DNA of 64,000 nucleotides, taken from contig NC_087436.1 of assembly GCF_036321535.1 (NCBI RefSeq), positions 52,454,001 through 52,518,000 on the forward strand, written 5' to 3'. Position numbers and translations under genes: made by a program. Shown in pieces: positions 1-64,000 of this stretch. How positions within the stretch are numbered: the first letter of the stretch is position 1; each line of letters opens with the position of its first letter. Below the pieces are notes generated by a model, which saw only the letters and a list, made by a program, of their open reading frames with translations, made no database searches and was not told where the DNA came from. Source of the DNA: Camelus dromedarius. Lineage: Eukaryota.

Positions 1-1319
1 GGCTGTGGCTGGGGAAGCAATTTAAATGTAGAATAAGGTAACAGAGGACCAGGCGCATCTACTTTATGGACACTGTGGGTTTTATTTTCGGCATTTGTAA
101 ATCTATAGTTCTTTATAAACAGAACAAAGTGGTCAATTTTCACAGGGGCTGTGCTGGCACAGTGGTAGCCAGGGCTTAGTTTGGGAACAAAGTCATTAAA
201 AATAACTATGTACAAAGAGCTCAGTCATAAATAATGTGCCACAAAGGAGCCAAAGAAATCCAAAGGCAGTAAATGATTTACTTCGCTGTATCTAAAAGTC
301 TGCTACGAACTGCCTGTCCCTACATGTGGCAGATCCCCGAGGAACTCCTCCTAGTCCTTTCCCACTTTCTCTCCTATCTTCCCTCTTTCCTCCTTTCCTC
401 CCCTGTCACCCCATCTTCCTCTCCCCAAAGCTGATCACTTGCCAGTGACTCAGGCAATCAGTGGAGGGAGGAGAGAAGGAAAACCACGGATAGACGATCC
501 CTGAGGCCACTCTGCCTTTCCGCTTGGGCAAATTGTGATAATAAGCCTTTCTGTGATTTCTGTTCCTCCATCAGTATTATCTTTAAAGTGTGGTTTTCAC
601 CAGGACAAAAAAATGTTAAAGAAAATGAGAGAAACTGACATTGTTTGGTGGCAAATTAGAAGCTGACGTCCCAGCTTTCCTCGAGTGTGACTGTGTGTAT
701 GCAATTTAATTATTTTGAAACTGAGCATTATGATGCCTAAGCTGACTTTCCTTTATCCTAAGATTGACTTCATGTTTGGGAAAAAGCGACAGAAAGTGGT
801 AAATGTCTTCTAACATGGAAAACTTCCTGAATGTAAAGAACATTGAAGACCTCCATGATCTTGCTTGTTTTTCACCTTATCTTTTCCTCTTAAATCTTGT
901 TCCTTCTAATTATCTGTGGCTTCCTCTTTGACTTCTCTCTTCCTCTCATAGCGAACATCAATATGGCAGAAAATTCTGTTGTCTCATTCACATGTCATTC
1001 ATGTGTCTATAGGGACCTCGTCTCGCTGCTTCCACAAGCCATGATTTTTCACACTTCCAAGGCTTAACTTGGCCCTGGACTCTCTGTGGCTCCCAGTCTT
1101 TGAGCCTATGAAGCCTTTGCTCTCTGTCCTTCTCAAATAGAGTTAACCTCTACTTTCCTTGGGTCCCAATTACATGTTATCAAGGCAAATGTAACATTTA
1201 ATTGATTAAAAAAATACTGTCTTCTTCTCTTGCTAAATGAAGGCCAAGAAAATATTTACCTTCTTCACTTTGTCTTTCAGTGTCTGTCACATATTACATT
1301 CTTAAATGATCCTGGAATC

Positions 1320-1870
1320 AATGTTTATGTCATGTGCCAGGCACTGCCATTTGCTTTCACATAGATTGTCATTAAATTTTTTTTAATGAAGTACAGTCAG
1401 TTTATAATGTGTCAGCTTCTGATGTTCAGCATAATGTTTCAGTCATACATACGCATACATATATTCTTTTTCATTGTAGGTTACTATTAGATACTGAATA
1501 TAATTCCCCATGCTATATGGAAGAAATTTTTTAATCTATTTTACATATAGTAGTTAGTATTTGCAAATCTCAAACTCTGAATTTATCCCTTCCTACCCCT
1601 TTTCCCCCCAGTAACCATAAGTTTGTCTACTCTTGTCTGTGTGTCTGTTTCTGTTTTGTAGATGAGTTCATTAGTGTCTTCTTTTTTCTTTTTTTTTTTA
1701 GATTCCACATATGACATTTAATCTTTATAAAAATTCTACGATTATAAATATGATGTTTGTTAATTTCTTCTGTTTTTAATTTTCTGTGACTGAGAAAACT
1801 GACGCTCAGAAGATGTAAATGGTGGGAAGTCACTGGTCTAATTACTGGTAGTAACAGCATTCAACTGTCA
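1320..1870 (-). mobile_element. MIR SINE remnant, split by an L1 3' fragment
   Basis: 'tgtgccaggcactg...' before the L1 and 'gactgagaaaactgacgctcagaagatgtaaat...' after it resemble the MIR core in antisense orientation. Confidence 0.6.
1376..1714 (-). mobile_element. Artiodactyl/camelid-type L1 3' UTR fragment
   Basis: Poly-T start, then 'aatgaagtacagtcagtttataatgtgtc...gtaaccataagtttg...ttagattccacatatga'; the end matches the L1 copies at 22076 and 29500. Confidence 0.85.
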
Positions 1871-1884
1871 CGTTCTCTCCCTTT

Positions 1885-2022
1885 CAGTAGTTCTCTCATT
1901 TGAGTGTGCATCAGAATCACCAGAAGGTCTTGCTGAAACAAATTTCTGGGCCATATCCTTAGAGCTTCTGATTCAAGAGGTCTGGGTTGGGACCAGATAA
2001 TTAGTATTTCTAAGAAGTTAGA
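1885..2022. mobile_element. MER5A-like hAT-Charlie MITE
   Basis: 'cagtagttctc...gtgcatcagaatcacc...ctgattca...ggtctgggttgggacc...atttctaagaag' follows the MER5A consensus. Confidence 0.8.
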
Positions 2023-2491
2023 TATCTGTGAAGGGTGTCTGTGGCTGCCAGCCCATAAAAAAGATGTGCTCAAATATATTTATGGTCATGAAAAGATGGT
2101 AAAGATCAGATGTTGAGTGAAAATAGTAGGTTACCGAAAATACCATTTAAAAAATCTGCATATTTTCATAGAGTCTGTGCACAAAAAATAATAAATTAAA
2201 CATGAGCAGTACTTTTAGGCTTGACTGGAACTTAATAGATGATTTCTTCTTCCTTTTCCTCCACTTTCCCTCATCCTTTTCTCTTCCTTTTTTATGTCTC
2301 TACCTTAACTTTCTACAATAAATATTATGAATATCTACAATAAAAACTATTTCTATATAAGTAAATTTTCTACCATAACTGTTCCTCACGTAATAAATAC
2401 CTACTTCAGATCATGAGAAGCACCTTCCACAGTACACACTGCCTGAAGCCTGTGACTTCACTGCCTGGATGCTCTAGAAGGCCCTGCCCAA

Positions 2492-2511
2492 CCCCCCCCC
2501 CCCCCCCCCCC
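2492..2511. repeat. Poly-C tract (C20)
   Basis: 20 consecutive C, read directly. Confidence 0.95.
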
Positions 2512-2569
2512 GCCGACCCCACCACTTGGTCTTCTTGTGGACATTGATCTGAACGCCCCAAGCACAGAA

Positions 2570-2620
2570 AGGCACAGCGCTGTCCTGCGGTGCTTCCGGG
2601 GAAGGTGAGTCAGCAATCGT
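2570..2620. promoter_or_regulatory. Candidate distal enhancer: RUNX-, ETS- and ARE/AP-1-type motifs
   Basis: TGCGGT (2586), CTTCCGG (2593) and TGAGTCAGCA (2606-2615) within 30 bp of locally CpG-richer unique DNA; motif evidence only. Confidence 0.4.
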
Positions 2621-2904
2621 TGCTCCTTTACTTTGCCCCAAAGAGGAACCATTCAGCTGACTTCTTTTCCCAGCAGAGAGCCTGCTTGCTTAAAGAACAG
2701 AGAGTCTCTGTGCCATGGTTGGCATAATTATCTCCTCTTACGTTAAACAAAATAATAGAAAGGGGAAATATTCCTGTTTCTGAGATCCAGATACTAAGCA
2801 GACTGGCTAATATTTATGAAGGACTTTCTAGGCCTCGGGCACTGAACAAAGCATGTCATGATCTCATTAATGATACCACAGTTCACCCAGCTTCCCCAAC
2901 ATGG

Positions 2905-3157
2905 CAGTATTTCCAGCACAGGACCTTGTAATTGCTCTTTCCTCTGCCTGGAAACTCTCTTCCCCGGTGTTTGCACGGCTTGTTTTCCCACTTCATTCAG
3001 ATCTCTGCTCAAATACAACCTTCCGGAGCAGCCTTCTCCGACCTCTGCACCTAGAACAGCGCCCTCTCATTCCCTGTCCCCTTAGCTTATGTTCTTTTTC
3101 ACCATAGCACTTATCATAGCAGGTGCTCAGTAAATGTTTTCAAAAATATGAATGAAT
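2905..3157 (+). mobile_element. L2 (L2a-like) 3' end, with MIR fragments on both sides (~2805-2885, ~3160-3290)
   Basis: 'cctctgcctggaaactctcttcccc...cacttcattcagatctctgctcaaat...gtgctcagtaaatgtt...tgaatgaat', a typical L2 tail. Confidence 0.85.
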
Positions 3158-6072
3158 TTTATCCGCATCACAACCCCATGAGGTGAATACGGACATGATC
3201 CCTATTTTCAAGGCTTAGAAGGAGCTGAGCAAATTGCCCATTTGAACCAAGTTGTCTGACATCCAAGTATACGTTCATAATCACCCATACTGGAATGTTC
3301 TTTTATTGGCTGGATGAAGTCTATGGTCTTAATGTTAAAAACAGGCGCTTAAAAGAGCAGAGATGGATAGATAGTAAAATATCACTGATAATGAAATGTC
3401 CAAACACATGACAAATTACTTGGGGTGTGAGTTTGAAAAATGATGTGTACTTCCAAGCTATCAGCAAGCGATTGAAAATACCTTCTTTTATGAGAGGGTC
3501 AAGATGGTTTTATTTTAAGATCTGTACTTACCGACAAAACTGATTGCAGTATGTGCAGGGAGAAATATTTCATGCTCCTCTATCTCTGACAGACAGTGGA
3601 AAGAGGAAACACTGAAAACAGGAAAATATGTGTGATATCTATAGAACAGCAGATATGTAACTCACTGAGCAGCTGAAGAATTAAATCAGAGGTATGTTTT
3701 GGCACCTTTTACAGGCTCTACACACTTCCCTTGGATTCTTTTCCTTCTTTTATCATGCAGACCTTGGATCTGGAACCCCTGTTCTGTCTCTGTGCCTGAC
3801 AGTTACAGACTGTCACTAGCAAGGCTCTTTCTGGTTACGGCAAGAATTCATATGGGCACTCCAAGAACCAAAGAACAGGGAATCCAGCACAGGGCTGAGT
3901 CAGCTGCCCCTGCAGTCGCTCTGAACCTGGTCCGAACCAGTAACATTAGGGACTTACTGGACAACATGATTATTTCTTTGGTATAAAACCTATACCTTCT
4001 GGTAATAAATCATTTACACTGATGCCTGAAATTCTTACGGCCCTTTCCTTCAGGGACAGTCTGGTCCACTCCTCCTCACTGGCAGATATCTGCCACAAAA
4101 GCATCATCTATGCTCGTAGAGAATCTGATTCCTATTCTTTTAGAGATTGTCTCTTAAAATAACATTAAACATCTTCAGATGTTTCAGAAAGTTTTATAAG
4201 GAGGTGGGATAGCATATAAGTAAAGTTTTAAAGAATTATAATTCAAAATCTTCAGAGTAAATATCACTGTGTTTTGGGTGAATGACATACTTTGGGGAGA
4301 AGGCTTCAAGGTTTCCTCTAACCATGTTGCCACTCAATATAGTGGCCTGAGACTCTGCTCCAGGCTCCACCAGAAACAGGACCTACAATGCTCTCAACAG
4401 TCTGGGACCACCGGCTCTGCATAGCCCAGTGTAATTTTGAATGAGACCTGGAGAAGGTCATTTGTTAAATGACATGATGATGTCTGACCACAACTGAGGC
4501 CTCAGTATTGAGGAAAGATTTATTTGCTTCTCATGGTCAGACTTCCTTTTTAGTTTCTTTTCTTCATAAAGAGCAAAAGAAAAAAAAAAAACTTAAAAAA
4601 AACACCTAAGGGTAGCCTATTATGTCTTCATAGATATGGAAGCTGAGCCAAGGAGACCCAGGATACCATACTAGGAATTAGACAATAACTTAAAATAAAA
4701 GGAGACAGCACAAGTACTTAAAAATATAATTTATTAAGACTTTTCTGAAATAAAAGACTAGTTCAACCTATGTATTTAGGAGAGATACCAAGTGCAAGAA
4801 TGCAAGGGGGTTGTTCCCATCTGTTCTTGAGGAATCTAACTGTGAGCAAGATCCAGCCAACGGAGAAATGACTGAAAAAGTTACTGCAAAGAAATCTGTG
4901 GTGATTACTTCGTCTATTTTAGGGTAAAACAAAGACTGAAACAAATGTTAAGATTATGAGATCAGGTTAAAATATAAATAATATAATCTGCAGTAATTCA
5001 AAAATTAACCAACATTAGAAGAGTAAATATTCTAATCTCTTCTTTAAGAAACTAAAGAGTAAAGATGCTGAATACATTTAACAGCACAAAGGTAAATATA
5101 CCCAGCATAGAGGAACACTGAACCCATATTGCCACCATTGGATTTCCAGGGAGCCTACAAAGTATTTCTAAAGCTATGAAAAGAAAAAAACTAAACTAAT
5201 ATAATAGAATAAAATCACTCATATCAAGAAATGTAATTAGATTAAACTCACACAGGAGCACACACACACAAAATATTTGGTTTACAAAGCAAAAGACTGT
5301 GCTAAAACAAGAGGGAAGTTATGCCAGGTGGATGCTGACAAAAGGAAAGAGGGCGCTCTGCCCAATATGAGACAAGATGTCACTATGAAAGCAACAGAGA
5401 AAGGTATGAGAGATCTTCCTTCCTGTCCAACTCTCCTATGAAGATTGCACCCAGATCTTTTCACCAGAGAAATCTAACAAATTGTAATAACAGAGAATAA
5501 ACTACTCTAGTACTTTGCACAAAAGAATGGAAGAGCTTAACATCAACACACACACAACACCCATTTGTTTATATTTGCAAAATTTGTTTATATTTGCAGC
5601 GTATTATATTTACATTTCTATAATGCTACACAATGAACAGTACTGAGGAGAACTGCCTAGCAGGAGGAGATGGGTGTTGGGGTTGGGAGAACTCTTCATT
5701 GTACATCCTTTACTAAAAGTAAGAAATATAAATACAATTGAATAAAATTAATGTGGCCTCTGGTAGTAGAGCTGCTCCTTTTGTCAAGGGGCACCTTCAC
5801 TAGATAAAGACAAAAGGAAGTCATACGCTCTTTTACATCTCAAACCACTTGTAGCCTGGGCATAACTGGTAGGACGAGCCCTGGCAAGGAAGTGAGGAAA
5901 AGGAGATGGTGATCTAATTGGGCCAATTCTCTGAGTGCAACCCAGGCTCCAACAGGTAGAGACAGCCTCAGTGATGGCTACACATGAAGCATCCAGACTC
6001 TCAGGGCCAAGTGGTCCTGGCAAAGCCTCAGGTAAACAGCAGTGCACCCAGAGGTGACACTATCAACGCAGG

Positions 6073-6366
6073 CAGAGGTGAATTTATCATGAAGCTGACA
6101 GAGCTTCCCTTTCAGGGACTCACACTTATTCAGACTGTACTCAGGGACCATTTGTATGAAAAGTTTCTGGCAAATTGCCTGAAGTAAATCTTAAAAGAAA
6201 GGGACCTGAATCCTAAAGATTCTGCAACATGTTATGAGGTATTTCCATGTTCTAAATACATATTTACCTCTGTACCTAATTTTGTATCTAAAACATAACT
6301 TTTTTTGAAAGATGGCTCTTAAATTATATAAGATTTAGTGCCCACCCAAACCTGTCAGTGCCCCTG
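6073..6366 (+). mobile_element. Internally deleted hAT-Tip100 element (MER115/Zaphod-like)
   Basis: Starts 'cagaggtgaatttatcatgaagctga...cagggactcacactt' and ends 'aaattatataag...aaacctg...gcccctg', resembling both Zaphod-family termini. Confidence 0.6.
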
Positions 6367-7754
6367 CATGTGGGCCCGCACTTTGTGATTCCAGAGACCT
6401 AGTTCAGAGATCCTTTTGCTTTCCTACCACCCTTTTAGTCCAGGATGAACGGGCAGCTCTGGGATCATAGAGGATGCTCAGGTGCAGCAGGGGACACTGT
6501 GGGCCCAACTCCTGTGGGCTCAGTGACTTCCTGCTCTTGGGACAGAGGAAGCTCCTCTGTAGGCTGATGGCTTTGGGAACGGCCACAGTGAAGACTCCTG
6601 AGAGCTCTAGGACGAGATGGAATTTAGGATCCATCAGCAAGCAACTAGGACAGTAGGTACCCATGGGACTTGTTGACATAGACTGGGCCTCCTGCTGACG
6701 TGAGCAAGTGGGAGCATTGAGTCTGGGCACTCTGAAATATCAATTAAAGAATGACATGGAGCCCTGGGCTGGGGGGACTTGGCCACTAGTTGGACTGAAT
6801 TCAGAAATTCCATTAAGCATGGTAAATTGAATCAATGTGCCCCCATGATACCTTTCAGCTTACCAACCATATGGAAAGAAAAGTGGGTTTCATGGGATTC
6901 CTAACATCCTAGAGACCATTTTTATACCAATTTCCTGGCTTTAAAAAAAAACCTCATGCTATTTCTTTTTCTTTAAGTTCCTTATATATTTTTCCAAACC
7001 TGACAAACAGTCACTCTTTTGTAATGATTATTCCAGTCCTCATCTACCTTTCAGGCTCAAGGATATTAAAAAGTAAACCACCTTATTCTCATTTCACAGC
7101 TACTACACCATAGGAGAAAGGGTCCTGGATATTTCCTTATTTCAGGCAGAGAAAAATTAACTGAATGAAGAAAGGAAACCATGCACAATTCAAGTTTGAT
7201 CACAGTTTTATGACAGAGTGTTCAGAGCAGTATAATCGTGGCAGGGTTTTCTAGTATTGATTAGTTAATTATAAAGAGAATATGTATCATTTCTATTTAC
7301 ACTCAGCATTCAAACAGGAAATACTTAAAAATAATAGAAAGTTTTAGCAAGATAAATATTTAGTAGGTTATTTTTATTGGTTCATGGCTGGGTGGTGGGG
7401 GAGAGAAATAGAAAAAGTAAAAGTAATGTCAATTTTAATATTTTTAAAAAATGATTGTTGAGGAATTTTAAGCAAGGATCATTTTCTCCAGGCTTCTCCT
7501 TTTTCACCCCCTGGCTCTCACTTCACAGTTGGAGAATTGATAATTCTACCAGGCGGGTGAGTTTCTGAGGAAGCAGCCAATCCCCTCTCTGACCACTCTG
7601 GAAGGGTAACTCTCAGGTTACACCACACAAAGCACAGGCTTCCCTGCTCGGTCCCTCCTTTCCCCAATTAGCTGGAAAGAAACTAGTGCCATAAGTGGAA
7701 TCACATGCATGGACACTTTGAAAGGCCTCGGAAGAAGCTCTAACAACGTGTTAC

Positions 7755-8268
7755 TTGGTTATCTGATATTGCCAACTTGAATATTTTCCTAGATTTCCCA
7801 AATAAATTCCCAAACAACCCTGCACATTTACAGTGTTACTAAGTTATGAATCTGAAAGAAATTTTTAAAAACTATCAATAATTAAAAATTGATCGATTTT
7901 AATCATAAAAGATGCACAACGAATTTACCTTTCAATTTTTTCTACAGAAAATGGCATTGTGAAATCGTTGTTGTAGAAAGATAGAATCAAAGATTCAAAG
8001 TTTTATTTTGCAGGCAAAAAATATAGGAAAAATATCGTAGAAATGTGTTCACTTGTTAACCTTTAAGAATTATGTTAATTTTCTAGATTTTATGATGCCA
8101 GTGGGATTGCACAGATGTTAAAGCATAAAAGTTGTTACAATTCTTTTTCTCATCCTAAATATTTACTTCCATATCTAATTCTGTAGCTGTCAATTTGCAT
8201 TCTGTTTCTTACAGAAGGCTCCCCAGATTGCATGTTCTTTAGATACCAGGTAACCTGGATCCACTCTG
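7755..8268 (+). mobile_element. Zaphod-like hAT-Tip100 3' portion with decayed transposase dimerisation domain
   Basis: 7842-7970 translates SYESERNF*KLSIIKN*SILIIKDAQRIYLSIFSTENGIVKSL, like the hAT C-terminal ERxFSxL motif; terminus 'aacctggatccactctg'. Confidence 0.75.
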
Positions 8269-8304
8269 TCAGGAGGGTTTTTGGTTGTATGGCTAGTGAC
8301 TGGG

Positions 8305-8600
8305 AGTTAGTGCTCTGTAGTCAGCCTTGGTTCAGTTATTCCCTTTGAGGCTTTCTAGCTATATGACTTTGACATTATTCCTCTAATTCTCTGTCTCGCT
8401 TGTTTTTTTTTTTTTAAATTATTTATTTATTTTAACATTTTTTATTGATTTATAATAATTTTACAATATTGTGAGTCTCACTTGTTAAGTTAGAATAATA
8501 TTAGTATCTACCCCACTGGATCAATAAGACAATATAACACGACATGGTGCACATGAAAGCAGTTGACAGTTCCCAGCACTTCTGTGAACGTTTGAATAGC
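8305..8600 (+). mobile_element. MIR remnant hosting a micro-L1 insertion
   Basis: 'ctctgtagtcag...ctagctatatgactttgaca...ctctaattctctg|...ataatattagtatctacc...acagttcccagcac'. Confidence 0.65.
8405..8474 (-). mobile_element. ~70-bp extreme 3' tail of young camelid-type L1 with 12-bp TSD
   Basis: Poly-T plus 'aacattttttattgatttataataattttacaatattgtg', matching the tail at 21759; flanks GTCTCGCTTGTT (8393-8404) and GTCTCACTTGTT (8475-8486), followed by AA. Confidence 0.85.
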
Positions 8601-8624
8601 TGTTAAATAAGTTTCTTCAATTTA

Positions 8625-8910
8625 TAAAGTCCAAACAAAACTCTTCTTTCTTTCTCAGACTGACTTATCCCTTTGCCTTGCCTACTTAATTATTAACATT
8701 CATCCCGTGTTTCAGACCGAATACCAAAGAGCTTCGTGTTGTACATCTAGTTCCATCAGTCAACTCTGTTGACTTTACTTTCAAAAAATGACCCCGAAAT
8801 GACAATTCCTCACCACCTCCACGTCTGCTGCCCTAATTCAAATGACTGATGTCTCTCTCTATACTACTGCAGTAGCCTGCAATTGGTCATCTCGCTTCCC
8901 AGTTTGACTT
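8625..8910 (+). mobile_element. L2 fragment
   Basis: 'ccatcagtcaactctgttgactttactttcaaaa...ctcaccacctccac...tactgcagtagcctgcaattggtc'. Confidence 0.65.
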
Positions 8911-9793
8911 GTCCCTCCCACTCCAGCTCCATTGTCTTAGCTCCCTAATGCCATTAGCTGGCCACTCTCTTCTTCTTCTGCTTTAGTCGTCTCTCTTTAC
9001 TACCCTTAATCCTACTCCATCTGTCACTCTTTCTATTTACTTCTCAAAGTCTGTCACCTATAGATTTCTCGGTCACTTTCACCTCCATGGGACATACTGG
9101 ACATGACTCAGAGTCCACATCTCCAGCCCAACTCTTGACAACTCAACCTAGAATCTAGTTCTCTATTCCATGGCCTTCTCCGCTTGTTCCCCATGCTGTA
9201 TGAACCTCAAGCAAAATCATTCTACTTTGTGCTGATATTTTACCTTGGTCTCAGGCTGAATCTTACCATCTAGAAATGGAAATACTTTTAAAATAATAAA
9301 TTCCAATATCATATTTTGCAACAAAATGGATCACATTTTCAGTCTCTCACTCCTCCCCCTATTCTTTCTCTCTGACTCCACCGCATCTTCTTGCCTTTTG
9401 TCCCAGTCTCTCCATCCCCAGAGAAGTCACTTTTCATCCTATCCATTCTACATTCCATGACACATCACAGCAGCTTTTATTAGAGAGGGGATCAATTATT
9501 TTAGAGGATGGTGGTGTTAGGTCGACAGAACCATCTGCTTCCTTGTCCTTGTTAGCTAAGCCTTGTTAGAAGAAATCACATAACCATGTAGACTGTGACA
9601 ACTACAAATACAGTTTCTTCAGCTGGCAAATACTTCTGTGGGTCTCTGATTGGCTACTTTTGTAACCTCCCACAATAGTTATTACAAATCTTCAGCATCT
9701 CTTTTAGATCACCTTAACTCCTGCTTTCTTTTCCCTATTCAACAATTAACCTTGTCTCCTTCACAAAGAAGGATTAAAGAATGGATATTTCTA

Positions 9794-10150
9794 ATTCATT
9801 CAACAAACGGTTATTAAGAATCTACTATTTGCTGAGCACTGTTTCAGGCACTCAGATATATCACTAAATAAGTTAGGCAAAACCCTTATTCTCATCTTTA
9901 ACTTTCCCCTGGCTATCCAAAACAAAGGCAGAAAATATCCAACAAATATTTTGAAGTACCTATTTCATGCCAGGAAGTTTTCTCGGTGAAAAGAATACAA
10001 CAGTGAGAATAAATAAAGTAGTCTTCCTTCATAAAATATTCACTTTAGTAAGAGGATGGAGAGAAAAAGACAGTAAAAAATCTATAAGTTTAAAAGTGTA
10101 CGTACATAAAATGTCAGAAGAGCAAGGTAAGGGGGACGGGAAGTGGTAAG
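9794..10150 (-). mobile_element. Two antisense L2 3' ends
   Basis: 'attcattcaacaaacggttattaag...gcactgtttcaggcac' and 'caacaaatattttgaagtacctatttcatgccagg'. Confidence 0.65.
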
Positions 10151-11074
10151 GTACAGAATGTTTATTTAATAAAATTACTCATTAAGTTAAATAACTTTCA
10201 GAAATCACACACAACTTGTAAAGAGTGAAAATGGGACAACCAAACTTCAGATTCTGTACCCACAGAGTTGACTTAACATAATAAGCATCTGAAAAATGGG
10301 AAAGTTGACAGACCCATCTCTCTTCCCTTCTTTGTCCTTTGTATAGAGCCATTGAATAACAACAGTGATGTTCAAAGGTTCTGGACTATCAGTTGTCAGG
10401 TTAACAAATATTCCAAAAGTTTTAGATTTGCATAAGTTCTGGGAACCCTAAAGTTAGCATTGGTCTCACATACATTTCTAAAGCCTCCCCCACCAGGCCA
10501 TCTGCAGCTCCTTCTCCAGCTTTCTATGCTACCAAGCAAGAGACCACAACCATCTGCCTTCAGCAAGTATACCCAGTTGCCTTATAGACAGATTTCCATG
10601 AATTTCAAACAAAAAAAGAAAGAAATGGAATGGCCTTAATACATTTTCCCCAACACCTGCCTATCAGTTTCTTCACTAAATGTCCTGAGCATGTTTATTA
10701 GTTGCTGTGTTTCATTGCACTATTATTCCAACTAAAAATAAATGTCTCCTTTAACTGTACATTTCTAAATTTAAAACACTTACTTCTAGCAGAGTTTTCT
10801 ATACATAATGAAATTAGTCAAATTATGCTGATCTTTGGCCTCCTGGAATCCATTCAGCCTTCCCTAATAGTGCCCCAGTTTTCCTCTGGGAGCCACTTCC
10901 TCCCAATTCTCAGCATATGGCTTATAGTGAAGCTGACTCTAGTTCCAGCTACAGCATGGTGCAGGCCTGGGCAGATGGAAGCCCAGGAGTTGCTTTGGGA
11001 AATTTGTGTGATCCAGGCAGCTCCGGTAAGGTCTATGAGAATTTTACTTTGGCTACTGAGAGAGAATGAATGTT

Positions 11075-11710
11075 CCAGCCAACCAAGGGCTGATGAGGAT
11101 AAGATGCAACTAAAACTGTCCCACGCTGCTGAGTGGCATGTAAACTGGCACCACCACTTTAGAGAAAATGAGTCTAACATAGACCTATTGTAAAACTCAG
11201 ATATTCCGATCCTAATAATTTACCCCGAAGAAATGAAAACATGTATCCTGACAAGGGCCTTGAAACTAAAAATAATCTAAGTGTCCATCAATATGTGGAT
11301 GGATAACCAAACATATGCATTCAATGGAAAACTACTTGGCAATGAAAAGAACTGACTTACTGATAAATGTAACATACTGAATAAGTTTCAAAATCATTAT
11401 GTTCCATGGGGAAAAGAAACTAGACAAAAAAAGCATACATAGCATATAATTCAATTTATTTAAAATTCTAGAAAATGCAAATGAATCTGTAGTGACAAAA
11501 ACTATATTGGCTGCTGTCTACAGCTGGGAGTTATGGGAGCTATCTACCACAGAGGGGCAAGAAGAATCTTTTGGGGGTTTGGGGAATGTGATTTTATTGG
11601 TGAAGGTGATAATTCACAGTGTGTGCCACTGTTAGCATTCCCTGAATTATGCACTTTGCATACATGGAAATAATTTATATGTCAATGAAGTTGATTTTTT
11701 AAAATAAAAA
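11075..11710 (+). mobile_element. Old L1 (L1ME/MC-type) ORF2 end and 3' UTR
   Basis: 'gctgatgaggat...gtaaactggcaccaccactttagag...gaaatgaaaacatgtat...gtgtccatcaatatgtggatggataa...aaaattctagaaaatgcaaa'. Confidence 0.85.
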
Positions 11711-11719
11711 TTAAACCAA

Positions 11720-12615
11720 TAATAAAACAAGGTTGAAATCAATCTGTTTTTTATAATCATGTGCCAACAATTCTAAATCATCTTTTGTCCATCTAAGTTT
11801 TAAACAATTTCTTCAGTTATGTCACTATCTTTGTGAAAATTAATTCAAAGATCCCCCAGTTATACAGCTTGCTCCCAACTTTATGGACTTCTTACAGAAA
11901 ACTGTTTTGAGAGTAACCTCAAACTTTTGAAATAGTTTGGACTCATTTTGAGTAGAGTTTGATCTGTGTTGTACCAGTAACTGTTTAACAGTTGGATCTC
12001 TGAAGAAATAAACTTGACTTGTTGCCCTTCCTTATTTCTTTGGTATTTACGAGACCTTCCACAACTAATCTCAAGCTGCCAATGTGATGTCACTGAGCAA
12101 GGAATTGGAAAGAGATGCTCACAATAGCCATTGTGCAAACACGAGTCCACACCAGGACAGCACTGAGTTGGATTATTCAGTCTCGGTGGTTCTGCCAATC
12201 ACTACATTTAAGCATTGTGATCCCAGTGATTGTATAGTTAAGGGTACAGAACTTTATAGTTACTTTAATTCGTCATTCCATTTGCAAATTATTATCTGAA
12301 AGTTGCAGAGTTTTCTCTTTGTAAATGCTATTTATGGATTATTTTTCTATTTTAAAAAATGCATTAAATACACTTTAAAGTATTAATTAGTATTATTTTT
12401 AAATTATGACATTTAATTCATTTGTTTCCATTTGCATAGTTACATATCAAAGTTCAATAAAGAAACATTTTTATATCTATGCTTCTTTTTTGACTTATAA
12501 TAAATTTTGAAATTTATTTCATTTCATGAATATTACTGAAAATAATTTTGTTGTATAGGGAAAGGGTGTTAAAAGATAATCCATTCCAGGTGCTCAATAT
12601 AAGAAATACAATATA
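11720..12615 (+). mobile_element. Probable MER97-like hAT-Tip100 element
   Basis: Terminal 'agggtgttaaaagataatccattccaggtgctcaatat' resembles the MER97 end; AT-rich body; family uncertain. Confidence 0.4.
11963..12165 (-). mobile_element. MER63-like hAT-Blackjack element
   Basis: Reverse strand 'cagtgctgtcctgg...attgtgagcatctctttccaattccttgctcagtgacatcacattggcagcttgagatt' matches the MER63 5' end. Confidence 0.7.
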
Positions 12616-13169
12616 GAATAGATTGATTATATAAGTCTAGAAATGTTGATATAAACCAAAATATCATTTTGAATGAAGACTCTAAATGTGCACAGAGAGT
12701 TTTCTATAAAAATAAAAACCAGACCTAGTACTAGATGTATTATTTCCAATTTATGCATAATTATTCTTCCAACAAAAACATAAACTGGAATAAAATTTGT
12801 TGCTAGTTTCTAATTCACACTGCCATAGAAACTTCTTTGGTTTCTACTTTTCAGTTTCTTTTTCAATAAAATAAATAAATTGTAGTTAGTTATACTATCA
12901 TCTGTTCTAGATTTAAAATTCTAAGATACAAGTGCATGTTATCATTTCCTTTTTAGCACTGGCAAATTTGACGATAAAAGGTAAAATGATCTAAGGAACC
13001 AACATAGAAAAGTCAAATTCAGGTTGTATATCTCATTCTCTAATGAAGCCATAGACAATTATTTAATCTAAAGAATTATCAGAATCTTCCAACATTTTTT
13101 TATAAACTTAAAATGAAGCTGATTCTTGAGTTTTGAAAACCTTTTTTTTTCTGGAATCCAATAACAACA

Positions 13170-13380
13170 GATAATATAATGGCAGTCACTGTGCTAATCA
13201 CTTTATCAAAATCACCACACCTGTTTTATATAACTCCAAAATTTTAATGTCTCCAGTTACAGATGAGGAAACTAAGGCATAGAAATTTTAAATAACTTGT
13301 TCATAGTCACAGTTAATTTGTGGAAGCAGAAAGCTAAAACTATTGTCTGTCTAACTTTAAAGCCTAAGTTAACACCAGTG
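13170..13380 (-). mobile_element. MIR
   Basis: 'ttacagatgaggaaactaaggcatagaaattttaaataacttgttcatagtcacag', the MIR core. Confidence 0.85.
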
Positions 13381-14959
13381 CTAGTAATTTTGGCATTAAA
13401 GTACATAGATAATCTCTATTTCATTTTGACTTGTGTTTATAAACCCCAAAACTTCTTGGTAAGAGATTCAAAAGTTCAGAAATGGAAATTATGACATGAA
13501 AAGAAGGTTTGGAGTTTGCTATGATTCCAGTCCAAATTTCCATCCTCCTACAAATATTCTTCTGAGCTCAGAAGCAAGTATATTTATAATTATGGTTACT
13601 GTTCTTTTTATCTCTGTCCAGGTAATCAGTATGTGACAGCAACTTAACTTGAAAGTGTCTTTTTTTTTTTTTTTTTTTAGGTCAAAGAACAGATCTGTCA
13701 TGACCATCAGTTCAGAATACCATCACTATGATGAAAAGAAACTAAACCATTCATCTACATTTTTTTTTAAAGAAAGAAAAAGACATCCAAGGTAGGTTTT
13801 CTTGCTAATGCTAAGCAAAGGCTGTGTACTTCCAGCTTGAATAATATTCCTAAATCATTTTGTAGGTAGATAAGGAGAAGGATGGGGAAGACAGAGGAGA
13901 CTATGCTTCTGCATTGAATTAATGTGGTTATATAAAATTTATCTTTCCCATTTAGGTAGTATTTTTATGCATAAAATCCTTGAAATCAAAGTAATTTTAC
14001 AGAAAAGAGATACGTGCATAGAATATTCATTTCGATGAGTTAAGCGCTTCTGAAGACCCCTTTTTCACACAAGAGTGAAAAATTCTAGGTATTAGATGCT
14101 GGGCTGCAGTTCTAGCTTATCATTACACTAGCAAGGAGATCTGGGCTAATCTCCTAACTTCATTTTCATTTGAAAAACGGTAACAGCGGAGAGTTCTGTG
14201 AGCTTAGTGGTCAGCAAAGCACTCTTCAAAGGTAGGACTAATCATAGCTCTTCTTCATCATTTCATTACGTGCTACTCTCTGCTCCCCCAGCTCCTAGCA
14301 AGCTCAACTGCCTACATCCATGGTTTAGAGATATATCATGAAAATACCCTGTGCTCCTCCCCTCTTCTACTATTATTTCAGTCAATTAGTTCCTCCTTAT
14401 ATGTATTCATTTATTTAATGTATCCTCATGTATCTGCCGTGCCTTATCTGTTTCAGATATGCCTTTCATGTGCACCAACTTTTGTTCACGCACTGTTACG
14501 GTGGTATAGTTACCTATTACACATTCGTCTTCTCCAGCTTCACTGAACACTTCCAAAAGCAGGCCCTGTGCCCTATTCATTTTTCCATCTTCATCATTTG
14601 AGCAGAGCGTTGGTTAGCAGACATTTGTTGAATTGGTAAATGAGCATTTCTTCTGCTTCATAGAGTCATCACTACTAATGCTAAGAGGTATCCAGACAGT
14701 TCTTTGGATGATAGCAATGAAATGAAAGCTGCGAATGATGTTTGGACAGTAGGTGTATAATAGTGTCGTAATAGAGAATATCCTAGTTATTAGAAAATAA
14801 GTGAAAGTTTTCAAATCAGATCTTTAAATGGCTTCACTGTATCCTTTTTCAGCATCCTTCTATAAAGTCCTAAACAATCCACTCCAAAAATAAAAAATGC
14901 TATCTATAAAGTATGGTACTGGATCTTAAAACAGTGAGGATTCCATACTTTATCCATGC

Positions 14960-15175
14960 ATTTTAGTCAACAAATACTTATTGAAATTAATATGATAAGC
15001 ACTTTGTTAGGTGCTAGGGATCTTCTGGTGGGCAGAGGGAAAGAGTCTCTGCCCCTACAGAGCTCACAGCCCCCTGGGAAGACGGGCATATGGAAAAGTC
15101 ATTGATGATTACAATCTGCCATGAAAGCTGTGACAGGCAGGCAGAGGGAGCTGAAACAGTGCTGGGAAGGCCACA
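14960..15175 (-). mobile_element. L2 3' end
   Basis: 'tcaacaaatacttattga...gcactttgttaggtgctagggat...gtctctgcccctacagagctcacag'. Confidence 0.75.
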
Positions 15176-16169
15176 CCCTGCCTTCTAGAAGCTCTAGCTG
15201 TTCACAGTTCACTGTGACACCTGACTCCTCTGAAAGTGGGGTCTCATTGCTTGTAACTCCCACTTTCAGTCAAAATTATCCATCTTAGCTCTGAACTCTT
15301 TTCTGAAACTGAAGGCATTTTTTTTGGTTCTAATTTATTTAGATTACTGATTTACTGATTATTCAGCTATCAACTGAAAAAGTAATCTTTTTCTGAACTT
15401 AAGATGATCTAACCACTGAATCCAGTGTCCTTTAGATGAAGCATTTTAGAGCTCACCCTGAAACACTTTTAGCACTAGTGAACCACAAAAATAAGAAATT
15501 CACAAGACAATAAAGAAAAAAGTCCAACCACATTTATACATAGAGTCAGAGAGATTTCCCATTGGAAGCGTTCACAGTGGACACACTTTCACTGTCTTCC
15601 TTTAATTTGAAGACCTTCATCTTCTTAACACCTGCACCAACAGAGAGCTCATGCTTTGAGAGGCTATTATTCCAATTTGGATACTTCTGTTCCTTTTAAA
15701 GATTTCATTTTGCCACAGGAAAAAAACATGTTTAACTTCCTGTGAAACTACTAGATAAACAATCTCACCCATCTTTTACATAATAAACTCTCCTTTACTC
15801 AAAGGCAGTGGTTATCGTGGTTATGACTCTGTTAAACCTTTTTTCTTTAGGTGAAAATTTTCAGTTCCTTTATCTATGCCCCATGTTACACGGTGTCCAT
15901 GACTTATCAATTAAACACATACTTACTGAGTTCCGGTTTTGTTCCAGACCCACAGCTAAGCAGTAGAGATACGGGATTGGTTAAAATACTCATTGATCTT
16001 TCCAGTCTTTGCATCTATCTCTTTTGCGTGAACTTTATTATGACAATGTCTCACTTAAAATATATTTTGCATGGTCGTGCCAATGAATAGAAATGAGGCT
16101 GAGATGGCCCTGTCTTCATGAAAAGCCATTTTATACTGTTGCCTATAATTGGATTTGTAATAATTAAAT

Positions 16170-18320
16170 TCATCTGGGACTTTTTTTCCCCATGATGAAA
16201 TGTTAAAGCACAAATCTTCCCTTTGTATTGAATTTTTTAAACTCAGTGTAAAATTTTATATTTCTCTGTTAAATTTCATGTTTTTTTATTTGACCTATCA
16301 AAATTTGTTTGCATTTTTATTCAGAATCCAATGTGTTAGCTGTTCTTCATAATTTTCTGCATCTAAAAGTTTTCTAAATATGCCTCTATGTCTTCATTTA
16401 TGATGTAGATTAAAATGAATTAGAAGAGGGTCAACAACAGAGCCCTGTGACATATCACTAGACTTTGTTCTAGTAATCTTTTGAGATGATTTTCAACCAG
16501 TAACACATAAATCCACCTGTATCATTAAACATGAAGTCATAAAAAACTACTTGTGTTGAAGTATTTGTCATATGTGGTCAAATACCTTCCTGAAATCATA
16601 ATCACTGTTTTTCAAATTAAATATGGTATGTATTTCTGCAAATCACACAGGCTCATGATTATTTTTGAGTGTTCATATATCATTAGTGAAAAATCTGTTC
16701 TTAAATCTACATTGAGTTTGCCTACTTGTAGTTTATGAAATGAATATATTCCCCCCTTTGAATAATCAAGTATTTGTGCTTTTGTGGTTTCCTAGGACTT
16801 GCTGTATTTCCAGTTTTATAAAATGCCACCAAATATTCTACAACTACACCTGCAGTTGCTTTTGCACACTAGGATGTAACTCATACGAACTTTTACTCTC
16901 TGCCTAAGAGAGAGTCACAGAATAGAAAGAAGAAAATACATGACTTCTAATGTCAGACAGGGTTAGATCCCCTTTCCAGGGTCTCTGCTAAATATGCCTT
17001 ACCTCCTCAGGCAGCTTAATGACTTTCTCTTAGCATTGATTCCGTCTTCTGTAAAAGTAATGATACCTTTTAATTCCTAGGAATGAATGAGATGTGTGTA
17101 TAAAATTTCACTGGTGATCAAAGCTTTTGAACTCACTTATTTATTAATTCACTCATTGTTCCCAGAGCCTGTAAGAGAACATGTAGTAAATTCCGTAAAA
17201 AGTATTTTTGAATAAATGCATGGCAGTTAGTAGTTGTCAATTAACATAGGTTTAATTTCCTCTTCCTCACCTTCATTGAACCTAACTTCTTCTCGGCAAA
17301 GTCCTAGCCTGTACACTTTGAAGGTCATTGTCTTTCACGTGAGAAGTAGGAGTGAAATAAATGCTGACTTGTTCTCCTTTCTCCCTTTTAACATTACAGC
17401 CTCAGGGCCAAGACTACTTACTCCTTCCTTAAGGTCTTTTTTCATACAAAACAGAATAACAGACATTTTTGTTGTCCTCAGTATATTTCACAAACCCTAA
17501 CTTCTTCTGTGTTTTAATATTTTTGTAATGAATTTTCTGGTTAGAATACTTCTTTATATTCTTTCTTTGAAATGTGCCTCTTCTTCCATGATGTTGCATT
17601 CTTAGATAACTCCCTGTAGAGCTACACTGATTTCCTTAGAAGTCACCTCCTTTCCCTTATTTTAGGAGATTATTTATGACTGAATTGTCAGAATTTATTT
17701 TCTTAGAGATTCCTATCCTTTTTAAATCGCCCTATTCTTTTAAGTTCCTGAACACAGACTCATGTCTTTTCTGAATATTTTGAAGCTGCTTTTTTCTAAA
17801 AGGCCAGTGCACACATCAGACTATCCCCTGTATGTATCCTTCCTTTGATTTTATGCCAGTGCTTATACACTAAAAATCAGCTCTTCGTTTTTTATTTGCA
17901 ATAATTTTCAAAGTAGCAATCCCCAGAGTTGCTTTCATCACCGTCTAGGAAATAAATCTGTTAGTGAAAAGAGTCAATAATGTATCAGGTTTCAAGTGGC
18001 ATGAGGCTTCTGAAAGACATCTTTGTATATAAGGATTTCAATACACTTCTGTGTCTTCTATATAATAGTTTCATCCCACTATGCCTGTATTTTGATTACA
18101 TTATCCAGCGTAGCCAACTGGTCTAATACGTTAACTTTTACAACAGCAGTTGCTAGTGCTTTTCTCTTCTGTCCTTTATTTTCACGTAAATACCTTCCAA
18201 ATGCATACTACCGTAATAACTGACGACTTCCCCTACAGTCGAATGCTACCATAACTTAGATGAGACTTGGTTGTGAGCTCTGTGAGATTTTTATCCACAA
18301 ATGTCAACAGGAAGATGTTG
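16170..18320 (-). mobile_element. Long L3/CR1 LINE remnant, interrupted by MIR/L2 pieces at ~16900-17220
   Basis: 'gggtcaacaacagagccctgtgacatatcactagac', 'ttttgttgtcctcagtatatttcacaaaccctaacttc' and 'ctgcttttttctaaaaggccagtgcacacatcagactat' resemble collinear parts of the L3 consensus in antisense. Confidence 0.65.
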
Positions 18321-18654
18321 GGTCAGGCTGAAGTGACACTGACATAGCACGAGACACCCCAATTTCAGGGCTGGTCCTCAGGTGGGGGCGAGATGAGCAG
18401 CTGAACTTCATTATATAATTTTCCTTGTGGTAAACCAAGCTAGACTTCATCTGGTGGGGAAAATATGGCCACGTTAGTTGAGACTGTAGGTTGAAACTGA
18501 AAGTCAGGTGAACAGAACAGAGCCCTCAAGTCTAAGACAGCAGTAACTGCTGCTGAGCAAGGATGGGAAAAACAGGGGCAAGTATACCTTCTTACACATG
18601 CAAGTGTGTCACCCTTTCTAATCAGCACAGTCTCATAAATAACATTTTCCTTTC

Positions 18655-18935
18655 TGGGAACCCTTGTGCACTATTGTTGGGATTATAAATTGGTGTAGCC
18701 ACTATGGAAAATAGTATAGAGTTCCCTCAAAAAATTAAACATGGAAGTGCCATATAAGCCAGCAATTCTACTTCTGGGAATATATCCAAAGGAAACACTA
18801 ATTTGAAAAGATATCTGCACCCCTATATTTATAGCAGCATTATGTACAATAGTCAAGACCTGGAAACAACCTGTGTCCATCAATAGAAGAACGGATAAAG
18901 AAGATGTGGCATACACATATAGATACGTATATTCA
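18655..18935 (+). mobile_element. L1 ORF2 C-terminal fragment
   Basis: 'gggaacccttgtgcactattgttggg...gtagccactatggaaaatagtat...gcagcattatgtacaatagtcaagacctggaaacaacc'. Confidence 0.9.
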
Positions 18936-18974
18936 CTTTATTCTATTTTGTTTTGTTTATCTTTTGTTTATCCA

Positions 18975-19575
18975 AATTATTTTTCCCATTTATTGATATA
19001 TAATAGATGTATAGCACTGTGTAAGTTTAGGGTGTAGAGCATAATGATTTGACTTACACATATCATGAAATGATTGTCACAGTATTTTTAGTGAACATCC
19101 ATCATCTCATACAGATACAAAATAAAAGAAAAAGGAAAAATATATTTTCCTTGTGATGAGACCTCTTAGGAGTTACTCTCTTGATAGCTTTCACATATAA
19201 CACACAGCAGTGTTAATTAGGTCTACCATGCTGTACATCACATCCCTAGTGCTTATTTATCTTACAACTGGAAGTTTGTATCTTTTGACCACCTTCCTCC
19301 AATCCGCTCTCCCCCAGCACTTCACCTCTAGTAACCACAAATCTAACCTCTTTTTCTATGAGTTTGTTTGTTTGTTTGTTGTTGAAGTTTAATTGACCTA
19401 CAACACTATGTTAGTTTTTAGTGTACAACATAGTGATTAAATATTTCTATACTTTTCAAAATGAGCATTCAGAATGGTTATTATTGACTATACTCCCCAC
19501 ACTGTGCAGTTCATACCTGGGACTCATTGATTTTGTAACTGGCAGTTAGTACCTCTTAATCTCCCTCCTATTTCT
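18975..19575 (-). mobile_element. L1MA9-like / artiodactyl L1 3' UTR
   Basis: 'gtaagtttagggtgtagagcataatgatttgac...catgctgtacatcacatccctagtgcttatttatcttacaactggaagtttgta...gtaaccacaaatc'. Confidence 0.85.
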
Positions 19576-21741
19576 CTCTTAGAAATATCTCATAAGAAAT
19601 ATGTTTCTTTATTGAGAAATAGGCATGGATATAAATTCTAATTTATAATGTGCACTTCTTTGAGCATAATCATAATTGAAGCATTAAAACGTATTTTGCT
19701 TTTCTCTACGTTTTTATGCCTGAGGAGAAAAGGCTGAAAAACCTGTGGTCATCATCTGATAGTCAACTTTTCAAGCATTTTGAAAGAGCCTCACTCTATT
19801 ACTAATTAACTGTTCTTCAGCATTTATGTCATATGTTGACTTCTGAAATCTTGGTTATGCTATCAAAAATGTGTGCAATAAATCATTTTAGTTATGTGAA
19901 TACTAATTTTAAATATGACAACTTTTTAACACTTAAATGCTATAGCTTTAATATTATACTAATATTCATTTTACATTGATATTCATTTGTCCAGGTTTTG
20001 GAGTAAGTTTTATGTGCTAATTAGATTCTTCCATAGCATATTTTCTGTAGTCCAAAATGATAGAATTCAGAAAATTTGTGTGTGGAGTCACAGGCACTAT
20101 ATTTTCATAATCTTAGTTAACATTTCATTATTTCTACCCAGTATTAATCGAGAAGGAAAATAAGGTAGTGAAATTTACACAATGATCCCCACAGTGAATT
20201 AAAGCTGAAAGTCAGAAGAGAGAATAAATGTGGAGTGAAGGCTGAAATACACTTGGGTTATCACCTTCCTACACTGCCCATTACATTTGACACAGGCCCA
20301 AAAGAATGAACTCCTCCTGATCAGTGGGAAAAGAAGACCAGATTTGTGTCTGGGTAGGTAGTGATTGAATTTTTCAGTCTTCTGGAAAATTAAAGCCTGA
20401 CCCAAACATACACTTCTGTTTTGTTTCCTTTGAGACAGCCAAGAGTATGAGATAATAATTCCAAGCATTTCAAATACCAAGAGATGCCAAGACTGATGCA
20501 TTGTTTCCTGTTTCATGAGCTCAGTACAGGATGCTCAGCTCATAAACACTCTTAGGGAGCTTTGTGGGACACAAAATCACTTACCCAGCACTGTGAGCCT
20601 CCATTTTTAATTCCCCTCCAAATTAATTTTTATGACTTCTCAGGGAGTCTTTTCAATTCCCTATACAGGTCATGAAATTTTGATTAAACATTTAATGAGA
20701 TTCTTTGCATAGATCTGTCTTATTTCCCAAGCTCCTTCATTCCACCATGTCTATTCAACTCAGTGCCTCATCTCTAAAATAAACTATTAAAAGAATAATT
20801 ACTCCTTCACAGTTTTACAGCATACAGTCTTTTCAGTCTTGGCCTCCATAGTTACAAGTTTTTTAAAAAATCTGTTTTTATCTAAACCATTGTTGGGAGC
20901 CTACCATTTGCTAGTCATGGTGGTGGAGGATAAAAAAGACAGAGATGAATAAAAATGGTGATTTCTTCTCTCAAATAATTCACAATATTATTCACAGACA
21001 TCAAAAAAGTATTTACAGTATGAAGGTGAGATGAACCAAATTGCTACGAAATACCTGGTGCCCTGGTATTTTCTAGCACATTTTTTTTCCAATATGGTAT
21101 TCATATGAATTTACTCAAAAATCAACATAGATTTATCTGTTCAGTGCAAACAATAAAATTTAATCAGTGTGTGTTCTAACCACCTTGACTCATCTACCAG
21201 TAAACATGCAGCGTATCACATATACATATATTTGTTTTTATTATGGTGATAGTTCTTAATGTGTGTCTGGTATTCGACATTTCAAGCATACACACAGATT
21301 TTAATGTTAAAACAAGGTAAAATAATGATGGAAGAAGAAATTAAACATCTCTGATATAAAAGTAGAGAACAGAGAATAGTGAAGAGGAAGCAACTAACGG
21401 AGCCTGGGGCTGAGGAGTTAGGCAAGGCTTGACAAGGGAATCACATTTATATTGAGATTCAAAGAATAGATATATAGATTAATATATAGCTAGCTAGTTA
21501 GCTAGATGATTAGATAGATAGACAGGATTTCATGGTGAAGAGATTGGAGAGAGAATACCCTCGTCAGTAAGAAGAGTAAATGCATTAAAGTGTGAAAGAT
21601 GCCCTGGTGTGGTGAACATTGGTTTCTGCCAAACTAAGAGAGTCTTTATATGCAAACAATAGAGTGTTGAGAATGTGAACTTGTCTTTTTTTTTTTTTTT
21701 TGTCAGAGCTGTGTAAGAATTTATAGATTTTGTTGAGCATT

Positions 21742-22943
21742 TTTTTTGTTTTTTTTTAAACATTTTTTATTGATTTATAATCCTTTTACAATGTTGTGTC
21801 AAATTCCAGTGTTCAGCACAATTTTTCAGTTATACATGAACATATATATATTCATTGTCACATTTTTTCTCTGTGAGCTACCGTAAGATTTTGTGTATAT
21901 TTCCCTGTGCTATACAGTATAATCTTGTTTATCTATCCTGCAATTTTGAAATTCCGTCTATCCTTTCCACCCTCCGCTCTTGGCAACCACAAGTTTGTAT
22001 TCTATGTCTATGAGTCTATTTCTGTTTTGTATTTACGCTTTGTTTTTTTGTTGTTGTTATTTTTGTTTTTGTTTTTTAGATTCCACATATGAGTGATCTC
22101 ATATGGTATTTTTCTTTCTCTTTCTGGCTTACTTCACTTAGAATGACATTCTCCAGGAGCATCCATGTTGCTGCAAATGGTGTTATGTTGTCGGTTTTTA
22201 TGGCTGAGTAGTATTCCATTGTATAAATATACCACATCTTCTTTATCCAGTCACCTGTTGATGGACATTTATGCTGTTTCCATGTTTTGGCTATTATAAA
22301 TAGTGCTGCTATGAACATTGGGGTGCGGGTGTCATCCTGAAGTAGATTTCCTTCTGGATACAAGCCCAGGAGTGGGATTCCTGGGTCATACGGTAAGTCT
22401 ATTCCTAGTCTTTTGAGGAATCTCCACACTGTTTTCCATAGTGGCTGCACCAAAACATAGGCAAAACATTATCTGACATACATCTCAAAAATTTTCTCCT
22501 AGAAGAAATAAAAGCAAGAATAAACAAATGGGACCTAATGAAACTTACAAGCTTCTGCACAGCAAAGGAAACCATAAGTAAAACAAAAAGACAACCTACA
22601 GAATGGGAGAAAATTTTTGCAAATGAAACTGACAAAGGCTTGATCTCCAGAATATATAAGCAGCTCATATGACTCAATAAGAAAAAAATAAACAACCCAA
22701 TCCAAAAATGGGCAGAAGACCTAAACAAGCAATTCTCCAAGGAAGACATACAAATGATCAAAAGGCACAGGAAAAAATGCTCTATATCACTAGTTATCAG
22801 AGAAATGCAAATCAAAACTACAATGAGGTATCACCTCACACCAGTCAGAATGGCTGTCATTCAAAAATCCACAAATGGCAAATGCTGGAGAGGCTGTGGA
22901 GAAAGGGGAACCCTCCTACACTGCTGGTGGGAATGCAGTTTGG
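21742..22943 (-). mobile_element. Young camelid-type L1, 5'-truncated (~1.2 kb) with 5' inversion (twin priming)
   Basis: 21742-22454 is antisense poly-A, 3' UTR and an open ORF2 C-terminus (...SLICGI*); 22452-22943 is the adjacent upstream ORF2 segment on +, ending in the [18 protein letters not shown] knuckle; GAGCATT flanks both ends. Confidence 0.93.
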
Positions 22944-23699
22944 AGCATTGTTGAATGACTCTGGTTGTCATTGTGATTTCTGATGGAGAAAATGGCTGAA
23001 GGTAGACCAATTATGATATACTTGTAAAATACTACACAACCAAGAAGGTGAAATCTAATGTTTTGGAGAAGCAGGGATGAGTTCAAGAACTATTTTCAAA
23101 TAAAAAAAAAACAAAAACAAAAAAACTCAGTGACTAATTAGATAGAAGAATTAAATAAGAAACAAAAAGTGAGATTTGGTGGGTGGCAGTTACTGATTTG
23201 TTTAATCAAAGTAAGGAATTAAAAAAACAGATTTTATAGGCAAAATGAGATTTTAAAATACAACTATTTGTTTATGATGCCTAAAGTGCATCTAAACAGG
23301 AATATCCAAAAAGATATGACAAATATAAACTGGAGATCAAAAGACAGATCGAGATTAGATATGATGGCTCTTTTGCTGTGATAAGAATTGTAGTTGAAGC
23401 TGAAGAGAGAAGGTACAGAGCATTTTTTTCAGTAACCTATACTATGTTTATTGTTTTAGGCCAAAATTACTTTTGACAAACCAAATTTTTGTAGTTATCT
23501 TATTCAAATAGCAGCGTTGAAAGCTAGAAGACCATTGTTTGAAGAGTAGGTCAGACCTTTAAATTTTCTCCGTTGCTGTTTCCCCACTTAGAAAATGTTT
23601 ATAACAATATTTGTTTTACTGAGTTATTGAAATAGTCAAGGAAATATAAAATGAGAGAAAAAATTCCTGACTAAAATACCTCTGCAAGAGATCCATTTT

Positions 23700-26525
23700 A
23701 AATTTAATATCTACATATATTGAAAATAAAAAGAAGGAAAAATATATATGCAAACAGTAAGCATAGAAAAGCTAGAGTGGTTGTATCACTGTTAGACAAA
23801 ATAAATGCAGGAGAAAAGGTATCATAAATAAATAGAAATATTGCATAATGATAAAATAAATTTTCATGAAGATATTACAATCCTACGTACATGCAAAAAT
23901 GACATAAGTAAACAGAAAAATAATAAATAAATTCAAAATCATAGATAAAGATTTTAATACTCAACTCTCATTAATTGATAGGTCAAGAAAAAAATCAGAA
24001 AAATATAGATTTGATAACTTTATCAACTAATCTTGAACTAATTGACATTTATAGAACACTTCACTCCAAAACCATGGAGCACGTGTCATTTTTAAGTGGC
24101 CATAAAATGTTCACAAAGTTAAATCATATGCTGGGCCATAAAATAAATATTAATACATTTCAAAATAATTAACTCATTAAGAAGATGTTCTCTGAACACA
24201 GCAAAATTAAACTAAAATTCAGTAATATTATTATTAAAATTTAATAATATAAAATATTTAAATATTCCCTCAAGTATTTTGAATTTAAATAACACATTTC
24301 TCAGTAACTCAGGGTCAAATAATAAATCATAGAAAATTACAAAGTGTTGTTAAATGAATGATAATAAAATACAATATATCAAAATATGTAGGGTGTGGCT
24401 CTAGAAAATAAGGAAAGCTTAAAATCAGTGTTATAAGTGTACGTGTTAAGAAGTCAGAAAATAAAAAGTAAACAAAACTAAGAAGAAGAAAGAAAATAAT
24501 AAGAGAAGAAATTAACGTAAGAAAGATGGACAGTAGAAAAGAGTCACAAAGATGAAAATTGGTTCTTTGAGAAGGTCAAAAAAATTGAAAAAAACACTAG
24601 CAGGATTGATTGAGAAGAGAGGAAAAAAGGGAAAACACAAATTACCCATGTAAATTACTGATGAAAGAGAGGTTATCCTTATAGGTCCTACAGACATTAA
24701 ACAGATAATAAACAAATATTGTGAATAACTTAGGTCAATGCCTTTGACAATCTAGATGAAATAAACAAATTCCTCAAAAAAATGAAACTTTTCAAGACAG
24801 ATGAAAGGAGAAATAAAAAACATAAACAGCTTGATATCTCTGTTAGTGAGATTAAACTTGTTACAGAAAAAGTTACTATAAAAAAATTCAGATGTAGATG
24901 GTTTCATCGATGTTTTCTACCAAGTGTTTAATGAAGAAATAATACCAATGTTATCAAAACTCTTTTGGGAAATATAGGAGAAGAGAACGTATCCAAACTT
25001 GTTTTATGAGGCATGCTTAGCTCTATTACCAAAACTTGACAAAACTCGAGTAAAACTAGAGTCCATTATACCTCACGAACATCATCACAAAAATCCTTAA
25101 TAGCAACAAAAATAATAAGTCAGCATTCAAGCATGCAAATAAAAAATCAGTCAGTGTAATTCACCAAATTAAAGAGACTAAAGAAAAAAAAATCTAAATA
25201 AATGCAGCAAAAGCATTGGACATGATTTAAAACATATTCATCAAACTTGGAATCAAAGGGAATTCCTCTATTTGATATAGAGCATCTACAAAAAATACCT
25301 ATATCATATTTAATAGTAAAAAAATTTAATGTTGTCTCATGAAGATTGAAAGAGGAGAAAAATAGCTCCTCTCATCATTTCTATGCAACACTGTGTCAGA
25401 GGCCCTAAGCAATGCAATAAGATAAGATAAAGAAATCATAGCCATAAGGTTTAAAAGAAAGAGTTAACACTCTCTTTAATAGATACCAAAACTAGTTATG
25501 TAAAAGATCTTAAAAAAGATTCAAAAACAGGCTCATAGAACTCAAAAATATTTTTAACAAAGTCACAGGCTAGAAAGTCAATATACAAAAATCAACTGTG
25601 TTTTTTAATGAAAGAAGCACTAAATTATAAAGGAAATTTTTTAAATCCATTTACAGTAACATAAAAAATGTAAACTATTTAGGATTAAATTTAATGAAAG
25701 ACGTTAAACCACTGCACATTGAAAACTGTAAAACATTTATGAGAAAAAAATGGAGAGATAAACCATGGTCAGGGATTAAAAAATTGTTGTTAAGATATCA
25801 ATTCTCTCCATTGATCTATAGAGGCAACTTAATCCCAATCAACATCCCAATAGATTCTTGTAGAAATTTAACAGTCGATTTTGAATTTATGGAGATGCAA
25901 AGGATCTTGGATAACTAAAAGAATTTTTACTAAGAACCAAATTGGAAGAACTGCACTATCTGGCTTCAAGACTTTCTACAGGGTCACTTCAATCATGCTA
26001 GCATAAAAATAAAGTGACCAGTGGAACAGAGAGAGTTATTTGGTTTTTTTTTTAACAAAGATACCAAGGTAATTCAATTGGGATAGAAAAAATCTTTTTA
26101 GCAAAGTGTGCTGAAACAACTGGCTAATAAATAGAAACACAAATTTAAACACTTGTTCATATAACACATGTATGTGCAAGTGCAATTCAGTTGGATCATA
26201 GACTTAAATGTAAAAGTTAAAACTATTAAGCTTCTTGAAAAAAAAAACAACCCATAAAACCTGGAGTAGGCACAGTTTCTTTCAAGACAACAAAGAAAGC
26301 ATTACTCATAAAAGATAAAAATAATAAATTCTACCACATCAAAATTAAAACCTTCTGCTGGGCCAAACTTAGCATTAAGAGAAGGAAAAGGGAAGTCATA
26401 GACTGGGAAAAGATATTTTTAGTTCATATATCTGACGTAGTCTTGTATCCTGAATATGTAAAAGACTCCTATAAACCAATTTGTAAAACAGCAAGCAATT
26501 CAGTTAAAAAATGAGCAAAATACTT
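23700..26525 (+). mobile_element. Old L1 ORF2 body, 5' part of an element split by a MaLR provirus
   Basis: Degenerate ORF2 peptides, e.g. LELIDIYRTLHSKTMEHVSFLSGHKMFTKLNHMLGHK; many stops and frameshifts; ends 'aaaaaatgagcaaaatactt'. Confidence 0.9.
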
Positions 26526-26930
26526 TGTTTCAGTCGTCTAACACTGAGTAATGAGCTACCCCAAACTTAATGACTTAAGGCAAAGACTGTCATTTATTTT
26601 GCTTACAAATCTGTAATTTGAGCAAGGCTCAGAGGGGATAGCATATATCTGCTTTAGATGGCCACAGCTCAAATGGCATGAAGACTAAGGGTAACTCAAT
26701 GCCTGGAGGTTGGAATGAATCATCTGAAGGCTTACTGATTTACATATGTGGAAGTTGTTTTTGGATGGAGACTGGTGCCTCATCAAGGACTATTGTGCAT
26801 AACACTGCACATGTCCTGTCCATGTGGCTGCTTGGCTTCCTGTTAACAGAGCAGTTGGGTTCCAAGAGCAAGCATCCCAAGAGAAAATGGAAGCTTCAGG
26901 TTATTAAGGTCTAGGCTCAGGAACTGGCGC

Positions 26931-27403
26931 TGTGGAGCGAGTGGCATCTGTTGCCTATTATCAGGAGCAGAACTTTGAACACTTCTGCCCACCACGTCTT
27001 GGTATTGGAGTTTCCAAGGCAAACACAACACACTCAAGTACTCATATAGAGAAGAGACAGAACTTGCTTGAGCAGTGTGGGTCTGTCTCTCATAGCCTGT
27101 GAGCTCCTCCTTGCAGTTAGCCTGCACACATCCTTCTTGTGCTGCAGCAGAAGGATCCCATAACCTTCCTACAAGTAACAGATATTGCAGTGGGATTGGC
27201 CAGGTGCTGTGTGACATGTTTAAGCAGAACAAAGGAGTACGCATTGAGTCTGAAACAGGGAAAGATATTTTCACACAAGTTGAAAAGTCCAGCACAGGCT
27301 ATGAGCAAGGAGGTGTTTGGTGAGGAAGTGTAGGTCCTGGGGCCCATTCTTAGGTGATTAAGTGGGGGTTGAAAGACTATATGCATGAGACTCTTTCCCA
27401 AAT
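26931..27403 (-). mobile_element. ~470-bp insertion inside the first MLT1 LTR, probably an ERVL-class solo LTR (subfamily unassigned)
   Basis: MLT1 sequence breaks at 'gaactggcgc|tgtgg' and resumes at 'gtcacagtgtttcttctg'; starts with TG; LTR-sized. Confidence 0.5.
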
Positions 27404-28302
27404 GTCACAGTGTTTCTTCTGTCGTACTATATTGGTCTAACACCCACGGAGCCTAGATCCAATGGAAGGAGCTATAGAATCTATCACTGAATGGAAGAAG
27501 TGTCAATGAATTTGGGGATCATGTTTTAAAACTGCCCCAGCTGACCCTGTAGCCACAAATTACTAGCATTCCTTTTACAGCTGAAATATACTCAGGTCCT
27601 AAAAAAAGAACTTTAAGATCCATATCTCACCCATTACCTCATCAGGCTCAATTTTGAAGTCCAGGATTTTGTCATCTAAATGAGATACTGGTAAAGACAA
27701 GGTGAATGTTTCAACTTCTAAATGTGGTTTATTTTAATATGAAGATCTGTGAACTAGAGAAACAAAAGTTATCTGTCCTGTCCCCTAACCCCATCCAACA
27801 TATATTAGTGAAAGAAGCAAAGAATAACTGAATACCTGCTACAGACACATTCAAAAGGAGGGAAAATGGGAGACACACATCAGTCACCAGTCAGTAGCAA
27901 TCTGGAGATCCAGCTGGCTCTGTGTTGTCACTTTCTTGATTAGGGTGAAATATTGCTCCCTGAAAACAATTCTCTGTTACTCATGGCTTCATACCTTTTT
28001 TCTACTTAAAAGATTTTATGAAGCATCACCTTAGATCTTCCTGAGATCTTAACAATGGATCTTAAGAGAATGACCCTAGATTGAATCTTTTGCTTGAAAT
28101 GTTGTCTTACTTTGAGAATCTTCTGCCATCTGGAGAGGCTGGGAATGAGGAACAGTTCCATTTTCAAATCCAGAAAGTCCTGGCTCCTTTGTATTTAACA
28201 GGTCATTCTTAAACTTATCTTTTTCCTCTTGCATTGTATCACAAACAAGAATACATAAGGTAGACCTTGTAGTATCCTACCTGGGTATCTCTTTAGCTAT
28301 AT

Positions 28303-28506
28303 GAAGGCAAACTACGCCCTGTGAGGTGGTACCGATTCTTGTAAACAAAGTTTTACTGTAACAAGTTCATGGACATACATTTATGTATTTTCTATGCTCG
28401 TTTTCCCACAATAATGGCATAGTTCAGTAGTTGTGACAGAGATTGTACGGCCAGAAGGCCTAAAATATTTACTTTTTGGCCCTTTGAGAAAGTTTTCAGA
28501 TCCCTG
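28303..28506. mobile_element. MER58A hAT-Charlie MITE
   Basis: 'ggcaaactacg...ttgtaaacaaagttttactg...gttcagtagttgtgacagaga...gcctaaaatatttactttttggccctt...ccctg'. Confidence 0.85.
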
Positions 28507-29164
28507 ATTAAGTTAGCCAATTTCCTATTTCCCTTTTTACCTCAGAGGCCGGTATGGCCACATATCTCACCAATGAATTACAAGGTTCCCCTTTCATTCT
28601 GGTGCCAGTATTTTCTTTACATAACTTTAAACTTTCACTAACAGCTTCTCTCAAGCTTCTGCCTAAGGTCTTTAGGATTCTACTAATATTCTTTGGTTTT
28701 CTCTCACCATTCAATCACAAAAGCCATTGTCACGTGTTTTAGTTTTTGTTATGAAGTAGCCAAAATATATTCTAATGCTGCATAGCAAACCATTCTACAG
28801 CTAAGTGGTTCAAAACAAAAACATTCATTTTTTTTTTTGCTCATGAATCTGCAATCTGAGTAAATCTCAGTGGAGACAGCTTGTCTCTGTTCCACTTGGT
28901 GTCAGCTAAGGCAGTTCAAATGGGGCTAGAGGACTGACACACTTACATGATACAAGTGTGCTGGCTGTCTCTTCCTATCCACACGGATCTCTCCACAAGG
29001 TGGTGCAGGTTTTCAAACTGCATGATGGCTGGGTTTCAAGAGGGATCATCCCCAGAAAACCAGGTAAGGTATATAGCATTTTATAACCTAGCCTCTGAAG
29101 TTGTAGAGCAACACTTCTACTATACTCTGTCAGCCAAGACAGTCACTAAACTTCACCTATTTTT

Positions 29165-29590
29165 TAGTTGATTTTTTAAAAAAATTTACTTTTATTGAAG
29201 TATAGTGGATTTACAATATGTTAGTTTCAAGTAGACAGAAAATTGATTCAGTTTTATATATATATATATATTCTTTTTCAGATTCTTTTCCATTATAGGT
29301 TATTACAAGATATTGAATATGGTTCCCTGTGCTATATAATAGGTCTTTATTGTTTATCTATTTTATATATAGTAGTGTGTATCTGTTAATCTCAAACTCT
29401 TAATCTGTCCCTCCCCCATCCCTTTCCCCTTTGGTAACCATAGTTTTTTCTATGTCTGTGAGTCTATTTCTGGTTTGTAAATAAGTTCAGTTGTGCCATT
29501 TTTTTAGATTCCACATATAAGTGATTCCGTATATTTGTCTTTTTCTGACTGACTTACTTCACTTAATATGGTAATCTCTAGGCCCATCCA
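29165..29590 (-). mobile_element. Artiodactyl/camelid L1 3' fragment with 18-bp TSD, inside the second MLT1 LTR
   Basis: 'ttttattgaagtatagtggatttacaat...ttagattccacatataagtgat...ggcccatcca'; TSD TAAACTTCACCTATTTTT (29147-29164) / TAAGCTTCACCTGTTTTT (29591-29608), followed by AA. Confidence 0.9.
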
Positions 29591-29741
29591 TAAGCTTCAC
29601 CTGTTTTTAAGATGAAGTGACACATACCCCACTATCTGATGGCAGGAATGTCAAGAATGCATTATACAAGAAACATATGTAATGGGAGATATTATTGTGG
29701 CTATTTTTATTATTGTTATTTTGGAAACTGTATCTGCAACA

Positions 29742-30510
29742 GATTTCAAATAGATCCTTCACAGAAGAAGATGGAGAGATGAGGGATAAGCACACACAAA
29801 GAGATGCTCATCATCTGTCAACAGGAAAATGCATATTGAAACCACAGTAAGACATTATTTTACCGCCACAACCATTTTATATGGCTCAAATTAAAAAGGC
29901 TGATAACACCACACTAAACACTGGCAAAGATACGGAGAGAGGGGAGCTGTCATATATTGCTGGTGAGGACATACTATGATACAATCACTTTGGGAATCTG
30001 GTTGTTTCTTAGAAAGTGAGTAACAGTTCCACACCTAGATATTCACCTAAGAGAAGCAAAACATTGTCCACAAAAACCCTGTATAAGAACTTTTATAGAT
30101 GATTTATTTATAAAAGCAAAAATACCAGAGACAACCAAAATGTCCATCAGTAGGAGAATGGATAAACAAATGTGGTGTGTTCATACAAGGATGAATAAAT
30201 AAAAAGTAGTAAAGTATTGATATGTTCCACAATATAAGGTGACTCTCAAAAGTACTATGTTAAGGCAAAGGATCTAGATACGAAAAAGTACATAATAATA
30301 CTTAATATGTTCTATAGAATTAAGAACAAGCAAAGCTATCCATGGTGATAGAAATCAGAACAGCAGTTGCCTTGGGGGATGACATTAATGTGGGGTGGTG
30401 AATATGATCTATATCCTGATCAAAGCAGTAATTGCCTGGGTGTATACATTTGTTAAAAGTTATTATGGGGTTTTTTGCATATAAATGCGTCATTAAAATA
30501 GCTTTAAAAC
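29742..30510 (+). mobile_element. Continuation of the old L1 (ORF2 end and 3' UTR)
   Basis: Resumes where the 23.7-26.5 kb part stops: 'aatagatccttcacagaagaagat...gaaaatgcatattgaaaccacag...caaccaaaatgtccatcagtaggagaatggataaac'. Confidence 0.85.
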
Positions 30511-30819
30511 TCATTGAGTTGGACACATGACTTGATCATTTTTCTTTTATGTTACAGTGAAAACATTTTGAAGAATATTTGAGATAAATCTGTGAGTTTT
30601 TTAAAGAGAAATGTGTGTAAGGTATCTGTCCTGTCTATGACCCTGCTCATCTCAGCCCCTCTTTAAGGGTACGTGGATGCCCCTGAGTTATTCTTGGCAA
30701 TTTTATATAATTTGAACTTGCTTTTGAACTCTCAGTCGCTGTATGATTCTGAATTCTGAACTCTCAGATTTTCAACATCGACTACATCCTTTGACACTGA
30801 AATCCCAGCTCTTGCTAAT

Positions 30820-30975
30820 GTAGCACTTTTCAAACTTTAATGTGCCCAGGAAATTTTGTCAAAATGCAGATTCTAACTCAGGCAGTCTGGAGTGGGATCT
30901 GAGTGTCTGTACTTCTAACAAGCTCCCAGGGATGTTGCAGCTGCCGGTCCAGGGGCTGCCTTGGAGTGTCAAAGC
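30820..30975. mobile_element. MER5-family MITE
   Basis: 'ttttcaaactttaatgtgc...aaaatgcagattctaactcagg...tctggagtgggatctgag...ttctaacaagctcccagg'. Confidence 0.8.
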
Positions 30976-31814
30976 TCTCATGCACACGGGTGTGGCTTTC
31001 CTCTGACTCCCACTGCCCTGTGTAGTCTCAGGCAGGAATCTTCTCCAGTTTCTTGCACCATAAATACAAATTATGACACCACCCGCCAGACCACTTCCTA
31101 TGCCAGGCTAGTCCCACGCCCAACCTAAGGATGTTATTTAACCACTATCCCCATGGAAAGTATGTAAGTATCTCATTTATCTGGGGATAAACTTTTCCAC
31201 TTCTGTTAATTTTCCAAATAACTGAAATTTACTCTAATCTACATCCAATATTATTTTTGTGATCTAACTCTTCGTAAGACTCATTACACTTCCCCGAGGT
31301 CTTAATCAGAGAATACTAAAAATGATTTGACTCTTGCATTAGTAACTCAGGGACATTAATAGTCTGAAATGCAGTGAGATAATCTGGAGCTATTGAAATC
31401 TGTTTATTCCTACCTAAAGAGGTCCTAGACTGCCATTCTTTCTGCGCTTTTGTGCATTTTTGGGAATAGTTTTTGTTTTTCTCTTTCCCCAATGGACTCT
31501 CAGCTGTTAGTTCTTATTATTAGACTTCAGCTTGCCTGTCTCTAGCAGGCATCTTTCCCTCTCCTAATTGCTGCTTTGATTCAATTATAAAAAATTAAAA
31601 TAAATGATTAAGCAATGGTATTATTCATTTAAAATAAAAGTAAAATGACTCTTAATGAGGATATAAAACTTTCTCCTATTGGAAGACACTGGAGCTTTAG
31701 TGTCTAACTTTTACCAACTCGGTAACTTAGAAGCTAATTTTGCCTTCTTTTTATTATGGGCTGTGTTCTACTACAATGTTTGTATTTGGTTTATAGACAA
31801 TTTACAATAAAATC

Positions 31815-31955
31815 AGCTGTGGTGCTTACACAAAATTAAGATTCTAGGACCCAACCTTAGAGATGTTTACACATTAGATCCTGAGTTGAACGCAGGAGTC
31901 TGCATTTAGCAAACACTTCAGAGGATTCCTGTGCCAAATTTGAAAAACCACTATT
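31815..31955. mobile_element. MER5-family MITE
   Basis: 'agattctaggacccaacc...caggagtctgcatttagcaaacac...tttgaaaaaccacta'. Confidence 0.6.
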
Positions 31956-32703
31956 CCTGTGTAAGTGCCACTACTGAGTTGAAGATCATGGTGCCTTTTT
32001 AAAATTCTCTTTACAATGTCTCCTTAAACGCTCACCTTCTCAATTACAGCTGAGACTAACTCTTCATGCTGCATTAGAAGACTTGTTTCTCACAATTAGG
32101 AAGCTTCTTATCACTTAATGGTTCAATCTTTTCCATTTCTTGGGAGTGGAAAATTAGATGGGAATGTACTAACTCACATATCAGGACTCCATGCCTGGTC
32201 TGTGACCCTTCAAACTTAAACACTGACTGGGTAGAGCATCAAAGCAGCAAATTCACAGGTCTGCCAACAAGTACAAGTTGTTCCTAGACAAAAAAAAAAC
32301 ACGTGTGCAACTTAAGGTCTGAACTGAAGCTCACCTCGTGGATTAGAACACAATTTCCTGTATTCAAAATATTTATCACACATCTAACAATTAACAACTC
32401 CCGTCTGAATTTTAACAAGCCCTCTAAAAGTGACTCATCTTTCATCATTGTCTGTCTAAAGTTTCATAAGACATAAAAAGAAACCCATGATATTGTTGAA
32501 GGTAGAAAACAAGAAAGACATCTCTGAGACAATGTCTGGTGGAAGGAAAGCACTCTCCCTCCCCTTCCTGCCCCTGTCCCCTTGCAATTACAGCTGTAGA
32601 GGAAAATCACATACTCATGGTCACCACCATCAACTTGGGTCCTGCATTACTAGATCTCTTAGTACATTTTAATAAGCACCTGACTCTCTCACTCTCTATA
32701 ACA

Positions 32704-33360
32704 ATTCATTCACTCAACAAATATTTATTGAGCATCTATGAGCCAGGAGCCGCTAGCAATACAGGAGCAGAAAAGCAGACAAAAAGCTCTGCTTTTCTCA
32801 CTTTTACATTCTAGTAGGAAAGATAGACAATAAACAAGACCAAAAAATGAAGTATGTAACATGAAAGGCAATTATAAGTGCCAAGGAGAAAACAGTAAAG
32901 AAGGCATGGGGATAAGAGATGTCGGTGGGATCGTTGACATCTTAGTGTGGCCAGGAAAGTCTTCTCTGAGAGGCAAGTTTGGGGCAAATCCTGGAAGATG
33001 TGAAGAAACTAGCCTGTTGGGTGTGTGAAGAGTGAGAATCCCAGGAGGAGGACGAAGTACACTGAGATCATGACTTGTGTTTTCATGGAAGGCAGAAGCT
33101 GAGTGAACAAGGAAGAGAGAAATAGGAGATGATCTCAGACAGGAGACCAGCAGGGATAGAATGAATTGCATGGTCTTAATTACTGCTCGGTTCTTCATCT
33201 GAACCAGACAAGTCATTGGTGAGTTGGAGCAGAGCGACAGGATGTGAACTGAGTTTAACAGCTTCACTCTGCTGCTATGCTGGGAACAGACTGGAGAGAG
33301 ATGAAGGTACAGCAGAGTGATTGGAGGTTACTGCAACAGCCGGAGCTATAGATGAAATGA
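32704..33360 (-). mobile_element. L2a 3' region
   Basis: 'attcattcactcaacaaatatttattgagcatctatgagccagg...ttacattctagtagg...gttggagcagagcgacaggatgtgaactgagtttaac'. Confidence 0.9.
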
Positions 33361-33574
33361 TTTCTAATTTGATTTTATTGTTATCAAATCCCCAACATAC
33401 CCTTTCCTGCTCACTCTTAGTTGATGGTGCAGTCCACTGGGAAATTCGGAGCAATCTGATGGGAACTCCCTCACCTTTCTGTCACAAACACCTTCATATC
33501 CGCAACTGTGTTGAACCTCTCCTCCTTTCTTCTAATCACAATGGAGGAGATTATCTTTTCCTAATAAAAGGGAA

Positions 33575-33830
33575 GTAGTAAAGTCCACTGAGTGAATACT
33601 GGCTCTGGGAATGGATGCTTGAAATATAGTTTCTCCCCTCCACTTAAAGTCTCTGTGACTTGGGAAAATTCCTTAAAGTTCTCTGTACCTTAGTTTCTTC
33701 ATCTGCAATATGAGGACAATGGGGAAGATTACTTTAACAGATTGTGTGAGAACTAAAAAAGAAAAACAGTATATTTTTATCATTGAGAAGGGAGCCTGGC
33801 ACATAATTAGAGCTTAATAAAACTCAGTTT
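33575..33830 (+). mobile_element. MIR
   Basis: 'ctgtgacttgggaaaattccttaaagttctctgtaccttagtttcttcatctgcaatatgagga...gcctggcacataattagagcttaataaa'. Confidence 0.85.
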
Positions 33831-34699
33831 CACTTTCCACGTGTACTATGGGACCCCTCATGTCTCTGTACTCGAAAACCACACCCCAGTGATGAATCTC
33901 CCTTTCTCCTGCATCTTCAGTGTTTCCTTCCTGACAAGATTCTTCTCTTTGGTAGATAGACATGCTCAGGTCTCCCTATCTTTAAAACGAGGCCCCCTGA
34001 TCTCAGTTATACTATCAGCGAGGAAGCCTAGCCATTTTGTTCAGTTACCAAAATTGAAGCACTAATGCCACATATGAAAGGGGAAAAAAAAGTGAGGCAA
34101 GGGAGGGCATAAAGCAACAGCAAACAAGGTGTTATCAAACAGCTGCCCCCTCCCTGTTAGCTCTGAAGTGTGCAGAAGGTTCTTCAACAGACATGACTGC
34201 TTGACTCTTACAATTTCTCTAGAAAGGCTACAGGAAGCAAATGTGCCCCTGGTAGTCCCTGGAGAGGAAGAAGGATGAGGGGTTGATTTGCTTAACTCCC
34301 TTCTAGCTTTGGTTTTCCACTGGGCAGTGCGTGGCCTTTGAGGAGTGCAATTCTCTGCTCTTTGGAGTTTTTTGTGGTCTGATGCTCTGGGATGCCAGAA
34401 TCCACACTGGAATCTGTTAGTATGATTGTGGTTGTGATTCATCCAAGTTCAGAAGTGACAGGAGAAGCCAGAAAATCCTGTGGTGCAACTGGTCAGCTTG
34501 GCTGCAGAAGGGATCCGAGAGAGAGAGCCTCTTAGGCATGTGACTGGTCAGGCCCAGACAAGGAACCCGTGTTGTTCTAACAGAGTTGCTTGGCCTCCAC
34601 TGAGGCCAAGGATCTGAGAGGCGGGCAGTGTCAAAGGAATATGAGTCACAAACTATTTACAGCGGATACAGCCTTATAGCACCTCAGATTTCCTCCTGC

Positions 34700-36550
34700 C
34701 TCTTCAACTCTTTAAAAACTTCTTGAAATAATAGTCTATACACTCTGTCTGTTCTTTACATCTGTTAACTCTGACATTGGTTTTCACGCTAACCCTAACC
34801 GCCAACCCTATATTCAGCTGGCTCCCAGTTTAGCCATCAATGACCTCTATGACCCTAAATCCAGATAACATTTTTCAACCCTTCTTTCTCTCTTCAGAAT
34901 CATTTGCTGCAAATTGATCATTTTCTTCTCTAGTCATTTTCTGCCCTTGGCTTCCAAGACAGGGACCCCTTCTACATTTCCTCCTGTCTTTCTGCTCACT
35001 GCTTTCCTTCTTCTCCTGTGTCTACTGTGATTCCTTTAAGTGGAAGAGTGCCTCAGGCTTGCATTCTAGATCGTCTTCCCTCCTGTCTCTGCATACGCTT
35101 CCTTGATATCCCATCTATTCCGTGGCTTTAACTACCACATAATCCAGAGCTGCCTCCTACAAAATTATATCTTTGACCCAATCCTCTCTTCTGAGCCCCA
35201 GTCCAACTGAAGACAGTCTACTTTTATTTGGTGCTTTTACAGACACCTCAAACTTTATCCATACTCAAAAGTTAACGTTCAACATGCTGGACTTCAATTC
35301 CTGCTCTGCTCACGAAGCCGCTCCTCCTATAGTTAGTTCTTCTTTTTAGTAAATAACTCAATCACTCATCTGATTATTCAGACCAGAAATCTAGGAATCA
35401 TCCTTGACTCCTCTGTTTCCCTCTGATTATACAAATAATTGGCAAGCCTTGCAAATTTTGCTTTCAAAGTATTTCATGAATTTATCTAGTTCAGGCCATA
35501 TCTGCCCTAGTCAAGCCATCTTTTGCGTGTATGAAAACAGTGACCTTGTCATGAATTCCCTCTCCTGGGCCGTTCCAACCTATTTGTCACCCTGCAGTAG
35601 AAGTAATCTTTTCAAAAATATTTCCTAGGCTCTATACCCACCTCCCAATAATAATTTCCCTTTTGACTCTACTTCCCAGTGGAACAGAAAAATCTCTCAT
35701 ATGTACTTGCAATCTACATTTTCTGTTTCCCATTTCCTGATCATAATTGGCCCAGTCCAAAAGAGTTTCCACTTCCCAGTAATTCCTCTCCCTTCTATGA
35801 TTCTCCCCAGTTAAACTCAAAAAATTTCTCCTATGATTGCAGCCTATATTTTCTCACAATAATTCCCAATCTTCTGATCATGTATTAAACCATTCCATTA
35901 AACCATTAATATGGCTTCCATCCACATTACCTATTGAGATATTGCTAAATCCTTGGGGTCATTTAAGGGCCTTATCTTACTTAATCTTTTTAGCAGCGTT
36001 CCAGGGTGTGAGTCTCTCCACTCTTTTTTTTTTTTTTAATCATTTTTCAAAATTGAAGCATAGTTAATTCGGGTCTCTCCACTCTTATTGAGACACTTTT
36101 TTTGTCAAGAGGTTTCTGTCTTATCTTTTGGAAGTTCTTTTTGTCTTTGTACACTGCTTATCCTTCACCTAACAATTAAATGTTAGAATTACTGTAGGCC
36201 CTTTCTTCCTTTTCAGTTTTATCCATTGCAGTTACTTTAAATGACCATGTATACATAACATGTACTAAATTCATACCTCTAGCTCATGCTTTTCCTCTCA
36301 TCTTTCTGGTCCCCTATTGTACTGTCTCCCTCCTGCTCATTTCTCTCTAGCCACAATGACCTATTTTCCTCTGCGTTGAATTTAATGAGATTTTTCTGTT
36401 TCCAGACTTCCACAGTTTCCCAACACTCTCTTTCTTTGTGTATCTAAGACTCACTCATCTTCCAGGTCTTGATTTAATGTCTAGTCTTCAGAGAATTCTA
36501 AATTACTAGAATACGGTTTCCTTGTTATATATTTTCGTTGCATAACTTCC
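34700..36550 (+). mobile_element. Degenerate L2 fragments
   Basis: Pyrimidine-rich; 'ccttggcttccaagaca', 'cagacacctcaaactt', 'cagaccagaaatctaggaatcatccttgactcctct'. Confidence 0.65.
36026..36072 (-). mobile_element. ~47-bp retroposed tail (L1 extreme 3' end) with perfect 14-bp TSD
   Basis: GTCTCTCCACTCTT at 36012-36025 and 36073-36086 flanks poly-T plus 'aatcatttttcaaaattgaagcatagttaatt'. Confidence 0.85.
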
Positions 36551-37193
36551 CTTGTTAGTCTTACTTGTTACTCTGGAGTGTAACCAGAAAAGCATTGGAC
36601 CAAGAGCAGGAGACTGGTTCAGAGCCTGACACTGCCCTAGTTAACTTGTGAGCCTCTAGTGTGAGTACTATACTAAATGAGGACTTCTCAAGCTTATTTT
36701 AGCATAAACCCATCCAGCTGGATGCTTTTCCTTTATTTCAAAGACTGTGGGAAAAAAAAAATCTAGTCATTAGTTTTGTAGATTCAGTTATAAGATCTAT
36801 TCATCTGATCAAGGAGTATCTTCCTTGTGGTTTTCCTGGGGAGAACAGAACCTTTCTTCTGCGTGATTTTGCGCTGTGGTCCTGGTTAGCATCTACAGCA
36901 TAAATAATTAAGGACAGCTGCTCAGAAATGTAAGAGGAGTTGAAAGATCACACTCAGAAACCCAGAGCAGATAAACATTGTTTAGGGACATAGAGGCTTG
37001 AGAAGGGTGAACTTTCCACGTAGATGTGGAGTCAATAGAGGGGAAGTATTATTTGGCCTTTTGTGGAAACAAGAAAACAAAGTTACAGTAGAATTCTTCC
37101 ACTGAGGCTTAGTGATTGTCTATGCAAATTACAATGTTGAATGGAGAGAACATCCATTCTGTTCTTTAAGGTATGAAAAGCCTAGACAGCCTC

Positions 37194-37236
37194 TGTGTGT
37201 GTGTGTGTAGGGGGGGGGGGGTATGAGAGAGAGAGA
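37194..37236. repeat. Compound microsatellite (TG)n-G12-(GA)n
   Basis: Read directly. Confidence 0.85.
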
Positions 37237-39705
37237 ATATGAAATTGAAAAACAGAACTGGTACAGTTTCATCTGCCTTACACAGATTTAGAGACATTCT
37301 CCCAGAACCACATTATCTTTTAGTTAAATATTTTAGACATTTTAACATCCTCCATTTAGCTCCCCCAGGAAGGACAAGAAAAAGATTTTGTGGGGACTGA
37401 TACTTATAAAAAGTGATAGTCATTATTAAATAAAAGATCTAAGGTATGGAGGTAATTATTCATTTAGAGTGAGAGAAAGCACAACGGTTTACATGTTTTA
37501 AAAGCCAACAAATATCACAAATGTCAAAAAAACACGCTTCTGTAATACTTATTTTCTGCATATTTTGGCTTTATAGTATTTGATTACTCCTTCAAATGAC
37601 AAAAATTTTGTAAAACCATTTTTTTTACAGGGAAAAGAGAAAGATAATCAGTCTTTCTCTGGCTGGGCTGAACAAAATTTGTTTTAGGTTACTTACAGCT
37701 GAGACGCCCAAACACGTGACTGCATACACATTTATACTTGCTCTTTGTAAAATTAACCCAAGAAATACTAGCCACCTGATAAATTCTGTTTCTCATGAAT
37801 CCTATCAAAAGAGAAAATAAATTACATTGTGTTTTAAGTGAATATATGGCAGATTGTTTTCCTGAGAAGAGAACAAAAGGAAACGCATGGTCAGCATGTA
37901 ACTTGATGCATCTCATAATTAGAAATTATTCACAAACTACTATTTGACTCCATAGATTTCACACGTTGTTTTGCTTCCACAATTCACAAAATTCCATTAC
38001 CAAGAGCTATCAAACACATTCATATCACAAGCAGACAAGGGGCCTTGCTGATTCATGCACAGCACAAGGCCAGTCAGTGCAGGGACCAGTAAAGACATTC
38101 CTTGAAAGGCAGTGGTACATTGGAGTAGCCAGTCGTAACTTAATAATACATAGAAGTGACTGCAAACCACAGAAAATGCATACCACCAAATCCTAAATAA
38201 ATTCTGAACTCAATTTCCTGTAACTCATATGCTCATAATATCCATTCCAATGCTACCCAGCAGGAAAGAAATGGAGACAAGGGAAAGAGAGACAAAAATC
38301 CTAACTGGTTTCAGTGAAAGCATCTTCCTTTTACAAATTTTACAGCAAAAACACATAACTACATGAAAACATTGCTAGGTCCTGCCCAGATGACCTTGAA
38401 AGTAGTATATGCAAGTGAAAGTCTCTGAAGCATAAATTTCATTAGCTTTGTGATAAATCTGCCCCCAGATGTGTCTCTGGTAGAAGTGCCATCCATCAAC
38501 TGATGGTGTTTCACACAGAATGAAGACAGGGGGAAGGACAGTAGGTGGAGAGGAAGTTTGGCCTCCTGCAGGGTAGAGGTTCTACATGGCCTCTTAAAGG
38601 ACCATTAGTCCCAAGCCTCATATTTTATCTTCTAGATCTTTGTCTCCTGGAATGTGAAAAGGGAAAGTATGCTCAGTACAGCGAGTGCTTCCATTTTTCA
38701 CTATGTTCATCATGAAAAAAATTGACAGAAGGAATAGGCACTGCTCTTCCAGTGATGCCCAGGCTGAACTTGTGTGGAGGCACGACATGGCTGGGCTGCA
38801 ACAGATCAGCATCTAGCCTTCAGTTCTGTAGACCCAGAAGCTCAAATGTGTCATATCTGAAGAATTAAACCAGGCTAGTTATATTCCAGTAAGCTGGTTG
38901 TATAGAAACACAAATGTTAACTTACTAATTTAATAGGATGTAATTACTGCTAAGGAGCTGAGACACTTACCTTATGGGTTAACATCTTTTTTGGTTTTGT
39001 TTGTTTGTTTGTTTCCCAAGATAATTCTACTTAGGTGGCAAAGGTATAGTTAGAAGATTATTTGGACAACATAAAACAAAATATGGTACTAATAAACTGA
39101 TTAGACAGAATGACATTTTAATGGAATCACACCCTGGTGACCATATCTCAAATTTGAGTGTTCACAAAAATATCTCAGCCAAACAGAAAGGAAAAAAATC
39201 TAAAACCATTTAAAATATAATCATTACTTCAAGAGCTGGAGGTATTTTATTCTTGTTCTATAAATCAGGATGCAAATATAATGAAATTTAAAAGGGGATT
39301 CATGAACAATTATTCAAGGCAGTTTGGAATGTTTGGGATTTAAGGGCTCAAAATCATAAAAAATTTAACTATATCTTTCAATAGGCTGGACTCATTGTCA
39401 CTTGAAAAGATCAAGCCAGGCTTAATTAGCTGTGGGTTTGATGATATAAATGGAATTTATATTTTAATTTAAAGCAGTAAAAATTCTGTAAAAGTGAGTT
39501 TCTGAGATTTTATTGCTGTTTTTTAAATCTTTATTTTGCTGATACTGAGAAGGCCTGCTAGAAATCAATTAGAAACACTTACAGATTCTTAAAGCAAAGA
39601 CTTTCGGAAAGGATGTTGAAAGTGTGGACTAGGAAATATAGCTACTTCCTTTTAAAGAATAGCAAGCAAACATTTTTTTCAAAAATCTTTTTATAATAGT
39701 CTAGA

Positions 39706-39896
39706 TCAGTAATTATTAACTGAGGGTGACCATCAGAATCACCAGCGTATATATATATATGTTTATTTTTTTCTCATATGTATGCCTGGTCCCCACCCTG
39801 GACTTCCTGAATAGAAATTTTATGGGTGAGGCCTAAACATAACATGCTTTTGAAAAATTCCATAGAGTGATTCTGATATTAAGATTCATAGATAAC
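39706..39896. mobile_element. MER5-like MITE abutting duplicate copy A
   Basis: 'catcagaatcacc...cctggtccccaccctggacttcctgaatagaa...gggtgaggcct...gtgattctgat...gataacc'. Confidence 0.7.
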
Positions 39897-40140
39897 CATG
39901 AGCAAAACTGCCAGTGGTTTAGTGTCAGGATATCACTGTCCAGGATATAAGAATCCAAAACCTCCTAAGACAGGAAACTTGGATTCTGTGATTGGAAATG
40001 TGCTCAGATGCAGCACTTTTCTGCTTGTGAAAGTCATTGCTATGTCACTTCCTCCGACCAAAGTCTGGATTTGGAAGAATGGGTCGAATTGTGTCCCAGC
40101 TTTGTTGTTCATCCAAGATATTTTTGTCTTTAATTATACA
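39897..40140 (+). repeat. Dispersed direct repeat, copy A (244 bp)
   Basis: Aligns without gaps to 52668-52911 (offset 12771) with 15 mismatches by hand count. Confidence 0.97.
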
Positions 40141-41199
40141 GGATGGGAAAATACTAAGCCAGTGCTAGTTTAATGAAGTTGAAAACATTTATAAACAATT
40201 TTATATGTGATAAAATGGAAATCACTTATTTTGAGAAGCTTGGTGCAAAAACCATTAGCATTTTGCTAAAATTGTTAGCATTCTGGCAAGGCGAGTCATT
40301 TAATAATGGCCATGTTCTTAACTATTAACACCCTATTCCTAAAATTATTTACATTACTTTATGAAGCATATTTTTAATTTTCAGAAAACTTTGAAAAAAA
40401 ATCTTACTTCTATATAGAAATGAATAGGTTTTAAAATACTTTCATTCAAATCGTCCTAAACTTTTGAAACAACTGCATAGTGTCAGAACTAAGAGCTGTC
40501 TTTGTCATTCTGTAGATGAGTAAACTAAGACTCAGAGAAAAAGTTCTTTCTCTCCTGGTGTCATGCAACAGGACTGGAATGTGAGGAGTATCAACTGCTC
40601 TGGGTAATTACATATACAGATCTCATGTATTAGTTTGATAGCTCCTGAGAAAATTATTTTTTCTCCATTTTAAAGACAAGAAAAGGATTAGCAGCCTTTA
40701 TTAACTTCCCTTACTCATGCAGAGAAAATAACAGAGCTAAGACTGTCTGCCCTCAAAGCCTACGTTCTCATGATATACTAACTCCTTTCAGTAGAATGAG
40801 GAACCCTACATAATCCTTAAGAACCTATCTGGATCTCCTCTCTCCCCACTCACCTGAGTCCATCAGTGAGCCTTTAATTGGATCAAGAAAGCTTCCACTG
40901 CATTTTACTGCTGAAGGAAAAACAGAGCAGATTAATGTGGAGGAGAAAATAAAGCTCAGTATAAGACCTTCCTAAAAGGTTAGAATCAGAGCTGAGAAAT
41001 CAATCTAGTAGATACAAAAATTTAATTATTTTGCATCAGGCACTGTGTGAAACTATGGGGATAAAAGATGAATGCTTTGCCACTGAGAAGTCTATATCTG
41101 GTGTGGGAGGCTAATGATGTCTGAAAAGTGTGACCAATTTGGTCTTACTTCTATCAAATCAAGATTTTTGAGAGAAGGTAATAAGTAGCATCTTCTATT

Positions 41200-41520
41200 T
41201 TTCAGAATAGGCTTCAATAGCAAAATAAACAGGAAATCTCAGTGGCTTAGTACAATAAATATTTATGTGCTGCTCATGCAAATTCAGAACAGATCTATGG
41301 TGATGGAAGTGGAGGCTCTTCTCCACACAGTCACTCAGGGGTCTAGACTGCACCATCAGGGACACATGGTCTCAAAGGTTGCCATGGAAGGGAAATAGAA
41401 AACAGAGGACTCATACCTGCTCTTTTATGCATTGTCCTGGAAGTAACTCATGTTACTTCTGCTTAAAGCCTCTGGCCAGAACTAGCCACAAGGAGCTGGA
41501 CATTATACAGGGAGCTGGAC
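41200..41520 (-). mobile_element. MLT1-type solo LTR remnant
   Basis: 'aaatctcagtggcttagtacaataaatatttat...gctcatgc...ctccacacagtcactcagggg...ctggaagtaactcatgttacttctgct...ggccagaactag'. Confidence 0.8.
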
Positions 41521-43689
41521 ATTCATTAAGCACTAAAATTCTCGGCTACCGATTTCAGCCAGTTTTGACAAGAGTCAAAGTGGAAGGTATAGAACAGCAT
41601 GATCTGGGAAATCTTTCCACAGGTTAGTAGAATGTTGATCTGAGATATGACATCCAAGGGGAAACCAAACTAAAACACCAGTAGGTAGAGGCCATAATGA
41701 AGGGCCTGGACTAGATCCTAGAAAGGAAAGACCAAAGAAGATGGGACTTGATGCAGACAAAGAGCAAGCAGCAGTTTCTTGAATCCCTGGGATACAGCCC
41801 AGGAGCCATTAGTAAGGTAACTAACTCTTTGCCTGAGTTATGTGTAAAGAGTGGTTTATTAAGAGGAATGAGCCAGTGCAGACACTCATTTCTAACTTTA
41901 CGTTTATATGTTTCTATGAATACCAGAAGGCTGTGCCTGCAGTTGGCTTTCTTTATTTGGAAAAAAGAGAGAAAAAACAACCCAGTTTCTAGAGAATTAA
42001 CTTCAACTTCCATTTGTCTGGAAGCTTGGAAGAGAGAAGTAAATAAATCACCTCATCATGTTTTTAAATTGTTTCAGATCTGGTGCTATGAAAGATTCCT
42101 TTGAGTATTACGAAATGGCCACAGAGGTGAACAATGCATAAAGCAATTTGGGAAACTGAAAATAAGAACGAAAATGGGTAGGAAAAAAAGGAGTAAAATC
42201 TGAAATTAGTAAGACTGGATGGAGCATATATAAACAGCAGAAGCACTTAGATGTCATTCACTTATGTCACATTTTTGCACGAACATATCTGTAAAAAATC
42301 ACTGGCATATACCACTTGCCCAATTTTATTAGGTGTCATTTGACATAAGAAAAGAATATTTCCCTAAGATACTATTTATGGCACACCAAAAATAAGACAT
42401 CTGTGCAGAAGTCTTGGACGTGGGGTATATGGTAACAGCTGAGCTAAATGGAACGTTGAGTAAATAATGAAGTACTTTATATTTGCCTACTTATTTCTGA
42501 ATTCATTTACATATTCCAGAATTCCAAGGAAGTAATCATACCTGTGCTTCACTAGATATAATTAAATGAATTATACTCAATCTTCTTCCCCAAAAGTTCT
42601 TGCAAAAATCTCATTTCCTTATTAATGTATTTACATGGTTAATGGAAAAAAAAAAAAACCCTTAAGCTTCAGTTTTGTACACAAAAAATTAATTGATGAC
42701 AGTGATTTCCAGAACTTTTTAAGGCAGATAAAGATGGAGAATGGTGTTTAAACTTTGTAGCAAGAGGAGTGGTCCAACAGAAGAGCTGCCTTAGAGAGTA
42801 ATGAGCTCCAATCATTTCAGCTCTTGACATGAAAGCTGACTCATTATTTGCCAAAGGGATTCCTAACAAATGATAAGGTTACTTAAGAATTTTTTCTAAA
42901 GTAACTTTTTGCATATCTTCTCTATAAGCTACTGTGTTTTTATGATTCCCTCATATTTATGCCCTTATATATTGAGACTTAAGAGATTGATCCCTTTCAA
43001 GTTAGGGAGTTAGTGTGAGATGAGAGAATTGTCTATATGTGTTGATGTGTAAAATTGTAATGGACCACTGCAGAACGTAAAAGATAAGCTCTTTGGAAGC
43101 TTCAGAAATCAGCTTGCCATGCCTTTTCATTTGAACAATAATGAAATAGCACTGGCCCTAGGCCCCTGGGAGTTGATTAGTAGAAATACAGTAAATGAAG
43201 AAGATATTTTACTAACATAAGTTTGGCCAAATGGCTGGGCCTACCCACTATTGATGCTCATATCCATTTTGGCTTTCCAAGAGTGGGACTTTATATCTCT
43301 AGTACCATAAGCCTGTTTGTCTTCAGCTCTGTTCCGAACACCTTCAGGATATCCCAGCCTCCATTTCAGAGAGGCAAGTAACAAAAATAATCTGTTAGAT
43401 TCTATCTTCAGTGAAGAAGGTACCTGATATTTAAAGTACCTTAAAGTGAAGCATGGAATAAATTCCTGAAAATAAGAGTTGGGAGTCTGTTTAAGCTGTT
43501 TTGCAATGATATTTTGGGACTCTCATCATCTGAATACTTCTTAAGAAATTGGTTAGTCACTCTGGAAAAATATGGTTTATTTAAAATCCTAACAACCTGA
43601 AAACATACCGCTGAACTAAGACAATTTATTTTAGCCCAAACTAGAAGTTTAAGGCTTAATTGCTTGCTTTAATATATGCTTTCTGGACT

Positions 43690-43830
43690 CTCACTTAATC
43701 CTCTAAAAACATTTGAAGTTGCCATGGTAATTATCTCCATTTTTTCATGGGGAAACCAAGGCATAAAGAGGCCAAGAAACTCAGGACTAAGGGAAGGAAC
43801 CAGGATTTGAACACAGAGCTCATGCTCGTT
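43690..43830 (-). mobile_element. MIR
   Basis: 'ctcacttaatcctc...ttatctccatttttt...ggaaaccaaggcataaagagg...ccaggatttgaac'. Confidence 0.7.
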
Positions 43831-44419
43831 GCCAGTTCATGAGATCATCTTTTGGCATTTCTACCATTTCAGATGATTTTTTTTTTCTGTGACAAGCTGG
43901 CAGAGAGAAAGAAGGCAAATATGGAAAGGAAGTTTAATTTGGGTGCTTACTAATGGTGCCCCCTGAATCAATCTCAGCACCACACAAGTTAAATTAGCCT
44001 CATCAGTGTTGGAGTCTCCATTATACAATTTCTTCAGTATCACAGATGTCAGTGGCCAACTTTGAGATGTACTTGGATAGAATCCTGAGATTGCTCTGGT
44101 ATGACCTCACAACAGCTTACCTTTCAGATTCAACAAGGATACAGAAGATGGATTGTGAAAAAACACAAGGAAAAACATCTTTTCATCTCTCAGGTTAAGG
44201 TGGTGTAGGTCTCTTCACGTATTTTCTTTTATTAAAGTGCTCTTAAATCACACACTTCTCAATAATTAAAATACTCAAGGAGGTTAGAATACAAAATGTT
44301 TGTATAAATATTACCACTCAAAATATTAAATTAAACAAAAAGTATCAGATTAAACAAAAGCTTTGTTTTTTTAAAGACAGAAATAATGTTTTACTCTGAA
44401 ATCTTTGTAAGAAAAATAA

Positions 44420-45560
44420 ACAAATATAAGATACACACCATCTATAATTCACTACCTGGAGATAAGCATTGTTAACATTTTCTATTTTATATGTATATAT
44501 ATATTCAAACATATATATATATATGCATATGTGCATTTAAATACATATGTACATGCAAAGAAATATCATGAATATATTTCCACATCTATAAAAATTTCTC
44601 TAATACTATTTTGTGGCAGAATATTGCATCTTATTCCCCAATAATTAATGTTGTTGACAAATGTGTGTAATAACATAAACTTTAACGAGCACCTTCATTT
44701 TCAGAATAAGTTCCTAAACATATTATTGCAAGTTCAGAGTATGGTTCTTTAACTTAGACATACATTGCTTTGATGTATCAATAACTTTGATGTATACAGC
44801 CAAGTCACACCTCAGAAAGGTTATACATACACCAAGAATAAGACAGTAACTTTCTTTGAACATTCATCAAAATTGGGTATTGTCAGAAAATATACCTAAT
44901 TATATTTGAAAGACAAAAACTGTTATCTCAATTATTGAATATCCATTTCTTTGATTTCTTCTGAGATAACTATACTCTTCCATTTTATTGGCCTTCTGTT
45001 TCTTCTTTGATGACTTATTTTGTCCATTATTCAGTTGCAGAGTCATTGTTTTATTGTTGGTCAAGAGGTCATTACATATTAAGGATATCAAATCTTTATT
45101 ATGTATTGTTTTTCAAGTTGCCTTTTCATTGTATGGTGTGTTGAGTCAAAAATCTTTTAACTTATATGTAAGAAAACAGATCAAGTCTTTCTTTTATGTA
45201 CTGTGCTTTTGCTGTCATGCATAAAGTGTACTCTCCACCCCAGTTATATGCAGATAGTCACCCACGTTCTCTTTTAACATGTAAGAAATTTATTTTGGTA
45301 TTTGAAGTAAAATAGATACCTAACTTTAATTCTTAAAAGATTATTAATAACTTGTCAAAACTCATTTATTAAAGAACGTATCCTACTCATCATATTTGCT
45401 ATATGTTAAATTCACCTATATCTAATCTCTCTACACACACACGTCTAATACACAAACATATCTGGAAATACATCTATGTAAATATGTAGACAGCTGTATA
45501 TATTTCTGTCCGTACTTTCCGTTTTATGTCATTGATCTGTCTGTCTCTTCTGGTAATCAC
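44420..45560 (-). mobile_element. Old L1 (L1ME-type) 3' region, antisense
   Basis: 'gttaacatttt', 'ccatttctttgatttctt...ttattggccttctgtttcttc...tgtccattattc...tattaaggatatcaa'. Confidence 0.65.
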
Positions 45561-45602
45561 CTCTGTTTCAATGAATTATTTTTACCTTAAAAATACCTTC
45601 TT

Positions 45603-45777
45603 AGATAAAAAACAAATTTCTTCTGTATAGCACAGGGAACTATATTCAATATCTTGCAATAACATTTAATGAAAAAGAATATGAAAATGAATATATGTAT
45701 ATATCTCTATGACTGGACATTATGCTGTACATCAGAAATCAATAGATTGTAACTGAATATATGTCAATTAAAAAAAA
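45603..45777 (+). mobile_element. Artiodactyl/camelid L1 3' tail
   Basis: 'ctgtatagcacagggaactatattcaatatcttg...gaaaaagaatatg...tatgctgtacatcagaaa...tcaattaaaaaaaa'. Confidence 0.85.
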
Positions 45778-47099
45778 CCTGATCTATTAAGACAAAGCTG
45801 ATCCATCATATTACTTCTATTTTTCCCTTTGTTTTTTTTTGCCTAGCCATTTAAAAATGCATTTCTTAGATTTTGTTTTTTATTTTTTCATCTACAAGTC
45901 TTATCCTTTAAATAGACATCATATTCTACCATCAAGCCTTCTTGGAATAGGAATCTAGTTTTTCTCATAAATGTTTAGCAGTCAGCCATGAAAATCAAAG
46001 AAGTCAAAATGCTATGGAATCCCTTCAGCAGTGATTGTGACCAACATCAGTGGTAACCATATGTGTTGAAAACTCCAGAGTTAAAGCAGAACAAGGAGCA
46101 GGAAGTGTGGCCATGCGAGTGTTCCACTGTGAGTTCATGGCCACACCCCAATTTATTTCTGGAAAGTACATGTGACATCTATTCACATACATTGCTATCT
46201 TTATACTCTCCAGGATATGCCAAATAAAGTAACAACTCCAAAGGCTGTCTGTTTTAGAAAATTAATTAGAAACAAGGGTAAAATTAAGTTGTATACACAC
46301 AATAGAAACTTGGAGGCTCTTCTGAAACTTGGTATAACTTAGGATGAAAGAAGCTAGTGTTTTGATCAGTTGACTTGGTCTAACCACCCTTATAATGGGT
46401 CCTTCCCAGCACCGTGCAGCAGTGAAACGTGCGTCCTCCTTATGAATAGGTAAAGGTATAATTTTGGAATAATTTTCTTGGTGGAGCAGATGAATCTATA
46501 CTGATCCATCGACACCCATTTGTCCTGGAGGTTTCATGCCTAAAGATGCATGACAGGTTGATTGGCTGAGATTAGATGAGCAGCCTGTGGCTGAGGAAAA
46601 GTATAGAATTACTCGGCATACACAGAGATTTTAGCTGAGACTATGGCAGCATCATCATCATGTTCTAATCAATTGTTCCTGACATCAAAGAGGCCTCTGA
46701 TACACACAGTATCTTGCCTGATTGGCATTCTGGTCTGAAGACTCCATCTCTCCTGACCTCACTGGTTACCCCAGTGCTGTTCAAATCACATTTCCTAGAG
46801 AAGAGTATCCATGGGGTTTTATAAGTAATTTTTCCTTTTTCTTCATCAAGTTCCAACAATAAGACCAGGAACGACCAGTGGACATTCACACATCACTGCT
46901 CAATTCTATCAGAAATAGCCTGAAAAATCCCCCTGACCACCTGTCAGAAGTCTCTCACTTACCCAAGTCAGAGTGTAATCTGTGTTTTTTGCACTTTTCT
47001 CCAGAAAGGTAGTCTTTCCCAATCTGGGCTTTCAAGTTGGAAAGAGAGAAGAAAAGTGGATTCCTTGTGGATTCTGCTCTAAAATTTAACCCTCAGGCA

Positions 47100-47554
47100 G
47101 CTAAAGCCTCTTTATCCAAACCCAGTCGCTGTTTAATGAGGCCCCTTGATAATCACTCAAAAACACACTTTCAAAACAAAAGTTAGAAAGCCTGTATGAC
47201 CCGTTCCCAAGAAAGATCTCTTTCTGTTCAAAACCCGTCCTGACCTTTTTGTTGAAGAAGAACAAAATAATGTAGTAACAAAAACACAAGTGGCTGCCAA
47301 AGGAAGAGAAAAAAAAAAAAAAAAGTTCCTGTAAGGGACTGAAACAATAAATCTCCTCTCTGCTGAACTCCCAAAGGGAATGTGTGCATTTCCTCCCGTT
47401 CTTTATCAGAGCCCCTGCAATAAGTAGGAATGGGCAGTGGCTGTTCACATGCAGCACACCTTTTCCATTTGCTAAGAAGGACCTGCCAGGCCAGGAGGGA
47501 GTTGTCCCTGCCTGACTCGGGAGAGAGGAGCCACGGTGACCATCCACAGGCACC
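47100..47554 (+). promoter_or_regulatory. EMCN: EMCN proximal promoter and 5' UTR
   Basis: Unique DNA just upstream of the ATG with TGATAA (~47147), TTCCTGT ETS (~47326), AACAAT SOX (~47343), ATTTCCT ETS (~47388), TTATCA GATA (~47403); 47376-47554 resembles the human EMCN mRNA 5' end as I recall it; TSS not determinable. Confidence 0.8.
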
Positions 47555-47624
47555 ATGAAACGGCTTCAAGTGACCATCCTTTGTCTTCTTCTGTCCAGTC
47601 TTTGTAACAGTGAGGACAAAACAG
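47555..47624 (+). CDS. EMCN: Endomucin coding exon 1 (signal peptide), phase-1 donor
   Basis: gcaccATG context; MKRLQVTILCLLLSSLCNSEDKT-G resembles human EMCN MELLQVTILFLLPSICSSNSTG (from recall); hydrophobic core; donor CAG|gtactg at 47624/47625. Confidence 0.9.
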
Positions 47625-50394
47625 GTACTGTTTTCTCTTATTGCTCTGTTGGTGTGGATACTAGTAGGGGAGCTCTGAGCCTCAGTTTACCTCCAGGGAA
47701 CTTCCCCGGCAACGTAGATGCAGCAGCTCATTTGCTGAGTCGAGTGTGTGGATGGTGAGTGGGAGTCGTGGAGAAGGCTCCACAGAGAGGATGCTTGTTT
47801 CACTGAAGGAAAATGTTTGGTGTTGCAGTGGCCGTGAAGTGTGTTCCATGGCATCAGAAAGGCACTGGGATTATACACTAGCCTTCTTGGAGAATAAAAA
47901 TCTAGGGAGAAAATGCTGGCTGAAAACATACTATTTCTCAAAAATGTGCTCTTTTCAGACATAAGTCTAGAAGTAACAAGATCGTCACGTATGGGTGAAA
48001 GGCTGTAATCAGAAATACTGCATTTCAAATGTTGGCCTGTATTTGTCCCAATTATCTTTTGGCTCTAATAAACTGAGAAGTTGGAGAAGGCTGCCTAGGG
48101 AAGTGAATCTTAATATCTTGAAGGAGCAGAGTGAGAAAAGAGGAAAGTCATTTGATTAAGGTTTATAGATGCTTGCTTAGAAATGAGCACATACCTACAC
48201 ATATATGTACAACATTTTGCATAACATTTCAGTGAATTTATAGACATAAAAACCCTACCCGTTGACGGCAGGTTCTGAAACTTAGGTAAAGGATATACAC
48301 GCACCTACCTAAGCCCTGACTATATTAATGACCAGTAGCAAGAAATGATTACATATGACTTTTAACCCTTCGAGAGGGGTTTACTGTGAGCAATTAAATT
48401 TAATCAATATTTATTATGCTCCCTCCATGTACAAGGAATAAAAAAAAAGAGTAAGACATTGTCCTTGCCCACAGTGATAAATGTACTATTGGGAGAAATA
48501 ACTGTGTAATTCTAATATAAGACCAATTTAATAAGTGTGAAAACCAAAGTACACACTATCATAAAAGAACACAGTTGGGACACATTGATTCTGCCTGTGA
48601 GGAGCCCTGGGGAAAAAACTCAGTTCTAATTTTATTTTGCATGTGTTCTTTACAAAAGTTTACTGCATACAAAATTCAATTTACAGTGATTACGTAGGAA
48701 AAAATAAGCACAACCCTTGAAAAATATTTATCATTAATTTCTCAAAATGTGTACATAAATTTAGGACAGATTCCCAAACACTTCAAAATCACACACATTT
48801 GCTTACCATCCATCTGGGAGTTGCCAGCATTAAGTTGCAGTGGGTATCAAGCCCAGGAAATTTAGATGAGTTACTAAGTTACGATTTTTTAAAATAAATA
48901 ATATTTATGAAGTGACACAGAAATCAATGCACTAGCTTGTAAGTAACTCTACAGTATGCATGGGAGAGATTGATAGGCTCCCGATGCTGTGAGAAACACT
49001 GTTCATAAACGTGTGTCAGGTCCATATGAATTCTGAACGTCTGGGTTCAGTGGCTCCCCATCCCAGGTCTGCAAGCATCACTAAGTACACTACTTTCCCG
49101 GGCAGTGTTAAACTCTGAATGGATGACATGTCCTTCTGAAAGCAAAGTGGGATAGAATCAATAGAAGCAGCCTGCAAAATCTGGCCATAAGGAAGATGAA
49201 AATGTAAAGGATAACCCAGAAAGGACCTGGTAGATTTTTCTCTTACGGTTGTTTTGGGAAAATACCAATGTCCTTTAGATCACTGGTAATGAGCCCAGTC
49301 TCTCTGTTACTGGTATCTTCTTTCTAATGAACTATTCACCCAAGTAAGATAATTTCTCATGTGAGCAGAGACAACTGTTACATAATGACTATCGCCTTTA
49401 CCCTCTGCCAACAAGGCTTTGTTAATTTAAGGCAAGTGTCTGTAAAATCTACCTTATTTATCCTAGAAAAAGAAGCTCTAGCTCAGGAGCATAAATTGAC
49501 CATCTAAGGGGTGCCTAGAAGGACCTGTAAGAGATTTTCCCATCCGTGTGTTTGATTTTGTTGCCCCTGGCTCTGCCTGTTTTATGTTTTCCTCCCCAGA
49601 TACGGCACAGGAAATGAAACATTTCCTAAGCTGATTTATTAAGTTCTTTTCCTAACCCCCTGTACCGGAAACACATTGATTTCAAAGCTATATATGTTCC
49701 CCAAGCTTAGAATGCTTAACATATTTCATCAGCAGAGATGATTATAGGGGTACAGAGGGAGGCAGTTCATCTGCCTTAAATTCACAAGTTGTCAAGAAGA
49801 TCCATGCTTTTTTGCATAGTAATTTATTCCTAAATAATAATCTTTTAAAGAAATTGACTACTTTTTTTTTCTTTCTGACTTTTTTGTCAGTCTCAGATTT
49901 AAATAAATACAATCTAGTCTTTTGTGCTTTTTGTGAAAATCAAGGAAATCTTTGTACATGACAGTGAGTGACTTTCTATTACTTGGTTGGTGGTATAATA
50001 TTTTACAGTCTCCAATTTGGAAAGCTGTTCTATTGAAATATGTATGGGAGGTTCCTGAAAAGGAACTGTCATTCTTTCCCAAGATTTTCTAAATTGTATT
50101 GAAAACTGAACAGACCCCTACAGTGGCTTTTAAGCTCCTTTGGCTTTTAAGTCTAGATCGATGAGTTTTTCACTGTCAGGACTGAGTAAAATTAAATGAA
50201 GAAGGATTCCAAGAAAAAGGAGGCTCTGGAAGCAATTTACTTTTCAAGTGCCATTTGCTTTTTTGAACTTTACATTAATTTAGGAAGGATTAAAATGTTT
50301 TAGGCATTTGCAAGCTGGAACAAACATCACTTTATTGGTCTCTGAAGAAGAATTTAATTGCTTGTAGAAATTCATTTGTTAGTGATTGAACATT

Positions 50395-51090
50395 CAATTT
50401 CATGGGGTAAAAAATGGATTAAACACAGTTATAAGACAGATATTATGCTAAACACTGTAGGTTTATAGACATCAGTGACTCAGCTTTTGCCCTAGAAGAG
50501 GGGGAGACAGGAGGATAAGCCAAATCATTACAAATTTGATTCTATTGTAAGCCTTAAGTGGTAAATAAAGACTGCTATGGAGAATTCACAACTAGCTTAG
50601 TTTTGAGTATAGGGACATCAGAAAAGCCTTCATATGAAAGTGGAAATTATAATAAACTTTGAAACTTAAAAAACAGGAGATTCTAGATGGATGAAATTTC
50701 TTGAGTAGGAACATTAAAACATCAGTCAGTATGTTCTAGTATAAAGATGTAGGGAGGTCACAGATTGGACAGAGTGACCAGAGTGTTGGGAAATACAGCC
50801 CTCAGATATGTTGAATCCTGGAATGAGACATATTGACTCATATAGCTAATTAGTTTAGAGTCTCTAAGTGTGTTTGAGCATGAGAATATCAGAAATAGGG
50901 AAATGGACTTGGAGGAGAAATTGGAAAAGATAAGAGGAGATGGTTTAGGGAGAAAATGATGAATTTGATTTTGAACATAGTGAGCGTGAAATCCTAATAA
51001 GATACTCAATAGAGATGTCCAGTGGTAAATTAAAATTGTCTGCTGGGTGGTTGGAATGCCCCTGGAGCTGCAGATGATGGTGAGGGGTTG
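50395..51090 (-). mobile_element. L2 fragment, antisense
   Basis: 'gatgaatttgattttgaacatagtgagcgtgaaatccta...gagatgtccagtgg' and upstream tail-like sequence. Confidence 0.65.
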
Positions 51091-51149
51091 AATGGTCTTT
51101 ATGCTTGTCTCCCAAGAGTATTTTAGTCTCATCCTGCCCGCTGGGAGAT

Positions 51150-51366
51150 TTAATAACATAGAGAAACAGTTTATTTCTCTTCTGGATGCCCATCTTTATA
51201 ACTCTCTCATGGCACTTACTTTCCAACCTTATCATAGTTATCTGTGTGCATATCTGATCTCCTTTACCAGACTGTAAGTACCTTGAAAGTCAGGGTCATA
51301 TTCATTATAGTTTGTCCATTAACAGTTCTAAACACATAATAAGGATACAATTATCTGAATGAATGC
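51150..51366 (+). mobile_element. L2 3' end
   Basis: 'ccagactgtaagtaccttgaaagtcagggtcatattc...acagttctaaacacataataagg...tgaatgaatg'. Confidence 0.75.
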
Positions 51367-52667
51367 AAAAATGAATGATATAGTAGTTGTCTTAATGTTT
51401 TTTCATTTTTTAATTTTTTCCTATAGTCATCACTTACCAGTTTACTACCTTGTCCTTGTAAAAAGCTTATGGACAAGCATGAATCACAGAACATAATGTG
51501 CAAACAGGTGGATTATTTTGGTTCCTGGCTATGAAAGTGAGCAACAAATATAAAAAAAGGGGGCTCTTATCAAAGTAAATCAATTCCCAAACTCCAGCAG
51601 AAGTGAAGATGACAGGGATAGGTGGATAACCTAGTGCCAGGTGACAGTAATTTACAGCAAACCTGGAAGAATGAACTGCTCTGACTATAATCACTAGGAG
51701 GAAGGATATCTAAATATGATTGACTCTACTTCTCCTTTTGGGTATCAAATACTTTATGTAATATCTTCTTATGGTTATAAATATTCAAGGAGAAACCTTA
51801 TTCCTAACCAACTTCTCAAAAATACAAACTGGCTTTTTTTAAAAAAAAAAGCAAAGTTCACCAAAGAAAATTTGGAAGAAAATTAAATATTGTACATCAT
51901 TAATTCATGTGTTATCTTACTTATTACTTCTGCTTAGCTTAATCACTATCAACTGGTCTTATATGAAATGGGTGATGTATTATATAGGAAGAGTGAACCA
52001 ATATGGAAGCAAATTCTATGGAAGAGTATTCAGTCTCCAAGCCATTTGTTTAGTATGCTTTTTTCACTACTCTTTTCTTTTTTTCCTTCAATGATCTCTA
52101 CCTAAAAGTATAAGTGATCATTCTAATATTCTTATTTTCAAGAGATTCATAACAGTTGTCATCAGCAAGTTGTCTGGCAGTTTTATCTTGCTGATTGTAA
52201 TTATTCAAATACTGAGGAAAAAAAGAATATTTGAAGGTTTCAAAAAGCTTCTAACTTACTGAATAATTGCCCATCTTTTCCTTATTTTTGAGGAAATTAT
52301 ATTTCAAGCTTCAGATAAATATTTTAACTTGTGAGTAATTATCTAACTCATGTTGTTTATACTCTTTTTTTTCTTAGTCACCCTTTCCAATTTCCTCTTT
52401 ACCTTTGAGAAATTTGAGATGCTTCTTTCTGAACATTGAATGTCAAAGCAGGAATTTACTCTAAGCGACATTCCATTCAATTCCTGTGTAGTAAGTGTCT
52501 CCTTTCCTGTTACTGAATTCCTGTGGGTCATTATAGCTTTATCAGGTTAAGATAATAATGCCTTTTTGGTGTTAAAAGAAGCTCTTTTAGTTAGCAAATA
52601 AGATCCTTTTTGTCCTGTTGCACACAAAATCATCAGTAGCATGGGAAACAGTGGTGTCAATTAAAAA

Positions 52668-52911
52668 CATGGGCAAAACTGCCAGTGGTATAGTGTCAGG
52701 ATACCACTGGCTGGAATGTAAGAATCTAAAACCTCCTAAAACAGGAAACTTGGATTCTATGATTGGAAATGTGCTCAGATGCAGTACTTTTCTGCTTGTG
52801 AAAGTCATTACTATGTCACTTCCTCCAACCAAAGTCTGGATTTGGAAGAATGGGTCAAATTGTGTCCCAGCTTTGTTGTTCATCCAAGATATTTTTGTCT
52901 TTAATTATACA
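52668..52911 (+). repeat. Dispersed direct repeat, copy B (244 bp, in EMCN intron 1)
   Basis: ~94% identical and ungapped against 39897-40140. Confidence 0.97.
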
Positions 52912-53049
52912 CTATATGATTCCCAAATTTCAGCAACTATAAAAATAATAATGCTCTAAACTTGAATAGAGGTTTTGTGTCTTGCAGAATGCTGTAACGG
53001 TAAAGATAATCATAACTAATCTCTGAATAGAAGTAGCCACCATATGAGT

Positions 53050-53470
53050 ATTAGACACCTGTTGTGCCTTTTCCTACATCCTCTCTGGACATGTTTGGTC
53101 CAACCATTGCTATGGCAACCTGTCAGGTGTCACCTGACAGTATCTTGTCTCATGAGAACGTGTATCTCTTGCTTTCCTGTCTGCTGTTGTTCTGATACTA
53201 AGGCATGTTTCACCTGCAGAACCCTGCCTGGCACTGGTATGTGTCTGAGCTAGAAGTGCAGCTGCCTTAGCACTCTAGGAGACATCCTTTGCCCAAAAGA
53301 AGAATGGGGCCGGTGAATAAATGCTTTCCTCTTCTATTGCTGTTCTAGTTCCACTATTTTAGTCCTCTACTCCTTTTCCTTAGATCACTTTCCTTAGATC
53401 ACTTTCCTTTACAGACTGTCCGCATACAAACCTTTGTCTCAGGCTCTGCTGTTTTGAAACATCCAGGATT
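53050..53470 (+). mobile_element. LTR16-like ERVL solo LTR remnant
   Basis: 'gagctagaagtgc', 'ggggccggtgaataaatgc' and the end 'aaacctttgtctcaggctctgct' resemble the LTR16 family. Confidence 0.6.
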
Positions 53471-54487
53471 TATTATTTTTCTTGATGGGAACATTTTGGT
53501 TAGGGTGATAATGTATATATGTTCTACCAGAGTTTCTCTGACACTCTGATATTCACTACCTTTCTTCCCCTTCACCTAAAAAAAAAAAAAAAAAAAATCT
53601 TGAAAGCTTTTGTTGAATAAGTTCAATAATATTCCACACAGGTCCTGTTCTAAGGCCATCATTAGTCTGTTTGTATGGAGTCAGTAATGAATTATATTGT
53701 GAGGTTAGTAGTCAAAAATGTCAATATTGTTGATTTTATTCTGAGCGTACTGCTCATCTGACATGTAAACTGTTTTTTATTCTGTTAATCACTCATTTTC
53801 TGGCCTAAACCTAAACTAGGTGTGTCAAAAACCAGAGAATGGAGATCACAGTTGGGTCTGGTCTACATCTCCCAGATAAGTATTGTCACAGCGTCTGCTG
53901 ACATCCACCATTTGTCGTGCCTGGCACTTCAACGTTACTTCTATCAAAATGTTTCAAGGCCAACTCTGTCATTCCCATTCTACTAATTAGGACACTGAGA
54001 TTTGGAGATGGTATAAAGTTATCCTAGAGTGATATGGCTTAATATCAAACTAGAGAATATTGTTCTTCAAAATCTTCCCTTATAGCTTGCCACTTTCCAA
54101 TGTAGTGAAACTGCAGTAAGTTGAGTCTTCCTGGTGGAAAAGAGTAAGAGTAGAGACTTCCCACTTGACTAATTTAGAAGCACTGCTGCCTCTCCTGGCA
54201 CCTTCAGCACCTTTAAACTGCAAACTAAGACCACAGTGCCATGAATGAATTTCTACTCAGTGATCATTAGCCTCTTAATATCCTGGATTCAATTAATTAT
54301 TAAAGGAAGGGTTGAAAAGAATTTTAGGCATTTCCCTACTTACCCATTATTATGTTGTTAGGGAAAAAAGTGTGCTTGGCTCTAAAATAAATGTAAATGC
54401 AACTAATATGGGATTTAGAGGAAACAGCAAGAAGCAAAGAGGAAATAACTATTAGTGAATTAATTACTTAGTGTCACATTTATAATT

Positions 54488-54695
54488 CTTCTGGAGCCAG
54501 ACTGTCTGGGTTCAAATTCCAGCTCTGCCACTTACTATCTGTGTGAACTTGAGCAAATTACTTAACCTTCAGCTTTCTCAGCTGTAAAGTAGAAATGAGT
54601 ATCATCTTATCTCACAGGGACATTGGGAGGATCATGTAAGGTAATATACATAAATACCTAGAATAGTGTCCAGCGTATGGCAACTCTGTAAGTTT
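54488..54695 (+). mobile_element. MIR
   Basis: 'ctggagccagactgtctgggttcaaattccagctctgccacttactatctgtgtgaacttgagcaaattacttaacc'. Confidence 0.9.
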
Positions 54696-57600
54696 CACTG
54701 AGTTTTGGAACTCAGAGTCCCACAGTTTATTACATCCCATTCCTTAGGTAAGCGATTTTATCACCAAATTGATTCCAATCTAAAATCAACAAATATTTAA
54801 ATAATTATGTTGATTCTCACAAAGAGAAAAACCAGCACATGAAAAATTTTCACAATAGAATTGATATAGGATACTAGAAATATGTTTGCCTAGTTATGTT
54901 CTCAACCACAGTTTATACAGGCATAATTTGGCATACACAGACTGATGTATATGTTATTTAATGCACTGTATAAACTAATCACTCAAATCAATAAGCAAAA
55001 TTGTATTTGTGTTTAATGAGAACTCTAATTTTTTTGGTCTGAGAATCATCAACATCTTTGAATATTATTTCCTATCTTAAAGGATTGAGCATTGCTTAAT
55101 CTGAGAGATGGACTATGTTAGTAGAAGGAACCTTGGTCTTAACATGAGAACCAACTTTGGATCTAGTATGTTGAAGTTGGCCAAGACACTAAATGCTTGT
55201 TACACTCAGTTTCTTTATCTAAAAATGGGAAAAATGATCATTGCTGACACAGTATTGGCGATACACGATAATCAGGAAATCTATTTTAGAAACTATAAAT
55301 CATTATTAAAATGTGGTTATTAGTTTGTATAAGCTAGCATTTAACTTGCAGAATCAACTGATGAAGAGGAATGCATTTCTTAAATTTGAAGGTTCTTCCT
55401 TACTGGCTGGACTTTTAACTTTTAACCAGTCCATCATTGCTCTCTTAGTCATACACCTTTACATATTTTTTATGGCTGCTACACATTCAAGTCACCAAGT
55501 GTTGAAATTATGCTAGAGTTACAAAAATCACACACACGAAACACAGAAAATTATTTGTATCACACATTGAACTTATTTTTAACTGAAGTAGGAAAAGAAA
55601 TAATTTTTTGTGGTAGGAATTGTGAAATCATTCTCCTAGAGCATTCAGCAAGTGTGAGGACCTAAACGCTGAACTCTTGCACACTGTCCCTAGGGAACAG
55701 GCCACTCCTGAATCTGTCAGCTCAAGGCTATTGTGACAACTCCTCTGTCCAACAATGAAACATCCCCCACTTACCTCTTTCCCTGCAAATCCCATTTTAA
55801 AAAGTAGAGAATTACCTTTTTAGATGCACAGAATTAACTAATTTAAAGATTTTTCATGGTAATTGCATTAGTGGGATTAGGATAATTGAACCATATGAAT
55901 AAATAAACTTTTTTTTTCTTTTCTTCCTTTTTCATTTTCTGACAGCCTCATTTGTTGAGTGCAAGTTTTATGACAATTAAAGTTTAAAACTCTATAGATT
56001 TGTAAAGTGGAAGAAAGAAATATGACAATGCTGCCAACAATTTAAAAACCTGTTATTAGGGTCGATTACAACCTGACTGAATATAAATCTCTTGGAAGTA
56101 AGGACAATGTATAATTGATGGATTTCCCCTCAGTGATGTCTTACTAACTAACTCTTGGCTTTAATTTGGAGAACTGTATTTCTTCAAAAGTCAACAGAGT
56201 TGGAAATACCCAAGGCATTCTTAGCTTTGTTTTCAGTGACTTGAGGACAATAGTAATTTTTATCCTTGACCTGGGTCATAGAGAAGTTGTGAGTGTCATT
56301 TTGGGATACTCTCTTGGTGGGCTGAACTTATTTGATTTGCTTTATGAAGTTGACCACTGTCTTACTATTGTGCCTGTCTTTGGTTTATATCAATTGCCCA
56401 GATCACAAAAGAATGGAGTGATTATCTGAACGCAAGTGTTGAATCATTGCTGTGTCTTACTCACAAGAAAATACTGGTATCCTATTATTCCATGCACCAT
56501 TCATCAGGTAATCCTGAATCATTTAGTTCTGACTAATCCTCACCCCAACTAGAATAAAATGTAAAATTATGGAAATTCAAGACACATCGATTACAGATTT
56601 TACCTCTCTATCTCTGAAGCCTTAGTTCAGAATGTTGACTTTATTCTAACTAATCCTGTTCAGAAGTAAAGGCATCCAAGAATTCAGTTATTCCCAGGTG
56701 TTAAAATTTTCACTGATTAATAGCTAGTCAAAATACCCTGTGAAGAGTTGACATGGGACTAACATCATTTTACTTTGTCTAATAGACACAAAACTCCTAC
56801 AGTGCATATACTATTTACCAGCATGTTACATAAAAGAAAATCTACCTTAGCTCTCTCTATATATTTGGAATATAATGATATTCTTATATTTTTTTCTCAT
56901 TGAGCTCTGGCTGGTGTCACACGCCAGAGCCCTTGGTTTTTAGTCACCAACGACCACAAGCTTGCTATGTGATTGAGCCAAGCGATATATTTTTTACCTC
57001 TCAAGGCTCTAATTTCCCGATCTGTGAAGTGATGTGGTTTGACAAAATGATGTTGAAGTTTTCTTTCAGATCTACAATCGTATGATCTTACTGTAACAAG
57101 CACTTTCTGTACATTTGGCCTCCAGTTATCTTGCTTCATTTTCATTCTGTTATTCCTCGATATGTTCATTCTGGAGCAAGATGTTTAATTCTATCTCCCT
57201 CATGTTTACCTCCTTTGGGAATTTTCAGATAGGGCTGTTAGAAAGCATCTACTTTGCATGTGAAAAGCCAATTCTCTGCCATGAGTGACATTTCTGAGTG
57301 CACAACAAAAGACATTTTTTTCTATTTTTCTATGTGGCATTATTTGTATCTAAATTGTAGAGATTTGGTAGCAGGAGGGGTAGAAAACAGGATTGAGAGA
57401 GAGAAAGAAGGTAATTCATTGCTATCAGAAAAAGACTGAGAGTAAGAATGAGAATAAAAGAGATTGAGAAAGTGGCAGAGACTGGGAGAAAGAGAGCGCT
57501 TCTCTGACAGGGTTGGGATGGAGAAAGATGCAGAATGAGACGGGGAGGGAGGCTGGTGGACAGACGGGAGACGTACTCCATGCTCTGATGAGTAGGGAGG

Positions 57601-58799
57601 AGCTTTCCCCGCAAGCCCTCTGGCCGCTCTTACAGCCCCGTACCTTGTGAACGTCTTTCTTATCATTGTATCTCTTGCCAGTTCTTCAATCCTTCATCCA
57701 TTGCTTTTGCTGAACACTAAATTTTTCAAAGCACTTCCACTGATCAAATATCTCGTTTAATTCTTGCCATCACCCAGGGGATTGGGCAGGCTGGTATTAT
57801 TTATGCTCATTATCAGAGGAGAAAAGCCCAGGGACACACACTTTGTCCCTCAAACTAGTAGCCCTTGATGCTTCTTATTTATAAGAGTCACCTAAAGTAT
57901 CTATTAAAATATTTTTTCCTAGTGCTCATTTCTCATGATCTCCAGGTCATTCCCTTTCAGTCAAACCCAGAAAACTGTGTTTCCAGCAATTACTGCAGAT
58001 AATTTTTATATACTGATATAATGACACACACTCTGAGAAATTCTGGACTAGACTCAAATTTCCTGACTAGTCATCTGAGCTCTTTTCACTGTCCCATACC
58101 CGGGAGATAACCAGAGGTGTTTATCTTTCAGAAAAGTGTTAGGGTGTAGTGCCTGCAGGGAAAATTTTGGTATTGATCCAGTGTAATCTAATTCTTTTTT
58201 TTTTTTTTTTTTTTTGCTTATACTAGTTTGGGATAATAGGAAATTCAATTTGGCCAGGACAAATATTAGTAGAAACACTGAAATTTCCCTAGGCACACAG
58301 GCTTACATTCCAGCCTTTTGGACCATCTTTTCATAAGGAGATACTCTTCACTCCCTTCTCATTTTAAGATCTTATTGATTGTTTTCAATTCTACTATTAA
58401 TTTCCTTTCTGTTTTCATTAGCACCAAAAGACCCTGAACCTCTACCATAGGCTCAAGAAAAGTGGCCACCTTGAGTAATGGTTTGATTAGGGAAACAGCT
58501 ACAGTGATCCTATCACAGTTTCAAATGGGGTCAGGATGTATTTGATAATTCAAATGCAAGTATTTTTGGTCCCTAGAGAAACTGGCAAGAGCCAGAGGAG
58601 TTTGAGAAAGTAGGGAGGATTCAATGAGGAGCATTTGAGCATGAAGAGAAATGGAGGCACTACAAGGTTATGAACCTGGGCTAAAAATCCAGGGAAATTT
58701 CTAGTATTAGAGAACAACCAACTGGAGTTTGTAAACTGGTCATTACCCTGCTGTTACTTAATAAATCAGGATGAGTTACAGGAAGAGGTCAACAGCCTC

Positions 58800-59130
58800 T
58801 CTTTCAGAGTTCACAAACTAACGTCTACCTCTGCAGATGTGTGGTGTTTGTCCACACAATGCTTTCTGACGACAGGCTGTTATTTAAAAATACTCTAATT
58901 TCACAAAACAACAACAACAAAGAAAGAAAGAGAAAATCTTACTTGCAGCTCTTCTGGCAATGCCAGGTCTCATATTTCCTCACGGCAGCGTTCAGTTAAG
59001 CGTGAGTAGTAAGTGCCCCCTTTAAACCAGGGAATGCTCTCTTTCCTACAAGTGCGTGTGCACTTATACCCTGTCTGACTCTCTCATTTACTGCTCTTCC
59101 AGACCCCTGTGGGCATTGGGGTAATCCTTT
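58800..59130. mobile_element. MER102-like hAT-Charlie element
   Basis: 'ctggcaatgccaggtctcatatttcctcacggcagc...tgagtagtaagtgccccctttaaaccaggg...ctcatttactg...cccctgtgggcatt'. Confidence 0.6.
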
Positions 59131-60654
59131 CACCTGTTTCAGGAACTTGTAGGCTTCCATCTGAGCATTAGGTATTCAGTTTGCAAAGCTATCACCATGT
59201 TTATGATGGTTCAATGGATTTTGCACAAGGACAGGGCTCTGGGACACTTTTCTATAACTAACTAGGCTTGCCAGCTCAGTATTAAAATTTTAAAGACATT
59301 CCAGTCACCAAATTATTTTTTTAATTTCCACAAAGATGAATGTTTTTATTAAAAATTGCTATAAATAATTAACTTAGCACAGATCACTACTCTTGTTTCA
59401 CAGTCTTAAGAGAGCATAAAACTTAGAAAATAATTTAAAGAATTTGGGAACCACAAATTATAAATTGTGATTAAAATTCTGCTTTATTTTAGTTTCCCAT
59501 CACTTTCTTACAATTTATTTTGTGAACATAAACTTCCTGCCCTCAATAAAAATATTGAAGGGCCATGACTTTTGCTCACTCAGTTCTGTAGACAACTAAA
59601 TTTGCAGTGTATCAATTTAAAATTTGAATATATGATCCAAAATAATTGAAAATTCTCTCCTGTAGCTCAGGCCAGCAGGGGATAGAATTCTACAAAGTGG
59701 CTTCTTTACAAGTTCTCTATTTTCCAGTCCCCTATTCCCTCTCCAGTCCCTTTCTGACAATGCCATATTGGGAGCAGGATAAGAGAGGAATGAGAAAGTT
59801 GAATGAAACTTATTACTAGACCTGGCACCATATGTTGTGCCCAGAGCCTGGCAGGTGGTTAAAGCCAGTAGCTGAATGGTGCATTTTCATGGGTTCCTCA
59901 AAGGTGTGCTTTTGAGCCTGTCTCCCCCGTAGCTCCTTGTTCACGAGGATGGATCCTAGTCTGCGAGTCCAGCGATTACTCTTTCCAAAGCACTGGTAAT
60001 CCTCCGTTAACTCAGAGCCTCATGATGCTAAAGTGGCCAACTCTGCACACAGCCCTAACAGGACTCAAAACTTCTCTAAGCCCGCGCCCTCATTCTCACT
60101 CTTCATTTGGTCCACAGGAAACAGCCTTAGGTCTCTTTCTCTAACACTCCCTGTCAGGGCGGGCTTATTCTCAACATAACAATAACCTTCCTGGTACTGC
60201 CCCCAAACTGCTAGACAGCAATTCTTCGTTTCTCCTGGTTTCCCAGGGATAAGTCAGATCCAAGGCTACCATGCCTTTCACATGTAGGGACCACACAGTA
60301 AGGTAGGTTTGAATCGCAGAGGGGCAGACAAGCCTTGCTCCTCAGGGGTGAAGAAAGTTAGAATGGGATTCAAAAGAAAGATTCTGCAAAGACAACTTCC
60401 TCTCATATAATATCTATATCTTTCTCTCCACATTTTCATTCTTTTTATGCTATAGAATGAGTTAGGAGATTGAAGCCTTCACAGGCAAGTTTTGGATACT
60501 TTATTTGAAATTCTACATATGATTGTTTATCCTGCCCCTTGGTAATTTCACATATTTTGGTACCTGATTAAAACTTTAATGTTCACATATTGTGCCAGAT
60601 GTCTTGGACAAACTTTTCCTTTGAAACAACTAAAGACCTGAATGTGTATTTTCT

Positions 60655-63565
60655 CTGAGTTTAATGTAATTATACTATAAATCAATATTATGATCAGAAC
60701 AGTAAAAAATCTCTGTATGTTCAGAAATTAAGATATTTGCTTATAAATAACCTATGGATATAGAAAAAAGAATCATGATGGAAATTAGAAGAATATGAAG
60801 AGAAATAAAATATTTTACAACAATGTATGCATGATACAACTAAACCAGTGATGGGGAGCTTTATAGTCTTAAATGCACACATTAGAAAGAAAATAATTTT
60901 TAAAAGACTAAAATAAACTCACATAAAGTATATGGGAGAAAATAATGAAAGTAAAGGCAAAAATTAATGAAATAGAAAAGAAATACATAATGCAAAGGAT
61001 TTCTATATATTTTCTTAAGATTGCTAAGCCTCTGCCACTATGAATCAAGGAAAAGGAGGTAAGAAACAAATCAATAAAAATGAAAAAAGAAATATCACTA
61101 CAGTTTCTGCTAAAATTTAAATTTAGTAGATGAATATTATGAAAAGCCTAATGTTAAAAACTTGGAAATTTACATAAAATGAATAAATTGCTAGAAAAAT
61201 ATAGTTTATCAAAACTAACTCTAGAAGAAATACAAAACTTTGGTAACCCTTTAACCATTAAAGAAATTGAATCAGCAATTGATCATCTTCCCATACACAA
61301 AAACTCTCAGTGCAGTTGATGTCACTAGAAAATTACACTAATTATTCAAATAATAAATAAATCCAGTTTTACATAAACTCTCACAGAGAATGGAAATAGA
61401 GGTTTTACTCCCCAACTTACTTTATCAGGCAAGCATATGGCTAAAATCGAAACCTGCCAGAATATTGTAAGGAATACTATAAGCCAATTTCATTCTTTAA
61501 AAAAAGAATTTAAAGTCCAATAAAATATTTTTAAAAGGTCCTTAACTGTCCCCAATTTGGGATTATATTAGCAATATGAAGTTGGTCTAACACTAGGACA
61601 TGAATCAACACGACCCACCACACTGATTGAATAGAGAGAAAAATACATGGTCATCTGACAGATGCAGGAAAAGCACTTTTAACAGTTCAATATTTATTCT
61701 TGATAAAAACATTTAGGAAACAGGACTATAGGGGGTTTTCTTAATCTGGTAGGGTAGCTTCAAAAACTACAGCAATCATCATGCATAATGGAGAAGTGTC
61801 ACCTTTCTCTTTGAGAGGGAGAGGAAGGCAGTCTTGCCCAGCGATGCTACTTTTATAAAACCTTGTACTAATATGCTAGCTAGTGCAGTAAAGCACAAAA
61901 AATAAGCATACAATAATTAGAAAGGAAAAATAAAAACTGCTATTATTTGTAGATGCTGTGATTATATAAAGAAAATCCACAAGACTTTATAGGTGAATAT
62001 TAGAATTAAAGAATTCATCCAAGTTTCAGAATACAGAACTTAAATAAATTAGTTATATTTCTATTATGCAACAAATACTTAAAAAAGAAAGTTTAGCAAT
62101 TTGCCACTTACAGAAACAAAATTCAAGTACTCATAGATAATTCTAATAAAATATATTTATGATTTCTCTGAGGAGAATAATAAAACTTTATTGAGTGCCA
62201 TTAAAGGAAACCTTAAAAGTTAGGAAAACATACTATGTTGATTGATTGGGCAATCCAGTATTTTAATGATGCTAATTTTCTGCTAATAGACCTATAGATT
62301 GATATAATTCCAATTAAAATCCTAATAGATTTTATTGTGCAATATAAGAAGCTGATTATAATTTTTAATAGAAATGCATAAAGTCAAGAAAATATCAGTA
62401 ATTCTTGAAGAAGAAAAATGAGAAAGGAGAACTTGGTCTGTCAGTTATCAAATCTTATAACAAAGGTATAATCATTAACACTGTCAAACTGGTGCATGGA
62501 AGACATGCCAAGCAATAGTGGCGCTGATGCCCCATAGATTCGGGGAGAGAATAGAGTTCTGAAAGACCTACAGATGTGTTGATCTTTGATATACAACAGA
62601 GCAGTGGGGAAGGGATTGGCCTTTTCCATAAATGCTGCTGGGACAATCAGGTAGCCACTGGGAAAAATTATACTGGATTTCTATGCCATTTTCAGAAAAA
62701 TACGAAAGACAATTCCAGATGAATTACTTACTGATTTAAATGTAGAATATAAACTTCAAAAGTTTAAGAAGAAAATATAAGAGAATATCTTTGTACCTTT
62801 ATTCTAGGAAACTACACAAAAAGCACTAACCGTAAAGGTAAAGACATATTTTATTGCATTAGAATTAATCACTCAGTGTATCAAAAGCCACAGTAGCAAA
62901 AGTGAAAAGACAGCCTCAAAATAGGAGAAGGCATGGCTATAACTGACAGAAAAGACTCATCCAGAATATACAGAAAAAACTACACATCAGTAAGGAAAAT
63001 AGAAACCCAATCAAAAAAATTTCATAACAGGAATACATGTACTTCACTTATGCTCAAGAATAGGAATACAAGTTTGCTTACAGCAGCATTTTTATGCTAG
63101 TCAAAAATTAGTGACAGCTCAAATGTCTACTAATTGCAAAACTAATAAGTAAATCATGGTTTATTCATTCAATGAACTATATAGTGTAACGGCAATGAAC
63201 ATACTATAGCTATAATCAATAAAATGAAAATCTTAAGATATAATCCTGAGCAAAACACAAAAAAATACCTGAAAGTTAAGAACAGCCAAATCTAAATTCT
63301 ATTATTCTCAGATATACACATACACAATAAATCTATAAAGGCTAGAAGTAATTACCATAAATCAGATTAGCTACAGGTTACTTCTAGAGCAATAGGAGAG
63401 GGACAGAATTCCTAGAACATTCTCAGGGAGCTTCTGCACTGCTGGTAATATTCTATTTCTTTATCTAGGTTGTAAATGCACCAAGTTCTGGCCAATATTT
63501 ATTCATTATTCATTATATGTATATTTATATTTTTGCACTTTTCTGGTTATGTAATTTTCTATGTT
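60655..63565 (+). mobile_element. Old L1 (L1ME-type) ORF2 and 3' UTR, ~2.9 kb
   Basis: A-rich, with collinear ORF2 landmarks: 'ttaaagaaattgaatcag', 'catggtcatctgacagatgcaggaaaagcac', 'ccttttccataaatgctgctgggacaat'; heavily decayed. Confidence 0.88.
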
Positions 63566-64000
63566 TGTAGCAAAAGTTAGGCAGAATGAATAAAATGAAG
63601 ATCCTGAGCTTAAGAAATTTAAAACTGAAGCTGGGATCTATTAAAAGGGAAATAGGGTATCTTAATCTACAAAGAAGACTCTTCAAAGTCTTAAGAGTGA
63701 TTAGTACACAACACAGGTTGAATGTATTTAATGAGAAAACTTTAAGAAATACCAAGAAAAGAAAGCTATGGAGAGAAACGTCCTCAGCCTTCTGCAGCAT
63801 TTTGTGACAGGAACAATCTTGTTTTAGCAAATAAATCTCTGTTGTCATTAATCATACACTATTTGTGGGTTCTCCATTTTCCCTGCAGGTCTGGAACAAA
63901 TCCCTTATGAATAGGGAAGACACACTGTGTGCATTTAACTTTTAGTTTTGTTCTTATCGATTTCCTCTCAATCTTATTCTCTTATTCTCTTGAATTGTAC

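Follow-up and report, generated by a model that had tools for sequence, protein, structure and literature searches.

A duplicated non-coding element on either side of EMCN exon 1, probably copied into intron 1 by repair-type synthesis

Repair-mediated duplications, as described by Pace et al. (2009, PMC2671141), are short (50-619 bp), non-tandem copies on the same chromosome that lack a poly-A tail, have an identifiable donor and acceptor, and diverge at a roughly neutral rate. According to the same source, a mammalian genome holds about 200-800 short repair-type duplications when transposon DNA alone is counted, conserved segments occur in 82 of 824 donors, the confident class is limited to pairs lying within 5 kb of each other, and 58 of 1,136 duplicons lie further apart on one chromosome. 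Short templated copies inserted at a distance are also known as doublets (Thomas et al., as cited in PMC2671141) and as templated sequence insertion polymorphisms (PMC5110952), while short-range template switching (PMC7954356) explains substitution clusters beside hairpins by a nearby reverse-complement template. Upstream of EMCN, the described regulatory elements are the human venous enhancer EMCN-22, at -22 kb (hg19 chr4:101,460,885-101,461,224), and a mouse Emcn fragment at -18.5 kb, with lengths of 340 bp in human and 405 bp in mouse (PMC6349860, PMC8026812, PMC10952167, PMC11896612, PMC5295818), and enhancer cores are given as 250-400 bp (PMC11896612). Shadow enhancers born by duplication are described as homologous elements around one gene, and 31.5% of the mouse pairs are without flank homology (PMC13345019).

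The locus described here lies in a 64-kb stretch of DNA (hereafter the window; features given without a strand have none assigned). The coding part of EMCN exon 1, which encodes the signal peptide, occupies 47555..47624 (+) and is followed by a GT donor; the peptide from 47555-47623 aligns with Pfam Endomucin (PF07010) over its positions 1-22, with an E-value of 2.9e-5 and 24.6 bits, just below the whole-protein cut-off of 26.6 bits. Copy A (39897..40140) ends 7,415 bp before the EMCN ATG and copy B (52668..52911) begins 5,113 bp after it, in intron 1, close to the ~7.5 and ~5.1 kb given in the earlier note. The pair reported there was recovered exactly, as a same-strand, ungapped match of 244 bp with 15 mismatches (13 transitions and 2 transversions), nine of them in the first 64 bp and six in the last 180. 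By BLASTN the match grows to 247 bp (starts 39894/52665, E 7e-104), with 94% identity, sharp edges and a gap of 12,527 bp between the copies, and it stops with no similarity between the flanks, as had been claimed. The description of the element as unique-looking holds at the scale of the window, where nhmmer --max finds the two copies and no third. Inspection of the ends also bore out the reported lack of a target-site duplication, poly-A and terminal inverted repeat, an exact target-site duplication being sought as at least 5 bases at a distance of up to 6 bases from each edge. Directly left of A lies an old dispersed-repeat remnant (39707..39890, limits approximate), which we take to resemble a MER5/hAT element; nhmmer ties 39783-39877 and 30866-30951 to query 1880-2090 (E 0.004 and 0.001), and its pairwise score alone does not stand clearly above shuffles. 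Among the literature matches listed, no description of the duplication was found.

Homologous DNA lies under five ORF calls from public assemblies, which make up five of the ten matches of a library-wide search. These homologs are known as translations, so that compatibility was judged through amino acids and not as DNA identity. All five are singletons on 1-3 contigs each among billions of proteins, in a search run without a positive control. The other matches (P0002, P0004, P0005, P0007 and P0009) were dropped, their scores being sums over repeats, 3-11 stretches each, in unrelated repeat domains; the best BLASTP score for P0002 was 20.8 bits, and P0004 and P0007 were rejected without inspection of their sequences. 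A profile search gave no further homologs and metagenome scans for the homolog DNA gave no match. As for sequencing runs, 16 of the 24 rows listed contain at least half of 27 words from copy A, and 4 rows from 2 studies are left once 12 possible source runs are removed; copy B alone would yield about 0.11 of the words (24 of 214), and four runs with shares of 0.15-0.33 (three RNA, one guessed to be RNA) give no evidence of expression.

The direction of copying comes mainly from one of these translated homologs. P0006 is continuous from the element into the right flank of A (40141..40250, +), running about 110 bp into it with 22.2 bits as against 0 for the flank of B, the best of 250 control sites reaching 5.1 bits, and its local alignment extends to element position 354. 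All homolog alignments end at or before the right edge of B, none entering the flank beyond, and the first two codons of P0001 require one forced change on the left flank of A versus four on that of B. Since P0006 continues into the flank of A alone, A is the ancestral site and the donor, while B is the inserted copy; the templated insertion proposed in the earlier note is supported and acquires a direction, from A to B. Using the homologs to polarise 16 differing positions, 4 are derived in A, 7 in B and 5 are undecided, and an internal near-repeat in A (element 27-37 and 41-52) makes positions 37, 43 and 46 most simply derived in B. With 28 forced changes over 48 codons of the element and 21 over 34 codons of the flank, P0006 is hardly more conserved in the element than beside it, and conservation is thus limited to short blocks.

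We consider it probable that the conserved upstream EMCN element A was copied into intron 1 by a repair-type process, and patching during DNA break repair, a pathway that we infer, is the most likely source of B. In this account A would be an old non-coding element 5' of EMCN whose short conserved core comprises a single ETS site together with a SOX/FOX-like block. When intron 1 suffered a double-strand break in the germline, roughly 10-20 million years ago, the break would have been patched, through synthesis-dependent repair, with about 247 bp copied from A, 12.5 kb away on the same or the sister chromatid. B would later have taken a clustered 5' change, in which a hairpin was perfected and a micro-inversion-like change arose by a template-switch type of event, and would have lost both its CpGs, A and B otherwise drifting at similar rates.

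Like the duplications of PMC2671141, B is non-tandem, lies on the chromosome of its source and measures 244-247 bp, within the 50-619 bp range, with no poly-A/T tail, an identifiable donor and acceptor, approximately neutral divergence and a donor that carries a conserved segment and is ancestral, as judged on one homolog, P0006, which enters the flank of A only. It differs from the proximal class of that source in that its acceptor was not seen to lie in a recognisable transposon and in its distance of 12.5 kb from the donor, beyond 5 kb, so that B works like a repair-mediated duplication outside that class. Doublets and templated insertion polymorphisms (PMC2671141, PMC5110952) share with B the short templated copy at a distance, but B is longer than the surveyed sub-100-bp duplicons and is old, at 6% divergence, rather than a recent polymorphism. 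At the right junction of B, an 8-mer is also present in 11% of 1557 controls. Directly left of B, at 52640..52655 (+), there is a gapped look-alike of the first 22 nt of the element, possibly filler from an aborted first copy; its score, a weak and post hoc signal, was reached by 19 of 1556 control 40-mers.

Each copy carries private substitutions along its length, and both appear to have drifted at similar rates since a duplication dated, roughly, to 10-20 Myr ago. B is without both CpGs. Five mismatches fall within 9 nt in a cluster at element 37-51 (P 0.006), and at and beside it B has a perfect hairpin with 11-bp arms (52681..52711; -11.8 kcal/mol, z -3.3) that is imperfect in A (z -0.75) and goes unmentioned in the earlier note. 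This substitution cluster by a hairpin, which copying from a nearby reverse-complement template would explain, is like the cases of PMC7954356, which were called with a pair-HMM, whereas the presumed template switch in B was proposed by inspection.

The most conserved part of A is a 30-bp block at 40096..40125 (element 200-229), identical to its counterpart in B (52867..52896) and containing CTTTGTT, presumably SOX-like, and a T-rich run that we regard as FOX-like. Its forced-change rate is 0.017 versus 0.141 overall, a value met in 2 of 2000 permutations (P 0.001) by a test that ignores codon degeneracy, and all four homologs that span the block are compatible with it, in two reading frames between them. 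These homologs were picked by similarity to the frame of the element, which biases towards conservation. CAGGAA at 39971..39976 (+), which we assume to be an ETS core, and CTTTGTT are each compatible with 4/4 covering homologs. A second ETS-like site in A (40046..40054, -; B counterpart 52817-52825) has a TTCCT core that fits both testable homologs and a full 9-mer that fits neither. The motifs named in the earlier note are all present in the copies; TGGAAA is compatible with 3/5 homologs and CACTTCCTC with 0/2. The FOX:ETS composite claimed there exists as the string AAAACAGGAA in B (52738..52747, +), where it matches what we take to be the FOX:ETS consensus; it is missing from A and compatible with 0/4 homologs, and is thus not a conserved feature. 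The motif trio occurs in none of 1011 control windows, a rarity not counted because the motifs were chosen from the same sequence.

The partial conservation of the ETS core and the SOX/FOX-like block supports a regulatory role of the ancestral site, and, on these motifs, conserved as judged by amino-acid compatibility, A is a plausible candidate endothelial enhancer core, a view towards which we lean slightly; the FOX:ETS composite is no part of this conserved set. Like EMCN-22 (PMC6349860, PMC8026812, PMC10952167, PMC11896612) and the mouse -18.5 kb fragment (PMC5295818), A lies 5' of EMCN, contains ETS motifs and has a similar length, but it stands at -7.4 kb from the ATG and not at -22 kb as in human, a comparison made by position and description alone.

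For B, the default reading is a neutral passenger. It is unlikely that B has been kept as a functioning second (shadow) enhancer of EMCN, perhaps made better by gaining the FOX:ETS composite. All the conserved motifs are intact in B, its last 54 bp equal those of A, the composite string exists in B only, and the length copied, 244 bp, matches the size of an enhancer core (250-400 bp; PMC11896612). However, at the divergence observed, chance alone is expected to leave the core intact (0.14-0.24 for the 30 fixed nt of the block and 0.32-0.63 for the run of 54 bp), which gives no evidence of selection on B. Derived changes are no fewer in B than in A, and B has lost both CpGs and carries in AAACAGGAA a string that occurs seven times in the window. 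The pair resembles duplication-born shadow enhancers in that homologous candidate elements surround one gene and share the enhancer body only, without flank homology, but those are defined by chromatin or activity data (PMC13345019), whereas A and B were compared as sequence. A fuller version, which we likewise hold improbable, is that repair took exactly the conserved upstream enhancer core across the promoter and that B, having gained FOX:ETS, became a lineage-specific second enhancer that would alter the level or pattern of endomucin in vessels, donor and recipient possibly being joined by a promoter loop.

Quite doubtful is an origin of A and B as pieces of a low-copy interspersed repeat, or of a retro-copied fragment, that has further copies elsewhere. 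LTRs begin with TG and end with CA, and the stretch from element position 3 does so too, but target-site duplication, poly-A and terminal inverted repeat are all missing, which agrees with the earlier failure to recognise a transposon, and a solo-LTR pair or provirus was rejected for want of a target-site duplication. The few singleton homologs, the one that continues into the flank of A, and the need for two independent insertions of a rare repeat, sharing both ends and 94% identity and separated by 12.5 kb, also speak against a repeat. The 5' end of the element presumably resembles a MIR head, most strongly in B, and was set aside as such, the homologs siding with A at most decided 5' positions; this comparison is weak, since two MIR-like stretches of the window matched neither the element nor each other.

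An old duplicate pair homogenised by gene conversion, which the earlier note had offered as a way of keeping the copies similar, is very improbable: the first 64 bp are denser in mismatches (Fisher P 0.005), but this excess is a single cluster in B and loses significance when the clustered event is counted once (P 0.16), private changes occur throughout both copies, the longest identical tract, of 54 bp, is expected by chance (P 0.32), the flanks share no sequence, and no homolog enters the right flank of B. Least credible is the duplication of a small exon or gene that codes for protein, since, although both copies are stop-free in one frame per strand, a point that the earlier note does not raise, with an ATG at element position 2 that opens at least 81 codons in both and an open minus-strand frame (both strands are open in 0.5% of control windows), synonymous differences are 5 of 15 against a neutral expectation of 4.2 (P 0.41), an open frame has a 69% chance of outlasting 15 such changes, three of the five homologs change frame inside the element, starts and stops vary, neither frame matches Pfam, the minus frame has no PDB match and no Atlas match exceeds 0.77. 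Coding constraint on the element is absent. A hidden protein or endogenous viral fragment in the minus frame was also rejected, with no match in Pfam, PDB, the Atlas or a protein database limited to longer proteins, as was a hidden protein in the plus frame, with no usable match in Pfam or the Atlas, and a viral origin, viral contigs giving a single chance match of 11 residues (L001) and no match to the plus frame. No structured RNA reached the Rfam gathering score in the window.

Read as a repair-type copy of A into intron 1, the pair would be one example of a documented process, the short repair-type duplication. It offers a clean natural experiment, with a known donor, a dated copy and 15 differences beside a well-studied endothelial gene, and one of these differences decides between a FOX:ETS-like string and a plain ETS site. 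It also brings forward, at about -7 kb, a candidate regulatory core of EMCN, which was not found in those parts of the EMCN enhancer literature that were compared. If B does act as an enhancer, it would represent the dated and polarised birth of a shadow enhancer.

Copy A (39897-40140, upstream of EMCN, the endomucin gene) and copy B (52668-52911, in EMCN intron 1) lie on the same strand and align over 244 bp without gaps and with 15 mismatches, 13 of them transitions and 9 within the first 64 bp, and direct comparison thus bears out the duplicate described in the earlier note. BLASTN lengthens the match to 247 bp (E 7e-104) and detects no similarity between the flanks, and inspection of the edges found no exact TSD of at least 5 bases, poly-A or terminal inverted repeat at either copy, both as first reported. 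Between the copies lie 12,527 bp, and the EMCN ATG sits 7,415 bp downstream of A and 5,113 bp upstream of B, close to the 7.5 and 5.1 kb first estimated; a Pfam Endomucin match (its positions 1-22, E 2.9e-5) covers the peptide at 47555-47623, and a GT donor comes next. This is the sole young duplicate in the window, where other repeat pairs are 65-84% alike, and neither a third copy (profile of A and B, all filters off) nor an Rfam match was found there. That B is an assembly duplicate is disfavoured by 6% divergence and unrelated flanks. At least half of the copy A words are present in 16 of the 24 sequencing runs listed; leaving out 12 possible-source runs, 4 rows from 2 studies are left among them. 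As direct repeats around the promoter and exon 1 (39897-52911), the copies could in principle drive loss of the EMCN start through a 12.8-kb deletion, probably rarely, because no perfect tract that they share exceeds 54 bp.

The surroundings contain older repeats. Pieces at 1374-1686, 18690-18913, 21739-22983, 25631-26514, 29182-29591 and 45602-45777 (65-84% alike where compared) are LINE-1-like, which we take to mean L1, and one short dispersed repeat, presumably MER5/hAT-like, has three old copies at 1884-2000, 30866-30951 and 39707-39890, the last abutting the left edge of A. About 200 bp right of B, at 53104-53140, a site that we take to be RFX X-box-like immediately precedes a near-perfect palindrome (53120-53140, 10-bp arms, 1-nt loop); of the five perfect hairpins with arms of at least 10 in about 63 kb, two fall within 440 bp around it, and the region may be a regulatory site of the intron or a spot prone to breaks.

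Both copies are covered by stop-free frames (39898-40173 and 52591-52959 on the plus strand, 52587-52904 on the minus strand), and only 0.5% of 1011 control windows are likewise open on both strands, as would suit a coding element. Nevertheless, synonymous differences (5 of 15) are close to the 4.2 expected, a frame stays open through 15 such changes in 69% of cases, the frame shifts inside the element in three of five homologs, and neither frame has a family match (minus: Pfam, PDB, protein database and Atlas; plus: Pfam and Atlas); the element is not coding and its stop-free frames are due to chance. Since A and B carry such a frame on each strand, protein searches were possible. The plus frame matched one protein in a word-indexed search (P0001) and ten in an exhaustive search, five of which were dropped, their scores being sums over repeat units; a profile search added no further homologs. 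Distant homologs became findable via spurious ORF calls in protein databases. The five retained (P0001, P0003, P0006, P0008 and P0010; 45-72% identity, their alignments along the element using one or two frames) are singleton ORF calls from 1-3 contigs each, unnamed or 'hypothetical', and we infer that they are orthologous DNA from other mammals.

The last 47 residues of P0006 score 22.2 bits on the right flank of A versus 0 on that of B (best of 250 control sites, 5.1), and its local frameshift-aware alignment reaches element position 354 (counted from the start of the unit) on A and ends at 235 on B. This continuation past the element edge into the flank of A, not of B, indicates, mainly from one homolog, that A is the original site and that B was inserted; weak support comes from P0001, whose first two codons need one change for the left flank of A versus four for that of B.

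In the homologs, the mean rate of forced nucleotide changes is 0.141 per site overall and 0.017 in element 200-229 (2 of 2000 permutations, which ignore codon degeneracy, the homologs themselves being picked by similarity); the wobble positions of this block are cross-checked, since two homologs use one frame there and two use another. Against a regulatory role, the element as a whole is hardly better kept in P0006 than the flank, with 28 changes in 48 codons versus 21 in 34. Among the motifs first proposed, CAGGAA (taken as an ETS core) and CTTTGTT (taken as SOX-like) are compatible with all four covering homologs and TGGAAA with three of five, whereas the second ETS-like site CACTTCCTC (40046-40054 in A, 52817-52825 in B) fits neither of two at full length, its TTCCT core fitting both, and the FOX:ETS-like AAAACAGGAA of copy B fits none of four. 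ETS, SOXF and FOX motifs form the common signature of endothelial enhancers in the excerpt of PMC11896612, and excerpts of PMC6349860, PMC8026812 and PMC10952167 describe verified upstream EMCN enhancers. The venous enhancer EMCN-22 lies at -22 kb in human (same four excerpts) and a mouse fragment that has been tested lies at -18.5 kb (PMC5295818, excerpt), whereas A is 7.4 kb before the ATG. On motif content and conservation, A is slightly more likely than not to be an endothelial enhancer core. Duplicated shadow enhancers are described as common in PMC13345019 (33.9% of mouse sets, excerpt); B is an improbable candidate for a working second enhancer, and no sign of selection on it was found, an unchanged core being expected 14-24% of the time.

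Polarised by the homologs, 4 of the differences between the copies are derived in A, 7 in B and 5 undecided, two of the assignments to A or B resting on 3-to-1 votes; these 16 positions are the 15 mismatches and the base preceding the start. Both CpGs are kept in A and lost in B. Five mismatches fall within 9 nt (P 0.006). At and beside this cluster, B has a perfect 11-bp hairpin (element 14-44; z -3.3, versus -0.75 in A), and B 44-48 matches a portion of A 43-48 read as the reverse complement. The internal repeat at 27-37 and 41-52, near-perfect in A, is gone from B, so a single template-switch type event in B is the simplest account of the cluster; events of this kind are described in the excerpt of PMC7954356. 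With the cluster counted once, Fisher P for the 5'/3' mismatch contrast rises from 0.005 to 0.16, and chance suffices for the identical tail of 54 bp (P 0.32-0.63); gene conversion, once proposed as keeping the copies similar, is not needed. The internal near-tandem repeat of A (11-12 bp, 39923-39948) may be a lineage-specific duplication predating the A/B split because the homologs are shorter there. The A/B distance corresponds to 10-21 Myr at rates of 2.2e-9 (used in PMC2671141, excerpt) and 1.5e-9 (assumed).

The templated insertion first suggested is now polarised from A to B by the P0006 flank match, the repair route being what we infer: a break in EMCN intron 1 would have been repaired by copying from nearby chromatin, giving B. 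Such copying would explain why the copy is short, non-tandem and sharply bounded and carries no retro or transposon marks, and a repair-type insertion from A to B is rather likely. A gapped look-alike of the element start immediately left of B, possibly filler, has a score matched by 19 of 1556 controls; at the right junction, an 8-nt inverted match does not exceed chance level (11%). The excerpt of PMC2671141 reports 824 such human duplications, up to 619 bp and within 5 kb (82 with conserved donors), roughly 200 in each of cow and dog, and 58 of 1,136 duplicons further apart on one chromosome and not confidently classed; the A/B pair works like these repair duplications but exceeds their 5-kb limit. 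Among the literature matches listed, no account of this locus was found. The short duplication is real and polarised, the element that it copied is partly conserved and probably regulatory, and the case is a further example of an already known process.
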